From an uncultured Phascolarctobacterium sp. (lineage in GTDB: Bacteria; Bacillota; Negativicutes; Acidaminococcales; Acidaminococcaceae), in the NCBI RefSeq assembly GCF_902463975.1, contig NZ_CABQHJ010000003.1, forward strand, positions 38,854 to 102,853: DNA of 64,000 nt. Reading direction: 5' to 3'. A program made the position numbers and the translations under genes. Positions within the stretch are counted from its first letter, which is position 1, and each line of letters opens with the position of its first letter. Shown here in pieces: positions 1 through 64,000 of the stretch. The notes below the pieces were generated by a model. It was not told where the DNA came from. It ran no database searches and was given only the letters and a program-made list of their open reading frames with translations.

Positions 1-480
1 CCGTACGTGATTTCAACAGTTACAGGCTTAACGTCAATGCTGCCTACCTGTTGGAAGTAGGTGAACTGGGTGATTTCCATACCATCCAGCCAAACCTCCC
101 AGCCAAGGCCCCAAGCGCCCAGAGTCGGGGATTCCCAGTTATCCTCTACAAAGCGGATATCATGCTCCTCCTGATGAATGCCAAGCTCAGCCAAGCTCTG
201 CAGGTACAGCTCCTGAATGTTTTCCGGAGAGGGCTTTACGATAACCTGGAACTGATGATGCTGGAACAGACGGTTCGGGTTATCACCGTAACGGCCGTCT
301 GCCGGACGACGGGAAGGCTCTACGTAAGCCACACGCCAGGGCTCAGGTCCGAGTACGCGTAAAAAGGTAGACGGGTTCATTGTGCCTGCGCCTTTTTCGA
401 TGTCATAGGGCTGTGCCATAATGCAGTTTTGGCCTGCCCAGAATTTTTGCAGCTTCAAAATAATTGTCTGAAAATCCATG
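1..480 (-). CDS. glyQ: glycine--tRNA ligase alpha subunit, N-terminal part (gene continues beyond window start)
   Basis: Reverse-complement translation from ATG (complement of 478-480) gives [48 protein letters not shown]...[19 protein letters not shown]...[17 protein letters not shown], a close match to the GlyQ N-terminus. GGAGGT Shine-Dalgarno sequence sits 7 nt upstream. Confidence 0.85.
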
Positions 481-530
481 TTTTACCTCCTATATTTGTT
501 ACAAAGACGGCAATGGCAGCAGCTTTGTCC

Positions 531-790
531 GAAAAAACAAAAAAGCACCCGCGTCCCCGTAACTTAAATGTTACAGGGACGGAGTGCATACAGCTCGGAC
601 TCCGCGGTTCCACCCTGCTTGACTGCAATTATCTGCAGCCCGCCTCAATCAATATACTATTACAGCTCCAAAGCGCCTTCATCTGCATTTGCCGCCTTGC
701 ACTGTCACGGCTCGCTGAGTTTGCAGATTACTACTCTTCTTCTTAGCTTAACTGTTAGTATATAAAATACAGCGCTGTTTGTCAAGAGTT
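531..790 (-). promoter_or_regulatory. glycine T-box leader for glyQ (promoter, specifier region, T-box sequence, terminator/antiterminator)
   Basis: On the minus strand: promoter TTGACA (780-785) - 17 nt - TATACT (757-762). The conserved T-box AGGGUGGAACCGCGG is the complement of 602-616. A 12-bp terminator stem (complement of 552-563 with 570-581) is followed by UUUUUUGUUUUUU. A GGC triplet (gAAGGCGcu) in the leader is a plausible Gly specifier. Confidence 0.75.
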
Positions 791-965
791 GGAGATAATT
801 TTGTAAATAATGCGTGCATAGAAAAACCGCCCCCAAAACTTTGCCCAGTAGCGGAGCGGATTTTTCTAAACCAGTTACTTCAGGCAACCCACCTCTGTGG
901 GCGGTTGTCTTTCTATGTTCAATATATCACAAAAGACTAGCTTTTGCAAGCAGCACAGAACGAAC

Positions 966-2219
966 TTACTTTTTTTTCACACCTTGACGGCGGTTGCTGC
1001 CTGTTTTAGGAGCCTTGCGCTTATCAGCGACAGCATTGCGTCCGCGCTTAGGTCCTGCGGGCTTTTTCTTTTTGGCAGCCACAGCAACGCGGCGTGCCAC
1101 AACTCCGCCCTCCAGGTTTTGGCGCTCCATCATAATACCCAGTTTATTTTCAATATTGCGCAGCCATTTAACCTCGTCGGCAGTATAAAGCGTAATTGCT
1201 TCGCCCTCATTGCCTGCGCGTCCGGTACGGCCGATGCGGTGAACATACCAATCAACATCATGCGGAATATCATAGTTCACAACATGGGTTACGCCTTCAA
1301 CGTCCAATCCGCGGGCAGCCAGGTCACTGGCAACCAGAATCTGGATTTTGGCATCACGAAAGGCCTTCATAACAGTTTTGCGTTTGGCAGGAGACATTTC
1401 GCCATGCAGGACGTCAACATTATAGCCCTGCATGCCTAGCCAGTCGCCCAGCTCCTTGGTGCGCTCCTTGCTCATGCAGAAAACAATCATCAGATACGGG
1501 TTCAGGCGGTCAATGAGTGCTGCCACAGCCTTGTTCTTATATTCGTCGGTTGTTTTCAGGCAAATTTGCTTGATTTTTTCAACGGTAGCCTGGTCAGGAT
1601 TGATATCAATCAGCGCGCAGTTCTTCGTCAGCTTGCGTCCCAGCTTGCGCACCTCTTCCGACAGAGTTGCGGAGCAAAGCATCGTCTGATGCTCCGGCGC
1701 TGTCATAGCAATCAGCTCCAGCGCTTCATCCATAAAGCCCTGCTGCAGCATTTCGTCTACCTCATCCAGTACCAGGTAGCGTACACCGCCAAGATCGGTA
1801 TTACCCTTGCGGATATGGTCCAGCAGGCGTCCGGGAGTACCGATCAGCACATGGCTGCGTCCCTCCAGCTTATATTTTTGCGTTTCGAAATCACGTCCGC
1901 CGGTAACAGCCAGCACCTTAATATCGCTCTCGCCAAGAATTTTTTTCATTTCGGTGGCAATCTGCTGTGCCAGCTCGCGTGTCGGCGTAATTACCAGAGC
2001 CTGCACATAGCTTTTGGCAGTATCGATTTTTTCTGCCAACGGCACCAGGAAAGCCAGTGTCTTGCCTGTACCCGTCTGCGCACGGGCAATTACGTCACGT
2101 CCGGCAAACAGCGCCGGGATAGCCTGCTCCTGTACCGGCATCGGCTTTTTGATGCCCATTTTCTGGAGCTGCTCTACAGTGTGCGCACAAACCTTTAAGG
2201 CTGCAAATCCATTTGTCAT
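966..2219 (-). CDS. DEAD-box ATP-dependent RNA helicase (CshA/DeaD-like) with basic C-terminal tail
   Basis: Motifs AQTGTGKT (Walker A), DEVDEM (DEAD-box variant), SAT and HRIGRTGRAG are present, with a Lys/Arg-rich tail. GAGGAAAAGAGGA lies upstream of the ATG. Confidence 0.9.
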   Translation of the reverse strand: MTNGFAALKVCAHTVEQLQKMGIKKPMPVQEQAIPALFAGRDVIARAQTGTGKTLAFLVPLAEKIDTAKSYVQALVITPTRELAQQIATEMKKILGESDIKVLAVTGGRDFETQKYKLEGRSHVLIGTPGRLLDHIRKGNTDLGGVRYLVLDEVDEMLQQGFMDEALELIAMTAPEHQTMLCSATLSEEVRKLGRKLTKNCALIDINPDQATVEKIKQICLKTTDEYKNKAVAALIDRLNPYLMIVFCMSKERTKELGDWLGMQGYNVDVLHGEMSPAKRKTVMKAFRDAKIQILVASDLAARGLDVEGVTHVVNYDIPHDVDWYVHRIGRTGRAGNEGEAITLYTADEVKWLRNIENKLGIMMERQNLEGGVVARRVAVAAKKKKPAGPKRGRNAVADKRKAPKTGSNRRQGVKKK

Positions 2220-2446
2220 TTCACATTCCTCTTTTCCTCTAAAATTTATCTTCTGACCTTATGGTCTTTTTTCTCTATAACTTTAGTATTATATCATAAA
2301 TCAGGCATAAACGAAAAGATGCTGCAAAGTTTTTTCTGGCCAAAATAATTGCACCAGCCTGAAAATTATCCATAGCTCTTATAACGAAGCCTTTGAAAAC
2401 AACTATATCGCACACATATCACTATTAAAGCTTACAAGCGTCAAAA

Positions 2447-2485
2447 ATCCCCTGTCGACAACTGCCGACAGGGGATTCAGCTTAT
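2447..2485 (-). terminator. rho-independent terminator after the U32 peptidase gene
   Basis: 12-bp inverted repeat AATCCCCTGTCG...CGACAGGGGATT, followed on the minus strand by UUUUGACGCUUG. Confidence 0.6.
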
Positions 2486-2493
2486 ATTTACTT

Positions 2494-4959
2494 TTACATT
2501 ACGCCTCTGAAATAGTGGCCTCTTGTAGTACCCGGCAGATTTTCCGGTGCCTCCACCGCTCCGCCGATAATCTTACGGTACAGCGCCACAAGCTCGCCCA
2601 AGCGTGCTGCATCGTAATCACGGCCGTCAATTCTCAGCGCCGCTACGCCTGCTTCCGCCATATGCTGCACATTGGCAGTCATCGAAAGCTCATGTGCATT
2701 CAGAATATGCATGCGGCAGAACTGGTCCGTAACAATCGGGAAGCGTGCATCCTTACGGTCGCCCAGGAACAAAGGCTCTGCACAGTTAAACTGGCAGGCA
2801 CCCTTATCCAACGCACCCAGGAAGCTGCCACCTACGCAGTATTCGGAAACCATCATTTCCAAACGTCCCTGAATCATGCACTCCAACGGCAGCGGGCTGA
2901 CGCTCACAAGATGCTCAACCTGCGCCATAGTCAGCTCGGGGCTGAGCACTGCACCTGCAGCGCCCTGCTCTTGCCAGAACTGCAGCGTCTGGCTGTTGAA
3001 GATGTTCAAAGACATGTCTGCCACCAGGTTGAGTCCGACGTACTTCTTTGCCAAGGGCCACAAACCGTTGTTGTTGATATAAACAAAATCCGGCTGCAGC
3101 TCTTCCCACAATTTGAAGAGCTTATCGAAATATGCCAGCTGTGCTTCCTTGATGATACGCGGTGTAGCAAAGGCCAGCTGACGGCCTGCCTTGCGCACCA
3201 GCTTGGCAGCCTTGGCATAATCAGCCTCGGACGGCAGCTGATGGTTGAAGCAGTCACCGCCGAAGAGAATACGCTCCGCACCTGCCTGCAGCGCAGCATT
3301 GACCTTCTCAACGCTGTCGCAATGCACTACCAGAACGGTTTCATGCTGTTTAGCCTTATGTGCCTGCGGCACTAATTGCTCGCTGAAGCTGTGCACCGCT
3401 GTGCGCGCAGGAGCGAAAGCACTCAAACGCGCAGCGTCCAGTGCTTCGCACGCCATACGGCGTGCTTCGTTCATTTCGCTCATCGGCACCATAACATTTT
3501 CATCATGCTCAAAGAGCAGGCTGTTCAGAAAATATTCTGTCGTACCCAAGCGGTCCAGCTGCTTGCGCACACCGGCCTCGTCCAGCGCACGCTTGCGTGC
3601 TGCCTCGACAATAAAATCGGTTTCACCGTAGCCGACATTGCCTTCATCATCCGTCAGCGTAACGGTCATAGGCTCGCCTAAGCGCGCAGTAACAACAGCA
3701 TCTACCGGAATACGTTTTTTAGCGTCCGGTCCGAAGAACTGCTGCGCATAGCTCATCAGTCTGCTGTCGAGCGTACGGAAAACGCGGTCATTCAAGCGTA
3801 CGCCGTTAGGCACATCAATCGTTACCTGCTGGCCGGGAGCAGCGCTCTGCACACTGTTGCCGCCGCACAGCATATCCGTAACAGTGGTACCCACGCGTCC
3901 ACCCACGCTTACCCAGAACTCCAAGCCATCGCCCAGATGCAGCTCCTTATCCAGCTTGATAACTGCCTTATTACGGTTTTTATCCAGCTTCGCTACACGA
4001 CCGATAAGCACGCCGCGGTTGTTGGGACGGCGGTCGCTCATCATCGTGCGTCCGGGACGACGCTCCAGATAAGCGGTGGTAAAGTCACGGTTGAAGATTT
4101 GCTCTATATTCGCCAAATCCTCCTCCGGCACATTGTAGTCACCGGCAAGATAGCTGTCAATCGCACGGCGGTAAGCATCTACTACTACCGCAACATATTC
4201 GGGGCGCTTCATGCGTCCTTCGATTTTATAGGACACAACTCCTGCGTCAATCAGCTGCGGCAAAATGCTCAAGGTATTCATATCCTTGGGGCTCAGCAGA
4301 TACTGACCTGCATCCTTGCCCTGCAGCATATCCTCATCCTTCGCGTTGAGCAGCTTATACGGCAGACGGCAAGGCTGGGCACAGCGTCCGCGGTTGCCGC
4401 TGCGGCCGCCGATAAGGCTGCTCATCAGGCATTGACCGCTGTAGCATACGCACAAAGCACCGTGAATAAAGGTTTCAATCTCACTGCCGCGGCTGCAGGC
4501 TGCGCCGATTTCCTTCAGGCTCAGCTCACGCGCCAATACGCTGCGCTCCATGCCTGCGCCCATAGCGAAGTCTACACCGCTGCTGTTGGTAATGCTCATC
4601 TGCGTGCTGGCATGCAGCGGCAGCTCCGGTACAATTTTCTGTGCCAGGCGGATGACACCCAAATCCTGCACAATGAGTCCGTCTACGCCTACGTTATTCA
4701 AGAACAACAGGTAAGCGGATAAAGCCTCCAGCTCGCTGTCATCAACCAAAGTATTGACGGTAATATACAGGCGTACATGGTGCATGTGAGCAAAGTACAC
4801 CGCCTTCGCCATTTCCTCTTCATCAAAATTGCTAGCATAGGCACGTGCGCCAAAGGCTTTACCGCCCATATATACAGCATCGGCGCCGGCGTTTACCGCT
4901 GCCTCCAAGGCTTCCCAGCTGCCTGCGGGAGCAAGCAGTTCTATTGTTTTCTTCTCCAT
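2494..4959 (-). CDS. U32 family peptidase, long form (~820 aa, collagenase-like PrtC family with C-terminal extension)
   Basis: The N-terminus MEKKTIELLAPAGSWEALEAAVNAGADAVYMGG... is typical of peptidase U32. A second U32-like region and a ~300-aa extension follow. Confidence 0.85.
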   Translation of the reverse strand: MEKKTIELLAPAGSWEALEAAVNAGADAVYMGGKAFGARAYASNFDEEEMAKAVYFAHMHHVRLYITVNTLVDDSELEALSAYLLFLNNVGVDGLIVQDLGVIRLAQKIVPELPLHASTQMSITNSSGVDFAMGAGMERSVLARELSLKEIGAACSRGSEIETFIHGALCVCYSGQCLMSSLIGGRSGNRGRCAQPCRLPYKLLNAKDEDMLQGKDAGQYLLSPKDMNTLSILPQLIDAGVVSYKIEGRMKRPEYVAVVVDAYRRAIDSYLAGDYNVPEEDLANIEQIFNRDFTTAYLERRPGRTMMSDRRPNNRGVLIGRVAKLDKNRNKAVIKLDKELHLGDGLEFWVSVGGRVGTTVTDMLCGGNSVQSAAPGQQVTIDVPNGVRLNDRVFRTLDSRLMSYAQQFFGPDAKKRIPVDAVVTARLGEPMTVTLTDDEGNVGYGETDFIVEAARKRALDEAGVRKQLDRLGTTEYFLNSLLFEHDENVMVPMSEMNEARRMACEALDAARLSAFAPARTAVHSFSEQLVPQAHKAKQHETVLVVHCDSVEKVNAALQAGAERILFGGDCFNHQLPSEADYAKAAKLVRKAGRQLAFATPRIIKEAQLAYFDKLFKLWEELQPDFVYINNNGLWPLAKKYVGLNLVADMSLNIFNSQTLQFWQEQGAAGAVLSPELTMAQVEHLVSVSPLPLECMIQGRLEMMVSEYCVGGSFLGALDKGACQFNCAEPLFLGDRKDARFPIVTDQFCRMHILNAHELSMTANVQHMAEAGVAALRIDGRDYDAARLGELVALYRKIIGGAVEAPENLPGTTRGHYFRGVM

Positions 4960-4966
4960 ATGTTAT

Positions 4967-5392
4967 CTACCTTTCACGCACTGCTGCCTGCAGTCTTTCA
5001 TATCTGGCCTGCAGCTCTTGCAGCTCCTGTACCAGGGCAGCATTTCTTTGCTGCATCTGCTGTTCCATTGCAGTATATTGCTCCTGCAATTGCTGCTCTG
5101 CTGCTACGCACTTTTGCTGCAGCTCCTGCTCCATCGCAGTACACTTTTCCTGCATCTCCTGCTTCAAGGCAGCACATTTTTCCTGCAGCTCCAATCTTTC
5201 AGCCGCCAGGTCAAGCGCAGTCCAAATAGCCAGCTTATCCGTCTGCAGCAGCTTTTTGCTTTCTGCCAGCTCCTGCATTCTTCTGTCTACCTCTGCTGCT
5301 ATTTTCAGTACCTGCTCTTCGGAGGCAGAGGTCGTTAATGCATAGGTACTATTATATATTTTTACAGAAACTGATGCTTTTTCCATAAACAC
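4967..5392 (-). CDS. zapA: cell division protein ZapA-like with an extended repetitive coiled-coil tail
   Basis: N-terminus ...VSVKIYNSTYALTTSASEEQVLKIAAEVDRRMQEL matches the ZapA fold signature. The C-terminus consists of 11-aa heptad-like repeats. Confidence 0.65.
   Translation of the reverse strand: MFMEKASVSVKIYNSTYALTTSASEEQVLKIAAEVDRRMQELAESKKLLQTDKLAIWTALDLAAERLELQEKCAALKQEMQEKCTAMEQELQQKCVAAEQQLQEQYTAMEQQMQQRNAALVQELQELQARYERLQAAVRER
5035..5200. repeat. intragenic 33-bp tandem repeat (~5 units) inside zapA
   Basis: Units such as ctcctgctccatcgcagtacacttttcctgcat and ctcctgcttcaaggcagcacatttttcctgcag repeat in frame. They encode EKCAALKQEMQ / EKCTAMEQELQ / QKCVAAEQQLQ / EQYTAMEQQMQ. 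Confidence 0.7.
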
Positions 5393-5402
5393 ATCCTCTA
5401 GC

Positions 5403-6245
5403 TTATTCTGCGATAACGGTAAAGTTAAAGCTTTGCAGGCTCAGCTTTTCCCAAGAGCGCTTGTAATCCATGCGGATATTATAGGTGCCTGGCTTGGTAA
5501 CCGCCAGCACCAGAATTTCAATGCCGGGTGCGCCAACTCTTTCCTCTTCACTGCGCGGAATAGTAAACGAACTGCCTACCCTGCTTACTGCCGGTGAGCT
5601 GCAGGCAAATTGCCAGCCGTAGCCGGTGGAAGGATTGCTGTCCAGCTTCAGCGCCATCAGTCCGCTTGCAGGCAGACGCAGTGTTTTGCCTGCAGCCTTA
5701 TCGGTAATTTTCGCCAGCTGCAGCAAGCGTCCCGCTTCGCCGATGCGCAGAGAGGTAACTACATCCCTGTAGGGCACAAAGCTGCTGTAGGCTGCGTTCT
5801 TCTTGCTGCGCACAAACAAGCCCTCTTCGCCGAAGAGCACATTATCATAATTGCCCAAAGCAGCCTTTACGTTATCATTATCAACAAAGAAATCCGTAAC
5901 CTCGAACTCCTTGCCGGTGGTCAAATCAAGATTTAAACCGGTGCACGCCTTGCGTCCGCCATTATCTGCTTCCAGCAAAAGGCTCACCAGGCTCGGACGG
6001 TTCAGCATCACCTTATAGGTCACGCTTCCCTGACCGCCAACCTCTTTTACCAGCTTAGCTGCAGCGTCACGCACCAAAGCGTTGGCCTGTTTTTCCAGCT
6101 CTGCTGAATTACTGCCGTCAATATAGGGCAGCGTTGCCGTAGCCTTGCCGACAGAGGTCTGTTCAGTCAGCACCGTGGTCTGCTGGTCTGCCAATACCGG
6201 CAGCGATAAGCACAAGCATAATAATGTTGTCAACAGGATTTTCAT
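5403..6245 (-). CDS. secreted or membrane-anchored protein with a C-terminal chagasin-family (I42) cysteine-protease inhibitor domain
   Basis: Start taken at MKILLTTLLCLCLSLPVLA (signal peptide), with AAGGAG 9 nt upstream. The C-terminus carries the chagasin motifs NPSTGYGW, GAPG and Y.KRSW (equivalent to RPW). The N-terminal domain is uncharacterised. Confidence 0.6.
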   Translation of the reverse strand: MKILLTTLLCLCLSLPVLADQQTTVLTEQTSVGKATATLPYIDGSNSAELEKQANALVRDAAAKLVKEVGGQGSVTYKVMLNRPSLVSLLLEADNGGRKACTGLNLDLTTGKEFEVTDFFVDNDNVKAALGNYDNVLFGEEGLFVRSKKNAAYSSFVPYRDVVTSLRIGEAGRLLQLAKITDKAAGKTLRLPASGLMALKLDSNPSTGYGWQFACSSPAVSRVGSSFTIPRSEEERVGAPGIEILVLAVTKPGTYNIRMDYKRSWEKLSLQSFNFTVIAE

Positions 6246-6310
6246 AGCCTGCAGCTCCTTTCCAAAAAACATTTCCCGGGACATATTAAGCTGCAATATG
6301 CCCTGTAAAA

Positions 6311-6345
6311 ATTAAGCAGGAAGAATGCCCTCCTGCTTAATCAAA
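6311..6345 (-). terminator. rho-independent terminator after gltX
   Basis: Inverted repeat TTAAGCAGGA...TCCTGCTTAA, followed on the minus strand by UUUUUAC. Confidence 0.55.
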
Positions 6346-6385
6346 GCAATCGCGCTAAAATTAGCCGCTAATCGCTATTTTACAA

Positions 6386-7855
6386 TCATAAACTTTTAAT
6401 GTATTCAACAGCCTTTTCCAGACGCGCCAGGGTTCTTTCCTTGCCCAGCAGCACCATAACATCAAACATACCGGGGCTTACAGTGCGTCCGGTCAGAGCC
6501 AGACGAGTTGGATGGATAACCTTGCCCAGAGCCAGGCCATTATCAGCAGCAATCTTGTTATAAGCTGCTTCGGTAGAAGCCAGGTCATAAACATCATCAG
6601 CCTTAATTGCTGCAATACATTGCTCCAGTACAGGAATATTTTCTGCCTTGAAGTGCTTAGCCACACCCTTTTCATCATACTCTTCAACATCCTTGAAGAA
6701 GTAGGTGGAGGCATCAGCAACCTCCTGCAGAGTTTTAACACGTACACGTACAACGTCTACGAGCTTTTCAAAGTATGCTTCGTTGGCAGCATCGTTGAAC
6801 CATTCTTCGGTTACCAGGCCATCTTTCACGAAGAAAGGCTTAGCATCCGGCAGAATTTTTGCCAGCGGCAGCTCGGACAGATATTGGCCGTTCATCCAGG
6901 TGAGCTTTTTGGTGTCGTAAATAGCAGCCTTTTTGCTCATCTGCTCCAGCTCAAACAGCTTAACGGTTTCTTCCAGAGTGAAGATTTCGCGCTCATCGCC
7001 AGGGCCCCAGCCAAGCAGAGTCAGATAGTTGATGATAGCTTCCGGCAGGTAGCCTTGGCTGCGGAATTCTTCAACGGAGGTTGCACCGTGGCGTTTGCTC
7101 AGCTTGGAACGGTCCATAGCCAGAATCATCGGCATATGACCGAACTTAGGCGGCTCCCAGCCCAGTGCTTCGTAAACCAGCAGCTGCTTCGGAGTGTTGG
7201 AAAGATGCTCCTCAGCGCGCAGTACGTGAGTCATGCCCATCAGATGGTCATCGACACAAACAGCAAAGTTATAGGTAGGAATACCGTTAGATTTTACAAT
7301 TACGAAATCGTCGAACTGGTCCATGTTAAAGGTAACTTCGCCATGAATCAGGTCATGCACGGTGATGCTGCCCTCGGCAGGAATCTTGATACGGATAGAA
7401 TACGGTTCGCCTGCAGCGATACGTGCTTTAGCCTCTTCTGCCGGAATATCGCGGCAGGTACGTGCATAGCGGAACGGTTGCTTAGCAGCGCGTTGTTTTT
7501 CACGTTGTGCAGCCAGATCCTCGGTAGTGCAGAAGCAGTAGTATGCTTTGCCTTCGTCCAGCAGCTGCTGAGCATATTTTTTGTAAATATCAAAGCGCTC
7601 GGACTGATAGTAAGGACCGTATTCGCCGCCGGCCTCCGGGCCTTCATCCCAGTTGATGCCCAACCATTTCAGGCTGGTAAGGATTTGGCTCACGGAATCC
7701 TCTTTCAGACGTTCAATATCGGTATCCTCGATACGCAGAATCAGCTTGCCGCCCATTTTGCGGGCAAACAGCCAGTTAAACAGCGCAGTACGCGCACCAC
7801 CAATATGTAAATACCCAGTAGGACTGGGAGCAAATCTTACTCTGACTTCAGACAT
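6386..7855 (-). CDS. gltX: glutamate--tRNA ligase
   Basis: MSEVRVRFAPSPTGYLHIGGARTALFNWLFAR... includes the HIGH-class motif and a KLSKR motif. Full-length similarity to GluRS. Confidence 0.95.
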   Translation of the reverse strand: MSEVRVRFAPSPTGYLHIGGARTALFNWLFARKMGGKLILRIEDTDIERLKEDSVSQILTSLKWLGINWDEGPEAGGEYGPYYQSERFDIYKKYAQQLLDEGKAYYCFCTTEDLAAQREKQRAAKQPFRYARTCRDIPAEEAKARIAAGEPYSIRIKIPAEGSITVHDLIHGEVTFNMDQFDDFVIVKSNGIPTYNFAVCVDDHLMGMTHVLRAEEHLSNTPKQLLVYEALGWEPPKFGHMPMILAMDRSKLSKRHGATSVEEFRSQGYLPEAIINYLTLLGWGPGDEREIFTLEETVKLFELEQMSKKAAIYDTKKLTWMNGQYLSELPLAKILPDAKPFFVKDGLVTEEWFNDAANEAYFEKLVDVVRVRVKTLQEVADASTYFFKDVEEYDEKGVAKHFKAENIPVLEQCIAAIKADDVYDLASTEAAYNKIAADNGLALGKVIHPTRLALTGRTVSPGMFDVMVLLGKERTLARLEKAVEYIKSL

Positions 7856-7906
7856 TTCATCGTCTCCTTACATTTTAATTACAAATATAGATTGTCAACC
7901 AGATTA

Positions 7907-7935
7907 ATTATACAGCTTTACTGAAAAAAGTGCAA
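7907..7935 (-). promoter_or_regulatory. putative sigma70 promoter for gltX (TTGCAC-17-TATAAT)
   Basis: -35 element is the complement of 7930-7935 and -10 is the complement of 7907-7912, with a 17-nt spacer, about 50 nt upstream of the gltX start. Confidence 0.4.
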
Positions 7936-8054
7936 ATATTAATCTGTCTTGTCGTCTGCTTTTATTTTTCTTCATGATTCAAAGAAAAAACATTTCTGAA
8001 CGGCTTCGTTCATAGAAAACGTCTTTTATTGCTATTATTTCGCATTTTTTTCGT

Positions 8055-8083
8055 TTGTCTAACCGTTAATTTCGTATTATAAT
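8055..8083 (+). promoter_or_regulatory. putative sigma70 promoter for alkA (TTGTCT-17-TATAAT)
   Basis: -35 at 8055-8060 and -10 at 8078-8083, about 30 nt upstream of the start codon. Confidence 0.4.
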
Positions 8084-8110
8084 ATTGTAATAAAGTAAAC
8101 ATAAAGGAGG

Positions 8111-8743
8111 ATGCTTATGTGCCAAGCCCCAGATTGGTCTATTGGTGACCGCTATCTGCGTGAAAACGTTCCAGAGCTCGCCCCATTAGTTACACGTTAT
8201 TCGCCATGTCCGTTAACCCCAAAATCTAAAGAGGTTTATTTTACTACATTATTAACCGGTATAATTGCCCAACAGCTGCCGCCAAATGTCAGTCAGGAGC
8301 TGATGAAAAAGCTGGAAGCCCTCACCGGCAATCCCATTACACCGCAGGCAGTACTGGCAACCCCGATTGATGCTCTGCTCGAAATCGGTCTTGTAAAGCA
8401 AAAAATAGATTACGTGCGCAGCTTTGCTGAAGCAGTCATCAATGGCAGCGTAACCATGGATAAGTTCGATGATATGACCGACAGCCAGATTACCAAACAG
8501 CTGATGCAAATCCGCGGTCTCGGTCAATGGACCATTGAAATGTTTCTGCTGCTGGCTCTGTGCCGCACGGACGTTGTTCCCAGCGCTGACTTCATCTTCA
8601 AAAAGGAGCTGCAAAAAATGCTCAATCTTAGCGAAATTCCTAAACGCGGCAAAATCAATACACTAACAGAAAGCTGGCGTCCCTGGCGCTCGCTCGCAGT
8701 GTGGTACATTTGGCAAAAAGCCAACGATTCCGAAAAAAAATAA
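8111..8743 (+). CDS. alkA: DNA-3-methyladenine glycosylase II family (HhH-GPD, AlkA-like)
   Basis: ...IRGLGQWTIEMFLLLALCRTDVVPSADFIF... matches the AlkA helix-hairpin-helix motif and GPD region. The true start may be the second ATG at 8117, which has better spacing to AAGGAGG. Confidence 0.8.
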   Translation: MLMCQAPDWSIGDRYLRENVPELAPLVTRYSPCPLTPKSKEVYFTTLLTGIIAQQLPPNVSQELMKKLEALTGNPITPQAVLATPIDALLEIGLVKQKIDYVRSFAEAVINGSVTMDKFDDMTDSQITKQLMQIRGLGQWTIEMFLLLALCRTDVVPSADFIFKKELQKMLNLSEIPKRGKINTLTESWRPWRSLAVWYIWQKANDSEKK

Positions 8744-8753
8744 CGCTAAAAAC

Positions 8754-8806
8754 AAAACCGTCCTTCCCTGTCTGCATCCGCAGACAACGGGAAAGGACGG
8801 TTTTTC
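8754..8806. terminator. bidirectional rho-independent terminator between alkA and rpe
   Basis: AAAACCGTCCTTCCC...GGGAAAGGACGGTTTTTC is a 12-bp GC-rich stem flanked by A and T runs. Confidence 0.75.
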
Positions 8807-8848
8807 TTATTCTCCGAACACTATTTACTGTTCACTAATCACTGAATA

Positions 8849-9493
8849 CTATTTCAGGCTGGCAATAGCAGCAGCAGTATCCTCAGCGCCATAAACATAG
8901 GAGCCTGCTACCAATACGTTGGCACCGGCAGCCTTCACCAGCTTGGAGGTTTCGGCATTAACGCCGCCGTCAACCTGAATATCTACGTTCAGGCCACGCT
9001 CGGTAATCATCGCATGCAGGCGCTCAATCTTCGGCACTACGCCTTCAATAAAGCTTTGGCCGCCAAAGCCGGGGTTTACGGTCATCAGCAGTACCATGTC
9101 AACGTAAGGCAGAATTTCTTCTACCGTACTCAGGCTGGTAACAGGGTTCAGTGCAACGCCAGCCTTCATGCCCTCAGCCTTGATCTGCTGGATGCAGCGG
9201 TGCAGGTGCTTGGTGGTTTCAACGTGTACAACAATCTGGTCTGCACCGGCAGCCTTAAAGTCGGCAATGTATTTTTCCGGATTTTCTACCATCAGATGGC
9301 AGTCGAAAAACAGGTCGGTTACCTTACGGATTTTTTTCACTACAGGAGCACCAAAGGTCAGGTTAGGTACAAACTGGCCGTCCATTACATCGATGTGTAC
9401 CCAGTCGGCACCGGCAGCTTCAATTTTTTTGATTTCGTCCGCCAGATATGCAAAATCGGCAGATAAAATTGATGGAGCAACTTTAATCATCAT
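8849..9493 (-). CDS. rpe: ribulose-phosphate 3-epimerase
   Basis: MMIKVAPSILSADFAYLADEIKKIEAAGADWVHIDVMDGQFVPNLTFG... is a full-length Rpe match. Confidence 0.95.
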   Translation of the reverse strand: MMIKVAPSILSADFAYLADEIKKIEAAGADWVHIDVMDGQFVPNLTFGAPVVKKIRKVTDLFFDCHLMVENPEKYIADFKAAGADQIVVHVETTKHLHRCIQQIKAEGMKAGVALNPVTSLSTVEEILPYVDMVLLMTVNPGFGGQSFIEGVVPKIERLHAMITERGLNVDIQVDGGVNAETSKLVKAAGANVLVAGSYVYGAEDTAAAIASLK

Positions 9494-10389
9494 TTTCTTC
9501 CCTCTTTCTCTTGCAGGAGTTTTACCTCTGCTAACATTGTCAAATATGATTCATAACGGCTGGCAGAAATCCTTCCTGCAGCCACAGCATCCTTTACACC
9601 GCAGACAGGCTCGTGCGTATGCGTGCAGGGACAGAACCTGCAGCCTGCCTCATAATCGGCAAACTCACGGAAGGAGGCCAGCACCATTTCAGATGTCAGT
9701 CCCTCCAGCAGCAGATTGCCGAAGCCCGGAGTGTCCGCAATATAGCCTTCGTCGAATGGCAGCAGCTGTGCATAGCGTGTAGTATGCTTGCCGCGGCCGA
9801 TTTTTACGCTAACCTCGCCCGTGCGCAGGTCCACGCTGCTGTCGATAGCATTAATTGTAGAAGATTTGCCTACGCCCGAAGGTCCGCCAAAGGCGCAGAT
9901 TTTACCACGCAGTCGCTCTCGCAAAGCCTCCACGCCGGTGCCGTTCTGCGCCGACAGAGTATAAACCTCGTAGCCGATAGGCTCATAAACTGCCTTCACC
10001 TGCTCAATCAGGCCCGCAGGAGCGTTATCCTCTTTATTGAGCACCAAGATTGCAGGAATTTTCGCCAGCTCTGCCAACGCCAGCAGCTTATCTGCCAGCA
10101 GGAAGCTGAAGTCCGGCGCAGCACAGGCAAAGGCTGCCACAAACAAATCCAGATTAGCCAGCGTAGGACGCGGCAGAAAATTTCTGCGCGGCAGCACGCC
10201 GGTAATCATCCCCTCGCGCTTTTCGCTGCTACTTACCTCAAAGCCGGCAATATCGCCTGTTGCCAGCGAAAAACGGTTTTTCTTCATTTTTCCCTTTACC
10301 TTGCAGGTATATGGCTCGCTTTCGCCCTCAACCTTAAGGTAATAATAGCCGTTATAATTTTTTAGGACTCTTCCCTGCAGCTCTGCCAT
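9490..10389 (-). CDS. rsgA: ribosome small-subunit-dependent GTPase A
   Basis: Motifs LVLNKED, GPSGVGKSS and a C-terminal zinc finger (C.FC.C.H.EP.C.V) are present. It sits between prkC and rpe, as in Bacillus. Confidence 0.9.
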   Translation of the reverse strand: MAELQGRVLKNYNGYYYLKVEGESEPYTCKVKGKMKKNRFSLATGDIAGFEVSSSEKREGMITGVLPRRNFLPRPTLANLDLFVAAFACAAPDFSFLLADKLLALAELAKIPAILVLNKEDNAPAGLIEQVKAVYEPIGYEVYTLSAQNGTGVEALRERLRGKICAFGGPSGVGKSSTINAIDSSVDLRTGEVSVKIGRGKHTTRYAQLLPFDEGYIADTPGFGNLLLEGLTSEMVLASFREFADYEAGCRFCPCTHTHEPVCGVKDAVAAGRISASRYESYLTMLAEVKLLQEKEGRK

Positions 10390-10391
10390 GT

Positions 10392-12356
10392 TTACAGATT
10401 CCTTTCAGATATGAGCTTGCCGTCACAGATGAACTGAACCTTGGCATTGCCAGCATATTCCACCTTCTGACGCAGACGCACGCTGCCGTTTTGTGTACCG
10501 CTGTACAGTGTTGCCGTGCCGTTATCATCCGTCAGTACAATACGCACGTTGGCAGGCTTGCCGCTCGGTACGACAAAGTCAACGTAGGCGCTCTTCTTCT
10601 CGCCACCGGCAGCCACCGTAATCGCTACGGCCGCGCCATCGTTAAGGTTACTGCCTACACCCGGGTTGCAGGCCAAAACAACATTCTTCTTGGCACTGGC
10701 ATCCTGAACCTTTTTGATTTCGCCCAGCTTCAGGCCTGCCTGCTCCAGCATGCCCTTAGCTTCATCAATGGATTTGCCGATAATATCCGGTACCGGCTTA
10801 TCGCCTTCGTTAATTACCAGGTCGATGCCAGTTCCCTTAGGAGCCTTGTCCAAGCCCTTAGGAGACTGGCTGAGAACAGCGCCGATTTTGCCGCCGTCCA
10901 CATGCTTGCGCGTCACCTTGCCGACCTTAAAGCCTGCATCCGCCAGCTGCTGCTCCGCCTTTGAGAGCGACATGCCTGTAACATCAGGCACAGCCTTCAG
11001 CTCCGCACCCTTGCAGATGGTCAGGATAATAAGGCTGCCCTGCTTACGTTTTTCGCCGGCCTTTGGAGACTGCTCCATAACAGTACCGGGCTTAAACTTA
11101 TCAGGATCGCCGTATTTTTCCTCCAGCTCAACCTTAAACTGTTTTTCCTCCAGCAGCTTCTGTGCTTCAACTACCGTCATATTGGTAACGTTAGGCACCT
11201 CGATCTCCGCCAGATTGCGGTTGAAGATAAAGTGCGCTACCAGCGAAATTGCTACTACCGCAGCAGTAATCATTACTATCAGTTTGGTATAATTCAGCTT
11301 TTTCTTAACCACCGGTTTTTCATCCCCTGTTTTTTCGGAAGGCATTGCCTCCTGCTTTTCCTGAATTTTTTCCGGCTCTTGTGTTACAGCCGGAGTTACC
11401 TGCTTCAGCGGCAGCTCACTGCGCACCGGCTTCATAATCACCGTAGCACCGTCATCAGGGCTATCGACAACATTGCCGTTGGACTTCACCGCGCCCAGCT
11501 CCTGATGATAGTCCTCGCTGCTGAACGGAAAGAGCTTCATCTTCAGGTTCAGCAGATCACGTCGCATCTGTCCGGCGTTAGCGTATCTGTCCTCACAGCG
11601 CTTCGCCAGCGCCTTGTTCATAATCTCCTGCATGCCCTCGGGAACATTATCCATGTAGTCCTTCAGTTGCGGCACAGGCTTTTCTACATGCATCATAGCA
11701 ACAGAAACAGCCGTAGTACCAACGTAAGGAACCTCACCCGTAAGCATTTCGAAGAGCACTATGCCCAAGGAATAGACATCGCTGCTGGCAGTAATCTTGC
11801 CACCACAAGCCTGCTCCGGCGAAATATAATGCACTGAACCCATCACCGATTTGGAATAAACCATTGTCTGGTTTGTGACCATTTTGGCGATACCGAAATC
11901 AGCGATTTTAGGATTCATATTTTTATCAATCAAAATATTCTGCGGCTTGATGTCACAGTGAATAATGTTATGGCTGTGAGCATGCTGCAGTGCATCGGCA
12001 AGTCGCACAGCAATTTCCAATACCGTGTTCAGGCTCAGCTTGTGCTCCTGCATGTATTCCTTCAGCGTCACACCGTCAACATATTCCATAACTATATACT
12101 GATTGTTGCCTTCCGACACAACATCATAAATATTGATGATATACGGATGCACCAGCCTGGCTGCGGATTTTGCTTCTCTACGGAACTGCTCCAGCAGCTC
12201 GTTATCCTCCAAGAACTGGTCGCGCAGCATTTTTACAGCCACATTACGGTCTAAAAGCTGGTCGTGGGCCAAAAAGACTTCGGCCATACCGCCATAGCCA
12301 ATCGGACGAATAATCTCATAGCGTCCGTTCAAGATGGTCTTGCCATTTTTATCCAT
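10392..12356 (-). CDS. prkC: Ser/Thr protein kinase with PASTA repeats
   Basis: Hanks kinase N-terminus (GRYEIIRPIGYGGMAEVF, HRDIKPQN-like, DFGIA), a TM segment, and three PASTA-like repeats. Confidence 0.9.
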   Translation of the reverse strand: MDKNGKTILNGRYEIIRPIGYGGMAEVFLAHDQLLDRNVAVKMLRDQFLEDNELLEQFRREAKSAARLVHPYIINIYDVVSEGNNQYIVMEYVDGVTLKEYMQEHKLSLNTVLEIAVRLADALQHAHSHNIIHCDIKPQNILIDKNMNPKIADFGIAKMVTNQTMVYSKSVMGSVHYISPEQACGGKITASSDVYSLGIVLFEMLTGEVPYVGTTAVSVAMMHVEKPVPQLKDYMDNVPEGMQEIMNKALAKRCEDRYANAGQMRRDLLNLKMKLFPFSSEDYHQELGAVKSNGNVVDSPDDGATVIMKPVRSELPLKQVTPAVTQEPEKIQEKQEAMPSEKTGDEKPVVKKKLNYTKLIVMITAAVVAISLVAHFIFNRNLAEIEVPNVTNMTVVEAQKLLEEKQFKVELEEKYGDPDKFKPGTVMEQSPKAGEKRKQGSLIILTICKGAELKAVPDVTGMSLSKAEQQLADAGFKVGKVTRKHVDGGKIGAVLSQSPKGLDKAPKGTGIDLVINEGDKPVPDIIGKSIDEAKGMLEQAGLKLGEIKKVQDASAKKNVVLACNPGVGSNLNDGAAVAITVAAGGEKKSAYVDFVVPSGKPANVRIVLTDDNGTATLYSGTQNGSVRLRQKVEYAGNAKVQFICDGKLISERNL

Positions 12357-13095
12357 TACAGCTTTCCTCCCCCTGCGTAGTTAAATCAATCAGAATCAGG
12401 GACACATTATCGCGTCCGCCGTTGTCCAGGCTTTGCTCCAGCAGTTTGTCAGCAGCCTGCTCCAAATCACTGCAGCCTATAAGCTGACTGATTTCAGCTG
12501 CACGCAGCATATCCGACAGACCGTCGCTGCAAAGCAGCAGTCTGTCACACTCCTGCAGGCTAAAGCTGAAGAAGTCAGCCTGCACTGTTTCCTCTACCCC
12601 CAGGGCTTGCAGCAAAATATGGCGCTGCGGATGTACAAAGGCTTCCTCCTCCGTGATTTTTCCCTGCTCAAGCAAATCTGCTACCAGAGTATGGTCATGT
12701 GTCAGCTGCTCCAGCTTGCCGTCGCGGAACAGATACAGTCTGCTGTCGCCTACATGGCAGCAGTAGCCGTGGCCATCGCCCGGCAGATAAAGCGCCGTCA
12801 TCGTTGTTCCCATACCGGAATAGCTTTCGTTGCTTACTGCCATTTTAAAGACATGTATATTAGCCTTATCAAAGGCCTCCAACATAACCTTACGGATATT
12901 CTGTTCCTCCTGCTCATGGCGCAGGCTGTGTGTTGCAGCCTCAAAGGCTTTGATAGTAGACCTGCTGGCGATTTCGCCTGCCGCATAGCCTCCCATGCCG
13001 TCGGCAACGGCAAAAAGATACGGCTCGCGCACCAGCAGCGCATCTTCATTATTCTCTCTGACCAGGCCCACATGGGTTCTGCTGATTACCTGCAT
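12349..13095 (-). CDS. prpC: PP2C-family Ser/Thr phosphatase
   Basis: MQVISRTHVGLVRENNEDA...ADGMGG...DNVSLILID carries the PP2C motifs. It is translationally coupled to prkC. Confidence 0.9.
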   Translation of the reverse strand: MQVISRTHVGLVRENNEDALLVREPYLFAVADGMGGYAAGEIASRSTIKAFEAATHSLRHEQEEQNIRKVMLEAFDKANIHVFKMAVSNESYSGMGTTMTALYLPGDGHGYCCHVGDSRLYLFRDGKLEQLTHDHTLVADLLEQGKITEEEAFVHPQRHILLQALGVEETVQADFFSFSLQECDRLLLCSDGLSDMLRAAEISQLIGCSDLEQAADKLLEQSLDNGGRDNVSLILIDLTTQGEESCNG

Positions 13096-14150
13096 TATTT
13101 TTGCTCCTGTTCCTTGGCAAATTTAGCCCGCAGCTGACCGCAGGCTGCATCAATATCCTTCCCCATCTCCTTACGAACGGTAGCGTTAATCCTGTTTTTC
13201 TGCAGGATACGCAAAAAGCGTTCTACTGCCGCCTTGGACGGACGCTCAAAGCCTTGCTCCGGTACCGGGTTAGCCGGTATCAGATTAACGGATGCCTGCT
13301 TATAGCGCAGGTAATTGCTCAAAAGCTCCGCGTCCTGCGGACTGTCATTTTTTCCCTTCAAAAGAATATATTCATATGTTATCTGCCTGCCGCTGGCCTT
13401 GCTGTAGCTTTCGGCAGCAGTCAGCACATCTACAAAGGGATAGCCCTTGTTGACAGGCATCAGCGCCGTACGCAGCTCGTTTTTTACCGCGTGCAGTGAA
13501 ATTGCCAGATTTATCGGCTTGCCCTGCTCCTCCAGGCGTTTGATGCCCGGAATAATGCCGCAGGTGGAAAGCGTCATGTTGCGGTAGCTCATGTTGCAGG
13601 TGTCCTCGCGGTGCAAAAAGTCCAGCGCCTGCAAAACGCTGTCAAAGTTCAGCATCGGCTCACCGCTGCCCATAACCACCACTCTGCTCACCATCGCGCC
13701 CTGCTCACGCAGGCGCTCGTTGAACAGATAAACCTGAGCCACGATTTCTGCTGCCGTCAGGTTGCGTACAGCGCCCTTCAGGCCGCTGGCGCAGAAGGCG
13801 CAGTGCATATCGCAGCCGACCTGGCTGGAAACGCACACGCTGTAGCCGTAATCATGGTGCATCAGAACCGTTTCTACCGAATTTCCGTCCGGCAAGCCCA
13901 AAAGCAGCTTGCTCGTCATGCCGTCGGAGGAATTCTGCTCACGCAAAATTTTCAGACTGCGCGGCAGCACGGTAAATTTTTCCTGCAGCACGGCAATATC
14001 AGCCTTGCTCAGGTTGTGCATAGAGGCAAAATCAAAGACCGACTTTTGGTACAGCCATTGAAACACCTGCTTGGCACGGAACTTTTTCAGACCTGCCGCC
14101 ACAAATAATTCTTGTAATTCTTCTATTGGTAAAGCAAAAATATCTTGCAT
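13095..14150 (-). CDS. rlmN: 23S rRNA/tRNA (adenine-C2)-methyltransferase, radical SAM
   Basis: The GCDMHCAFCASG CxxxCxxC motif and full-length RlmN similarity. Confidence 0.9.
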   Translation of the reverse strand: MQDIFALPIEELQELFVAAGLKKFRAKQVFQWLYQKSVFDFASMHNLSKADIAVLQEKFTVLPRSLKILREQNSSDGMTSKLLLGLPDGNSVETVLMHHDYGYSVCVSSQVGCDMHCAFCASGLKGAVRNLTAAEIVAQVYLFNERLREQGAMVSRVVVMGSGEPMLNFDSVLQALDFLHREDTCNMSYRNMTLSTCGIIPGIKRLEEQGKPINLAISLHAVKNELRTALMPVNKGYPFVDVLTAAESYSKASGRQITYEYILLKGKNDSPQDAELLSNYLRYKQASVNLIPANPVPEQGFERPSKAAVERFLRILQKNRINATVRKEMGKDIDAACGQLRAKFAKEQEQK

Positions 14151-14165
14151 TCTCTTACCTCTATA

Positions 14166-15548
14166 TTACTGCTTTTTCATCAGCTTACAGATATAAAAGC
14201 CGTCGATGCCGTCATTCTGCGGCAGAAGCTGCAGCTCCTGTACCTGCTCACCCGTCAGCGGATGCGTAAATTCCACACGCTGCCATTCGGGATGCTGCGT
14301 TAAAAACTCTTCTACCAGATAATGGTTTTCACTCTGCTCAATCGTGCAGGTGCTGTAAACCATGGTACCGCCATCCTTCACGTACTGTGCGGCATTCTTT
14401 AAAATTGCCAGCTGCAGCGGCGGGAACAGCTTCAAATCCTTGCGCTGCTTGCGCCAGCGTGCTTCCGCACGGCGGCGCAGTACACCCAAACCGGAGCAGG
14501 GTGCATCAACCAAAACTCTGTCAAACGCGCCCAGCCATTCGCTGCGCAGCTGCAGAGCATCGTTCTGCAGTGCTTTGACGCTCTTCATACCCAGACGGGC
14601 AGCGTTTTCGGCAATCAGCTCCAGCTTGTGCTCGTGGATATCGCAGGCGATAACCTCGCCCTTATCCTGCATAAGCTGTGCCACGTGTGTTGCCTTGCCG
14701 CCGGGAGCGCTGCACATATCCAGCACGCGCATTCCGGGCTGCGGCGCCAGCACCGGCGCTACCAGCATAGAGCTTTCGTCCTGAATGTAAAAATGCTGCG
14801 GCAGTGCCGCCAAAAGTGTATGCAGCGACGGCAGATGCTCTGCCACAATTCCGTAGAGACTCCATTCGGAAGCACGCACCTGCGCACCCATTTCCGTCAA
14901 ATCCGCCACCAGCTTGTCGCGCGTAGTCACCAGCGTATTGGCACGCAGGCACACCGGCGCAGCCGTGTTATCAAATGCCAGCAGGCGTTCGGTGCCGCCG
15001 CGTCCCCACGGTCCCAGCCAGCGTTTCACCAGCCAGCGCGGATGGTAATATTTCAGCGACAGATAATCGGCATCCTGCTTTTCGGCATCGGGCAGGACGA
15101 ACGCACCTGCCTCCTGCTTGCGCAGCAGACCACGCAGAACGCCGTTGACAAACTTGGCGCTGCCCTCATGGCTCACCGAGCGTGCCAGCTTCACAGCCTC
15201 GTTTACTGCCGCCGACGCAGGAATGCGCGTCATATACAGCAGCTGATAGGTGCTGATGCGCAGTATCGCTAAAATATCACCGGCCACCTTATCCAGCGGA
15301 CGGCTGACGCACTGCGCCAGATACCAGTCCAGCGTACCGCTGGCCTTTACAGTGCCGTAGACCAGCTCCGTTGCCAGCCTTCTGTCAAGGTCGCTAAGTC
15401 TGCTGCCACGCAGATACTGGTTCAGCGCGATATTCGTATAAGCGCCGTCCTCCAGCACCATACGCACCAAAAGCGCCGCTGCTCCGCGAGCGCTCTCAGG
15501 ATAATTTGCTTTTTGTTCCTTCCGCATGCTTTGTTTCTTCCTCATCAT
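14166..15548 (-). CDS. rsmB: 16S rRNA (cytosine967-C5)-methyltransferase
   Basis: NusB-like N-terminus plus a SAM methyltransferase with the PCSG motif (DAPCSGLGV). The start may be an internal Met at 15527. Confidence 0.9.
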   Translation of the reverse strand: MMRKKQSMRKEQKANYPESARGAAALLVRMVLEDGAYTNIALNQYLRGSRLSDLDRRLATELVYGTVKASGTLDWYLAQCVSRPLDKVAGDILAILRISTYQLLYMTRIPASAAVNEAVKLARSVSHEGSAKFVNGVLRGLLRKQEAGAFVLPDAEKQDADYLSLKYYHPRWLVKRWLGPWGRGGTERLLAFDNTAAPVCLRANTLVTTRDKLVADLTEMGAQVRASEWSLYGIVAEHLPSLHTLLAALPQHFYIQDESSMLVAPVLAPQPGMRVLDMCSAPGGKATHVAQLMQDKGEVIACDIHEHKLELIAENAARLGMKSVKALQNDALQLRSEWLGAFDRVLVDAPCSGLGVLRRRAEARWRKQRKDLKLFPPLQLAILKNAAQYVKDGGTMVYSTCTIEQSENHYLVEEFLTQHPEWQRVEFTHPLTGEQVQELQLLPQNDGIDGFYICKLMKKQ

Positions 15549-16311
15549 CTTCCATAAATGCTAAAATTGCTGCTTCCAGCTTATCAATATCTACCCGCGT
15601 ATTAAAGCAGGGACCAAAGGGACGCTCGTTTAAAACGCCCAACACCGGCAGCGGGAACACGTCCTGAATGCCGCTGGTCAGATCACGCTCGCAGGCTACG
15701 GCCACAATAGCCTTTGGCCTTGCCTGCTTAACCATCTGCCTTGCCAGGGTACCGCCGGTAGCTACGGCAAAATGGCAGCCATATTTGTGCGCCAACCCCA
15801 GCATAGCGCCTACACTGCAGCGTCCGCACTGACGGCAGTTTTCTACGTTACGGGTTATCTTATGTACGCAGGTATCCAGCTGGATACAATGCGGTGTTAA
15901 AATCATAATTCGATTGGCAGGCACCTTCACCTTATGCTGCAGTACCAGATTATTGCTGACCTCGATAAAGGACTGCTCGATGCGGTCACGGGGAATGTTG
16001 AACAAGCGTCCCAGTACTACCGCAAAGGGGAAAAGAATATTAATTGCCTTCCACGCCCAAAAATACAAAATCTTAAGTACCGGTATTCCCAACAGCGCCA
16101 TAACAATTCCCAGAACGCCGCTGAGCATCGCCAACACTATAAGTACGCCGAAAAAGCCGAAAATTATCGGCAGAAACCGGCTGATTTCATAAAGTCCCGG
16201 AAAGGTTACCTTCCAGACAACATAAAACATCAACGCACCTAATACGGCGCTGATGGAGGTCAGAGCCATAAATATACGTTTTTTGGGCTTAAATACACTA
16301 TCTTCGTTCAT
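15496..16311 (-). CDS. DUF116-family membrane protein (conserved between fmt and rsmB in Clostridia-type genomes)
   Basis: Several N-terminal TM helices and a Cys-rich C-terminus (CRQCGRCS...). Its 3' end overlaps the annotated rsmB start. Confidence 0.6.
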   Translation of the reverse strand: MNEDSVFKPKKRIFMALTSISAVLGALMFYVVWKVTFPGLYEISRFLPIIFGFFGVLIVLAMLSGVLGIVMALLGIPVLKILYFWAWKAINILFPFAVVLGRLFNIPRDRIEQSFIEVSNNLVLQHKVKVPANRIMILTPHCIQLDTCVHKITRNVENCRQCGRCSVGAMLGLAHKYGCHFAVATGGTLARQMVKQARPKAIVAVACERDLTSGIQDVFPLPVLGVLNERPFGPCFNTRVDIDKLEAAILAFMEDDEEETKHAEGTKSKLS

Positions 16312-16343
16312 TAAAAGATTACTCCTTCAAATCACAGCCTGCT

Positions 16344-17279
16344 TCAGGCAAGCAGGTCGCCCTCCTGTACGCCGCGGCCGTTCAGGAAAACCTGCGCCGG
16401 CATACGTTTTTTGGATTCGGGCTGTACCTCGGTGATTTCCAGTACGCCCTCACCGCAAGCAACAAAGAAGCTGTGCTTGCCAGTTTCGATAACGGTACCG
16501 GCAGCAGCAGTGCTGCTTTTGCCGGTCATTTTGCTGCCCCAGATTTTCAGGCTCTTGCCGTTCGGCAGCTTGGTAAAGGTGCTAGGTGCAGGGTTAAAGC
16601 CGCGGATAAGGTTGTGTACCTCCTGCGCCGTTTTGCTCCAGTCAATATGCTCCATGCTGCGGTCCAAAAGCGTTGCATAGGTAGCCTGCTCGTTATCCTG
16701 CGGTTCCGCAACGGCAGTACCTGCCGCAATCTTGTCGATAACCTGCAGCAGCAGCGCCGCACCTTGCTCACGCAGAGCGTCATGCAGCTCGCCCATCGTG
16801 GTATTTTCTGCAATAGGCACTACTACCTTGTCCAGCATAGCGCCGGTATCCATACCGATATCCATCTGCATAATTGTTACGCCCGATTCCTTTTCGCCCT
16901 TGATGATGGTATACTGAATCGGCGCCGCACCGCGATACTTCGGCAGCAGCGAAGCGTGTACGTTGATGCAGCCGTATTTCGGCAGCTCCAGAATTTCCTT
17001 GCTCAAGAACTGGCCGAAGGCAGCTACGACAATCAGCTCCGGCTGCAGCTCGTGCAGCAGCTCAACAAATTCAGGGGTTTTTACCTTTTGCGGCTGGTAA
17101 ACAGTCAATCCCTGCTCCAGCGCATATTCCTTAACAGGTGTCTGCAGCAGCTTGTTGCCGCGTCCCTTCGGACGGTCCGGTTGAGTTACTACCGCCAGAA
17201 TTTCATGCTTACCGCTTTCGCACAGCGCCTGCAGGCTACCGACTGCGAAATCCGGTGTTCCCATAAATACTATACGCAT
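16344..17279 (-). CDS. fmt: methionyl-tRNA formyltransferase
   Basis: MRIVFMGTPDFAV... and full-length Fmt similarity. Confidence 0.95.
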   Translation of the reverse strand: MRIVFMGTPDFAVGSLQALCESGKHEILAVVTQPDRPKGRGNKLLQTPVKEYALEQGLTVYQPQKVKTPEFVELLHELQPELIVVAAFGQFLSKEILELPKYGCINVHASLLPKYRGAAPIQYTIIKGEKESGVTIMQMDIGMDTGAMLDKVVVPIAENTTMGELHDALREQGAALLLQVIDKIAAGTAVAEPQDNEQATYATLLDRSMEHIDWSKTAQEVHNLIRGFNPAPSTFTKLPNGKSLKIWGSKMTGKSSTAAAGTVIETGKHSFFVACGEGVLEITEVQPESKKRMPAQVFLNGRGVQEGDLLA

Positions 17280-17321
17280 TTGTTTTCCTCCGTATATCTT
17301 TTTTCATATCCCACTCAGGAT

Positions 17322-17804
17322 TTATCTTACAGCATCCTCGGGATTTTCCTTCTGCTTAGGCGAAATGGTTTTAGCCTTGTCGATGAACAGAATGCCGTCC
17401 AAATGGTCCAGCTCATGCTGAATGCAGATAGCCAAAAGACCACTTGCGGAAAGCAGCATGCGTTGACCGGTTTTGTCGGTGAATTCGCATTCCACATATT
17501 CGGAGCGTTCTACCTCGCCTTCGTAATCAGGCACGGATAGACAGCCCTCGCTGCCCAGCACCTTGCCCTCGCGTTTAACAATTTCAGGGTTAATCAGCTC
17601 ATACAGACCCTCGCCTACGTCGATAACTACAACGCGCTTGCTTACACCCACCTGCGGTGCAGCCAGCCCCACGCCGTCGGCCGCATACATTGTTTCTGCC
17701 ATATCGCGCAGCAGACGCTGCAATTTTTTATCTATACGCTCTACCGGTTGAGCCACCTCACGCAGCACCGGAGCGCCGGCAATCACTATTTTTAACTTAG
17801 CCAT
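17322..17804 (-). CDS. def: peptide deformylase
   Basis: Motifs GLAAPQVG, EGCLS and HELDH. Confidence 0.95.
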   Translation of the reverse strand: MAKLKIVIAGAPVLREVAQPVERIDKKLQRLLRDMAETMYAADGVGLAAPQVGVSKRVVVIDVGEGLYELINPEIVKREGKVLGSEGCLSVPDYEGEVERSEYVECEFTDKTGQRMLLSASGLLAICIQHELDHLDGILFIDKAKTISPKQKENPEDAVR

Positions 17805-17899
17805 TTTTGTTCCTCCTTGTAGCTATTCCAATAGTTCATTATAACACATTACTACAGGAAAAAACAAATTCTCTGCACAGGCTTCCTCATATATTTAAG

Positions 17900-17954
17900 C
17901 AAATACTGCAAAAGCCTTCTGGATCAGGCGGATTTCCCGTCAGAAGCAGAAGGC
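17900..17954 (-). terminator. rho-independent terminator after the binding-protein gene
   Basis: GCCTTCTG...CAGAAGGC stem, followed on the minus strand by UUUUGCAGUAUUU. Confidence 0.55.
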
Positions 17955-17973
17955 TCTTAAGCTTTTTTGTTAT

Positions 17974-19011
17974 CTATTTTTTATAATTATTTTTATCTGC
18001 CATACGGATACCGGTATTTACCAGCTTCTGTGCAGGCTTGCTGCCATCTTTTGCTGCAGCAGCGGCAGCCATCACAGCCTCGTAGCCCATTTTGTACTGA
18101 TTCTGTACGGCAACGGCAATACTATAGTTCTTGTCCTCCAGGCCCAGTAAAGTCTTTTTGCCAAGGTCAAAACCGGTAACGGCAATATCCTTACGGCCTG
18201 CAGCCATTACAGCCTCCACGGTCGCATTGGTGGAGCCGTTGTTGCAGGCGATAATGCCTTTAACATTATGAGTATTTTTGATTTTTTCGGTAACCAGCTT
18301 AACTGCGCCCGCTTCATCACCGTAGTTAATAATATAATCATGTTCGATTTTCCAGCTTGCAGGAGCAAATTTACCCCAGTTTGCCATAATGCTGTTCAGA
18401 CGGTCGGCAATCGTAGTGCTGGCCAAGGTGCTGACATGTACCAAAACTGTTGCCTCCTCGGATTCCTTAACGCCGTTAGCCTTCATCTGCTCTACCATCT
18501 GTTGGCAAACCTCGGCACCTGCCTCCAGGTTGTTGGTAAGGAAAGCTGCATCGTAATCATTGCTGCTCAATGCGGTATCAACCAAAAATACCGGCAGCTT
18601 CTGCTCGCGCAGAGTTTTCGCACTTGCCGTCATATTGGAGCTGTCCGCCGGAGCAAGAATTACTGCGTCCGCATTTTTGCCGGGAAGCTCTTTGACCATA
18701 TCGCGTTGCAGCTCCCAGTCGCCGTCCTTCATAACGCCGCCTACATAAACGTTAACGTCAGCCTTAGCTGCTCCGTCTTTAATGCCGCGGATAACCTCTT
18801 CCCAATAGTTGCCCTTCATAACCTTAAGTACGGCATAAACGTTTTTGCGTCCTTCCTTAATTTCTGTTACAGGCTCAAAATCCTGCTTAGTTTTGGCGTT
18901 CATAACCTTTTGTGTCACCGCGCCCTGTTGCGCATTGTTGCCGCCGCAGCCGGCAACGCCTACAAGCAGTAAAGCCGAGAATAAAACTGCTAATAATTTC
19001 TTCATACCCAT
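17974..19011 (-). CDS. periplasmic sugar-binding protein (type-1 PBP, RbsB-like), lipoprotein, orphan (no adjacent permease or ATPase)
   Basis: Start taken at MGMKKLLAVLFSALLLVGVAGCGG (lipobox), with GGAGGT 7 nt upstream. Fold-level similarity to ribose/galactose-binding proteins. Confidence 0.8.
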   Translation of the reverse strand: MGMKKLLAVLFSALLLVGVAGCGGNNAQQGAVTQKVMNAKTKQDFEPVTEIKEGRKNVYAVLKVMKGNYWEEVIRGIKDGAAKADVNVYVGGVMKDGDWELQRDMVKELPGKNADAVILAPADSSNMTASAKTLREQKLPVFLVDTALSSNDYDAAFLTNNLEAGAEVCQQMVEQMKANGVKESEEATVLVHVSTLASTTIADRLNSIMANWGKFAPASWKIEHDYIINYGDEAGAVKLVTEKIKNTHNVKGIIACNNGSTNATVEAVMAAGRKDIAVTGFDLGKKTLLGLEDKNYSIAVAVQNQYKMGYEAVMAAAAAAKDGSKPAQKLVNTGIRMADKNNYKK

Positions 19012-19400
19012 ACTATCAACCTCCGCCTTCTTGCAAACACTTCGATGTTTGTTCATATATTTTAAGAATTATTATAGCACTTTCATACGAAAAATCAAGT
19101 AATTTGAAATCTTTATTCGTTTCAACTAGAAGTCTACTGAAACATTTACGCTAAAGATTAAAATGGTTAGCAAGCATCAGCCTTAACCCAAAAACCTGTT
19201 ATTTGCTTCTTTCAAAACAAAAACAAATATTATTTTTGTCCTCATTCAATTCACAATAGCATGCGTTACACTAGGATAACTTTACAAAAACATCTTTCTT
19301 GTCACCGAAATTTGTGCTATAATCTATTATCAAGCAAACAAAAGCTAACAACTGTACAGTATGCTTTATGATTATGATAATTGAGGGAGGATTTTTACAT

Positions 19401-19811
19401 ATGCTGAACCAGGTTTCTTTATTCACCGAAAACAACGAGGGTGGTTTGTTCAAAATCACTACCATTCTCGCTAAAGCCAATATCAATATTTACACCATGC
19501 TGGCCAATGACAGCGCGGAATTCGGCATTGTGCGCCTGATTGTGGACAAGGCAGAAACTGCTATCGAGGTGCTGAAGGCAGAAGGCTACCAATGCCGTCA
19601 GGACAAGGTTATTGCCGTAGAGATGAACGATACTCCGGGTTATCTGGACGGAATTCTTTCCGCTATCCACGGTGCCAACATCGACATTTCCTATCTGTAT
19701 ATTTCCTTTAACCGTGATAATGTTAAGCCAGTAGTAGTTTTCAAAACCAACGAGCCGGAAACTGCCACCTTCCTCATCGGTCGTGGCTACAAGCTGCTGG
19801 AAACATTTTAA
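19401..19811 (+). CDS. tandem ACT-domain protein (COG4747-like amino-acid-binding protein)
   Basis: MLNQVSLFTENNEGGLFKITTILAKANINIYTM... shows two ACT-like halves. GAGGGAGG lies 9 nt upstream of ATG 19401. Confidence 0.6.
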   Translation: MLNQVSLFTENNEGGLFKITTILAKANINIYTMLANDSAEFGIVRLIVDKAETAIEVLKAEGYQCRQDKVIAVEMNDTPGYLDGILSAIHGANIDISYLYISFNRDNVKPVVVFKTNEPETATFLIGRGYKLLETF

Positions 19812-19828
19812 TAGCTGAGAATGTTTAG

Positions 19829-19859
19829 AGGCCGCCCGCTGAAGCAGGCGGTCTTTTTG
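19829..19859 (+). terminator. terminator after the ACT gene
   Basis: GGCCGCCCGCTGAAGCAGGCGGTC followed by TTTTT. Confidence 0.55.
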
Positions 19860-19863
19860 CATG

Positions 19864-19896
19864 CAAAAAAGCTGCCGCAGTCTTCGCTGCAGCAGC
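19864..19896 (-). terminator. terminator after the DAHP synthase gene
   Basis: Minus strand GCUGCUGCAGCG aagac UGCGGCAGC followed by UUUUUUGC. Confidence 0.55.
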
Positions 19897-19910
19897 TCAT
19901 ACTTATCAGT

Positions 19911-20951
19911 TTACAGTTCTTCCGCCAGGTCAAGCAGCAATCTTTCCGTTTTTTCCCAGCCCAGGCAGGGGTCGGTAATAGATTTGCCGTAAACGCCGTC
20001 ATGCACGCCCTGAGCACCGTCCTCGATATAGCTTTCAATCATCAGGCCCTTGACGATTCTGTTGATGTCCGCGTTCAGCTTACGGGAATGCACGATATCC
20101 TTGGCAATGCGGATTTGCTCCAGATATTTTTTGCCGGAGTTAGCGTGGTTGGTATCCACAATAATTGCCGGATTCTGCAGCTGACGTTCTGCGTACATAT
20201 CAATAACGATTTTCAGCACCTCATAATGGTAGTTGGGGAAGCTGTTGCCAATGGGATCAACATAACCGCGCAGAATAGAATGCGCCAGCGGATTGCCCTT
20301 GGTGCGCACCTCCCAGCCACGGAAAAGGAATTCCTGCTCATGCTGCGCTGCCGCCACACTGTTGAGCATAACAGACAAATCGCCGCTGGTAGGATTCTTC
20401 ATGCCAACGGGAATGCCTACGCCGCTGGCAATCATACGGTGGAGCTGGTCCTCACTGGAGCGTGCGCCGACTGCGGCATAGCTCAGCAAATCCGACAGAT
20501 AGCGGAAAACCTCGGGATAGAGAATTTCCTCGGCGCCGGTCAGGCCTGTTTCTTCTACCACGCGCACGTTCATTTTACGGATAGCGATAATACCGCCCAG
20601 CATATCCTCCTCACCCTCGGGAGAAGGCTGGTGCAGCATCCCCTTGTAGCCTACGCCGATAGTACGCGGCTTGTTGGTGTACAGACGCGGTACGATAAAA
20701 ATTTTATCCTGTACCTTTTCCTGCAGCCTGGCCAGACGATAAACATAGTCCAACACAGCGTCCTCGTTATCGCTGGAGCAAGGCCCGATAACCAGCAAAA
20801 AGCGGTCATCCTTGCCTGTAAAAATATTCTTTATAGCCTCGTCACGCTGCAGTTTCAGCAGCTTAGAAGCCTTACTTACCGGATAATCCTCCATTAAGGC
20901 CTGCGGCGACGGCAGCACCTTGATAAATTCCATCTGCATGCTCATAAACAA
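19911..20951 (-). CDS. 3-deoxy-7-phosphoheptulonate (DAHP) synthase, class I (AroG/F/H type)
   Basis: ...DDRFLLVIGPCSSDNEDAVLDYVYRL...KPRTIGVGYKGM...KSITDPCLGWEKTE... matches E. coli AroG along its length. Confidence 0.9.
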   Translation of the reverse strand: MFMSMQMEFIKVLPSPQALMEDYPVSKASKLLKLQRDEAIKNIFTGKDDRFLLVIGPCSSDNEDAVLDYVYRLARLQEKVQDKIFIVPRLYTNKPRTIGVGYKGMLHQPSPEGEEDMLGGIIAIRKMNVRVVEETGLTGAEEILYPEVFRYLSDLLSYAAVGARSSEDQLHRMIASGVGIPVGMKNPTSGDLSVMLNSVAAAQHEQEFLFRGWEVRTKGNPLAHSILRGYVDPIGNSFPNYHYEVLKIVIDMYAERQLQNPAIIVDTNHANSGKKYLEQIRIAKDIVHSRKLNADINRIVKGLMIESYIEDGAQGVHDGVYGKSITDPCLGWEKTERLLLDLAEEL

Positions 20952-21072
20952 TTACTCCCATTAATCAATTTGCTGACACCGGCAGATTTTCTGCAACATT
21001 CTACCGGTATTAGCAGTGTTAAATTTCCTATATTGTAACACAAACTCTGTTTTTATACAATCATTTACAATG

Positions 21073-23349
21073 TTAAATTACACTTACAGGATCAACATTA
21101 AAGTAAAGATTAGGCTTTTCCTTGAATTCACTGTTCAACAATACTTCCTTTGTTTCCCTCAAATCCCGCGCCTTCAACAGCACATTGAAGCGATACAGGT
21201 CATAGGCCTTCGCCACCAGTGAGGGAAACGGTCCTGCAATCAGCAAATCCTCCAGTTTGCCTTGCAGCTTCAAGCTCTGCAGATAAAAGACAACCTGCTG
21301 CGCCAATGCCAGGCCTGCGCCCTCATCCTTATCCACCACCTGCAGCTTAAGCATCTGGGCGAACGGCGGATAAAAATAATTTTGGCGCTCCTGCAGCTCA
21401 CGCTTGGCAAAGGTGTCGTAATCCTGCGTCACCGCCAGCTGCAGAATCGGGTTATCCGGATCATAGGTCTGGAAGATTACATGTCCCGGCCTGTCACCGC
21501 GTCCCGCACGCCCCGCTGCCTGCGTCAGCAACGAAAAGGCGCGTTCCGACGCTCTGTAATCCGGTAGATGCAGTGTGCTGTCCGCCGCCAGTACTCCCAC
21601 CAGCGTTACAGTTGGAATATCATGCCCCTTCGCCACCATCTGCGTACCTATCAAAACATTGGCCGCGCCACCTGCAAAACGCCGCAAAATATCGGCATGC
21701 GCAAACTTCGCCACAGTCGAATCCTGATCCATGCGCAGCACACGCACCTCCGGCAGCTGCTGCAGCTGTTCTTCCGCCTTCTGCGTACCGCTGCCGAAAT
21801 ATTTGATGCGACGGCTGTGGCAGTTTGGGCATTCCTGCGGCAGCGGCATCGTGTTACCGCAGTAATGGCAGCGCAAATCCTCGTTTTTCTTATGGTAAAC
21901 CATTGCTACGGCGCAATGCGGACAGGTAATCGTCTGGCCGCAGTCACGGCACATCACAAAGGTAGAATAGCCACGGCGGTTCAAGAGGACAATCGCCTGC
22001 TCCCCCGCCGCCGCCGTCATCACCAGCGCCTGCTGCAGCGCGCGCGACAGCACGCTGAAATTTCGTGCCTCCAGCTCCTTACGCATATCCACGATCTCAA
22101 CCTTTGGCAAAGCAGCACCATTAGGACGTGACGTAAGATGCAAATGTGTACATTCGCCCTGCAGTGCCTTATAATACGTGCATAAATCAGGCGTAGCACT
22201 GCCAAGCACCAAAGCTGCGCCGGTCAGGCGGCAGCGGGTGCGGGCAACATCACGCGCATTGTAATGCGGGCGGTGGTCCTCCTCCTTATAGCTGCCCTCG
22301 TGCTCCTCGTCGACAATCACCAGGCCCAGCTTTTCAAACGGAGCGAACACGGCACTGCGCACGCCAATCAGCACCCTTGCCTTGCCTGTGCGCATGCGGT
22401 ACCACACGTCGCCTCTTTCGTTTTGTGAAAGCTTACTGTGCGCTACAGCAATTTCGCTGCCGAACCACGCCTGAAAGCGCTTCACCAGCTGTGCTGTGAG
22501 CGCAATTTCCGGCACCAGCATCAGCACCTGCCAGCCTGCATCCACAGCATGAGCCGCCGCGCGCAGATAAACCTCCGTCTTGCCGCTGCCGGTAATTCCC
22601 TGCAACAAGAACGACTGCGCACGCTGTGCATCTATCGCCTGATTAATCTTTGCCGCAGCATCCTGCTGCTCCGCCGTCAGCTGCAGGCTTTCACCACGCT
22701 CCTGCACCGTATTGTAGCTGTTGCGCAGCACACGCTTCTGCACAGCATCTGCCAAACCGTTCTGCGCTAATGCGCGCGCCACCGCAGCGCTCACTCCCTG
22801 CTGCGCCAGCTCGCTTACGCTCAGCGCTCCCGCAGCCTGCGCCAGCACGCCTAGGGCAGCATGCTGGCCTTTGGCACGCCTTGCTAATGTTCCATCAACC
22901 AACGCCTGCCTTCCTGCTACATTGATGCGGTAAGCCAACACAGTTTTTTCCTGCAAGCGCTCATTATAAACATAATAAAGCAAACGTCCCTGCGCATCAC
23001 GCACGGCACGCCGCTTAATGCTCGATTTTCCCGGCACAAAAAGGCGCATCGCCTCTGCCAGCGAGCACATATAATAATCTGCCATCCATTTGGCAGTAGC
23101 AAGCATTTCCTTATCAAACCAGGGAGTATCGCCCAAGGCTGCCTCCACAGGCTTCAGCTTACCGCGTAGCTTCAGGTCAGCAGGCAATGGCACACGCTCC
23201 ACCACAAAGCCCTCCACCTTCTGGCCACTGAAGGGAACAACTACACGCCAGCCGCTGTCTATAAACTGCAGCGCTTCCGGCACACTGTAGGTAAACTGAC
23301 GAAATAGATTTTTTACCGGTAAATTTATCGCAACATTAACAGCAAACAT
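21073..23349 (-). CDS. priA: primosomal protein N' (replication restart helicase)
   Basis: Start taken at MFAVNVAINLP, with AGGAGG 6 nt upstream. Walker A GITGSGKTEVYL, DEEH, and a CxxC...CxxC...CxxC zinc-binding domain. Confidence 0.9.
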   Translation of the reverse strand: MFAVNVAINLPVKNLFRQFTYSVPEALQFIDSGWRVVVPFSGQKVEGFVVERVPLPADLKLRGKLKPVEAALGDTPWFDKEMLATAKWMADYYMCSLAEAMRLFVPGKSSIKRRAVRDAQGRLLYYVYNERLQEKTVLAYRINVAGRQALVDGTLARRAKGQHAALGVLAQAAGALSVSELAQQGVSAAVARALAQNGLADAVQKRVLRNSYNTVQERGESLQLTAEQQDAAAKINQAIDAQRAQSFLLQGITGSGKTEVYLRAAAHAVDAGWQVLMLVPEIALTAQLVKRFQAWFGSEIAVAHSKLSQNERGDVWYRMRTGKARVLIGVRSAVFAPFEKLGLVIVDEEHEGSYKEEDHRPHYNARDVARTRCRLTGAALVLGSATPDLCTYYKALQGECTHLHLTSRPNGAALPKVEIVDMRKELEARNFSVLSRALQQALVMTAAAGEQAIVLLNRRGYSTFVMCRDCGQTITCPHCAVAMVYHKKNEDLRCHYCGNTMPLPQECPNCHSRRIKYFGSGTQKAEEQLQQLPEVRVLRMDQDSTVAKFAHADILRRFAGGAANVLIGTQMVAKGHDIPTVTLVGVLAADSTLHLPDYRASERAFSLLTQAAGRAGRGDRPGHVIFQTYDPDNPILQLAVTQDYDTFAKRELQERQNYFYPPFAQMLKLQVVDKDEGAGLALAQQVVFYLQSLKLQGKLEDLLIAGPFPSLVAKAYDLYRFNVLLKARDLRETKEVLLNSEFKEKPNLYFNVDPVSVI

Positions 23350-23460
23350 GGCCAACCTCCTGCAAACATACTTGTAGCTTATTATAACATAAATCAAAGA
23401 GAAGATAAAACGTCAAAGCCTCCACAAGCGCAAGCATAAGCAAATTCAAACCATACTCAA

Positions 23461-23500
23461 AAGCGCAAAACAGCGCCCCGATAGCCATCGGGACGCTGCG
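23461..23500 (-). terminator. terminator after the TIM-barrel gene
   Basis: CAGCGCCCCGAT...ATCGGGACGCTG stem, followed on the minus strand by UUUUGCGCUUUUG. Confidence 0.55.
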
Positions 23501-23516
23501 AAAAATTCATATTTAT

Positions 23517-24473
23517 TTATCTGGCAACAGAAAGCTGCTGCTGCATCAGCGGAATCATTTCCTCGATAGTTTCATATGCCAGCTCATGATTTACATACTG
23601 CGGCTGAACGCACTGCAGAATCTGCTTAGCTGCCGTGGTAGTAAAAGGCTTATGCTGGTCAATCGCCGCAATATGACGCCAAATAACTTCCGCACTTGAA
23701 TCAGCCGGCACCTTGCGTTCAAAGCTGCGCAAATACTTGCCGGAAAGCGAGCAGGAAAGATGCACGCCCTTAATCAGCTCAGCATACGGACCGAGCTTGT
23801 CCACCGTGCGGCAGACAAAATCCGCTGCCTCCGCCTCTGTGCGCAGACGCGGATTCGTATTCATCAGATGACCGGTATCAAGCATAATGCCGACGTTTTT
23901 GCGCTCAATGCGCTCAAAGAAAAACTTCACCTTGCGCGCATCCGTCAGGCGCAGACCGGGCCACCACAAATTCTCAAACAGCACCGTTACATTGGCAGGA
24001 ATCTCATCCGCCACTGCATTGAAAACATCTGCCGAAGCAGCCAATACCTCACGGTCATCATAATGGAAATCAAAGGTAAAGATTGTTTCTGTATCAGCCT
24101 CTGCTACATGCCATACCAAATACTCCGGCTTCTGCGAAATAGCAGCGCAGATATTGCGGCGGATAACCGCCAGCCATTCATCACAGCTCATGGCTGTCTT
24201 AAAATATGTCTGGCGTTCGTGAATACTGCGGAACTGCTGCTGCAGGCGTTTAGCCTTTCGCAGCCAGAAGTCCATCCAGTACGGCCAATAATTCAAATGT
24301 GCGCCAAAGGTTAAATCCTTGTAATCAGGGAAAGCTCCCGGCTCTCTGTAAACAAACTGTTCAATACCGTCGACCCCCAGCTGCTGCACTAAATCAGCCA
24401 AGGTCATCCCCTTACGCTTCAGCTCATCTTCATACCAATCAATCGGACAATAGTTAATAAGATGCTTAGTCAT
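23517..24473 (-). CDS. xylose-isomerase-like TIM-barrel protein (sugar-phosphate isomerase/epimerase / AP-endonuclease-2 fold), function unknown; cobalamin-riboswitch controlled
   Basis: GIMLDTGHL and general similarity to the PF01261 fold. It lies directly downstream of a cobalamin riboswitch on the same strand. Confidence 0.6.
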   Translation of the reverse strand: MTKHLINYCPIDWYEDELKRKGMTLADLVQQLGVDGIEQFVYREPGAFPDYKDLTFGAHLNYWPYWMDFWLRKAKRLQQQFRSIHERQTYFKTAMSCDEWLAVIRRNICAAISQKPEYLVWHVAEADTETIFTFDFHYDDREVLAASADVFNAVADEIPANVTVLFENLWWPGLRLTDARKVKFFFERIERKNVGIMLDTGHLMNTNPRLRTEAEAADFVCRTVDKLGPYAELIKGVHLSCSLSGKYLRSFERKVPADSSAEVIWRHIAAIDQHKPFTTTAAKQILQCVQPQYVNHELAYETIEEMIPLMQQQLSVAR

Positions 24474-24560
24474 TTCTCACCCTTCTTTGCTACATACTGC
24501 ACGCTCTTAACGTAAACCTTGCTTCACCTGTGCTACCGGCAAATAGCTTGGAATCCTTGG

Positions 24561-24830
24561 TTCATAAAAAAACTGCGGCGGTAACGCTGCAGTCATAATT
24601 TAGCTCACACAAGCAGCACTACTCGAATACTAAAGATGGTTTTACCATCCTTCCTTTCACCTGTACATCGCAAGCTTGCGGAAAAAACTTTTGGGCATAG
24701 GCACTCTGACTAAGCTCATCGCCAGGGCAGCATCTTGTGAGGATATGCGCTGCCAAGCTCACATTACAGTTGCGGTACAGTACCAGGTTCACACTGGTTT
24801 CCCTTCTGCTCAAAACATATTAAGTTTTTA
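24561..24830 (-). promoter_or_regulatory. cobalamin (AdoCbl-type) riboswitch with intrinsic terminator expression platform
   Basis: Minus-strand RNA AAGGGAAACCAGUGUGAACCUGGUACUGUACCGCAACUGUAAUGUGAG aligns almost base-for-base with the E. coli btuB core AGGGAAUCCAGUGCGAAUCUGGAGCUGACGCGCAGCGGUAAGG. A B12-box-like UGCUGCCCUGGCGAUGAGCUUAGUCAG follows. The terminator is CUGCAGCG-uuac-CGCCGCAG UUUUUUU (complement of 24561-24600). Confidence 0.75.
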
Positions 24831-24895
24831 TTGTCTTGCTTTCTTTATCTGACGAAAGCTGTGTAATAGTAATATCTACTATTTATAGTATAATT

Positions 24896-24924
24896 AGTAT
24901 ATCATCAATCAAAAATTTTGGCAA
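24896..24924 (-). promoter_or_regulatory. putative promoter for the riboswitch transcript (TTGCCA-17-TATACT)
   Basis: -35 is the complement of 24919-24924 and -10 is the complement of 24896-24901. It sits between the ABC-operon terminator and the aptamer. Confidence 0.4.
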
Positions 24925-24954
24925 GAGAGATATGAAAATTTTTCCGTATCCATA

Positions 24955-24999
24955 CTGCAGAATAATAAACTCCCGCAAGCACGATGCTTTCGGGAGTTT
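24955..24999 (-). terminator. terminator after the ABC importer operon
   Basis: AAACTCCCG...CGGGAGTTT 9-bp stem, followed on the minus strand by UUAUUAUUCUG. Confidence 0.55.
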
Positions 25000-25061
25000 G
25001 CATTTGAATATGCACCATAACGCAGACAATGGTTTAGCGACAGTTTTAATAAAACAGGACT

Positions 25062-25871
25062 TTAGCGACAGACTGTAATTGGTACAAGGGCGGGAAGCCC
25101 ATTACTGCACGCAAACTCATCTGCCTGCACGCGGAACACGTCCGCCAGCAGCTTGGACGTAACAATTTCCTTAGGCTCACCGCTGACTACTAAGCGTCCC
25201 GCCTTGATAACGGCAACGTAATCGGCGTACTGAATGGCATGGTTCAAATCATGGATAACCATAACAACAGTAAGTCCCAGCTCCTTGTTGAGCTTATCAA
25301 GCAGCTGCATAACCTCCAGCTGGTGACAGATATCAAGATATGTCGTGGGCTCATCGAGCAGCAGCACCTGCGGTCTTTGTGCCAGCGCCATTGCTATCCA
25401 TGCGCGCTGACGCTCGCCGCCGCTCAACGTGTGCAGAAGGCGGTGGCTCATCGACGTCATATTGGTCTGCTCCAGTGCCCAGGCAACGTGCTGTGCATCA
25501 TCCTTATCACCGCGCCCTAAGAAGCTACGATGCGGGAAGCGTCCCATTTCAACCAAATCCTGCACCGTCAAATCCGTAGGCGCAACCGGTGACTGCGTCA
25601 AAATCGCCAGGCAGCGGGCAAATTCACGGTGCGACAGGCTATGAATATCCTTGCCCAAAAAGCTAATGCTGCCCTTGGCGCACGGCAGAATGCGGGCAAT
25701 CGCCTTCAGCGTTGTGCTTTTGCCGCAGCCGTTGGGGCCGATAATAGCGGTAATCTTACCCTCAGGAATTGCCAGCGACAAATCATGGATGATTGTTTTT
25801 TTGTTAATTGCTATATCAATATGCGTTGCCTCTAAAACAGCTTTAAAGGGCGCTGCATTATTTTGTGTCAT
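25062..25871 (-). CDS. ABC transporter ATP-binding protein, iron-siderophore/cobalamin type (FecE/FhuC/BtuD-like)
   Basis: Walker A GPNGCGKST, signature LSGGERQR, Walker B LLLDEP. Confidence 0.9.
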   Translation of the reverse strand: MTQNNAAPFKAVLEATHIDIAINKKTIIHDLSLAIPEGKITAIIGPNGCGKSTTLKAIARILPCAKGSISFLGKDIHSLSHREFARCLAILTQSPVAPTDLTVQDLVEMGRFPHRSFLGRGDKDDAQHVAWALEQTNMTSMSHRLLHTLSGGERQRAWIAMALAQRPQVLLLDEPTTYLDICHQLEVMQLLDKLNKELGLTVVMVIHDLNHAIQYADYVAVIKAGRLVVSGEPKEIVTSKLLADVFRVQADEFACSNGLPALVPITVCR

Positions 25872-26893
25872 CAGATTTCCCTCCTTAACAGGAATAAGAA
25901 GAAGGGCGCGCCCAAAAAGGCCATAATAATACCAACAGGCAGTTCAATCGGCGCAAAAATTACACGCGCAAAGGTATCACTGAGCGTAACAATGGCAATG
26001 CCCAAAAGTGCGGAGGCAGGCAGCAGAAAGCGGTAGTCGCTGCCTATCAGCAGTCGCGCCGCATGCGGCACCACAAGGCCGACAAAGCCCAGCAGGCCAA
26101 CAACGCTGACAGCGCTGGCTGCGAGCAAAGCTGCAATAGCCGTAAGGATAATGCGCGTTACCTCAACATTGACACCAAGACCGCGCGCCATCTCATCACC
26201 CAGCTGCAGGATATTCAAATAAGCGGCACTGGCAAGCGCCAGAATCAGGCCGATAACAGCATACGGCAAAATAATATTTACATGCGGCCAGCTGCGTGCG
26301 GCAAGACCGCCTACCATCCACATTAAAGCGCCATGCACTCTGTCACTGTAAAAAATCATCAGGCCGCTGATGCCTGCACCCAAAAAGGCAGATACCGCAA
26401 CACCGGCCAAAATAATACGCACCGGCTTGATGCCGTTTTTCCACGCCAGAATATAAATGCAGACAGCAGCCAGCATCGCACCGATGAAGGCAACAGGCGT
26501 AATCAGATATTCCATCGCCGGGAACAAAATCATAATCACAACACCTGCCAGTCCTGCGCCGGAGCTGATGCCGATAATATGCGGGTCTGCCAACGGATTA
26601 CGCATAATCGCCTGCAGAATCGCACCGGAAAGCGACAGGTTGATGCCGACCAAGGCACCGACGATGGTGCGCGGCATACGGATGTTCCAAATAATCTGAC
26701 TGCGCGGATCATCACCGGGATTAAGCAGAATATCGGTAATCTCCTTAATGCTGATAATGCTGGAGCCTTTTGTTAAGCTCAAAAAGCTGCCCAATAGTGC
26801 CAAGAACAAAAATATCACAAGAATAGTAATACGCCATTTAGTACGGCCGATACCAAAATGCTCCGTCTGCTCTGCAGACTGCTTATTTTCCAT
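25871..26893 (-). CDS. ABC transporter permease, FecCD/BtuC family
   Basis: ~10 TM helices and FecCD-family similarity. Confidence 0.9.
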   Translation of the reverse strand: MENKQSAEQTEHFGIGRTKWRITILVIFLFLALLGSFLSLTKGSSIISIKEITDILLNPGDDPRSQIIWNIRMPRTIVGALVGINLSLSGAILQAIMRNPLADPHIIGISSGAGLAGVVIMILFPAMEYLITPVAFIGAMLAAVCIYILAWKNGIKPVRIILAGVAVSAFLGAGISGLMIFYSDRVHGALMWMVGGLAARSWPHVNIILPYAVIGLILALASAAYLNILQLGDEMARGLGVNVEVTRIILTAIAALLAASAVSVVGLLGFVGLVVPHAARLLIGSDYRFLLPASALLGIAIVTLSDTFARVIFAPIELPVGIIMAFLGAPFFLFLLRREI

Positions 26894-27842
26894 TAGTAAA
26901 GACCTCCGGATAAACCTGCTGTGCCATAAACTTTACAGCCTCAGGATAGCGCAGGCCGGGGTTAATCAAAAACAGCTTTTCCGGCAGCACATATACTCTG
27001 CCTGCTTTTACAGCCGGCAGACTGTTCCATGCGGGGTTATTTTTAAAGTCGGTGCGCAGACGGTTTTCAATTTCCTCAGGCTTACCCATAGAGGTAATAA
27101 AGATAATTTCCGGGTTCTGCTCAACCAGTGTTTCCATGCTGTAAGGAGTTTTATTGGATTTTCCCTTGAGCGCTGCAGCAGCAACGTTTTCAAAGTCCAG
27201 GATATCGCTTACACAGCCGGCAATGCTGTGCGAGCCTTCTACCGTAACGGCGCTGGCTGTTGCATGCATAATAACGATGCGTTTCTTTTCCTTAGGAATC
27301 TTACTGGTAACGGCGGCAACCTGTTTATCAAGCAGATCATTTTCCTTTTGGGCCTTATCCTGCGTACCATAAATATCGCCCAAGGTTTTGATTGTACCCT
27401 TTACATCCTCAAAGGTTTGGGTATCAAACTCCACTACGTTGATTTTGTTGGATTGCAGCATGGGAATAAATTTATCATGCTGATTTTTGCTGGCCAGAAC
27501 CAGATCAGGCTTCAGGCCGACAAGCGCTTCCATATTAATATTGTAGACCATGCCCACCTCCGGCACAGACTTCATAGATTCCGGAATTTTGCCTACCTTG
27601 GAGCTGGCGCGACCGACTACGGTGCCGCCGACAGCCTCAATCATACTCAAATATGAAGGGCTGAGGCTTACCACTCTTTCAGGCTTTTTGGCAAGCGAAA
27701 CCTGTCTGCCTGCAGCATCGGTAAGCTGCAGATAAGCCTTGTCACCGCCAGTCTGCGTTCCTACACCGCCGCAACCGGCAGCAAGCAGCATAGCCGCACA
27801 TAATAGACCACAAGCAATTTTTTTCAAGATCATGTTAATCAC
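26883..27842 (-). CDS. periplasmic binding protein, TroA-like cluster (BtuF/FhuD family), lipoprotein
   Basis: Lipobox LLAAGCGG and class III PBP similarity. Confidence 0.85.
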   Translation of the reverse strand: MINMILKKIACGLLCAAMLLAAGCGGVGTQTGGDKAYLQLTDAAGRQVSLAKKPERVVSLSPSYLSMIEAVGGTVVGRASSKVGKIPESMKSVPEVGMVYNINMEALVGLKPDLVLASKNQHDKFIPMLQSNKINVVEFDTQTFEDVKGTIKTLGDIYGTQDKAQKENDLLDKQVAAVTSKIPKEKKRIVIMHATASAVTVEGSHSIAGCVSDILDFENVAAAALKGKSNKTPYSMETLVEQNPEIIFITSMGKPEEIENRLRTDFKNNPAWNSLPAVKAGRVYVLPEKLFLINPGLRYPEAVKFMAQQVYPEVFTNGK

Positions 27843-28031
27843 CTCATACTCATCTTACATTACCCAAGCCCAAGGCTTTGGCAATATATATAACTCTCTG
27901 ATAAAAAAAGCTTAATAATATCGCCCTCATAATAGCACAAATCAGAAGTGTAGTCAATGAAAGTTGCTAAGAAGCGCTCATAATAGTATAATAAAATAAT
28001 AAGCTTGTTATAACAAAGGAGTAGAAATATT

Positions 28032-28229
28032 ATGGAAATCAATGCAATGATTAACCGCATAAATGCATTAGCCAAAAAGAAAAAAACCTCCGGCCTGACC
28101 CCGGAGGAACTGGCAGAGCAAAAGGAGCTGTACAAGGAATATCTGTCCAACATCCGCAGCCAGCTGAAGGCACAGCTCGATAACATCGAGGTAGTCGACG
28201 AGCTGCCGGATAAAAAACAGCTGCACTGA
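28032..28229 (+). CDS. UPF0291/DUF896 small protein (YnzC-like)
   Basis: MEINAMINRINALAKKKKTSGLTPEELAEQKELYKEYLSNIRSQLK... resembles B. subtilis YnzC. AAGGAG lies upstream. Confidence 0.75.
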   Translation: MEINAMINRINALAKKKKTSGLTPEELAEQKELYKEYLSNIRSQLKAQLDNIEVVDELPDKKQLH

Positions 28230-28882
28230 TGGCTGCTATCCTGTCGCCATCCATGCTGGCCTACGAGGACGATTTTCTGCTGATTATCGATAAGCCTGCA
28301 GGCATGCTGGTACACCCCACCGTCAGCGAGCGAGGCACAACGCTCTACGATTATGTAAAGGCATATTATGAAGCCAACGGTATTACCGCCGGTATTCATC
28401 CAGTATCACGCTTAGACCGCAACACCTCCGGCCTGGTTATTTTCGCCAAGGAGCCTGTTGTACAGCACTGGCTGAGCCAGCAGCAGGTTGAAAAAGAATA
28501 TCTGGCACTGGCCTGCGGACGCTTTGACTGCAGCGAAGGTATTATCGAAGCACCTATTGCCCGCAAGGACGGCAGTATCATCGAACGCTGCGTTGATTAC
28601 GAACGCGGCAAATACGCCAAAACAGCCTATGAGGTTTTAGCAGCCTACAGCAGCTGCACGCTGCTCAAGGTTCGTCTTTTTACCGGACGCACGCACCAGA
28701 TACGTGTTCACCTTGCTTCCATCGGGCATCCGCTCGTAAACGACAATCTTTACGGCACTCCCGGCCCCCAAGCGCGCCATGCGCTGCATGCCTACCGTCT
28801 GGCCTTCAAGCATCCGGTAAGCGATGTATTTTTAGAAATTACCCGCGCTTTGCCGGAGGATTTACAGAAACTTCTGTACTAA
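28229..28882 (+). CDS. RluA-family pseudouridine synthase (short form without S4 domain)
   Basis: LLIIDKPAGMLVHPT and HRLDRNTSGLVIFAK motifs. The TGATG stop/start overlaps the upstream gene. Confidence 0.85.
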   Translation: MAAILSPSMLAYEDDFLLIIDKPAGMLVHPTVSERGTTLYDYVKAYYEANGITAGIHPVSRLDRNTSGLVIFAKEPVVQHWLSQQQVEKEYLALACGRFDCSEGIIEAPIARKDGSIIERCVDYERGKYAKTAYEVLAAYSSCTLLKVRLFTGRTHQIRVHLASIGHPLVNDNLYGTPGPQARHALHAYRLAFKHPVSDVFLEITRALPEDLQKLLY

Positions 28883-28967
28883 ATAAGCAGACCATGATAT
28901 AATTAGTGTATACTAATGTAAAGACAGAGTAGCTGTAAGGCTACCCTGAATAAGGAGGAATAGACAA

Positions 28968-29897
28968 ATGCCCTTAGTTACATCTACTGAAATGTTCAAA
29001 AAAGCTTACGAAGGTCACTATGCTGTTGGTGCCTTCAACGTCAACAACATGGAAATCATCCAAGGTATCGTTGCTGCAGCACAACAGGAAAAATCCCCGC
29101 TGATTCTGCAGGTAAGTGCCGGCGCCCGCAAATACGCTAACCACATCTACCTGATGAAGCTGGTTGAAGCAGCAATCGAAGACACCGGTCTGCCTATCTG
29201 CCTGCATCTGGACCACGGCGAAGATTTTGACATCTGCAAAGCCTGCGTCGACGGCGGCTTCACCTCCGTTATGATTGACGGCAGCAAGCATCCTTTTGAA
29301 GAAAACATCGAAATGACTCGTCGTGTTGTTGAATATGCACACGAAAGAGGCGTTGTAGTTGAGGCAGAGCTTGGCCGACTGGCAGGCGTTGAAGACGCTG
29401 TTAAGGTTAACACCAAGGACGCTACCTACACCGATCCCGATCAGGCTGTAGAATTCGTTGAACGCACCGGCTGCGACAGCTTGGCTATCGCTATCGGCAC
29501 CAGCCACGGCGCTTACAAATTCAAAGGCAAACCGGAACTGGACTTCGCACGTCTGGAAAAAATCACCAACTTGCTGCCTGGTTATCCGCTGGTTCTGCAT
29601 GGTGCTTCCACCGTTATCCCGTCCTTTGTTGAAGAATGCAACAAATACGGCGGCAAGTTGGACGGCGCTCAAGGCGTACCTGAAGACATGCTGCTGCAAG
29701 CAGGCAAATTCGGCGTTTGCAAAATCAACATCGATACCGACCTGCGCCTGGCAATGACCGCTTCCATCCGTAAGCACCTGGTAGAAAACCCCGGCGACTT
29801 CGATCCTCGCCAATACCTGAAACCCGCACGTCAGGCTATCCAGGACATGGTAGCTCACAAAATGCGTGACGTACTCAACAGCAGCAACAGACTGTAA
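28968..29897 (+). CDS. fba: fructose-bisphosphate aldolase, class II
   Basis: MPLVTSTEMFKKAYEGHYAVGAFNVNNMEIIQGIV... is a full-length class II FBA match. Confidence 0.95.
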   Translation: MPLVTSTEMFKKAYEGHYAVGAFNVNNMEIIQGIVAAAQQEKSPLILQVSAGARKYANHIYLMKLVEAAIEDTGLPICLHLDHGEDFDICKACVDGGFTSVMIDGSKHPFEENIEMTRRVVEYAHERGVVVEAELGRLAGVEDAVKVNTKDATYTDPDQAVEFVERTGCDSLAIAIGTSHGAYKFKGKPELDFARLEKITNLLPGYPLVLHGASTVIPSFVEECNKYGGKLDGAQGVPEDMLLQAGKFGVCKINIDTDLRLAMTASIRKHLVENPGDFDPRQYLKPARQAIQDMVAHKMRDVLNSSNRL

Positions 29898-29916
29898 GCT
29901 ATAACGATTTAAAAAC

Positions 29917-29961
29917 TAAAATGCACCATTCTCTACTGTCAAGGAATGGTGCATTTTTTTA
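29917..29961. terminator. bidirectional terminator between fba and the convergent nuclease gene
   Basis: AAAATGCACCATTC...GAATGGTGCATTTTTTT. Confidence 0.75.
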
Positions 29962-29988
29962 TTTATGCAAAGCGTATATCATTTTTTC

Positions 29989-31596
29989 TTACAAATCCTT
30001 CAGGATATCATCCATGTACTTATGCAGCTTTTCCAGCTTCTTGCGTACCATAACCGCCTTGTCCGGGTTACGCGCCACAATCTGCTCAATTTTGCTGCGC
30101 TGCAGCAGATAATCGTGTTCCATGCCACGCATGTAAGCACGCAGGTCGATAGCAGCAGGCTCAACCTGAACCATTTCGGATTCATGCATCTGCCACTCGG
30201 TACCATGGATTTCGGCGCAGTCACCAAAGTGCGGGATGTAGGTTGCCGTTCCCAGATTGCGTCCCAAAGAATCTGCCAGCTCCATAGCTGCATCAAGCTC
30301 GCCATGCGTAACGAAAAAGGCCTTAGGCACCTCCTTCATGCTGCTGTACCAGGCTAAAAGCTGCTGCTTATCCGCATGGGCAGAAAAGCCCTTCATATTG
30401 TAAATTTTGGCGTTGACTCTGATGTCCTCGCCCATAATCTTAATGCGTTTAATACCTTCTATCAGCCTGCGTCCGATAGTACCCTCCGCCTGATAGCCGG
30501 CAAAAACTACACTGCTGTCCTCACGCCACAGATTATGCTTCAGGTGATGCAGAATACGACCGGCGTCTGCCATGCCACTGGCCGAAATAACAATCTTGCT
30601 GCCCGGAATTTCGTTAATCGCCATGGATTCCTGCACCGTGGCAGTAAAGCGCAAATTATGCATAGACACCAGCCTGCGTCCCTGCATTGCGTAAAGCGCC
30701 CGCGCTTCCTCATCATATTCCTCGGGATTCGTCATAGTAATCTGCGTAGCTCTGTTGGCCATAGGACTATCTACATAAATCGGAATCTCCGGAATTTTGC
30801 CTTCCGCCTGCAGCTTTTGGAAATAGTACAGCAGTACCTGCGTACGCCCTACAGCAAACGCAGGAATAATAACGTTACCGCCACGCTCGACAGTATCGTT
30901 GATAATATTCGCCAGCTCGCCCTCCTTATCGTAGGCTTCATGGATGCGGTTGCCATAGGTGGATTCTGTAATAATAAAATCCGCACCGCCTGCTGCCGCC
31001 GGGTCTTCAATAATCGGCTGATTTGGCTGACCGATATCGCCGGTAAAAATCAAGCGCGTCTTTTTATCGCCTTCGTTAACAGACATTTCTACGAAAGCAG
31101 AACCAAGAATGTGTCCCGCAACGCGGAAGGTTACGGTAACGCCGGGAACAACATTAAACGCTTCGCCAAAGCTGCGCAGCTTGAACAAATGCAAGGCTCT
31201 GGCAGCATCATCAACCGTAAACAGCGGCTCAACAATCTTTTTGCCGGCACGCATGCCTTTGCGGTTGGCGTATTCCGCCTCACCCTCCTGAATGTGCGCG
31301 CTGTCCGGCAGCAGAATCGAGCACAGCTCCTCTGTCGATTTAGTGCAATAGATGGGGCCGCGGAAGCCTTCCTTGACCAGCTTCGGCAACAGACCGCTGT
31401 GGTCAACATGGGCGTGCGTCAATACAACAGCCTCAATCTCTCCCGGATGAAACAAAAATTCCTTTTCATTCAGCGCTTTTATCAGCTTGGAGCCTTGGAA
31501 CATGCCGCAGTCTACCAAAAACTTGTGTCCGCCTACCTCCAGCAGATAGCAGGAACCGGTAACGGTGCGCGTTGCACCTAAAAAAGTTATTTTCAT
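29989..31596 (-). CDS. MBL-fold beta-CASP family RNA-processing nuclease (COG1236/CPSF-like) with ~100-aa C-terminal extension
   Basis: Start taken at MKITFLGATR, with GGAGG 8 nt upstream. THAHVDHSG fits the HxHxDH motif, and there is a beta-CASP region. Confidence 0.8.
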   Translation of the reverse strand: MKITFLGATRTVTGSCYLLEVGGHKFLVDCGMFQGSKLIKALNEKEFLFHPGEIEAVVLTHAHVDHSGLLPKLVKEGFRGPIYCTKSTEELCSILLPDSAHIQEGEAEYANRKGMRAGKKIVEPLFTVDDAARALHLFKLRSFGEAFNVVPGVTVTFRVAGHILGSAFVEMSVNEGDKKTRLIFTGDIGQPNQPIIEDPAAAGGADFIITESTYGNRIHEAYDKEGELANIINDTVERGGNVIIPAFAVGRTQVLLYYFQKLQAEGKIPEIPIYVDSPMANRATQITMTNPEEYDEEARALYAMQGRRLVSMHNLRFTATVQESMAINEIPGSKIVISASGMADAGRILHHLKHNLWREDSSVVFAGYQAEGTIGRRLIEGIKRIKIMGEDIRVNAKIYNMKGFSAHADKQQLLAWYSSMKEVPKAFFVTHGELDAAMELADSLGRNLGTATYIPHFGDCAEIHGTEWQMHESEMVQVEPAAIDLRAYMRGMEHDYLLQRSKIEQIVARNPDKAVMVRKKLEKLHKYMDDILKDL

Positions 31597-31797
31597 CGCA
31601 AAGCCTCCATTCTGCAAGTAGTATTTTCAGTTATATTTTATAATTCTACAAAACGAAGGGAAAATCCTTTTTATGGCGGAAATTAGTGGGATGAGATATC
31701 TGGAACTTGCATATTAAGCGTATCATCTGTGAAGTACGTAGTTCCTAATCTTATATTATTACAAATTTTAAAACTCAAATATATTTTCATGCTAACA

Positions 31798-31827
31798 TTG
31801 ACACGACGCAATACACAGAGTTATAAT
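31798..31827 (+). promoter_or_regulatory. putative sigma70 promoter (TTGACA-17/18-TATAAT) upstream of the RhuM-Doc gene
   Basis: -35 at 31798-31803 and -10 at about 31821-31827. Confidence 0.35.
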
Positions 31828-32005
31828 GGTACTATAATATATAAACATTTTTTCGCAATTCAAAACATGTAGATTGATATATTTTTTAAAGGAAGTCTGA
31901 CGATGGGTATGGAATTGCTGAAGAAAAATACCGCCAGCGCAAGGCTGACGGCGGTGAAACCATGATAAATTGTCACAAGTTGAAATTAGGAAAGGAGTTT
32001 TACTA

Positions 32006-32938
32006 ATGACTAATATAGTTACTTTTAAAGATGACAAATTAGAACTGGAAGTTAATATTTCACCTGAAGAAGATACCGTATGGTTAACACAAGCGCAGAT
32101 GGTTGATTTATTTTCTCGTGACCAATCTGTTATCGCAAGACATATTAGAAATATTTTTAAAGAAAGAGAATTAGACGAAAAAAGCAATATGCATTTTTTG
32201 CATATTGCAAATTCAGACAAACCTGTAAAAATGTATTCTTTAGATGTCATTATCTCCGTTGGCTACCGTGTAAAATCTCCTCGCGGCGTTCTTTTCCGCA
32301 AGTGGGCAACCAATATCCTTAAGCAATATTTAACAGCAGGATTTGCAATTAATGAAAAACGATTAGCTGTGTTGAATAAAACAGTGCAAATACAGTCTAA
32401 TATTATAGGTGGACTTGTTGGTATTGATGCAGAAGATGTTTTGAAAGTGGTTCAGGAGTATTCACGTTCTTTAGAACTGCTTGATGCCTATGATCATCAA
32501 TGTGTTGCTATACCGGAAGGTTCTAAATGCTCTTATATGCTTAAGCATGACGAATGCATAAAGCTTATAAAAAATATGGAATTTAGCCAGACATCTGATG
32601 TGTTTGGCGTGGAAAAAGAACCTGGCAAATTAGAAGGTATTTTATCCGCTATCTATCAAAGTGCCTTTGGTCAAGATGCATATCCATCACTAGAAGAAAA
32701 AGCAGCCAATCTGCTCTACTTCTTAGTTAAGGATCATCCATTTAATGATGGCTGCAAGCGTATCGCAGCAGCTCTGTTCTTATATTTCCTCAACCAAAAT
32801 AACGCACTATATAACGATGGTAATAAAATTATCAGCGACAGTGCTCTTGTTGCCATCACCCTTATGATTGCAGAATCTCGCCCAGAAGAAAAAGAAATTA
32901 TGATTCAGGTTATTATAAATTTCCTGCATTGGCAATGA
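32006..32938 (+). CDS. RhuM-family protein fused to a Doc/Fic-like domain (HPFNDGCKR motif)
   Basis: N-terminus ...VWLTQAQMVDLF...IARHIRNIFKE...YSLDVIISVGYRVKSPRGVLFRKWAT is typical of RhuM. The C-terminus HPFNDGCKRIAAALF resembles the Doc motif HxFx(D/N)GNKR. Start taken at 32006, with AGGAAAGGAG 9 nt upstream. Confidence 0.75.
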   Translation: MTNIVTFKDDKLELEVNISPEEDTVWLTQAQMVDLFSRDQSVIARHIRNIFKERELDEKSNMHFLHIANSDKPVKMYSLDVIISVGYRVKSPRGVLFRKWATNILKQYLTAGFAINEKRLAVLNKTVQIQSNIIGGLVGIDAEDVLKVVQEYSRSLELLDAYDHQCVAIPEGSKCSYMLKHDECIKLIKNMEFSQTSDVFGVEKEPGKLEGILSAIYQSAFGQDAYPSLEEKAANLLYFLVKDHPFNDGCKRIAAALFLYFLNQNNALYNDGNKIISDSALVAITLMIAESRPEEKEIMIQVIINFLHWQ

Positions 32939-33105
32939 AGCTGACTAAAACACAACGCAAAGCGGAAGAATACACGGAGAGCTAAAGATAATAAAAAAGA
33001 TACTACCGGAAGGCTGACCGCACAGCCTGAAGTCAACTTAAAATACGATATTCTTCACATCTTCCGTGTATATATTAAAAATATTCTTTTGTAAGCTTAT
33101 GCGAA

Positions 33106-33152
33106 AAAAGCAAAGCCTGCAATTTCATCAAACGAAATTGCAGGCTTTTTCT
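33106..33152. terminator. bidirectional terminator (perfect 15-bp stem)
   Basis: AAAGCCTGCAATTTC-atcaaac-GAAATTGCAGGCTTTTTCT. Confidence 0.75.
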
Positions 33153-33395
33153 AATTCATTCTAAATAACACTAAATAGGCAGTTTGAGCAAATATTAGAC
33201 AAAGCAGTATTTCACCCATTTTTCTTTCGCCCATCCCCCCTTTAGCCATTACCAAAAAGCACACCGTTATACGTGCTTGATTAATGATGTTAAAAATTAA
33301 TGTAATATATGATTTCTAACTTTGCAATCACTAAAAGCCAGACTTTGAGTTAAGAATTCAAAATCTGCTTAATAAATCATGTAATTTTTATAAGG

Positions 33396-33665
33396 TCACT
33401 TTCCTTTTCCCTTTCTTCTTTCAAAGTAAGGTTTGCATGCCTTGGTAAATCGTTTTGCTTCTTCTCGCAACTCCCTATTTTCGTCCGGCGAGCCTCCATC
33501 TAAACCCGTAGGAAAAGTGTCTCGGTATGGGTCGTATTTTTCGAAAATCTCCATTCGTCTGCGAAGATGTTCTGCGACTAGCTGTCTAGCTTCCGCATCC
33601 GCCAACTTAGCTACATATGCAGCATCCTCAGCCTTTTGCCTTTCCCTATCCTCTTTTGTAATCAT
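33396..33665 (-). CDS. hypothetical small charged protein (89 aa)
   Basis: Start taken at MITKEDRERQKAEDAAYVAKL..., with AGGAGA 7 nt upstream. No family recognised. Confidence 0.45.
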   Translation of the reverse strand: MITKEDRERQKAEDAAYVAKLADAEARQLVAEHLRRRMEIFEKYDPYRDTFPTGLDGGSPDENRELREEAKRFTKACKPYFERRKGKGK

Positions 33666-33764
33666 TCGATATTCTCCTATAAATTTACTTATATTTTCCG
33701 CCCCCAGTATTAGGGAACACATCTATGAATATAATTGATAAAGCAAAATCACAATGCTTTAAAT

Positions 33765-33869
33765 CTAAACGCATTTTGGTGCATTTTCATCTATTTCCCC
33801 ATGTTCCTTTTCATAATGAGATAAAATATCTACTAATTCACGAATTCTAGGAGTCATTTTTATATGCAT
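33765..33869 (-). CDS. candidate small ORF (34 aa) with strong Shine-Dalgarno sequence
   Basis: GGAGGG 8 nt upstream of ATG. Encodes MHIKMTPRIRELVDILSHYEKEHGEIDENAPKCV. Below the ORF-track size cut-off. Confidence 0.3.
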   Translation of the reverse strand: MHIKMTPRIRELVDILSHYEKEHGEIDENAPKCV

Positions 33870-34180
33870 TTATTATCCCTCCTGCCAATTTCATCTATTA
33901 TTATACCTGCTTGTAATCAATTTATCTACACTGGATAATTAAATTCAAACAACCCTATAGTCTTTATAGCCTTGGAGTTATTCTTGCTGTTGGTTTCCGC
34001 GTCCGTTCATCTCGCGACACACAGTTCCGTCATGGGGCTAAGAATACCTTTAGTATCACCTACCAACAAACTTCCTAAAAAAATACGCAAAACTGATACC
34101 GAGCTTGGGACTTACATAGGGACAAATTGTCCCTATGCAGCAATGCCAACTCAAAACGGTAAAAATCGTCGCACTTTAAT

Positions 34181-34216
34181 CGCAAAAACAAAAAGAACCG
34201 CATTCTCATGCGGTTC
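34181..34216 (-). terminator. terminator after tRNA-Pro
   Basis: Minus strand GAACCGCAU-gaga-AUGCGGUUC followed by UUUUUGUUUUUG. Confidence 0.75.
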
Positions 34217-34230
34217 CTAAGTTTTAAATT

Positions 34231-34307
34231 TGGTCGGGGCGGCGAGATTCGAACTCACGGCCTCTTGTACCCGAAACAAGCGCGCTACCAAACTGCGCCA
34301 CGCCCCG
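34231..34307 (-). tRNA. tRNA-Pro (anticodon CGG)
   Basis: 77-nt cloverleaf CGGGGCG-UG-GCGC-AGUUUGGUA-GCGC-G-CUUGU-UUCGGGU-ACAAG-AGGCC-GUGAG-UUCGAAU-CUCGC-CGCCCCG-A-CCA. G37 and an encoded CCA are present. Confidence 0.9.
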
Positions 34308-34343
34308 ACATTTGTTGTTGCTGTTCATCAGCAACGAATGTAA

Positions 34344-34371
34344 TTATAAAGCATCTTTAAGCTTTTGTCAA
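34344..34371 (-). promoter_or_regulatory. consensus sigma70 promoter for tRNA-Pro (TTGACA-17-TATAAT)
   Basis: -35 is the complement of 34366-34371 and -10 is the complement of 34344-34349. Confidence 0.5.
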
Positions 34372-34389
34372 CACTTTTTTTGAAAAATT

Positions 34390-34725
34390 TTATCCTTGGG
34401 TAACAACGCGGATGCTGGTAACCTCAAAAGCCTCAGCAATAGCCGGCAAAATCTCTCTTTCAATGTTGGTACGGTGCAGCTCGTTTTCAGCAACAAGCAT
34501 GATACGGGTATCAGCATAGTTGATGTTGTGCACCTTGCTTACCAGGCGCTTGAAGGTTTCCTCACCGATAATCTCCTTCAGCTTTTGCAGACGTGCAAAA
34601 ACCTCCGGTTTTTCCTTCTGCATACGTTCTTCCAAGGGAGAGAACGGTACAGTCACAACTCTGGCATCACGGGCCAGGACATAATTCTCCTCGCCTTCGC
34701 CAGGTACTACTAAATCGTCACGCAT
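34390..34725 (-). CDS. hypothetical protein (111 aa)
   Basis: Start taken at MRDDLVVPGEGEE..., with GGAGGAAG upstream. No family recognised. Confidence 0.45.
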   Translation of the reverse strand: MRDDLVVPGEGEENYVLARDARVVTVPFSPLEERMQKEKPEVFARLQKLKEIIGEETFKRLVSKVHNINYADTRIMLVAENELHRTNIEREILPAIAEAFEVTSIRVVTQG

Positions 34726-34884
34726 AATTCTTCCTCCATCTCTATATCTAACTAAATGAACCTGCATAACGCAGAATTTATTCCCTTTTATTATATGTCA
34801 CAAGCACTTTTTCGTCAAGCAGCAGGAAATTTAGCATTAAACGAGAATACTATAAACAATACATTTGACGAGGGGTGTTCATAT

Positions 34885-35319
34885 ATGTCTATGAAAGAAG
34901 ATTTTAAAAAATTTGCTATGCGCGGTAATGTTATGGATATGGCCGTCGGCGTTATTATCGGCGGTGCTTTCGGCAAAATCGTCAGCTCGCTGGTAAACGA
35001 TGTCGTTATGCCGCCTTTAGGTATGGCGCTTGGCAAGATGGATTTTTCCAATCTGTTTATCAGCCTCAACGGCAAGGAATATGCTACACTGGAGGCAGCA
35101 AAAAAGGCTGGTGCACCGGTGCTCGCTTACGGCAGCTTCATTAATTCCGTACTGGATTTTCTGATTCTCGCTTTTGTCATCTTTATGATGATTCGCCAGA
35201 TCAACAAGCTCACTCCGGAACCGGAGCCTGCACCAGAACCACGTCTGTGCCCTTACTGCAAATCCGAGATTGCCGACGACGCAACACGTTGCCCGCACTG
35301 CACATCTCATTTGGAATAA
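34885..35319 (+). CDS. mscL: large-conductance mechanosensitive channel with C-terminal Pro-rich linker and CxxC...CxxC zinc-ribbon-like tail
   Basis: [46 protein letters not shown] is the canonical MscL TM1. The tail is [37 protein letters not shown] lies 7 nt upstream. Confidence 0.9.
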
Positions 35320-35386
35320 TAGTTTACACTTTCGGCTGACATTCGGGATTTTTTCCTGCATATCAGCCATTTTCACTTTTATAAAG

Positions 35387-35415
35387 TCTTTTTCATTTGC
35401 TAAAAACAAGCTTAT
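35387..35415 (+). promoter_or_regulatory. putative sigma70 promoter for tyrS (TTGCTA-17-TATAAT)
   Basis: -35 at 35387-35392 and -10 at 35410-35415. Confidence 0.4.
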
Positions 35416-35485
35416 ATTGTATAATGTAGATTATATATATCGCCTAGGCTGTTTTTCACAGCTTAAATTTTAAGGAGGTTATCTG

Positions 35486-36709
35486 ATGTCTGTTTATGAC
35501 GTGCTTATGGAACGTGGCTTTATTAAGCAAATGTCCCATGAAGACGAGATTAAAGAATTATTAGAGAAGGAAAAAATCACCTTTTATATCGGTTTTGACC
35601 CCACCGCGGACAGCCTGCATGTAGGCCATTTCATCGCCCTGATGATGATGAGCCATATGCAACGCGCAGGCCATCGTCCTATCGTACTTTTGGGCGGCGG
35701 CACCGGCATGGTCGGCGACCCGAGCGGCAAGGACGAGATGCGCAAAATGCTCACTCCGGAATTCATTGCCCACAACATCGCCTGCTTCAAAAAGCAGATG
35801 AGCCGTTTCATTGATTTCGGTGAAGACAAGGCTATCATTGTAAACAATGCCGATTGGCTGTTAGACCTTAACTATGTTCAGCTGCTGCGCGAGGTTGGCG
35901 TACACTTTACCGTTAACCGTATGCTGGCTGCCGAATGCTTCAAAAAACGTTGGGAAAAAGGCCTGACCTTCTTTGAGTTCAACTATATGATTATGCAGGG
36001 CTACGACTTCTGGAAGCTGCACCATGACCATAACTGCATTATGGAGCTGGGTGGCGACGACCAATGGTCCAACATGCTTGCCGGCGTAGAATTAATCCGT
36101 CGCAAGGATCAAAAGCCTGCATACTGCATGACCTGCAAGCTTTTGACCACCAGCGATGGCCGCAAAATGGGCAAAACCGAAAAGGGTGCTCTGTGGCTTG
36201 ACCCGGAAAAAACTTCTCCGTATGATTTCTATCAATACTGGCGCAATGTTGCAGACAGCGACGTAGAAAACTGCCTGTGCCTGCTGACATTCCTGCCGAT
36301 GGATGAGGTTCGCCGTCTGAGCGCACTGAAGGATGCAGCTATCAACGAAGCTAAAAAAGTACTGGCCTATGAGGTTACCAAGCTTGTTCATGGCGAAGAA
36401 GCAGCGCGTCAGGCGCAGGAGGCTACCGAAGCACTCTTCGGCGGCAATGCCAAAGACATGAGCAACGTACCTGCAATCGAAATTACCCCGGAGGATATGA
36501 CTGCCAAGATTATCGATGTACTGACTGCCGCTAAGGTTTTCAGCAGCAAACGCGAAGCTCGTCAGTTAATCGCCCAAGGCGGCCTGACTGTAGCAGACAC
36601 CGTCCTGCAGGATGCAGAAGCATGCTTGAGCGCAGACATGTTTGATGCAGATAAGAGCCTGTTAATCCGTAAGGGTAAAAAGAAATATTTCCGTCTGCTG
36701 GTAAAATAA
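35486..36709 (+). CDS. tyrS: tyrosine--tRNA ligase
   Basis: HVGH and KMGKT motifs, a C-terminal S4-like domain, and TAAGGAGG upstream. Confidence 0.95.
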
Positions 36710-36716
36710 GCCTTTT

Positions 36717-36756
36717 AAAGCCATCTATGCTCCTGACGGACTAGGTGGCTTTTTCT
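36717..36756 (+). terminator. terminator after tyrS
   Basis: AAAGCCATCTA...TAGGTGGCTTTTT (one G-U pair). Confidence 0.55.
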
Positions 36757-36814
36757 ATGATTACAAAATACAGACTACTCTTTTAATTAAGGTAGTAAAA
36801 AAAAGGAGCACTTA

Positions 36815-38140
36815 ATGCAAAACAATAAAATCAATCTTTCATTAATCATCCCCATCGGCCTGATGCTATTTTCCTTTTTCTTCGGTGCCGGTAACTTAAT
36901 TTTCCCGCCTGTTCTGGGACAAATGGCAGGCGACACCATTGGCTGGGGCATGCTCGGCTTCTGCCTGAGCGGCGTTGGCTTCCCGCTTTTGGGCGTACTC
37001 GCTATGGCTATGAAGCAAAGCGATAACCCGGACTCCATTGCTATGCCTATGCATCCCCTGTATGCCCGCGCTGTTACCATTCTCTGCGCGTTGGCTATCG
37101 GCCCGCTGTTCGCTATTCCGCGTACCGCTGCCGTTTCCTTTGACACCGGTATTCACAGCCTGCTGCCTGCTTCCTGCGAAGCTATCGGCCTGCCGGTATA
37201 CACCGTGTTCTTTTTCGTTCTGACCTATTTCTTTTCTATTAATCCGTCAAAAATTATCGGTCATATCGGTAAATTTTTGTCCCCCATGCTTTTGATTTGT
37301 CTGGCAGTTCTCGTGGTCTGCGTTTTCGTAAATCCTACTGGCAGCCTGAAAATGCCTAATCCGGATTTTGCTGCATCTCCGTTCTTCCGCGGCTTCCAGG
37401 AAGGCTACAACACCATGGACCTTCTGGCAGCAATCCTGTTCGGCTCCATTACCATCAAGGCTATTGAGGCTCAGGGCATTACCGATAAAAAGGTTCTGAC
37501 CAAGCTCTGCTCCTACGCCGGCCTGATTGCAGCCTTCTTCCTCGCTATCATCTATGCAGCACTGGCTTACACCGGCGCACTGAGCATCAATGTTTTCGGT
37601 GTTATTCCTAACGGCGCTACTCTGCTCAGCAAAATCTGCACCTACTACATGGGCTTCGGCGGTCAGGTTGTATTGGCCTTGATTATCTTCTTCGCCTGCC
37701 TCACCACCAGCATCGGTCTGACAACTGCTATCTCCGGTTATTTCTCCGAGCTTAGCAATAATCGTATACAATACGAGCGACTGGTATTCTTCATCTCTGC
37801 TTTCAGCCTGGTAGTAGCAAACTTCGGTCTGGAAAACATCATCAAGTTCTCCATTCCTGTTATCTGCATGCTCTATCCGATTATTATCGCTCTGGTAATT
37901 CTCAACATCGGTCGTGCAATTATCCATGATGATCAGCTGACCTTCCGCATCTGCCTGATACTGACAACTATTTTCGCTGTTTTCGACGGTCTGCGCGTTG
38001 CCAACATCCGCTTCATGGCCTTGGATAACTTCTTGGCGCAGAATCTGCCGCTGTTTTACATCGGCTTCGGCTGGGTTGTTCCCTGCTTCGGCGGTATCGC
38101 TGTAGGCCTGCTGCTGAAGGCTGTAAGAAAAGCTAACTAA
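36815..38140 (+). CDS. brnQ: branched-chain amino acid transport system II carrier (LIVCS family)
   Basis: N-terminus ...FFFGAGNLIFPPVLGQ..., ~12 TM helices, and AAAAGGAG upstream. Confidence 0.9.
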   Translation: MQNNKINLSLIIPIGLMLFSFFFGAGNLIFPPVLGQMAGDTIGWGMLGFCLSGVGFPLLGVLAMAMKQSDNPDSIAMPMHPLYARAVTILCALAIGPLFAIPRTAAVSFDTGIHSLLPASCEAIGLPVYTVFFFVLTYFFSINPSKIIGHIGKFLSPMLLICLAVLVVCVFVNPTGSLKMPNPDFAASPFFRGFQEGYNTMDLLAAILFGSITIKAIEAQGITDKKVLTKLCSYAGLIAAFFLAIIYAALAYTGALSINVFGVIPNGATLLSKICTYYMGFGGQVVLALIIFFACLTTSIGLTTAISGYFSELSNNRIQYERLVFFISAFSLVVANFGLENIIKFSIPVICMLYPIIIALVILNIGRAIIHDDQLTFRICLILTTIFAVFDGLRVANIRFMALDNFLAQNLPLFYIGFGWVVPCFGGIAVGLLLKAVRKAN

Positions 38141-38180
38141 TAATTTTATTCATAATCAATTAGAGAGTAAGGTGTAATTT

Positions 38181-39044
38181 ATGTCTAACGAACAACAATG
38201 CAGCAAGGCATCTTCCTGCGGCCGCAGCAGCTGTGAAGGCTGTCCTTCCGCAGCAGCTGCTGAAAAAACACAGGCAACTGATTTCCGTGCGCAGCTCAAT
38301 CCGATGAGCAGCGTCAAAAAGGTTATCGCCGTAGTCAGCGGCAAGGGCGGTGTAGGCAAGTCCCTCATCACCGGTCTTTTAGCAAGCAGTATGCAGCGCC
38401 GCGGTAAGCGCTGTGCTGTTTTGGATGCTGATATCACCGGTCCGTCCATGGGACATAACCTGGGCGTAAACGGCAAGGCCAAAGCCAACGAAATCGGTAT
38501 TCTGCCTCTGACTGCTCCCTGCGGTCTGGAGGTGCTTTCTGCCAATATGTTTTTAAAGAATGATTCTGACCCTGTTGTTTGGCGCGGGCCTCTGCTCGCC
38601 GGTATGGTAAAGCAATTTTGGAGAGATGCCATCTGGACAGATATAGACTTTATGTTTGTTGATATGCCGCCGGGAACCGGTGACGTACCACTGACCGTCT
38701 TCCAATCCCTGCCTGTTGACGGCATCATCATCGTAACCTCTCCGCAGGAGCTTGTGTCCATGATTGTTGCCAAGGCAGTAAAAATGGCGCGTATGATGAA
38801 CATTCCGATTCTCGGTCTAATTGAAAACTACGCTTACTTCCATTGTCCCGATAACGACAAAGATTACGAAATCTTCGGCCCCAGCCATCTGGCAGAAACT
38901 GCCGATGCCTACGGCTTGAAGGTACTCGCCCGCCTGCCTATTAACCCGTCCCTGGCAGCAGCCTGCGACGCAGGCAAGCTGGCGGACTGCCATGTAGCAG
39001 AGCTGGACGATTGCTGTGATTTTTTAGCTGATAATTTTCAGTAA
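38181..39044 (+). CDS. Mrp/NBP35-family iron-sulfur cluster carrier ATPase (ApbC-like)
   Basis: KVIAVVSGKGGVGKS deviant Walker A, a CxxC pair, and a Cys-rich N-terminus. Confidence 0.85.
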   Translation: MSNEQQCSKASSCGRSSCEGCPSAAAAEKTQATDFRAQLNPMSSVKKVIAVVSGKGGVGKSLITGLLASSMQRRGKRCAVLDADITGPSMGHNLGVNGKAKANEIGILPLTAPCGLEVLSANMFLKNDSDPVVWRGPLLAGMVKQFWRDAIWTDIDFMFVDMPPGTGDVPLTVFQSLPVDGIIIVTSPQELVSMIVAKAVKMARMMNIPILGLIENYAYFHCPDNDKDYEIFGPSHLAETADAYGLKVLARLPINPSLAAACDAGKLADCHVAELDDCCDFLADNFQ

Positions 39045-39068
39045 GCATTTTTAAGGGAGGCTTTTGTC

Positions 39069-39548
39069 ATGTCTATAGAAAAGGTTCGTACATATTTGAA
39101 ACAATTTAATGCAGATAATCGTATCATAGAGTTTGCAACCTCCAGCGCTACTGTAGAGCTGGCAGCACAGGCAGCAGGCTGTGAGCCTGCGCGCATTGCC
39201 AAAACCCTTTCCTTTAAGCTGCATGATGACAGCGTTATCCTCATCGTCACAGCAGGCGATGCCAAGGTAGATAACGCCAAGTACAAGCATTTCTTCGGCT
39301 GCAAAGCCAAGATGCTGACTGCTGACGAAGTAGAGCCTGATATCGGCCACGCTATCGGCGGTGTCTGCCCCTTCGGCATCAACGACGGCGTTAAGGTTTA
39401 TCTTGACGTTTCCCTCAAACGCTTTGTAACCTTCTTCCCTGCCTGCGGCAGCCACAACAGCGCTATTGAGCTTACTCCGAACGAATTGGAGCAGTACAGC
39501 GCCAACTGCCAAGGCTGGGTAGATTTGTGCAAGGGCTGGCAGGAATAA
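39069..39548 (+). CDS. YbaK/ProX-family aminoacyl-tRNA deacylase
   Basis: ...GHAIGGVCPFG... is a YbaK-domain hallmark. AAGGGAGG lies upstream. Confidence 0.8.
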   Translation: MSIEKVRTYLKQFNADNRIIEFATSSATVELAAQAAGCEPARIAKTLSFKLHDDSVILIVTAGDAKVDNAKYKHFFGCKAKMLTADEVEPDIGHAIGGVCPFGINDGVKVYLDVSLKRFVTFFPACGSHNSAIELTPNELEQYSANCQGWVDLCKGWQE

Positions 39549-39584
39549 GCTTCTGTAACAACATCAAATTCAATCTTTAATACG

Positions 39585-39614
39585 CAGCAGATTCAGTGTC
39601 TGCTGTGTTTTTTT
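39585..39614 (+). terminator. terminator after ybaK
   Basis: CAGCAGA-ttcagtg-TCTGCTG followed by TGTTTTTTT. Confidence 0.65.
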
Positions 39615-39667
39615 ACGCATAAAAAGACCTCCCGTAAGCAGATTTTTTCAACTGATTACAGGAGGTC
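39614..39667 (-). terminator. hairpin repeat element, copy 1 (GACCTCC...GGAGGTC + U-tract); member of a 3-copy family
   Basis: Related to copies at 41505-41559 and 44088-44142. Confidence 0.5.
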
Positions 39668-39698
39668 ATTTTTCATATGCTTGTAAATTTTTCACAAG

Positions 39699-47807: not shown

Positions 47808-49343
47808 TTAAAGATTAATTTTCCAATAACCTTTACGATTAGAGCCAATTCTTTCTATAATGCCCTTATCCTTTAGTTTTCGCATTAATCTAGATACAGC
47901 AGATCGACTAAAATCAAGTTGCTGTGCTATATCTCTAACAATAATTTGAGGACTGGTTTGCAAAACTTTTAATACAGTTTTTTCATCCAATGACAACTTT
48001 AAAAGTTCTTCCTGCATATTTTCTTCAGGAGTTTGTCCCGCACTTTGTCCCGACACTTGCTCTGCTTCAGGAGTTTGTCCCGCGTTTTGTCCCGATATCT
48101 GTTCTGTTCCAGGAGTTTGTCCCGCACTTTGTCCCGACACTTGCTCTGCTTTAGTAGTTTGTCCCGCATTATGCTTCCTGTAAATATTAAAGCGCAGCTC
48201 TGTTCCGCCATCAATAATTTCCAAGTCACCCAAGCCTGCTTCTCGAATCATCTCTGCAATGCGCAGCATTCCCGTACCCCAACGCTCAATCAAATGCATA
48301 TAGCTAAACGCCATTGCCAATGCCTCATTACGCACTTTGGAATAACCTTCTCGCATCTTTTCGATGGTCTGACCAACAGGCAGCTTACCCGGTGAAGTAA
48401 TCTCTAAACGATTATCAAAAATCGCCACCTGAATATTTCCATTATCAAGATAGCTGCGATGCACTGCTGCGTTGATAATAAGCTCTCGTATAGCAGCAGG
48501 AGGAATTTCATAAACATCCTGTCTATACAAGCCTTCAATTACAGCGCCAAGATGAATGTTACGCAGTACAAAATGATAAGTATCTTCAATAATATCCTGC
48601 ACCGGTCCTGTAAATTCACGCCTATCTACAAAAACAATACGCCTATTATCTTTAAACACAGCACATTGGAAAGTACAATGCAAAATATCTGCACCGGTAA
48701 GTATAGCGTAAGCATTTGTCGGCACAAGCTTTCCTTCATGCTCAACCAAAATACCCCAAGACACAAGCTGCTTTGCTGTAACGTCCTTCACCAAAGCCTT
48801 TTCCTCATCGCTGTGGCAATTGCGCAAAGCTACCTGTTTCATTTGTCGGCAAAGCTTTTCTATATCAGCATCGCTTGTCTGCAAACCAAGACAAACAGTT
48901 TTATCAAAAAAGCGATTATTTCCTTCAAACAGCAATTCCTTTACCATTGCTTCATCCGCTAATCTGGTAGTTCCTGCAACACGCACATAAACACCATGCT
49001 GTAACCCTTCAGCAGCAATATAATACGGTCTTTGGCGACCAGCTTCAATATCCACAATAATAATAGTTGCGCCATCAATTGTCTGCATATAAATATCAGG
49101 AATAATCGCAGGCTTGCAGCTATCCGAAATAGCGTTAGCTACGGCATCCATAATTTGGAACGCCTCGTTCTTGTCAATGCCGACAATTTTTCTCGTATCA
49201 TCTTCAACACCGATAATAAGCTTGCCACCCTGACCATTCGCAAAAGCAACTATTGTTTTCATGTATTTACTGCTTTTAACCGGCAGACTTTCTTTAAACT
49301 CTACGTTTTTAGATTCACCTGCAAGAATTTCATCTATTTTCAT
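47808..49343 (-). CDS. Schlafen/AlbA_2-domain + HATPase_c_4-like + C-terminal wHTH protein (often mis-annotated RecG-like regulator)
   Basis: N-terminus ...NVEFKESLPVKSSKYMKTIVAFANGQGGKLIIGVEDDTRKIVGI is the AlbA_2 signature. A central region fits HATPase_c_4. The C-terminal VLQTSPQIIVRDIAQQLDFSRSAVSRLMRKLKDKGIIERIG is a wHTH. Confidence 0.75.
   Translation of the reverse strand: MKIDEILAGESKNVEFKESLPVKSSKYMKTIVAFANGQGGKLIIGVEDDTRKIVGIDKNEAFQIMDAVANAISDSCKPAIIPDIYMQTIDGATIIIVDIEAGRQRPYYIAAEGLQHGVYVRVAGTTRLADEAMVKELLFEGNNRFFDKTVCLGLQTSDADIEKLCRQMKQVALRNCHSDEEKALVKDVTAKQLVSWGILVEHEGKLVPTNAYAILTGADILHCTFQCAVFKDNRRIVFVDRREFTGPVQDIIEDTYHFVLRNIHLGAVIEGLYRQDVYEIPPAAIRELIINAAVHRSYLDNGNIQVAIFDNRLEITSPGKLPVGQTIEKMREGYSKVRNEALAMAFSYMHLIERWGTGMLRIAEMIREAGLGDLEIIDGGTELRFNIYRKHNAGQTTKAEQVSGQSAGQTPGTEQISGQNAGQTPEAEQVSGQSAGQTPEENMQEELLKLSLDEKTVLKVLQTSPQIIVRDIAQQLDFSRSAVSRLMRKLKDKGIIERIGSNRKGYWKINL
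48026..48170. repeat. intragenic 42-bp tandem repeat (~3.4 units) in the AlbA_2 gene linker
   Basis: caggagtttgtcccgcactttgtcccgacacttgctctgctt occurs three times with minor variants. It encodes EQVSGQSAGQTPxT repeats. Confidence 0.85.
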
Positions 49344-49365
49344 TCTCTCACCATCCTAACCCCAC

Positions 49366-50451
49366 TCACTCCAAGCACCTCTCCACCATCTCTTTCAGCG
49401 TATACTCATCAAGATGCTCAAAGAAGAATGCCCGCTTAGGATGCAAAGGCAGCGACTGGCTCACCGCCACATTATACTCTGCGCCTTTGGCAAAGTCCGT
49501 TGCCAAAAGCTCCGCCTTGTCCTTAACCTGCGCCAGCAATTCCGCTCCGGCTTCACTGTTCACCAGCACCAGCGTAACGCCCTTATCATCATCAAATTCC
49601 GGGTACTGCTTATCTATTCCCCAATAATCGGCAATCGTGATATCTGCCAGACTGCGCTTGTTATTAAACGCGCACTCACCGCAGGACGGACGTATGCTGA
49701 TATTATTCAGGAACAGGCGCATATAAGTTTCCTGCCTCTTGCTCGCCCCGAAGCGCTGATGCTCGGTAAAGAACAAGGTCTCTCCCTGCTTCCATCCCTT
49801 CGCCTTATCGCGAAACTTTACCTGCACAACAGGCTCGCCTGCCTCCTGCGCCAGCTCCTGCAAATGCTTTTGGTAAACCTTGGGACTCGGCACACCATGA
49901 CAGATAACATCAACCGTAAAGAGATTTACAGACGGCTTCACCAGATACCGCTTCAAACCGGCAATCTGGCAAGGCGTACCGCTGAACAGAACTTTTCTGC
50001 CTGCACGCAAAATTTGCCGTACCTCGCTGTAAATCCTGCCAATTTTGCTCTGCACATACTTCGAGCCGCGCAGCTTAGGCAACTCGGCAAGGTTATCCAC
50101 CAGCACATGCTGCACATTCAGCTGCTCATCCAGCGCCGCGCCGACCACAACGCCTCCCTGCTGCAGGATTTCTTCGGCAAAAAGCGTAAACATTCCTCCG
50201 CTGGAGCTGGTAAAGCGCACTGCATCATCGTTATTCTTTGCGCCATACACAGCAAGCAGCTCATGCTGCTGAGGTTTGTGCAGCATAGGGCAGACATTTT
50301 CACATAAACCGCAATCCATGCACATTTCTTCGTTGATTTTGGGATACAAAAAGCCTTCCTCGTCCGCAGTCATTTTTATACAGCCACGCGGGCAAATATT
50401 AGCGCAGGCACTGCAGCCTGTACAGTTTTGTTTACTGCTCAGCTCAATCAT
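49366..50451 (-). CDS. F420-hydrogenase beta-subunit (FrhB/FdhB)-like protein with N-terminal 2x[4Fe-4S] domain
   Basis: CTGCSACANICP...CMDCGLCENVCP, followed by FrhB_FdhB_C-like region. Confidence 0.7.
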   Translation of the reverse strand: MIELSSKQNCTGCSACANICPRGCIKMTADEEGFLYPKINEEMCMDCGLCENVCPMLHKPQQHELLAVYGAKNNDDAVRFTSSSGGMFTLFAEEILQQGGVVVGAALDEQLNVQHVLVDNLAELPKLRGSKYVQSKIGRIYSEVRQILRAGRKVLFSGTPCQIAGLKRYLVKPSVNLFTVDVICHGVPSPKVYQKHLQELAQEAGEPVVQVKFRDKAKGWKQGETLFFTEHQRFGASKRQETYMRLFLNNISIRPSCGECAFNNKRSLADITIADYWGIDKQYPEFDDDKGVTLVLVNSEAGAELLAQVKDKAELLATDFAKGAEYNVAVSQSLPLHPKRAFFFEHLDEYTLKEMVERCLE

Positions 50452-50615
50452 GTGTTTAACCTCCCTGTTGCCATAGCCTTGTTGCAGCTTATATTTCAGT
50501 ATAATACTCTGCTTAAGTGATTTTTCTTTTATTATATCACAAATAGGCTTTCTTGCTTACACTATCTGCGAGTTTATCAGCAGGCGCCGACACTGCTTGA
50601 CAGCGCAATTTCTAG

Positions 50616-50670
50616 CGCACAAAAACAGAGCTGACTTTTGCAATTCGCCAAAGTCAGCTCTTATTTTTTA
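50616..50670. terminator. bidirectional terminator (12-bp stem) after the uvrA-like gene
   Basis: AGAGCTGACTTT...AAAGTCAGCTCT flanked by T/A runs. Confidence 0.7.
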
Positions 50671-50696
50671 CTATTCTCTTGTCACTACAAGCGCAA

Positions 50697-53180
50697 TCAC
50701 AAAAATCTGCCGGTAATGCTGTTTGCGTTTGCCTTAATCTCCGCCGGCGTTCCGCAGGCCACAATGCGTCCGCCTGCATCACCGCCGCCGGGTCCCATGT
50801 CAATAATATAGTCAGCGTTACGGATAACGTCCAGATCATGCTCAATGACGATAACCGTTGCCCCATTATCCAAAAGTGCCTGAAAAACCTCCAGCAGCAC
50901 CTGCACATCCAGAGGATGCAGACCAATCGAAGGCTCATCAAAGACAAAGACGGAATCATGCTGCGTCCTGCCGATTTCGCTGGCCAGCTTTAAGCGCTGC
51001 GCCTCACCGCCCGACAATCCCGGAGTTTCCTCGCCCAGCGTTAAATAACCAAGGCCCAGCTGACGCAGAACGTTCAGCTTTTGACTGATGCCTTTCATGT
51101 TTTTGCAAAAACCTATGGCAGTGTTTACGTCCATCGCCATCAGCTCCGGCAGCGAAGCACTCTCCCCCGCCTCGTTCGTCAGCCTGATATCGTAGGCCGC
51201 CTTCGCGTACCGCGAACCGCGGCAGTCCGGGCAGGGTATATCCACGTCAGGTAAAAACTGTACGTCTAAACTGACAATGCCTGTTCCATCACAGCCAGGG
51301 CAACGAAGCGAGCCTGTATTATACGAAAAAGCACCTGCCTTATATTCATGCGCTTTAGCTTCTGGCAATTTGGCGTAGAGCTTACGCAAATCATCATGAA
51401 TGCCTGCATAGGTAGCCACAGTAGAACGAACATTAATTCCGATAGGCGTAGCATCAATTAGCTTAACGTGCTCAATCCCCTCAGCGTTAACGGCACGGAT
51501 ATGCTCCGGCAGCGCCTTGCCGTCAATCGCCGCAGCCAGCGCAGGAACAAGGCTTTCCAAAACCATTGTGGTTTTACCGGAACCCGATACACCGGTAACA
51601 ACCGTCAGCCTGCCCTTCGGAATATCTATCTCCAATGGTTTAACGGTATGAATTTGCGCGGTAGCAAGATGAATGGTGCCGTCAGCAAACAGCTCCTGCT
51701 TCTGAGCGCAGCTTTTCCGTTTTGCCGCTGCCTTTCCGGCAAGGAACGGACCGATTTGCGAAGCAGGATTTGCTTCTATCTCCGCTATCGTTCCCTGCGC
51801 AATTACATGGCCGCCGCCGGAGCCTGCCTGCGGTCCCATTTCCACGAGCCAGTCTGCCTCCTGCAAAATCTGCGTATCATGGTCCACAAGGATTACAGAG
51901 TTGCCGTCTACCACCAGGTCATGCATCACACCGGTAAGGCCCACAATATTTGACGGATGCAGACCGATGGACGGCTCATCCAAAACATAAAGAACTCCGG
52001 TAGTACGGTTGCGGACAGCACGCGCCAGCTGCATCCGCTGCCGCTCTCCGGTGGAGAGCGTAGCAGCGGAGCGGTCAAGCGTAAGATAACCGAGTCCCAA
52101 GTCCAGCAGACGTTTTGCAGTGCCGGTAAATGCTTCACAGATGCGTTCCGCCATCGGGCGCATTGCCTCCGGCAAGCTTGGCGGAACACGCTGCACCCAT
52201 GATACCAGCTGCACCAGTGTCATTTGACAGGCCTCAGCCAGCGAAATCCCCAACAGCTTCGGCGCACGCGCAGCTGCGGAAAGACGCGTACCGTGGCAGT
52301 CGGGGCAGATATCTTCCTTCAAAAACTTTTCTACGCGCTTCATGCCCTTTTCATCTTTTACCTTAGACAACGCATTTTCGACTGTATAAACAGCGTTGAA
52401 GTAGGTAAAATCAAGCTCGGCAAAATCGTTGGAATTGCTTTTCTTGGGATGGTAGAGAATATGCTTCTTTTCCGCAGGACCGTGATAAACGATATCCTTC
52501 TCCTGCTCCGTCAGCTCGCAAAACGGTACATCTATGCGCACGCCCATCTCCTTGCAGACATCAGTCATCAGCGACCACATCAGGCTGTTCCACGGCGCAA
52601 CTGCACCTTGTTCGATTGTAAGCGATTCATCAGGCACCAGCGTGCTTAAATCTACCGTGCGGACGCTGCCGGTACCGCCGCAGGTTTTGCAGGCCCCCTG
52701 CGAATTGAAGGCCAGTTCCTCGGCAGACGGCGCATAAAACTGCGCGCCGCACTCCGGGCAGGTCAGCTTCTTGCCTGCAGCAACCAAAAGCGTCGGCTCC
52801 AAATAATGTCCGTTGGGACAGCGATGGCTGGCAAGACGCGAATACATAAGACGCAAGCTGCTCAGTAATTCCGTGCCTGTGCCGAAGGTACTGCGAATCC
52901 CCGGCACACCGGAGCGCTGGTGCAGCGCCAAGGCCGCAGGAACATACAGCACTTCATCTACGGAAGCCTTGGCAGCCTGCGTCATGCGTCGGCGCGTATA
53001 TGTCGAAAGCGCCTCCAGATAGCGGCGTGAACCTTCGGCGTACAGCACGCCAAGCGCCAGGGATGATTTGCCGGATCCGGATACACCCGCAATGCCGACG
53101 ATTTTTCCCAAGGGAATATCTATATCAATATTTTTCAGATTGTGGACCTTAGCGCCACGAATAAGCATTTTATCAATCAT
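50697..53180 (-). CDS. UvrA-like ABC ATPase paralog (class II, lacks UvrB-binding domain; 827 aa)
   Basis: Two ABC modules with Walker A GVSGSGKSSL and GVSGSGKTT, signature and Zn-finger Cys pairs. About 110 aa shorter than canonical UvrA. Confidence 0.8.
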   Translation of the reverse strand: MIDKMLIRGAKVHNLKNIDIDIPLGKIVGIAGVSGSGKSSLALGVLYAEGSRRYLEALSTYTRRRMTQAAKASVDEVLYVPAALALHQRSGVPGIRSTFGTGTELLSSLRLMYSRLASHRCPNGHYLEPTLLVAAGKKLTCPECGAQFYAPSAEELAFNSQGACKTCGGTGSVRTVDLSTLVPDESLTIEQGAVAPWNSLMWSLMTDVCKEMGVRIDVPFCELTEQEKDIVYHGPAEKKHILYHPKKSNSNDFAELDFTYFNAVYTVENALSKVKDEKGMKRVEKFLKEDICPDCHGTRLSAAARAPKLLGISLAEACQMTLVQLVSWVQRVPPSLPEAMRPMAERICEAFTGTAKRLLDLGLGYLTLDRSAATLSTGERQRMQLARAVRNRTTGVLYVLDEPSIGLHPSNIVGLTGVMHDLVVDGNSVILVDHDTQILQEADWLVEMGPQAGSGGGHVIAQGTIAEIEANPASQIGPFLAGKAAAKRKSCAQKQELFADGTIHLATAQIHTVKPLEIDIPKGRLTVVTGVSGSGKTTMVLESLVPALAAAIDGKALPEHIRAVNAEGIEHVKLIDATPIGINVRSTVATYAGIHDDLRKLYAKLPEAKAHEYKAGAFSYNTGSLRCPGCDGTGIVSLDVQFLPDVDIPCPDCRGSRYAKAAYDIRLTNEAGESASLPELMAMDVNTAIGFCKNMKGISQKLNVLRQLGLGYLTLGEETPGLSGGEAQRLKLASEIGRTQHDSVFVFDEPSIGLHPLDVQVLLEVFQALLDNGATVIVIEHDLDVIRNADYIIDMGPGGGDAGGRIVACGTPAEIKANANSITGRFL

Positions 53181-53681
53181 TTTTCTGCTCCTGTATGAAT
53201 TAAATCGCTTTTAAAGAAAAAAGAATTTATTCATTTTGCATACTTAAGCAAGGCACGTAACCTTGTATGCTTCAATGCGGAATTAGTCATAAAAAAGATT
53301 CTGCATAACATTAGGACTACATCCGTCATTCCCATCGTCAAATCCTGTAAAAAGTATTCTATCATTCGATATCCTATTATATTCCCAAAATCCTTTAAAT
53401 ATAATTGTTTATCATTTTCCAAAATTCGTCAAGTGCAAAAGCCTAAGTATTTTATAGAACTTATATTTAAATAGCTTTTCGGAACCAAGAAAAAGATTAC
53501 CAGTATCTAAATACGTAGCTGACTGTATTAACCGCTTACGAAAATTACGAATACAATACCACATAGTTAAAAGCGGCCTCCCTTATGCCCGAGAAACCGC
53601 TTATCTCATAGATACCGTAAATAAAACCAACTCATACACTTAGAAATATTTATATATTGTATTATTTTGCTAGTTCACAAA

Positions 53682-54521
53682 TCATTTTACAGGTATTGAT
53701 AATTTAAAAACATATTCATTCTTGTCATTAGTAATCCAATAGTCCTTTTCAAAAGAAACTATTGTATCACCATTTATCTCAAGTTCATTACGTTCAATAA
53801 ATTGAAAACACTTTTTTATCCATGCTTCACAACAATGATGATAGTTACCCTTTCCATATATCGAAACATAGCATTGATTTTTTGTCTTATGATTAACCAG
53901 TTTTCGAAAATCATCAATACAATTATAATTATCCATAGCAAAGAACCTGCTTACAGGACTACATTGAAACTTTTTGGTGTTATCCTGACTCAAAAACCAA
54001 CCTGTAGTCAAATCACAGTTATTAAGCCTAAAAAGATTTTTCAGGAAATTTAACCTTATAATAAGGTTATTTTTATCCCCATCCATCGAAGATAGATTTT
54101 GAGAAACATACATTTCATATTCAGGCAGTTGTTCCAATAAAACTCTATCCAATATCAGATTTCTTATGTGGTCCGTTTTCCTAAGAATAGTTTGCACACT
54201 TAGCATTTTTGCCATAAGTTCTTTCTGTTCAAGGATTAATTCTTCTTCTTTTTTCCTCAAAAGATTACTTACGATGTTTTCATCACGGTAATGCAAAAAC
54301 TCACGTATATCCTTTATAGAAAAACCTAATCGTCTCATGCAAACAATCATTTCTAACACATGATGTTCCGCTAAAGAATAATACGCATAATTATTATCTT
54401 GGTTTCTTTTAGCAGGCTTTAACAGCTTTTCTTTTTCATAGTAACTCAATGTTTGCTTAGAAATATTAGCAAGCTTTGCAATTTCGCCAGATGTAAATGT
54501 ATTTCTAATTGATTTTACCAT
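53682..54521 (-). CDS. MerR-family transcriptional regulator with C-terminal effector-binding (GyrI-like/BmrR-type) domain
   Basis: FTSGEIAKLANISKQTLSYYEKEKLL is a MerR HTH. About 180 aa of C-terminal domain follow. Confidence 0.75.
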   Translation of the reverse strand: MVKSIRNTFTSGEIAKLANISKQTLSYYEKEKLLKPAKRNQDNNYAYYSLAEHHVLEMIVCMRRLGFSIKDIREFLHYRDENIVSNLLRKKEEELILEQKELMAKMLSVQTILRKTDHIRNLILDRVLLEQLPEYEMYVSQNLSSMDGDKNNLIIRLNFLKNLFRLNNCDLTTGWFLSQDNTKKFQCSPVSRFFAMDNYNCIDDFRKLVNHKTKNQCYVSIYGKGNYHHCCEAWIKKCFQFIERNELEINGDTIVSFEKDYWITNDKNEYVFKLSIPVK

Positions 54522-54532
54522 GGTACCCCTTC

Positions 54533-55528
54533 TTAATAACCCTTTAACAATTTTTCTTCCTTCATATCAAAAGTAGGTCCATAAATACTATTATACAATC
54601 CCTTGATAGCATAAACACAGTTCTGCGAATTTGAATAAATATACCTATCAGGTATCGCTATTACTCTTTTCATTCCTTTCAGATGTTGAAAAGCAGGATC
54701 TTCTAAAAATTCTTTTCTAAACTGAACATCTTTGGGTTCTTCATATTCTCTACCTGCAGAAACAAGAAAAACATCAGGATTTGAGGCTATGATAGATTCT
54801 TTGGTTACGGTTTCGCCATAATGTATTCCCTGCATGCTAATTGCATTTCTTATTCCGGCATGCTTACAAATATCATCATAGACACAGCCTATTCCTCCAT
54901 ACTGTCTCATTCTGGATGCTAACATAACAACCGGCTGTTCAGCTTGTTTTAATTGAATTTTATCACGAACTTCTGCTAGCTGTCTATCCATTTCACGTAT
55001 TAATTTATCACCGTTTTCTTCCTTACCCATAGCCTGAGACATTAGTCTTATGTTATACCTGATATCATCAATGCTATTGGGACCTCTACAGACAACTGTC
55101 TTTATACCCATTGCTCTATAAGATTCAATAACATTTTTATCTAAAGTATCAGGTACAAAGATAACCTGAGGATTCATCGCCATAATTGACTCTTCACCGA
55201 GTTGCTTAAATAACCTATATTCTGTCTTTATATTCTTTGTTTCCTCAGCAATATACGAAATTGCTGAATCCTTGTCAAGGTAATTTTTAGCTACTAAATA
55301 ATCGGCAGGCGCAATTCCTAAAAGAATAGTGTCATACGTAAGATTATAACACAAAACTCTCGTAGGCTTAGCATCGAAAATAGTTTTATATCCTAAATTA
55401 TCAATAACGAAATAACTATCTTGTCTGTTCGTCTGATTAATACCTACGAAACTTACAATGATTAAGCAACTCAAAACTAGTATAACAATGGCGAAAAATA
55501 TTCTATATATTTTATTATCACTATTCAT
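54533..55528 (-). CDS. periplasmic binding protein, FecB/HmuT-like (class III), N-terminal membrane anchor
   Basis: TroA-like fold similarity. Its start overlaps the CobN-like gene end by 8 nt. Confidence 0.75.
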   Translation of the reverse strand: MNSDNKIYRIFFAIVILVLSCLIIVSFVGINQTNRQDSYFVIDNLGYKTIFDAKPTRVLCYNLTYDTILLGIAPADYLVAKNYLDKDSAISYIAEETKNIKTEYRLFKQLGEESIMAMNPQVIFVPDTLDKNVIESYRAMGIKTVVCRGPNSIDDIRYNIRLMSQAMGKEENGDKLIREMDRQLAEVRDKIQLKQAEQPVVMLASRMRQYGGIGCVYDDICKHAGIRNAISMQGIHYGETVTKESIIASNPDVFLVSAGREYEEPKDVQFRKEFLEDPAFQHLKGMKRVIAIPDRYIYSNSQNCVYAIKGLYNSIYGPTFDMKEEKLLKGY

Positions 55529-58500
55529 CGCTCAATTCCTCTAAATCACCCTCAATTTCTAAAAACTCTTGTAGTAGAGCACTCTCAATTTCTTTAGGCG
55601 TATTCCATAAACCTCTTTGTTTTGCTTCTAACAAAACAGTACACATTTTTCTTAAAGCCCATGGGTTTACTTTTTTTAACCATGCATTGACATCTTTTGA
55701 AAGGACATACATTTTAGTCAAATCATTATACATCCAATCCTCAATAACATTGCTGGTTGCATCCCAAGCAAAGCTATGACTTACAATATTACATAAATCA
55801 GCTGCACCCTTATATCCATGTTTCTTCATTCCCTGAATAAATTTAGGATTCAGTACTTGAGATAAGTATAACTGTTTCATTTCCTCTGATAAACTTTGAA
55901 CACTAACAGCATCCTTTTTAGACAAATTCCCACAAAATGACTTTGGAACTTTTCCTGATAAACTACGTACTGCAGCAATCATGCCACCATGAAACGCATT
56001 ATAATCATCTGATTCTAACATTGTTGTCTCGTAATGATCTTCATTTTTTAGCGTTAAATCAACTTTGCTGAGCTGTTTAGAGAAAACTTCCGGCAGAAAT
56101 TGACCTTTAATGTTCTTACCATAAGCATAACTTCCCCAAGATACATATATCTCTCTTAAATCATCAATACTTTGCCAGTTTCTGCTTTCTATTGCCAAAT
56201 TAACACCAGCACCATAAGTTCCAGGTGCACTACCAAAAATCCTGCATTGCAAATTATCGTAGTTTGTCATTTCTAATTCATTTGAGTCCTCCATTATATG
56301 CTTACGCGGGTAATTAACATCACCATCCTCATCTAATTTCATAATACATTTAATACATTCATCCAAGTATTCTACAGTAGGATACAACGAATCTCTATAC
56401 ATACCGCTTATTCGCGCTATAACATCTATACGTGGTCTTTTCAAAACGTCTAACGGGATAACCTTAAAACCACTTATTCTCCCATTAGTATTCCATTCTG
56501 GCGAAACACCTAAAAGCGCCATTGCCTGAGCTATATCGCAGCCTTTGGTACGCATATTGGTGCCTGACCAAAATATCATAGCAATACGTTCGGGATATCT
56601 TCCTTCTTCCTCAATATACTGTTGTATAACCTGATTTGCTAATTCCTGGCCAATAATCCATGCTGACTTGGAAGGTAGTAACCTTGGATCCACACCATAA
56701 AAATTTTTACCACTTGGAAGACAATCCAGCATACCTGTTGAAGGGGCACCGGATAAGCCACTTTCAATATAGCAACCATCTAAACCTTTAAGTATATTTG
56801 TTATTTCTTCATCAGTATGGCTCAACTTATCCAGAACAATTTCTTTAAGTTCATTGTTACCCTGAGTAAAACTATTAATCAGATTTCTTAAATCCGCTTC
56901 AGAACCTAAATCACCTAATATATGCAAACCTGTTCTACATTGATTTGAAGATATTTTCTCAAGATAAGCATGTAAATTCTCCATCTGCTCACAAAAATCA
57001 ATTTCATTTTCCTTATTACAAAAACATTTCATATCTTCCTTAAGCAGTAATTCAGATATTACTTGCTCTAATTGCGAAACTGTAGAACTTTGTAATCTAT
57101 AGGCTTCTAAATACTGCTCTACCAAATCATATAGTTCCCGCATTTCACCATATAATCCGGCTTCTTCACAAGGAGCCGGTAAATGATCAACTAATACTGC
57201 AGCGCCACGCCTTTTCGCCTGCAGTCCTTCGCATGTAATAGAAATTAAATACGGATATATATTAGGAAGACTATCTATAGCCAAATAAGGATAACTAGCT
57301 CTGCATAAGCCAGTGCTTTTACCAGGTAACCATTCAAGACTACCATGAGTACCAAGATGTATTACTGCATCAGCTTTAAATACTTCCACCAACCATCTAT
57401 AAAAAGCCAAATAGTAATGTGTAGGCGGTATATCTCCATTGTGAAAACTTTTTTGAATATCACCAAAAGCAATTCTTGGCGGTTGGACTCCTATGAATAT
57501 ATTTCCTTGTTTAAACCCTGCAATTTTAAATTCTTCTTCTGTATCAGTAAGAAACGAATTTCCGGGCATTTCACCCCAATTATTTTTTATATGGTTTCTA
57601 GTGTCCACGCCTAAATTTTCATACCATTGTTTATAACTACCAACAGGATATTTACCACATGGCTCAAGATCTGATTTAAAAAATTCAACCTCATTAGTAA
57701 AACTAGAAAGCAGTTTTTCGGCAAGCCATCCTGATTCCTTAGGTAATTCATCAGTTTTATAGCCAGCTTTTTGAAGGTTTTCTAAAATCACTTCTCCGCT
57801 GCGAAGAGAATCCAAACCCATAGCAGTTCCGATTGTAGCATTTCCTGCAGGATAATTATGAAAAATAAGAGCTATCCTTTTATCTTTATTTTGCTTGAGT
57901 TTCAACTGTGCCCAACAATAAGCTCTTTTTGCCATTAGTTTTATATTATCATAAATTGGCACCATAGTTACCAGAGTACCATCTTTTTTTTGTCCAGCTA
58001 ATGGTACACCATGTACAACTCCATCGAATTCCGGCATAATAATATTTGCTTGAAGCTCGTTTTCATTTAAACCATAACTAGACGCTTCCCAGCTTTCTAC
58101 ATCTTGCAAAAGTATTTCACCTTGAAGTATCGGTATATTTAGTTTCTTCAATAAATCTTTATCTTCAATATCTCTGCCAACTGTCAGAGAAAACCATAAG
58201 CAATTTATTAATACTTGTGGTATAAATGCACCTTTTAAACAGGCTAATTCTAAAAAATTATTTTCAAAACCTGGTATATTTCTCTCTCTATCACGATTCC
58301 AATGAGAAAAAATAGGCAACACATTACAGTCCAATTGTCGTAATTCATTAATCAAGCTATCTATGTATGAAGTATGTCCCCAAGCCCAATGTTCCCTAGG
58401 AAAGTTAATCGCTACAGTGGGCAAAGAAGGATTATAATACTTCTCATAAAAAGCTTCTTTCGTCAAAACATTATCCGCTTCCGGTATGTAAATTCCAGAC

Positions 58501-64000: not shown

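Follow-up and report, generated by a model that had tools for sequence, protein, structure and literature searches.

The window analysed here is a 64,000-nt stretch of DNA whose organism of origin is Phascolarctobacterium succinatutens. On its minus strand, the intrinsic terminator of an ABC importer operon is followed by a promoter, a B12 aptamer, a second terminator, a 5′ untranslated region, a ribosome-binding site (RBS), a gene for a 318-aa TIM-barrel protein and that gene's own terminator (Table 1). Every element listed in the original prediction for this locus is present on this strand and at the position predicted for it.

Table 1. Features of the locus, in window coordinates and in order along the minus strand.
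Feature	Position	Strand	Details
BtuFCD-type ABC importer	25062..27842	-	Peripla_BP_2 26883-27842; FecCD permease 25871-26893; ATPase 25062-25871
Intrinsic terminator of the ABC importer operon	24961..24996	-	CUCCCGAAAGCA-UCG-UGCUUGCGGGAG hairpin, then T-run UUUAUUAUU; direct sequence reading
Sigma-70-type promoter	24896..24924	-	TTGCCA, 17-nt spacer, TATACT, extended TG upstream; consensus match 10/12
Aptamer of the cobalamin (putatively AdoCbl-type) riboswitch	24648..24828	-	RF01482 36.0 bits; R1 model match 24651-24825; covariation
P13-like hairpin	24659..24675	-	GCUUG-CGAUGUA-CAGGU; directly 3′ of the aptamer
Candidate antiterminator strand	24613..24622	-	GUAGUGCUGC; can pair with GCAGCGUUAC (24581-24590), terminator 5′ arm and loop
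Leader intrinsic terminator (expression platform)	24566..24594	-	CUGCAGCG-UUAC-CGCCGCAG and U7
Stem arms of the leader terminator	24566..24594	-	GACUGCAGCG-UUAC-CGCCGCAGUU and U-run
5′ UTR between leader terminator and gene	about 95 nt	-
RBS	24476..24485	-	GAAGGGUGAG; upstream of ATG at 24473; sequence reading
318-aa PF01261 ORF (xylose-isomerase-like TIM barrel)	23517..24473	-
Intrinsic terminator 3′ of the TIM-barrel gene	23459..23498	-	12-bp stem CAGCGUCCCGAU/AUCGGGGCGCUG, GGCU loop, then UUUUGCGCUUUU; sequence reading

The terminator 3′ of the TIM-barrel gene makes the unit monocistronic, and priA, the gene downstream, has its own TTGACG...TATAAT promoter. Having a promoter and both a leader and a gene terminator to itself, the TIM-barrel gene is, in this genome, the discrete regulatory unit that had been proposed. 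The importer operon's terminator was overlooked by our pattern scan because its stem contains one mismatch, and the terminator 3′ of the TIM-barrel gene does not satisfy the T-run rule of that scan. The promoter is the sole such site in 24300-25150, where shuffled sequences average 2.0 sites, so that it should be read as a consensus match only.

The importer itself lacks a riboswitch, as originally predicted: the window contains no other match to the cobalamin riboswitch clan CL00101 at E≤1 and no second match to our own model, R1. Its leader is only ~190 nt long (27843-28031) because real plus-strand genes fill 28032-28882; a 179-aa minus-strand ORF at 27860-28399, which might pass for the opening gene of that operon, is spurious. 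In other Acidaminococcaceae (L067-L069), orthologues of the substrate-binding protein (SBP; 55% identical) are encoded in SBP-PERM-ATP-PERM-TIM operons that share one RF00174 riboswitch, which contradicts the functional separation of enzyme and transporter implied by the original prediction. On the evidence of this conserved synteny, we consider the importer to be functionally linked to the TIM-barrel gene.

The window protein scores 37.9 bits against PF01261 (gathering score 31.1), and the predicted fold is confirmed. Across 119 family members, which are only 22-47% identical to the window protein, nine His/Asp/Glu residues show conservation of 90% or more and make up an endonuclease-IV-like set of putative metal ligands (H59, H122, E167, D199, H202, H238, D272, H274 and E297). 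Endonuclease IV (Nfo) is a trinuclear-zinc AP endonuclease, and we take the ligands of the Escherichia coli enzyme to be H69, H109, E145, D179, H182, H216, D229, H231 and E261. An hhalign comparison with this enzyme (probability 94%, E=1.1e-7) places five of the nine residues in register, aligning H122, E167, D199, H202 and H238 with H109, E145, D179, H182 and H216; H59, D272, H274 and E297 are matched to endonuclease IV ligands by motif order only. Endonuclease IV is also among the top structural matches. No significant match in the PDB emerged from sequence searches, whether run with the protein alone or with a profile.

A TIM barrel of this superfamily had been thought foreign to the B12 regulon, which proves incorrect: CbiR (Akkermansia muciniphila Amuc_1679), a cobamide-remodelling phosphodiesterase, belongs to the PF01261 superfamily (Mok et al. 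2020, PMC7733943). We compared the family with CbiR through the curated NCBIfam model NF041277, which serves as a proxy for CbiR sequences. The window protein does not match this model even at E≤10 (cutoff 105 bits), P0087 scores 16.3 bits, and the best family member reaches E=4.6e-7, still under the cutoff. Across the 119 members, the sole recurrent weak NCBIfam matches are to endonuclease IV (34 members) and CbiR (21 members). A permissive tblastn search against plasmids for annotated CbiR yielded just two further family members, both in unannotated records of chromosome size. None of the checked taxa that carry the TIM-barrel family appears in the complete homologue table of the CbiR paper (PMC7733943), and Phascolarctobacterium is absent from the matches listed in the supplementary tables of a cobamide survey (PMC6461909). 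A literature search for this class of TIM-barrel gene in B12 regulons found nothing.

The family comprises ~534 clusters at 50% identity and is distributed over Negativicutes, Clostridia, Fusobacteriota and uncultured lineages. We inspected 80 genome loci that encode relatives; these loci lack phylogenetic independence, some 10 of them being P. succinatutens-like. A B12 riboswitch lies upstream in 33 of these loci, 26 with an aptamer within 600 nt and seven with one at the operon head; the remaining 47 have no riboswitch within the sequence examined around each. Same-strand genes for an SBP, permease or ATPase (BtuF/BtuC/BtuD-like), a TonB receptor, CbiZ or CobN accompany the TIM-barrel gene in 54/80 loci. 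A BtuF-like gene is directly adjacent in 22 loci and CbiZ in 10 (within 7 kb in 14), the latter often overlapping; in dozens of genomes the TIM-barrel gene has start and stop codons that overlap with those of its BtuF-like and CbiZ neighbours. Individual arrangements vary: the P. faecium type strain has riboswitch-TBDR-TIM-BtuF..., the distant member L091 has riboswitch-...-TIM-BtuFCD-BtuR-CbiZ-CbiB-CobD, and at L089, also distant, an ECF transporter precedes the TIM-barrel gene. Two further distant members (27-30% identity) occupy unrelated neighbourhoods, one of them between RecQ and an OGG-type glycosylase. Several loci contain CobN/HmuS-like and ChlID-like genes.

Among the functions first considered for the enzyme, cobamide salvage or remodelling fits both the BtuF-like, CbiZ, BtuC/D, TonB-receptor and CobN neighbours and the recurrent riboswitches, whereas nothing supports a B12-independent alternative enzyme. 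Our preferred reading is that the TIM barrels form a previously undescribed PF01261 family of corrinoid-salvage enzymes, probably representing a new type of B12 remodeller; the activity that best suits the genomic context, and the probable one, is that of a nucleotide-loop phosphodiesterase working like CbiR. The substrate and cleaved bond that we infer are as follows: the enzyme would hydrolyse the nucleotide-loop phosphodiester of imported corrinoids, presumably supplied by the neighbouring BtuFCD-type importer, and the freed corrin part would be rebuilt into the cobamide that the cell needs. This would be a CbiR-type reaction carried out by a separate family.

A less probable but still credible reading keeps the real riboswitch and the corrinoid-salvage role and assigns the enzyme a substrate or bond different from CbiR's. 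The enzyme could convert complete cobamides to cobinamide and alpha-ribazole-phosphate, upon which CbiZ acts, or it could recycle the aminopropanol-phosphate-riboside fragment freed by CbiZ. The proximity of CbiZ at the loci counted above is consistent with this reading, as are the joining of the TIM-barrel gene with BtuR, CbiZ, CbiB and a CobD-type gene at L091 and the protein's lack of orthology to CbiR by the curated model. At many loci, however, including the window and its closest relatives, the TIM-barrel gene stands alone or with a transporter gene, with no CbiZ in the sequence examined.

That the protein might instead be a divergent endonuclease IV, serving DNA repair as an AP endonuclease and linked to B12 genes only incidentally, is very improbable. 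By profile, no characterised protein is closer than endonuclease IV, which also ranks among the top structural matches; priA lies downstream in the window, an HhH-GPD gene occurs near L073, and an Acetoanaerobium homologue is flanked by RecQ and an OGG-type glycosylase. The endonuclease IV (nfo) model TIGR00587, however, gives the window protein only 17.3 bits (E=0.0023) against a cutoff of 129.65; terminators and a promoter part the TIM-barrel gene from priA; and the overlaps with BtuF-like and CbiZ genes, together with riboswitches at 33/80 loci, speak against an incidental link.

We are similarly sceptical of a haem or siderophore iron-uptake locus in which the TIM barrel would act on a compound derived from haem or a siderophore. 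The window SBP does find its best model in the haem protein IsdE (145 bits, below the cutoff) and the ATPase in FecE, and the CobN/HmuS-like and ChlID-like genes noted above would suit such a role; yet orthologous transporter operons are headed by cobalamin riboswitches, and CbiZ, BtuR and CbiB are corrinoid-specific neighbours. A sugar(-phosphate) isomerase or epimerase, or a B12-independent isozyme of a B12-dependent step, as the name of the fold would imply, is likewise hard to credit. Epimerases typically have a four-residue single-metal set, whereas this family conserves nine His/Asp/Glu residues; corrinoid genes rather than sugar-metabolism genes recur alongside; and none of the NCBIfam sugar-enzyme models matches beyond E ~0.05.

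Turning to the leader, the aptamer contains a GGGAA junction, a P4-like (GGUG-type) hairpin, a CCGC loop, an ACUGU/AGUCAG P6 stem that carries a 49-nt extension and a B12-box region (AGUCAG...GCC), enclosed by an outer stem in which 24807-24815 pairs with 24689-24697 on the minus strand. The RF01482 (AdoCbl) model scores this aptamer at 36.0 bits (E=8.9e-5 with 901 nt searched and 6.3e-3 over the whole window), below the Rfam gathering score of 50 bits; no RF00174 match is reported at 31.5. The aptamer falls under the gathering score of every model in clan CL00101, and a scan of the window at gathering scores returned a tRNA alone. The description of the aptamer as almost textbook thus holds for the core and fails beyond it.

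A sub-threshold cmsearch score had been named in advance as evidence against a riboswitch, and formally this is the score obtained; we consider it to be outweighed by comparative evidence. Related leaders before orthologous genes exceed the RF01482 threshold (L021 with 56.6 and L019 with 50.3 bits) or that of RF00174 (L040 with 40.7, L027 with 38.7 and L063 with 105.7 bits). In an alignment of 14 aptamers, the proposed structure has 91.5% of cells paired, a share that falls to 34-40% when the register is slid; 24 pairs show changes on both sides, and none of 500 shuffles equals this result. Forty-six alignment columns are invariant, the core motifs among them. When the set is widened to 41 aptamers, 30/36 pairs are compensatory, in an alignment that had been fitted to the model. 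Because the relatives' leaders pass curated thresholds and the structural covariation is strong, we judge the riboswitch to be real: the window leader carries a genuine cobalamin-class riboswitch, an identification that is well supported, and we infer an AdoCbl-class ligand specificity. More broadly, comparative evidence of this type can recover true riboswitches that score under Rfam thresholds.

Pairing of the P13-like helix is 100% in the 14 sequences, with changes on both sides at two pairs. A candidate kissing loop would join nucleotides CG(AU) of this hairpin's loop to ACCG in the L5 loop, a weakly supported interaction in which just 80% of L5-L13 pairs form, two are invariant and one covaries (ACCG/CGGU vs AUCG/CGAU) yet is unpaired in 9/14 sequences. 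An alternative CGCAA/UUGCG loop pairing was rejected, with changes in L033 favouring the P13 stem. The outer stem was out of register in the MAFFT alignment, for which we used the canonical pairing instead; the same pairing was adopted in place of two spurious RNAalifold helices (24-27/147-150 and 53-55/126-128).

A decayed, non-functional remnant, which would leave the gene constitutive or silent, is a most unlikely explanation of the leader: the window aptamer is sub-threshold in Rfam, reads GGGAAA where most close relatives read GGAAAA and carries two mismatches, C·A in the candidate kissing loop and A·C in the outer stem, but the leader is 88-98% conserved among P. succinatutens-type genomes, the aptamer core alone remains alignable in relatives with ~65-75% protein identity, helices are maintained through compensatory changes and the terminator is conserved.

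The leader terminator, with its U-run, lies ~55 nt beyond the aptamer, and an equivalent hairpin and U-tract are kept in 17/19 related leaders with compensatory stem changes. Regulation may proceed through an antiterminator, a candidate for which appears in folds of transcripts that end before the 3′ arm of the terminator. Equilibrium folding gives the terminator a probability of 0.985 with or without an enforced aptamer and reveals no coupling between the two. If the leader (24566-24828, minus strand) functions as an AdoCbl-class cobalamin riboswitch, then ligand-bound aptamer would permit the terminator to form when cobamide is ample, halting transcription before the gene, and scarcity of the cofactor would allow read-through and synthesis of one cytoplasmic enzyme. 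An enzyme that breaks down complete cobamides ought to be silent while the right cofactor abounds, and a private riboswitch on the enzyme gene with none on the importer would fit this expectation.

The explanation as a whole, in which an AdoCbl riboswitch represses by termination a CbiR-like corrinoid enzyme of a separate family, is one that we regard as somewhat more probable than its negation. We are evenly divided on a bolder formulation, that the family constitutes a second class of cobamide nucleotide-loop phosphodiesterase, independent of CbiR and with an endonuclease-IV-like multi-metal TIM barrel as its scaffold. Such an enzyme would let abundant gut bacteria that convert succinate to propionate, Phascolarctobacterium among them, remodel foreign cobamides, and the riboswitch would silence it when the correct cofactor is present.

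Cobamide remodelling sets which B12 analogues a gut bacterium uses or passes on, and to our knowledge the only known remodellers are CbiZ, some CobS variants and CbiR. Phascolarctobacterium spp. are major succinate consumers of the human gut, and their propionate pathway needs the B12-dependent methylmalonyl-CoA mutase. Should the TIM-barrel protein be a corrinoid hydrolase, hundreds of clusters annotated as 'TIM barrel protein' would join the predicted remodellers, and genome-based prediction of cobamide dependence would improve.

A comparison with characterised systems reveals features that the locus shares with each and features that set it apart. With CbiR, the window protein shares the PF01261/AP endonuclease 2 superfamily, conserved His/Asp/Glu metal-type residues and a location beside cobamide salvage and transport genes (54/80 loci for the family, the BtuFCD-type importer in the window); it differs in length, at ~320 aa versus 249 model positions, and in lacking a match to the CbiR model. 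CbiZ (PF01955, adenosylcobinamide amidohydrolase) likewise serves corrinoid salvage and remodelling, is encoded together with BtuFCD genes under B12 riboswitches and is the commonest enzymatic neighbour of the TIM-barrel family, but its fold is unrelated and its chemistry differs, the bond that it cleaves being an amide and not a phosphodiester. Endonuclease IV (TIGR00587) is only 12-16% identical to the window protein, which has extra N-terminal and beta7-beta8 insertions, and the genomic context of the family is one of corrinoid uptake, not DNA repair.

A similar mixture of shared and distinct features is seen in the RNA. The core, the P6 extension and the P13-like hairpin are common to the window aptamer and clan CL00101 (RF00174, RF01482 and RF01689 AdoCbl-II) and, as in known cobalamin riboswitches, the element lies within the 5′ leader of a gene related to B12, with an intrinsic terminator after it. 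It departs from RF00174 in having a single 9-bp outer stem in place of the P1/P2 arrangement and from RF01482 in a 3′ hairpin that fits poorly. It is further distinguished by its 49-nt P6 insertion and by governing one enzyme gene while the adjoining importer is without a riboswitch.

The original prediction placed a cobalamin riboswitch before the gene for a 318-aa TIM-barrel protein (here, the TIM gene), and it was right about the coordinates and anatomy of leader and gene, with all elements found in the order it proposed.

Features of the riboswitch–TIM unit, the neighbouring importer and a second uptake cluster (window coordinates)
Feature	Position	Strand	Basis or group
ABC-operon end terminator, hairpin + T-run	24961-24996	-	read from sequence
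Promoter TTGCCA-17-TATACT, TG upstream	24924..24896	-	consensus match
Cobalamin-type aptamer	24648-24828	-	Rfam, R1 model, covariation
Leader terminator, hairpin with U7	24566-24594	-	sequence, folding, conservation
UTR of ~95 nt with RBS GAAGGGUGAG	between leader terminator and ORF	-	sequence
318-aa ORF (TIM protein)	23517-24473	-	ORF call
Gene-end terminator, 12-bp hairpin	23459-23498	-	sequence
Peripla_BP_2	26883-27842		importer gene
FecCD	25871-26893		importer gene
ATPase	25062-25871		importer gene
TonB-dependent receptor	58971-61112	-	second cluster
CobN/Mg-chelatase-like protein, 1140 aa	55521-58943	-	second cluster
Peripla_BP_2	54533-55528	-	second cluster
279-aa ORF	within 53682-61112	-	second cluster

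An Rfam scan at gathering thresholds gave no match at the aptamer site. In E-value mode the top clan member was RF01482 (AdoCbl), at 36.0 bits against a gathering score of 50 (E = 8.9e-5 for 901 nt searched; 6.3e-3 for the whole window). The proposed check against RF00174 and RF01482 is thus formally negative, but the aptamer itself stands on comparative evidence. When the canonical cobalamin-type structure was written onto an alignment of 14 aptamers, 91.5% of positions were paired, versus 34-40% in controls with 3' partners slid by 1-3 columns, and both-sided changes occurred in 24 of 40 pairs versus 8-14; none of 500 shuffles reached the observed pairing and covariation values. Searching 86 sources with a covariance model (R1) derived from the 14 aligned aptamers turned up 42 aptamers. 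Aligned with R1, 41 distinct sequences have compensatory changes at 30 of 36 pairs; this alignment leans towards the proposed structure because it was fitted to the model. A P13-like hairpin lies 3' of the aptamer, and weak pairing evidence allows a possible L5-L13 kissing loop.

The TIM protein is 97-99% identical to proteins of named Phascolarctobacterium succinatutens assemblies, which assigns the window to this species, and leader identity is 88-98% within this species group; in relatives with ~65-75% protein identity the aptamer core is the sole alignable part of the leader. Leaders immediately 5' of orthologous TIM genes at other loci score 56.6, 50.3 and 48.1 bits with RF01482 (L021, L019 and L020; gathering score 50) and 40.7, 38.7 and 105.7 bits with RF00174 (L040, L027 and L063; gathering score 31.5). 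Judged from these comparisons, the leader element is a genuine AdoCbl-class riboswitch, an additional member of an already known class, whose Rfam score is low because its periphery is reduced (one outer stem), P6 carries a 49-nt insertion and the 3' hairpin is divergent. A decayed riboswitch would also score low, but is unlikely given the covariation.

The unit is monocistronic, since the downstream priA has its own promoter after the gene-end terminator. Of 19 related leaders, 17 have a terminator hairpin with a U-tract whose stem shows compensatory changes, and this conservation argues for transcription attenuation in which the corrinoid-bound aptamer would favour the leader terminator and turn the TIM gene off. 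When transcripts ending before the terminator 3' arm were folded, GUAGUGCUGC (24613-24622) paired with GCAGCGUUAC (24581-24590), a candidate antiterminator. Equilibrium folding returned a terminator probability of 0.985 both with and without the aptamer enforced, so we infer the step coupling aptamer to terminator.

We next considered the genomic context of the family. With each species represented by one genome, a scan yielded 308 loci, and the best 80 of these 308 were examined (counts are not phylogenetically independent). The TIM gene follows a B12 aptamer by ≤600 nt in 26 of the 80, and in 7 the aptamer is at the operon head; R1 found none in the flanking DNA of the other 47, and Rfam concurred on ten of these. 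A same-strand BtuF-like, FecCD, ATPase, TonB-receptor, CbiZ or CobN gene occurs within 7 kb in 54 of the 80, with a BtuF-like gene (22/80) or CbiZ (10/80) as direct or overlapping neighbour. Gene orders include SBP-FecCD-CobN-CbiZ-TIM in Succiniclasticum-type contigs (SBP, BtuF-like binding protein), RF00174 (95.6 bits)-TBDR-ATPase-TIM-CbiZ-BtuF in Pectinatus and riboswitch-TBDR-TIM-BtuF-NifH-like-BtuFCD in the P. faecium type strain. On an Acidaminococcaceae chromosome (OY782827; L064 6084-6563), tandem RF00174 riboswitches (105.1 and 100.8 bits) immediately precede the TIM homologue. Among distant members, which share ~26-34% identity with the window protein, L091 has methyltransferase-DUF7676-TIM-BtuFCD-BtuR-CbiZ-CbiB-CobD-type headed by an RF00174 riboswitch (53.1 bits), two BtuF genes, CobN and TIM lie beside ExbBD/TonB, CbiA and BtuR at L090, and an ECF transporter lies 5' of the TIM gene in Agathobacter (L089). 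Counter-examples are the Fusobacterium vincentii and Acetoanaerobium noterae homologues (27-30% identity), which have unrelated neighbourhoods. Gene context shows the family to be a repeated component of B12-riboswitch regulons and of operons for corrinoid uptake and salvage.

Several genomes encode two TIM paralogues (L032/L081, L034/L087, L029/L088, L026/L082, L047/L052, L063/L071), one typically with a BtuF-like gene (~65% identity to the window protein) and the other directly 3' of CbiZ (~42-45%); these differing partners suggest sub-functionalisation. CobN and ChlI/ChlD-like AAA+/VWA genes, a three-part chelatase or dechelatase, recur in several lineages beside TIM and BtuF/CbiZ (L004 9182-16128, L090 1-6958, L091 1-5232). 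Nitrogenase-like genes (NifH-type Fer4_NifH, NifD/K-type Oxidored_nitro) lie in or next to B12-riboswitch corrinoid transport operons in P. faecium (L073 9087-9911 and 12688-13989) and Pectinatus (L006 13646-16993).

The neighbouring three genes together form a BtuFCD/Fec-type importer, which had been predicted to lack a riboswitch. This holds: neither Rfam at E ≤ 1 nor R1 gave a second cobalamin-clan match in the window. A 179-aa ORF at 27860-28399 (-), considered as the first operon gene, is spurious, with coding on the plus strand (28032-28882 overall: DUF896, 28032-28229; RluA-type pseudouridine synthase, 28229-28882). The importer leader remaining after its removal, ~190 nt, is too short to fit an aptamer plus promoter. 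Binding-protein orthologues with 55% identity lie within SBP-PERM-ATP-PERM-TIM operons at L067, L068 and L069, and RF00174 riboswitches (50.7-57.6 bits) stand at the head of all three operons. From this orthology, the importer is of B12-regulon type despite its own missing riboswitch. In P. succinatutens an ancestral importer-TIM linkage has been split, leaving the enzyme with a private riboswitch and the importer outside riboswitch control. At four P. succinatutens-type loci (L012, L014, L016, L048) a TonB-dependent receptor and a BtuF-like gene lie ~1.5 kb 3' of TIM, where the window has priA, a strain-level insertion or deletion beside the riboswitch unit.

The window also contains a second tetrapyrrole-type uptake cluster (53682-61112, -), with haem (HmuS-like) or corrinoids as possible substrates; neither Rfam (E ≤ 1) nor R1 found a cobalamin riboswitch there, despite a 550-nt upstream gap (61113-61661). 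A T-box leader at 572-753 (-) is sub-threshold (RF00230, 68 bits versus a gathering score of 93; E = 1.3e-12), and related Phascolarctobacterium T-boxes score above threshold (L001, 97 bits; L025, 101 bits).

The TIM protein matches PF01261 (37.9 bits) and no NCBIfam model at E ≤ 0.001. Its AlphaFold model is confident (pLDDT 95, pTM 0.92), and among PDB structures Foldseek ranks a ketose 3-epimerase and E. coli endonuclease IV highest (Endo IV; both at TM ~0.55, identity 13-16%). Nine residues (H59, H122, E167, D199, H202, H238, D272, H274, E297) keep ≥90% conservation both in a set of 25 close members and in a diverse one of 119 (22-47% identical to the window protein), in an order matching the nine ligands at the trinuclear site of Endo IV. 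Profile alignment of the two families (probability 94%, E = 1.1e-7) pairs H122, E167, D199, H202 and H238 with Endo IV H109, E145, D179, H182 and H216; the other four match by motif order only. The most likely chemistry is phosphodiester hydrolysis at a putative multi-metal site; sugar isomerisation, despite the epimerase-like fold, is unlikely.

The best-supported function would be to cleave the nucleotide loop of cobamides by hydrolysis, with an effect like that of CbiR. An enzyme dismantling complete cobamides should be off when the correct cofactor is plentiful, and this need for silencing would explain a riboswitch on the TIM gene and not the importer. Frequent pairing with CbiZ suggests a close rival: another step in the same corrinoid pathway. 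A DNA-repair role would fit the profile similarity to Endo IV. In A. noterae a RecQ helicase and an OGG/HhH-GPD glycosylase flank the TIM homologue (27% identity; L093 5810-11735) and the vicinity lacks corrinoid genes; some branches may act in repair, but for the family at large, with its corrinoid neighbours, this is unlikely. Haem or siderophore processing, conceivable beside a Fec-type importer, is likewise improbable next to B12 riboswitches.

The family comprises 534 representatives at 50% clustering, annotated in sources that name members as 'TIM barrel protein' or 'hypothetical protein'. A literature search, with most subscription-journal papers outside its reach, found no paper on the family or its B12 link. 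The finding concerns abundant gut bacteria and can be tested directly with existing assays. Recurrent weak NCBIfam matches among the 119 members are only to Endo IV (34/119, best E 6.4e-9) and CbiR (NF041277; 21/119, best E 4.6e-7), all far under cutoffs. CbiR belongs to the same superfamily and is a characterised phosphodiesterase that remodels cobamides; the complete table of its homologues (PMC7733943) lists none of the checked taxa that carry the TIM family. By curated models the family is neither a CbiR nor an Nfo. It would be a second family that performs or assists cobamide remodelling.
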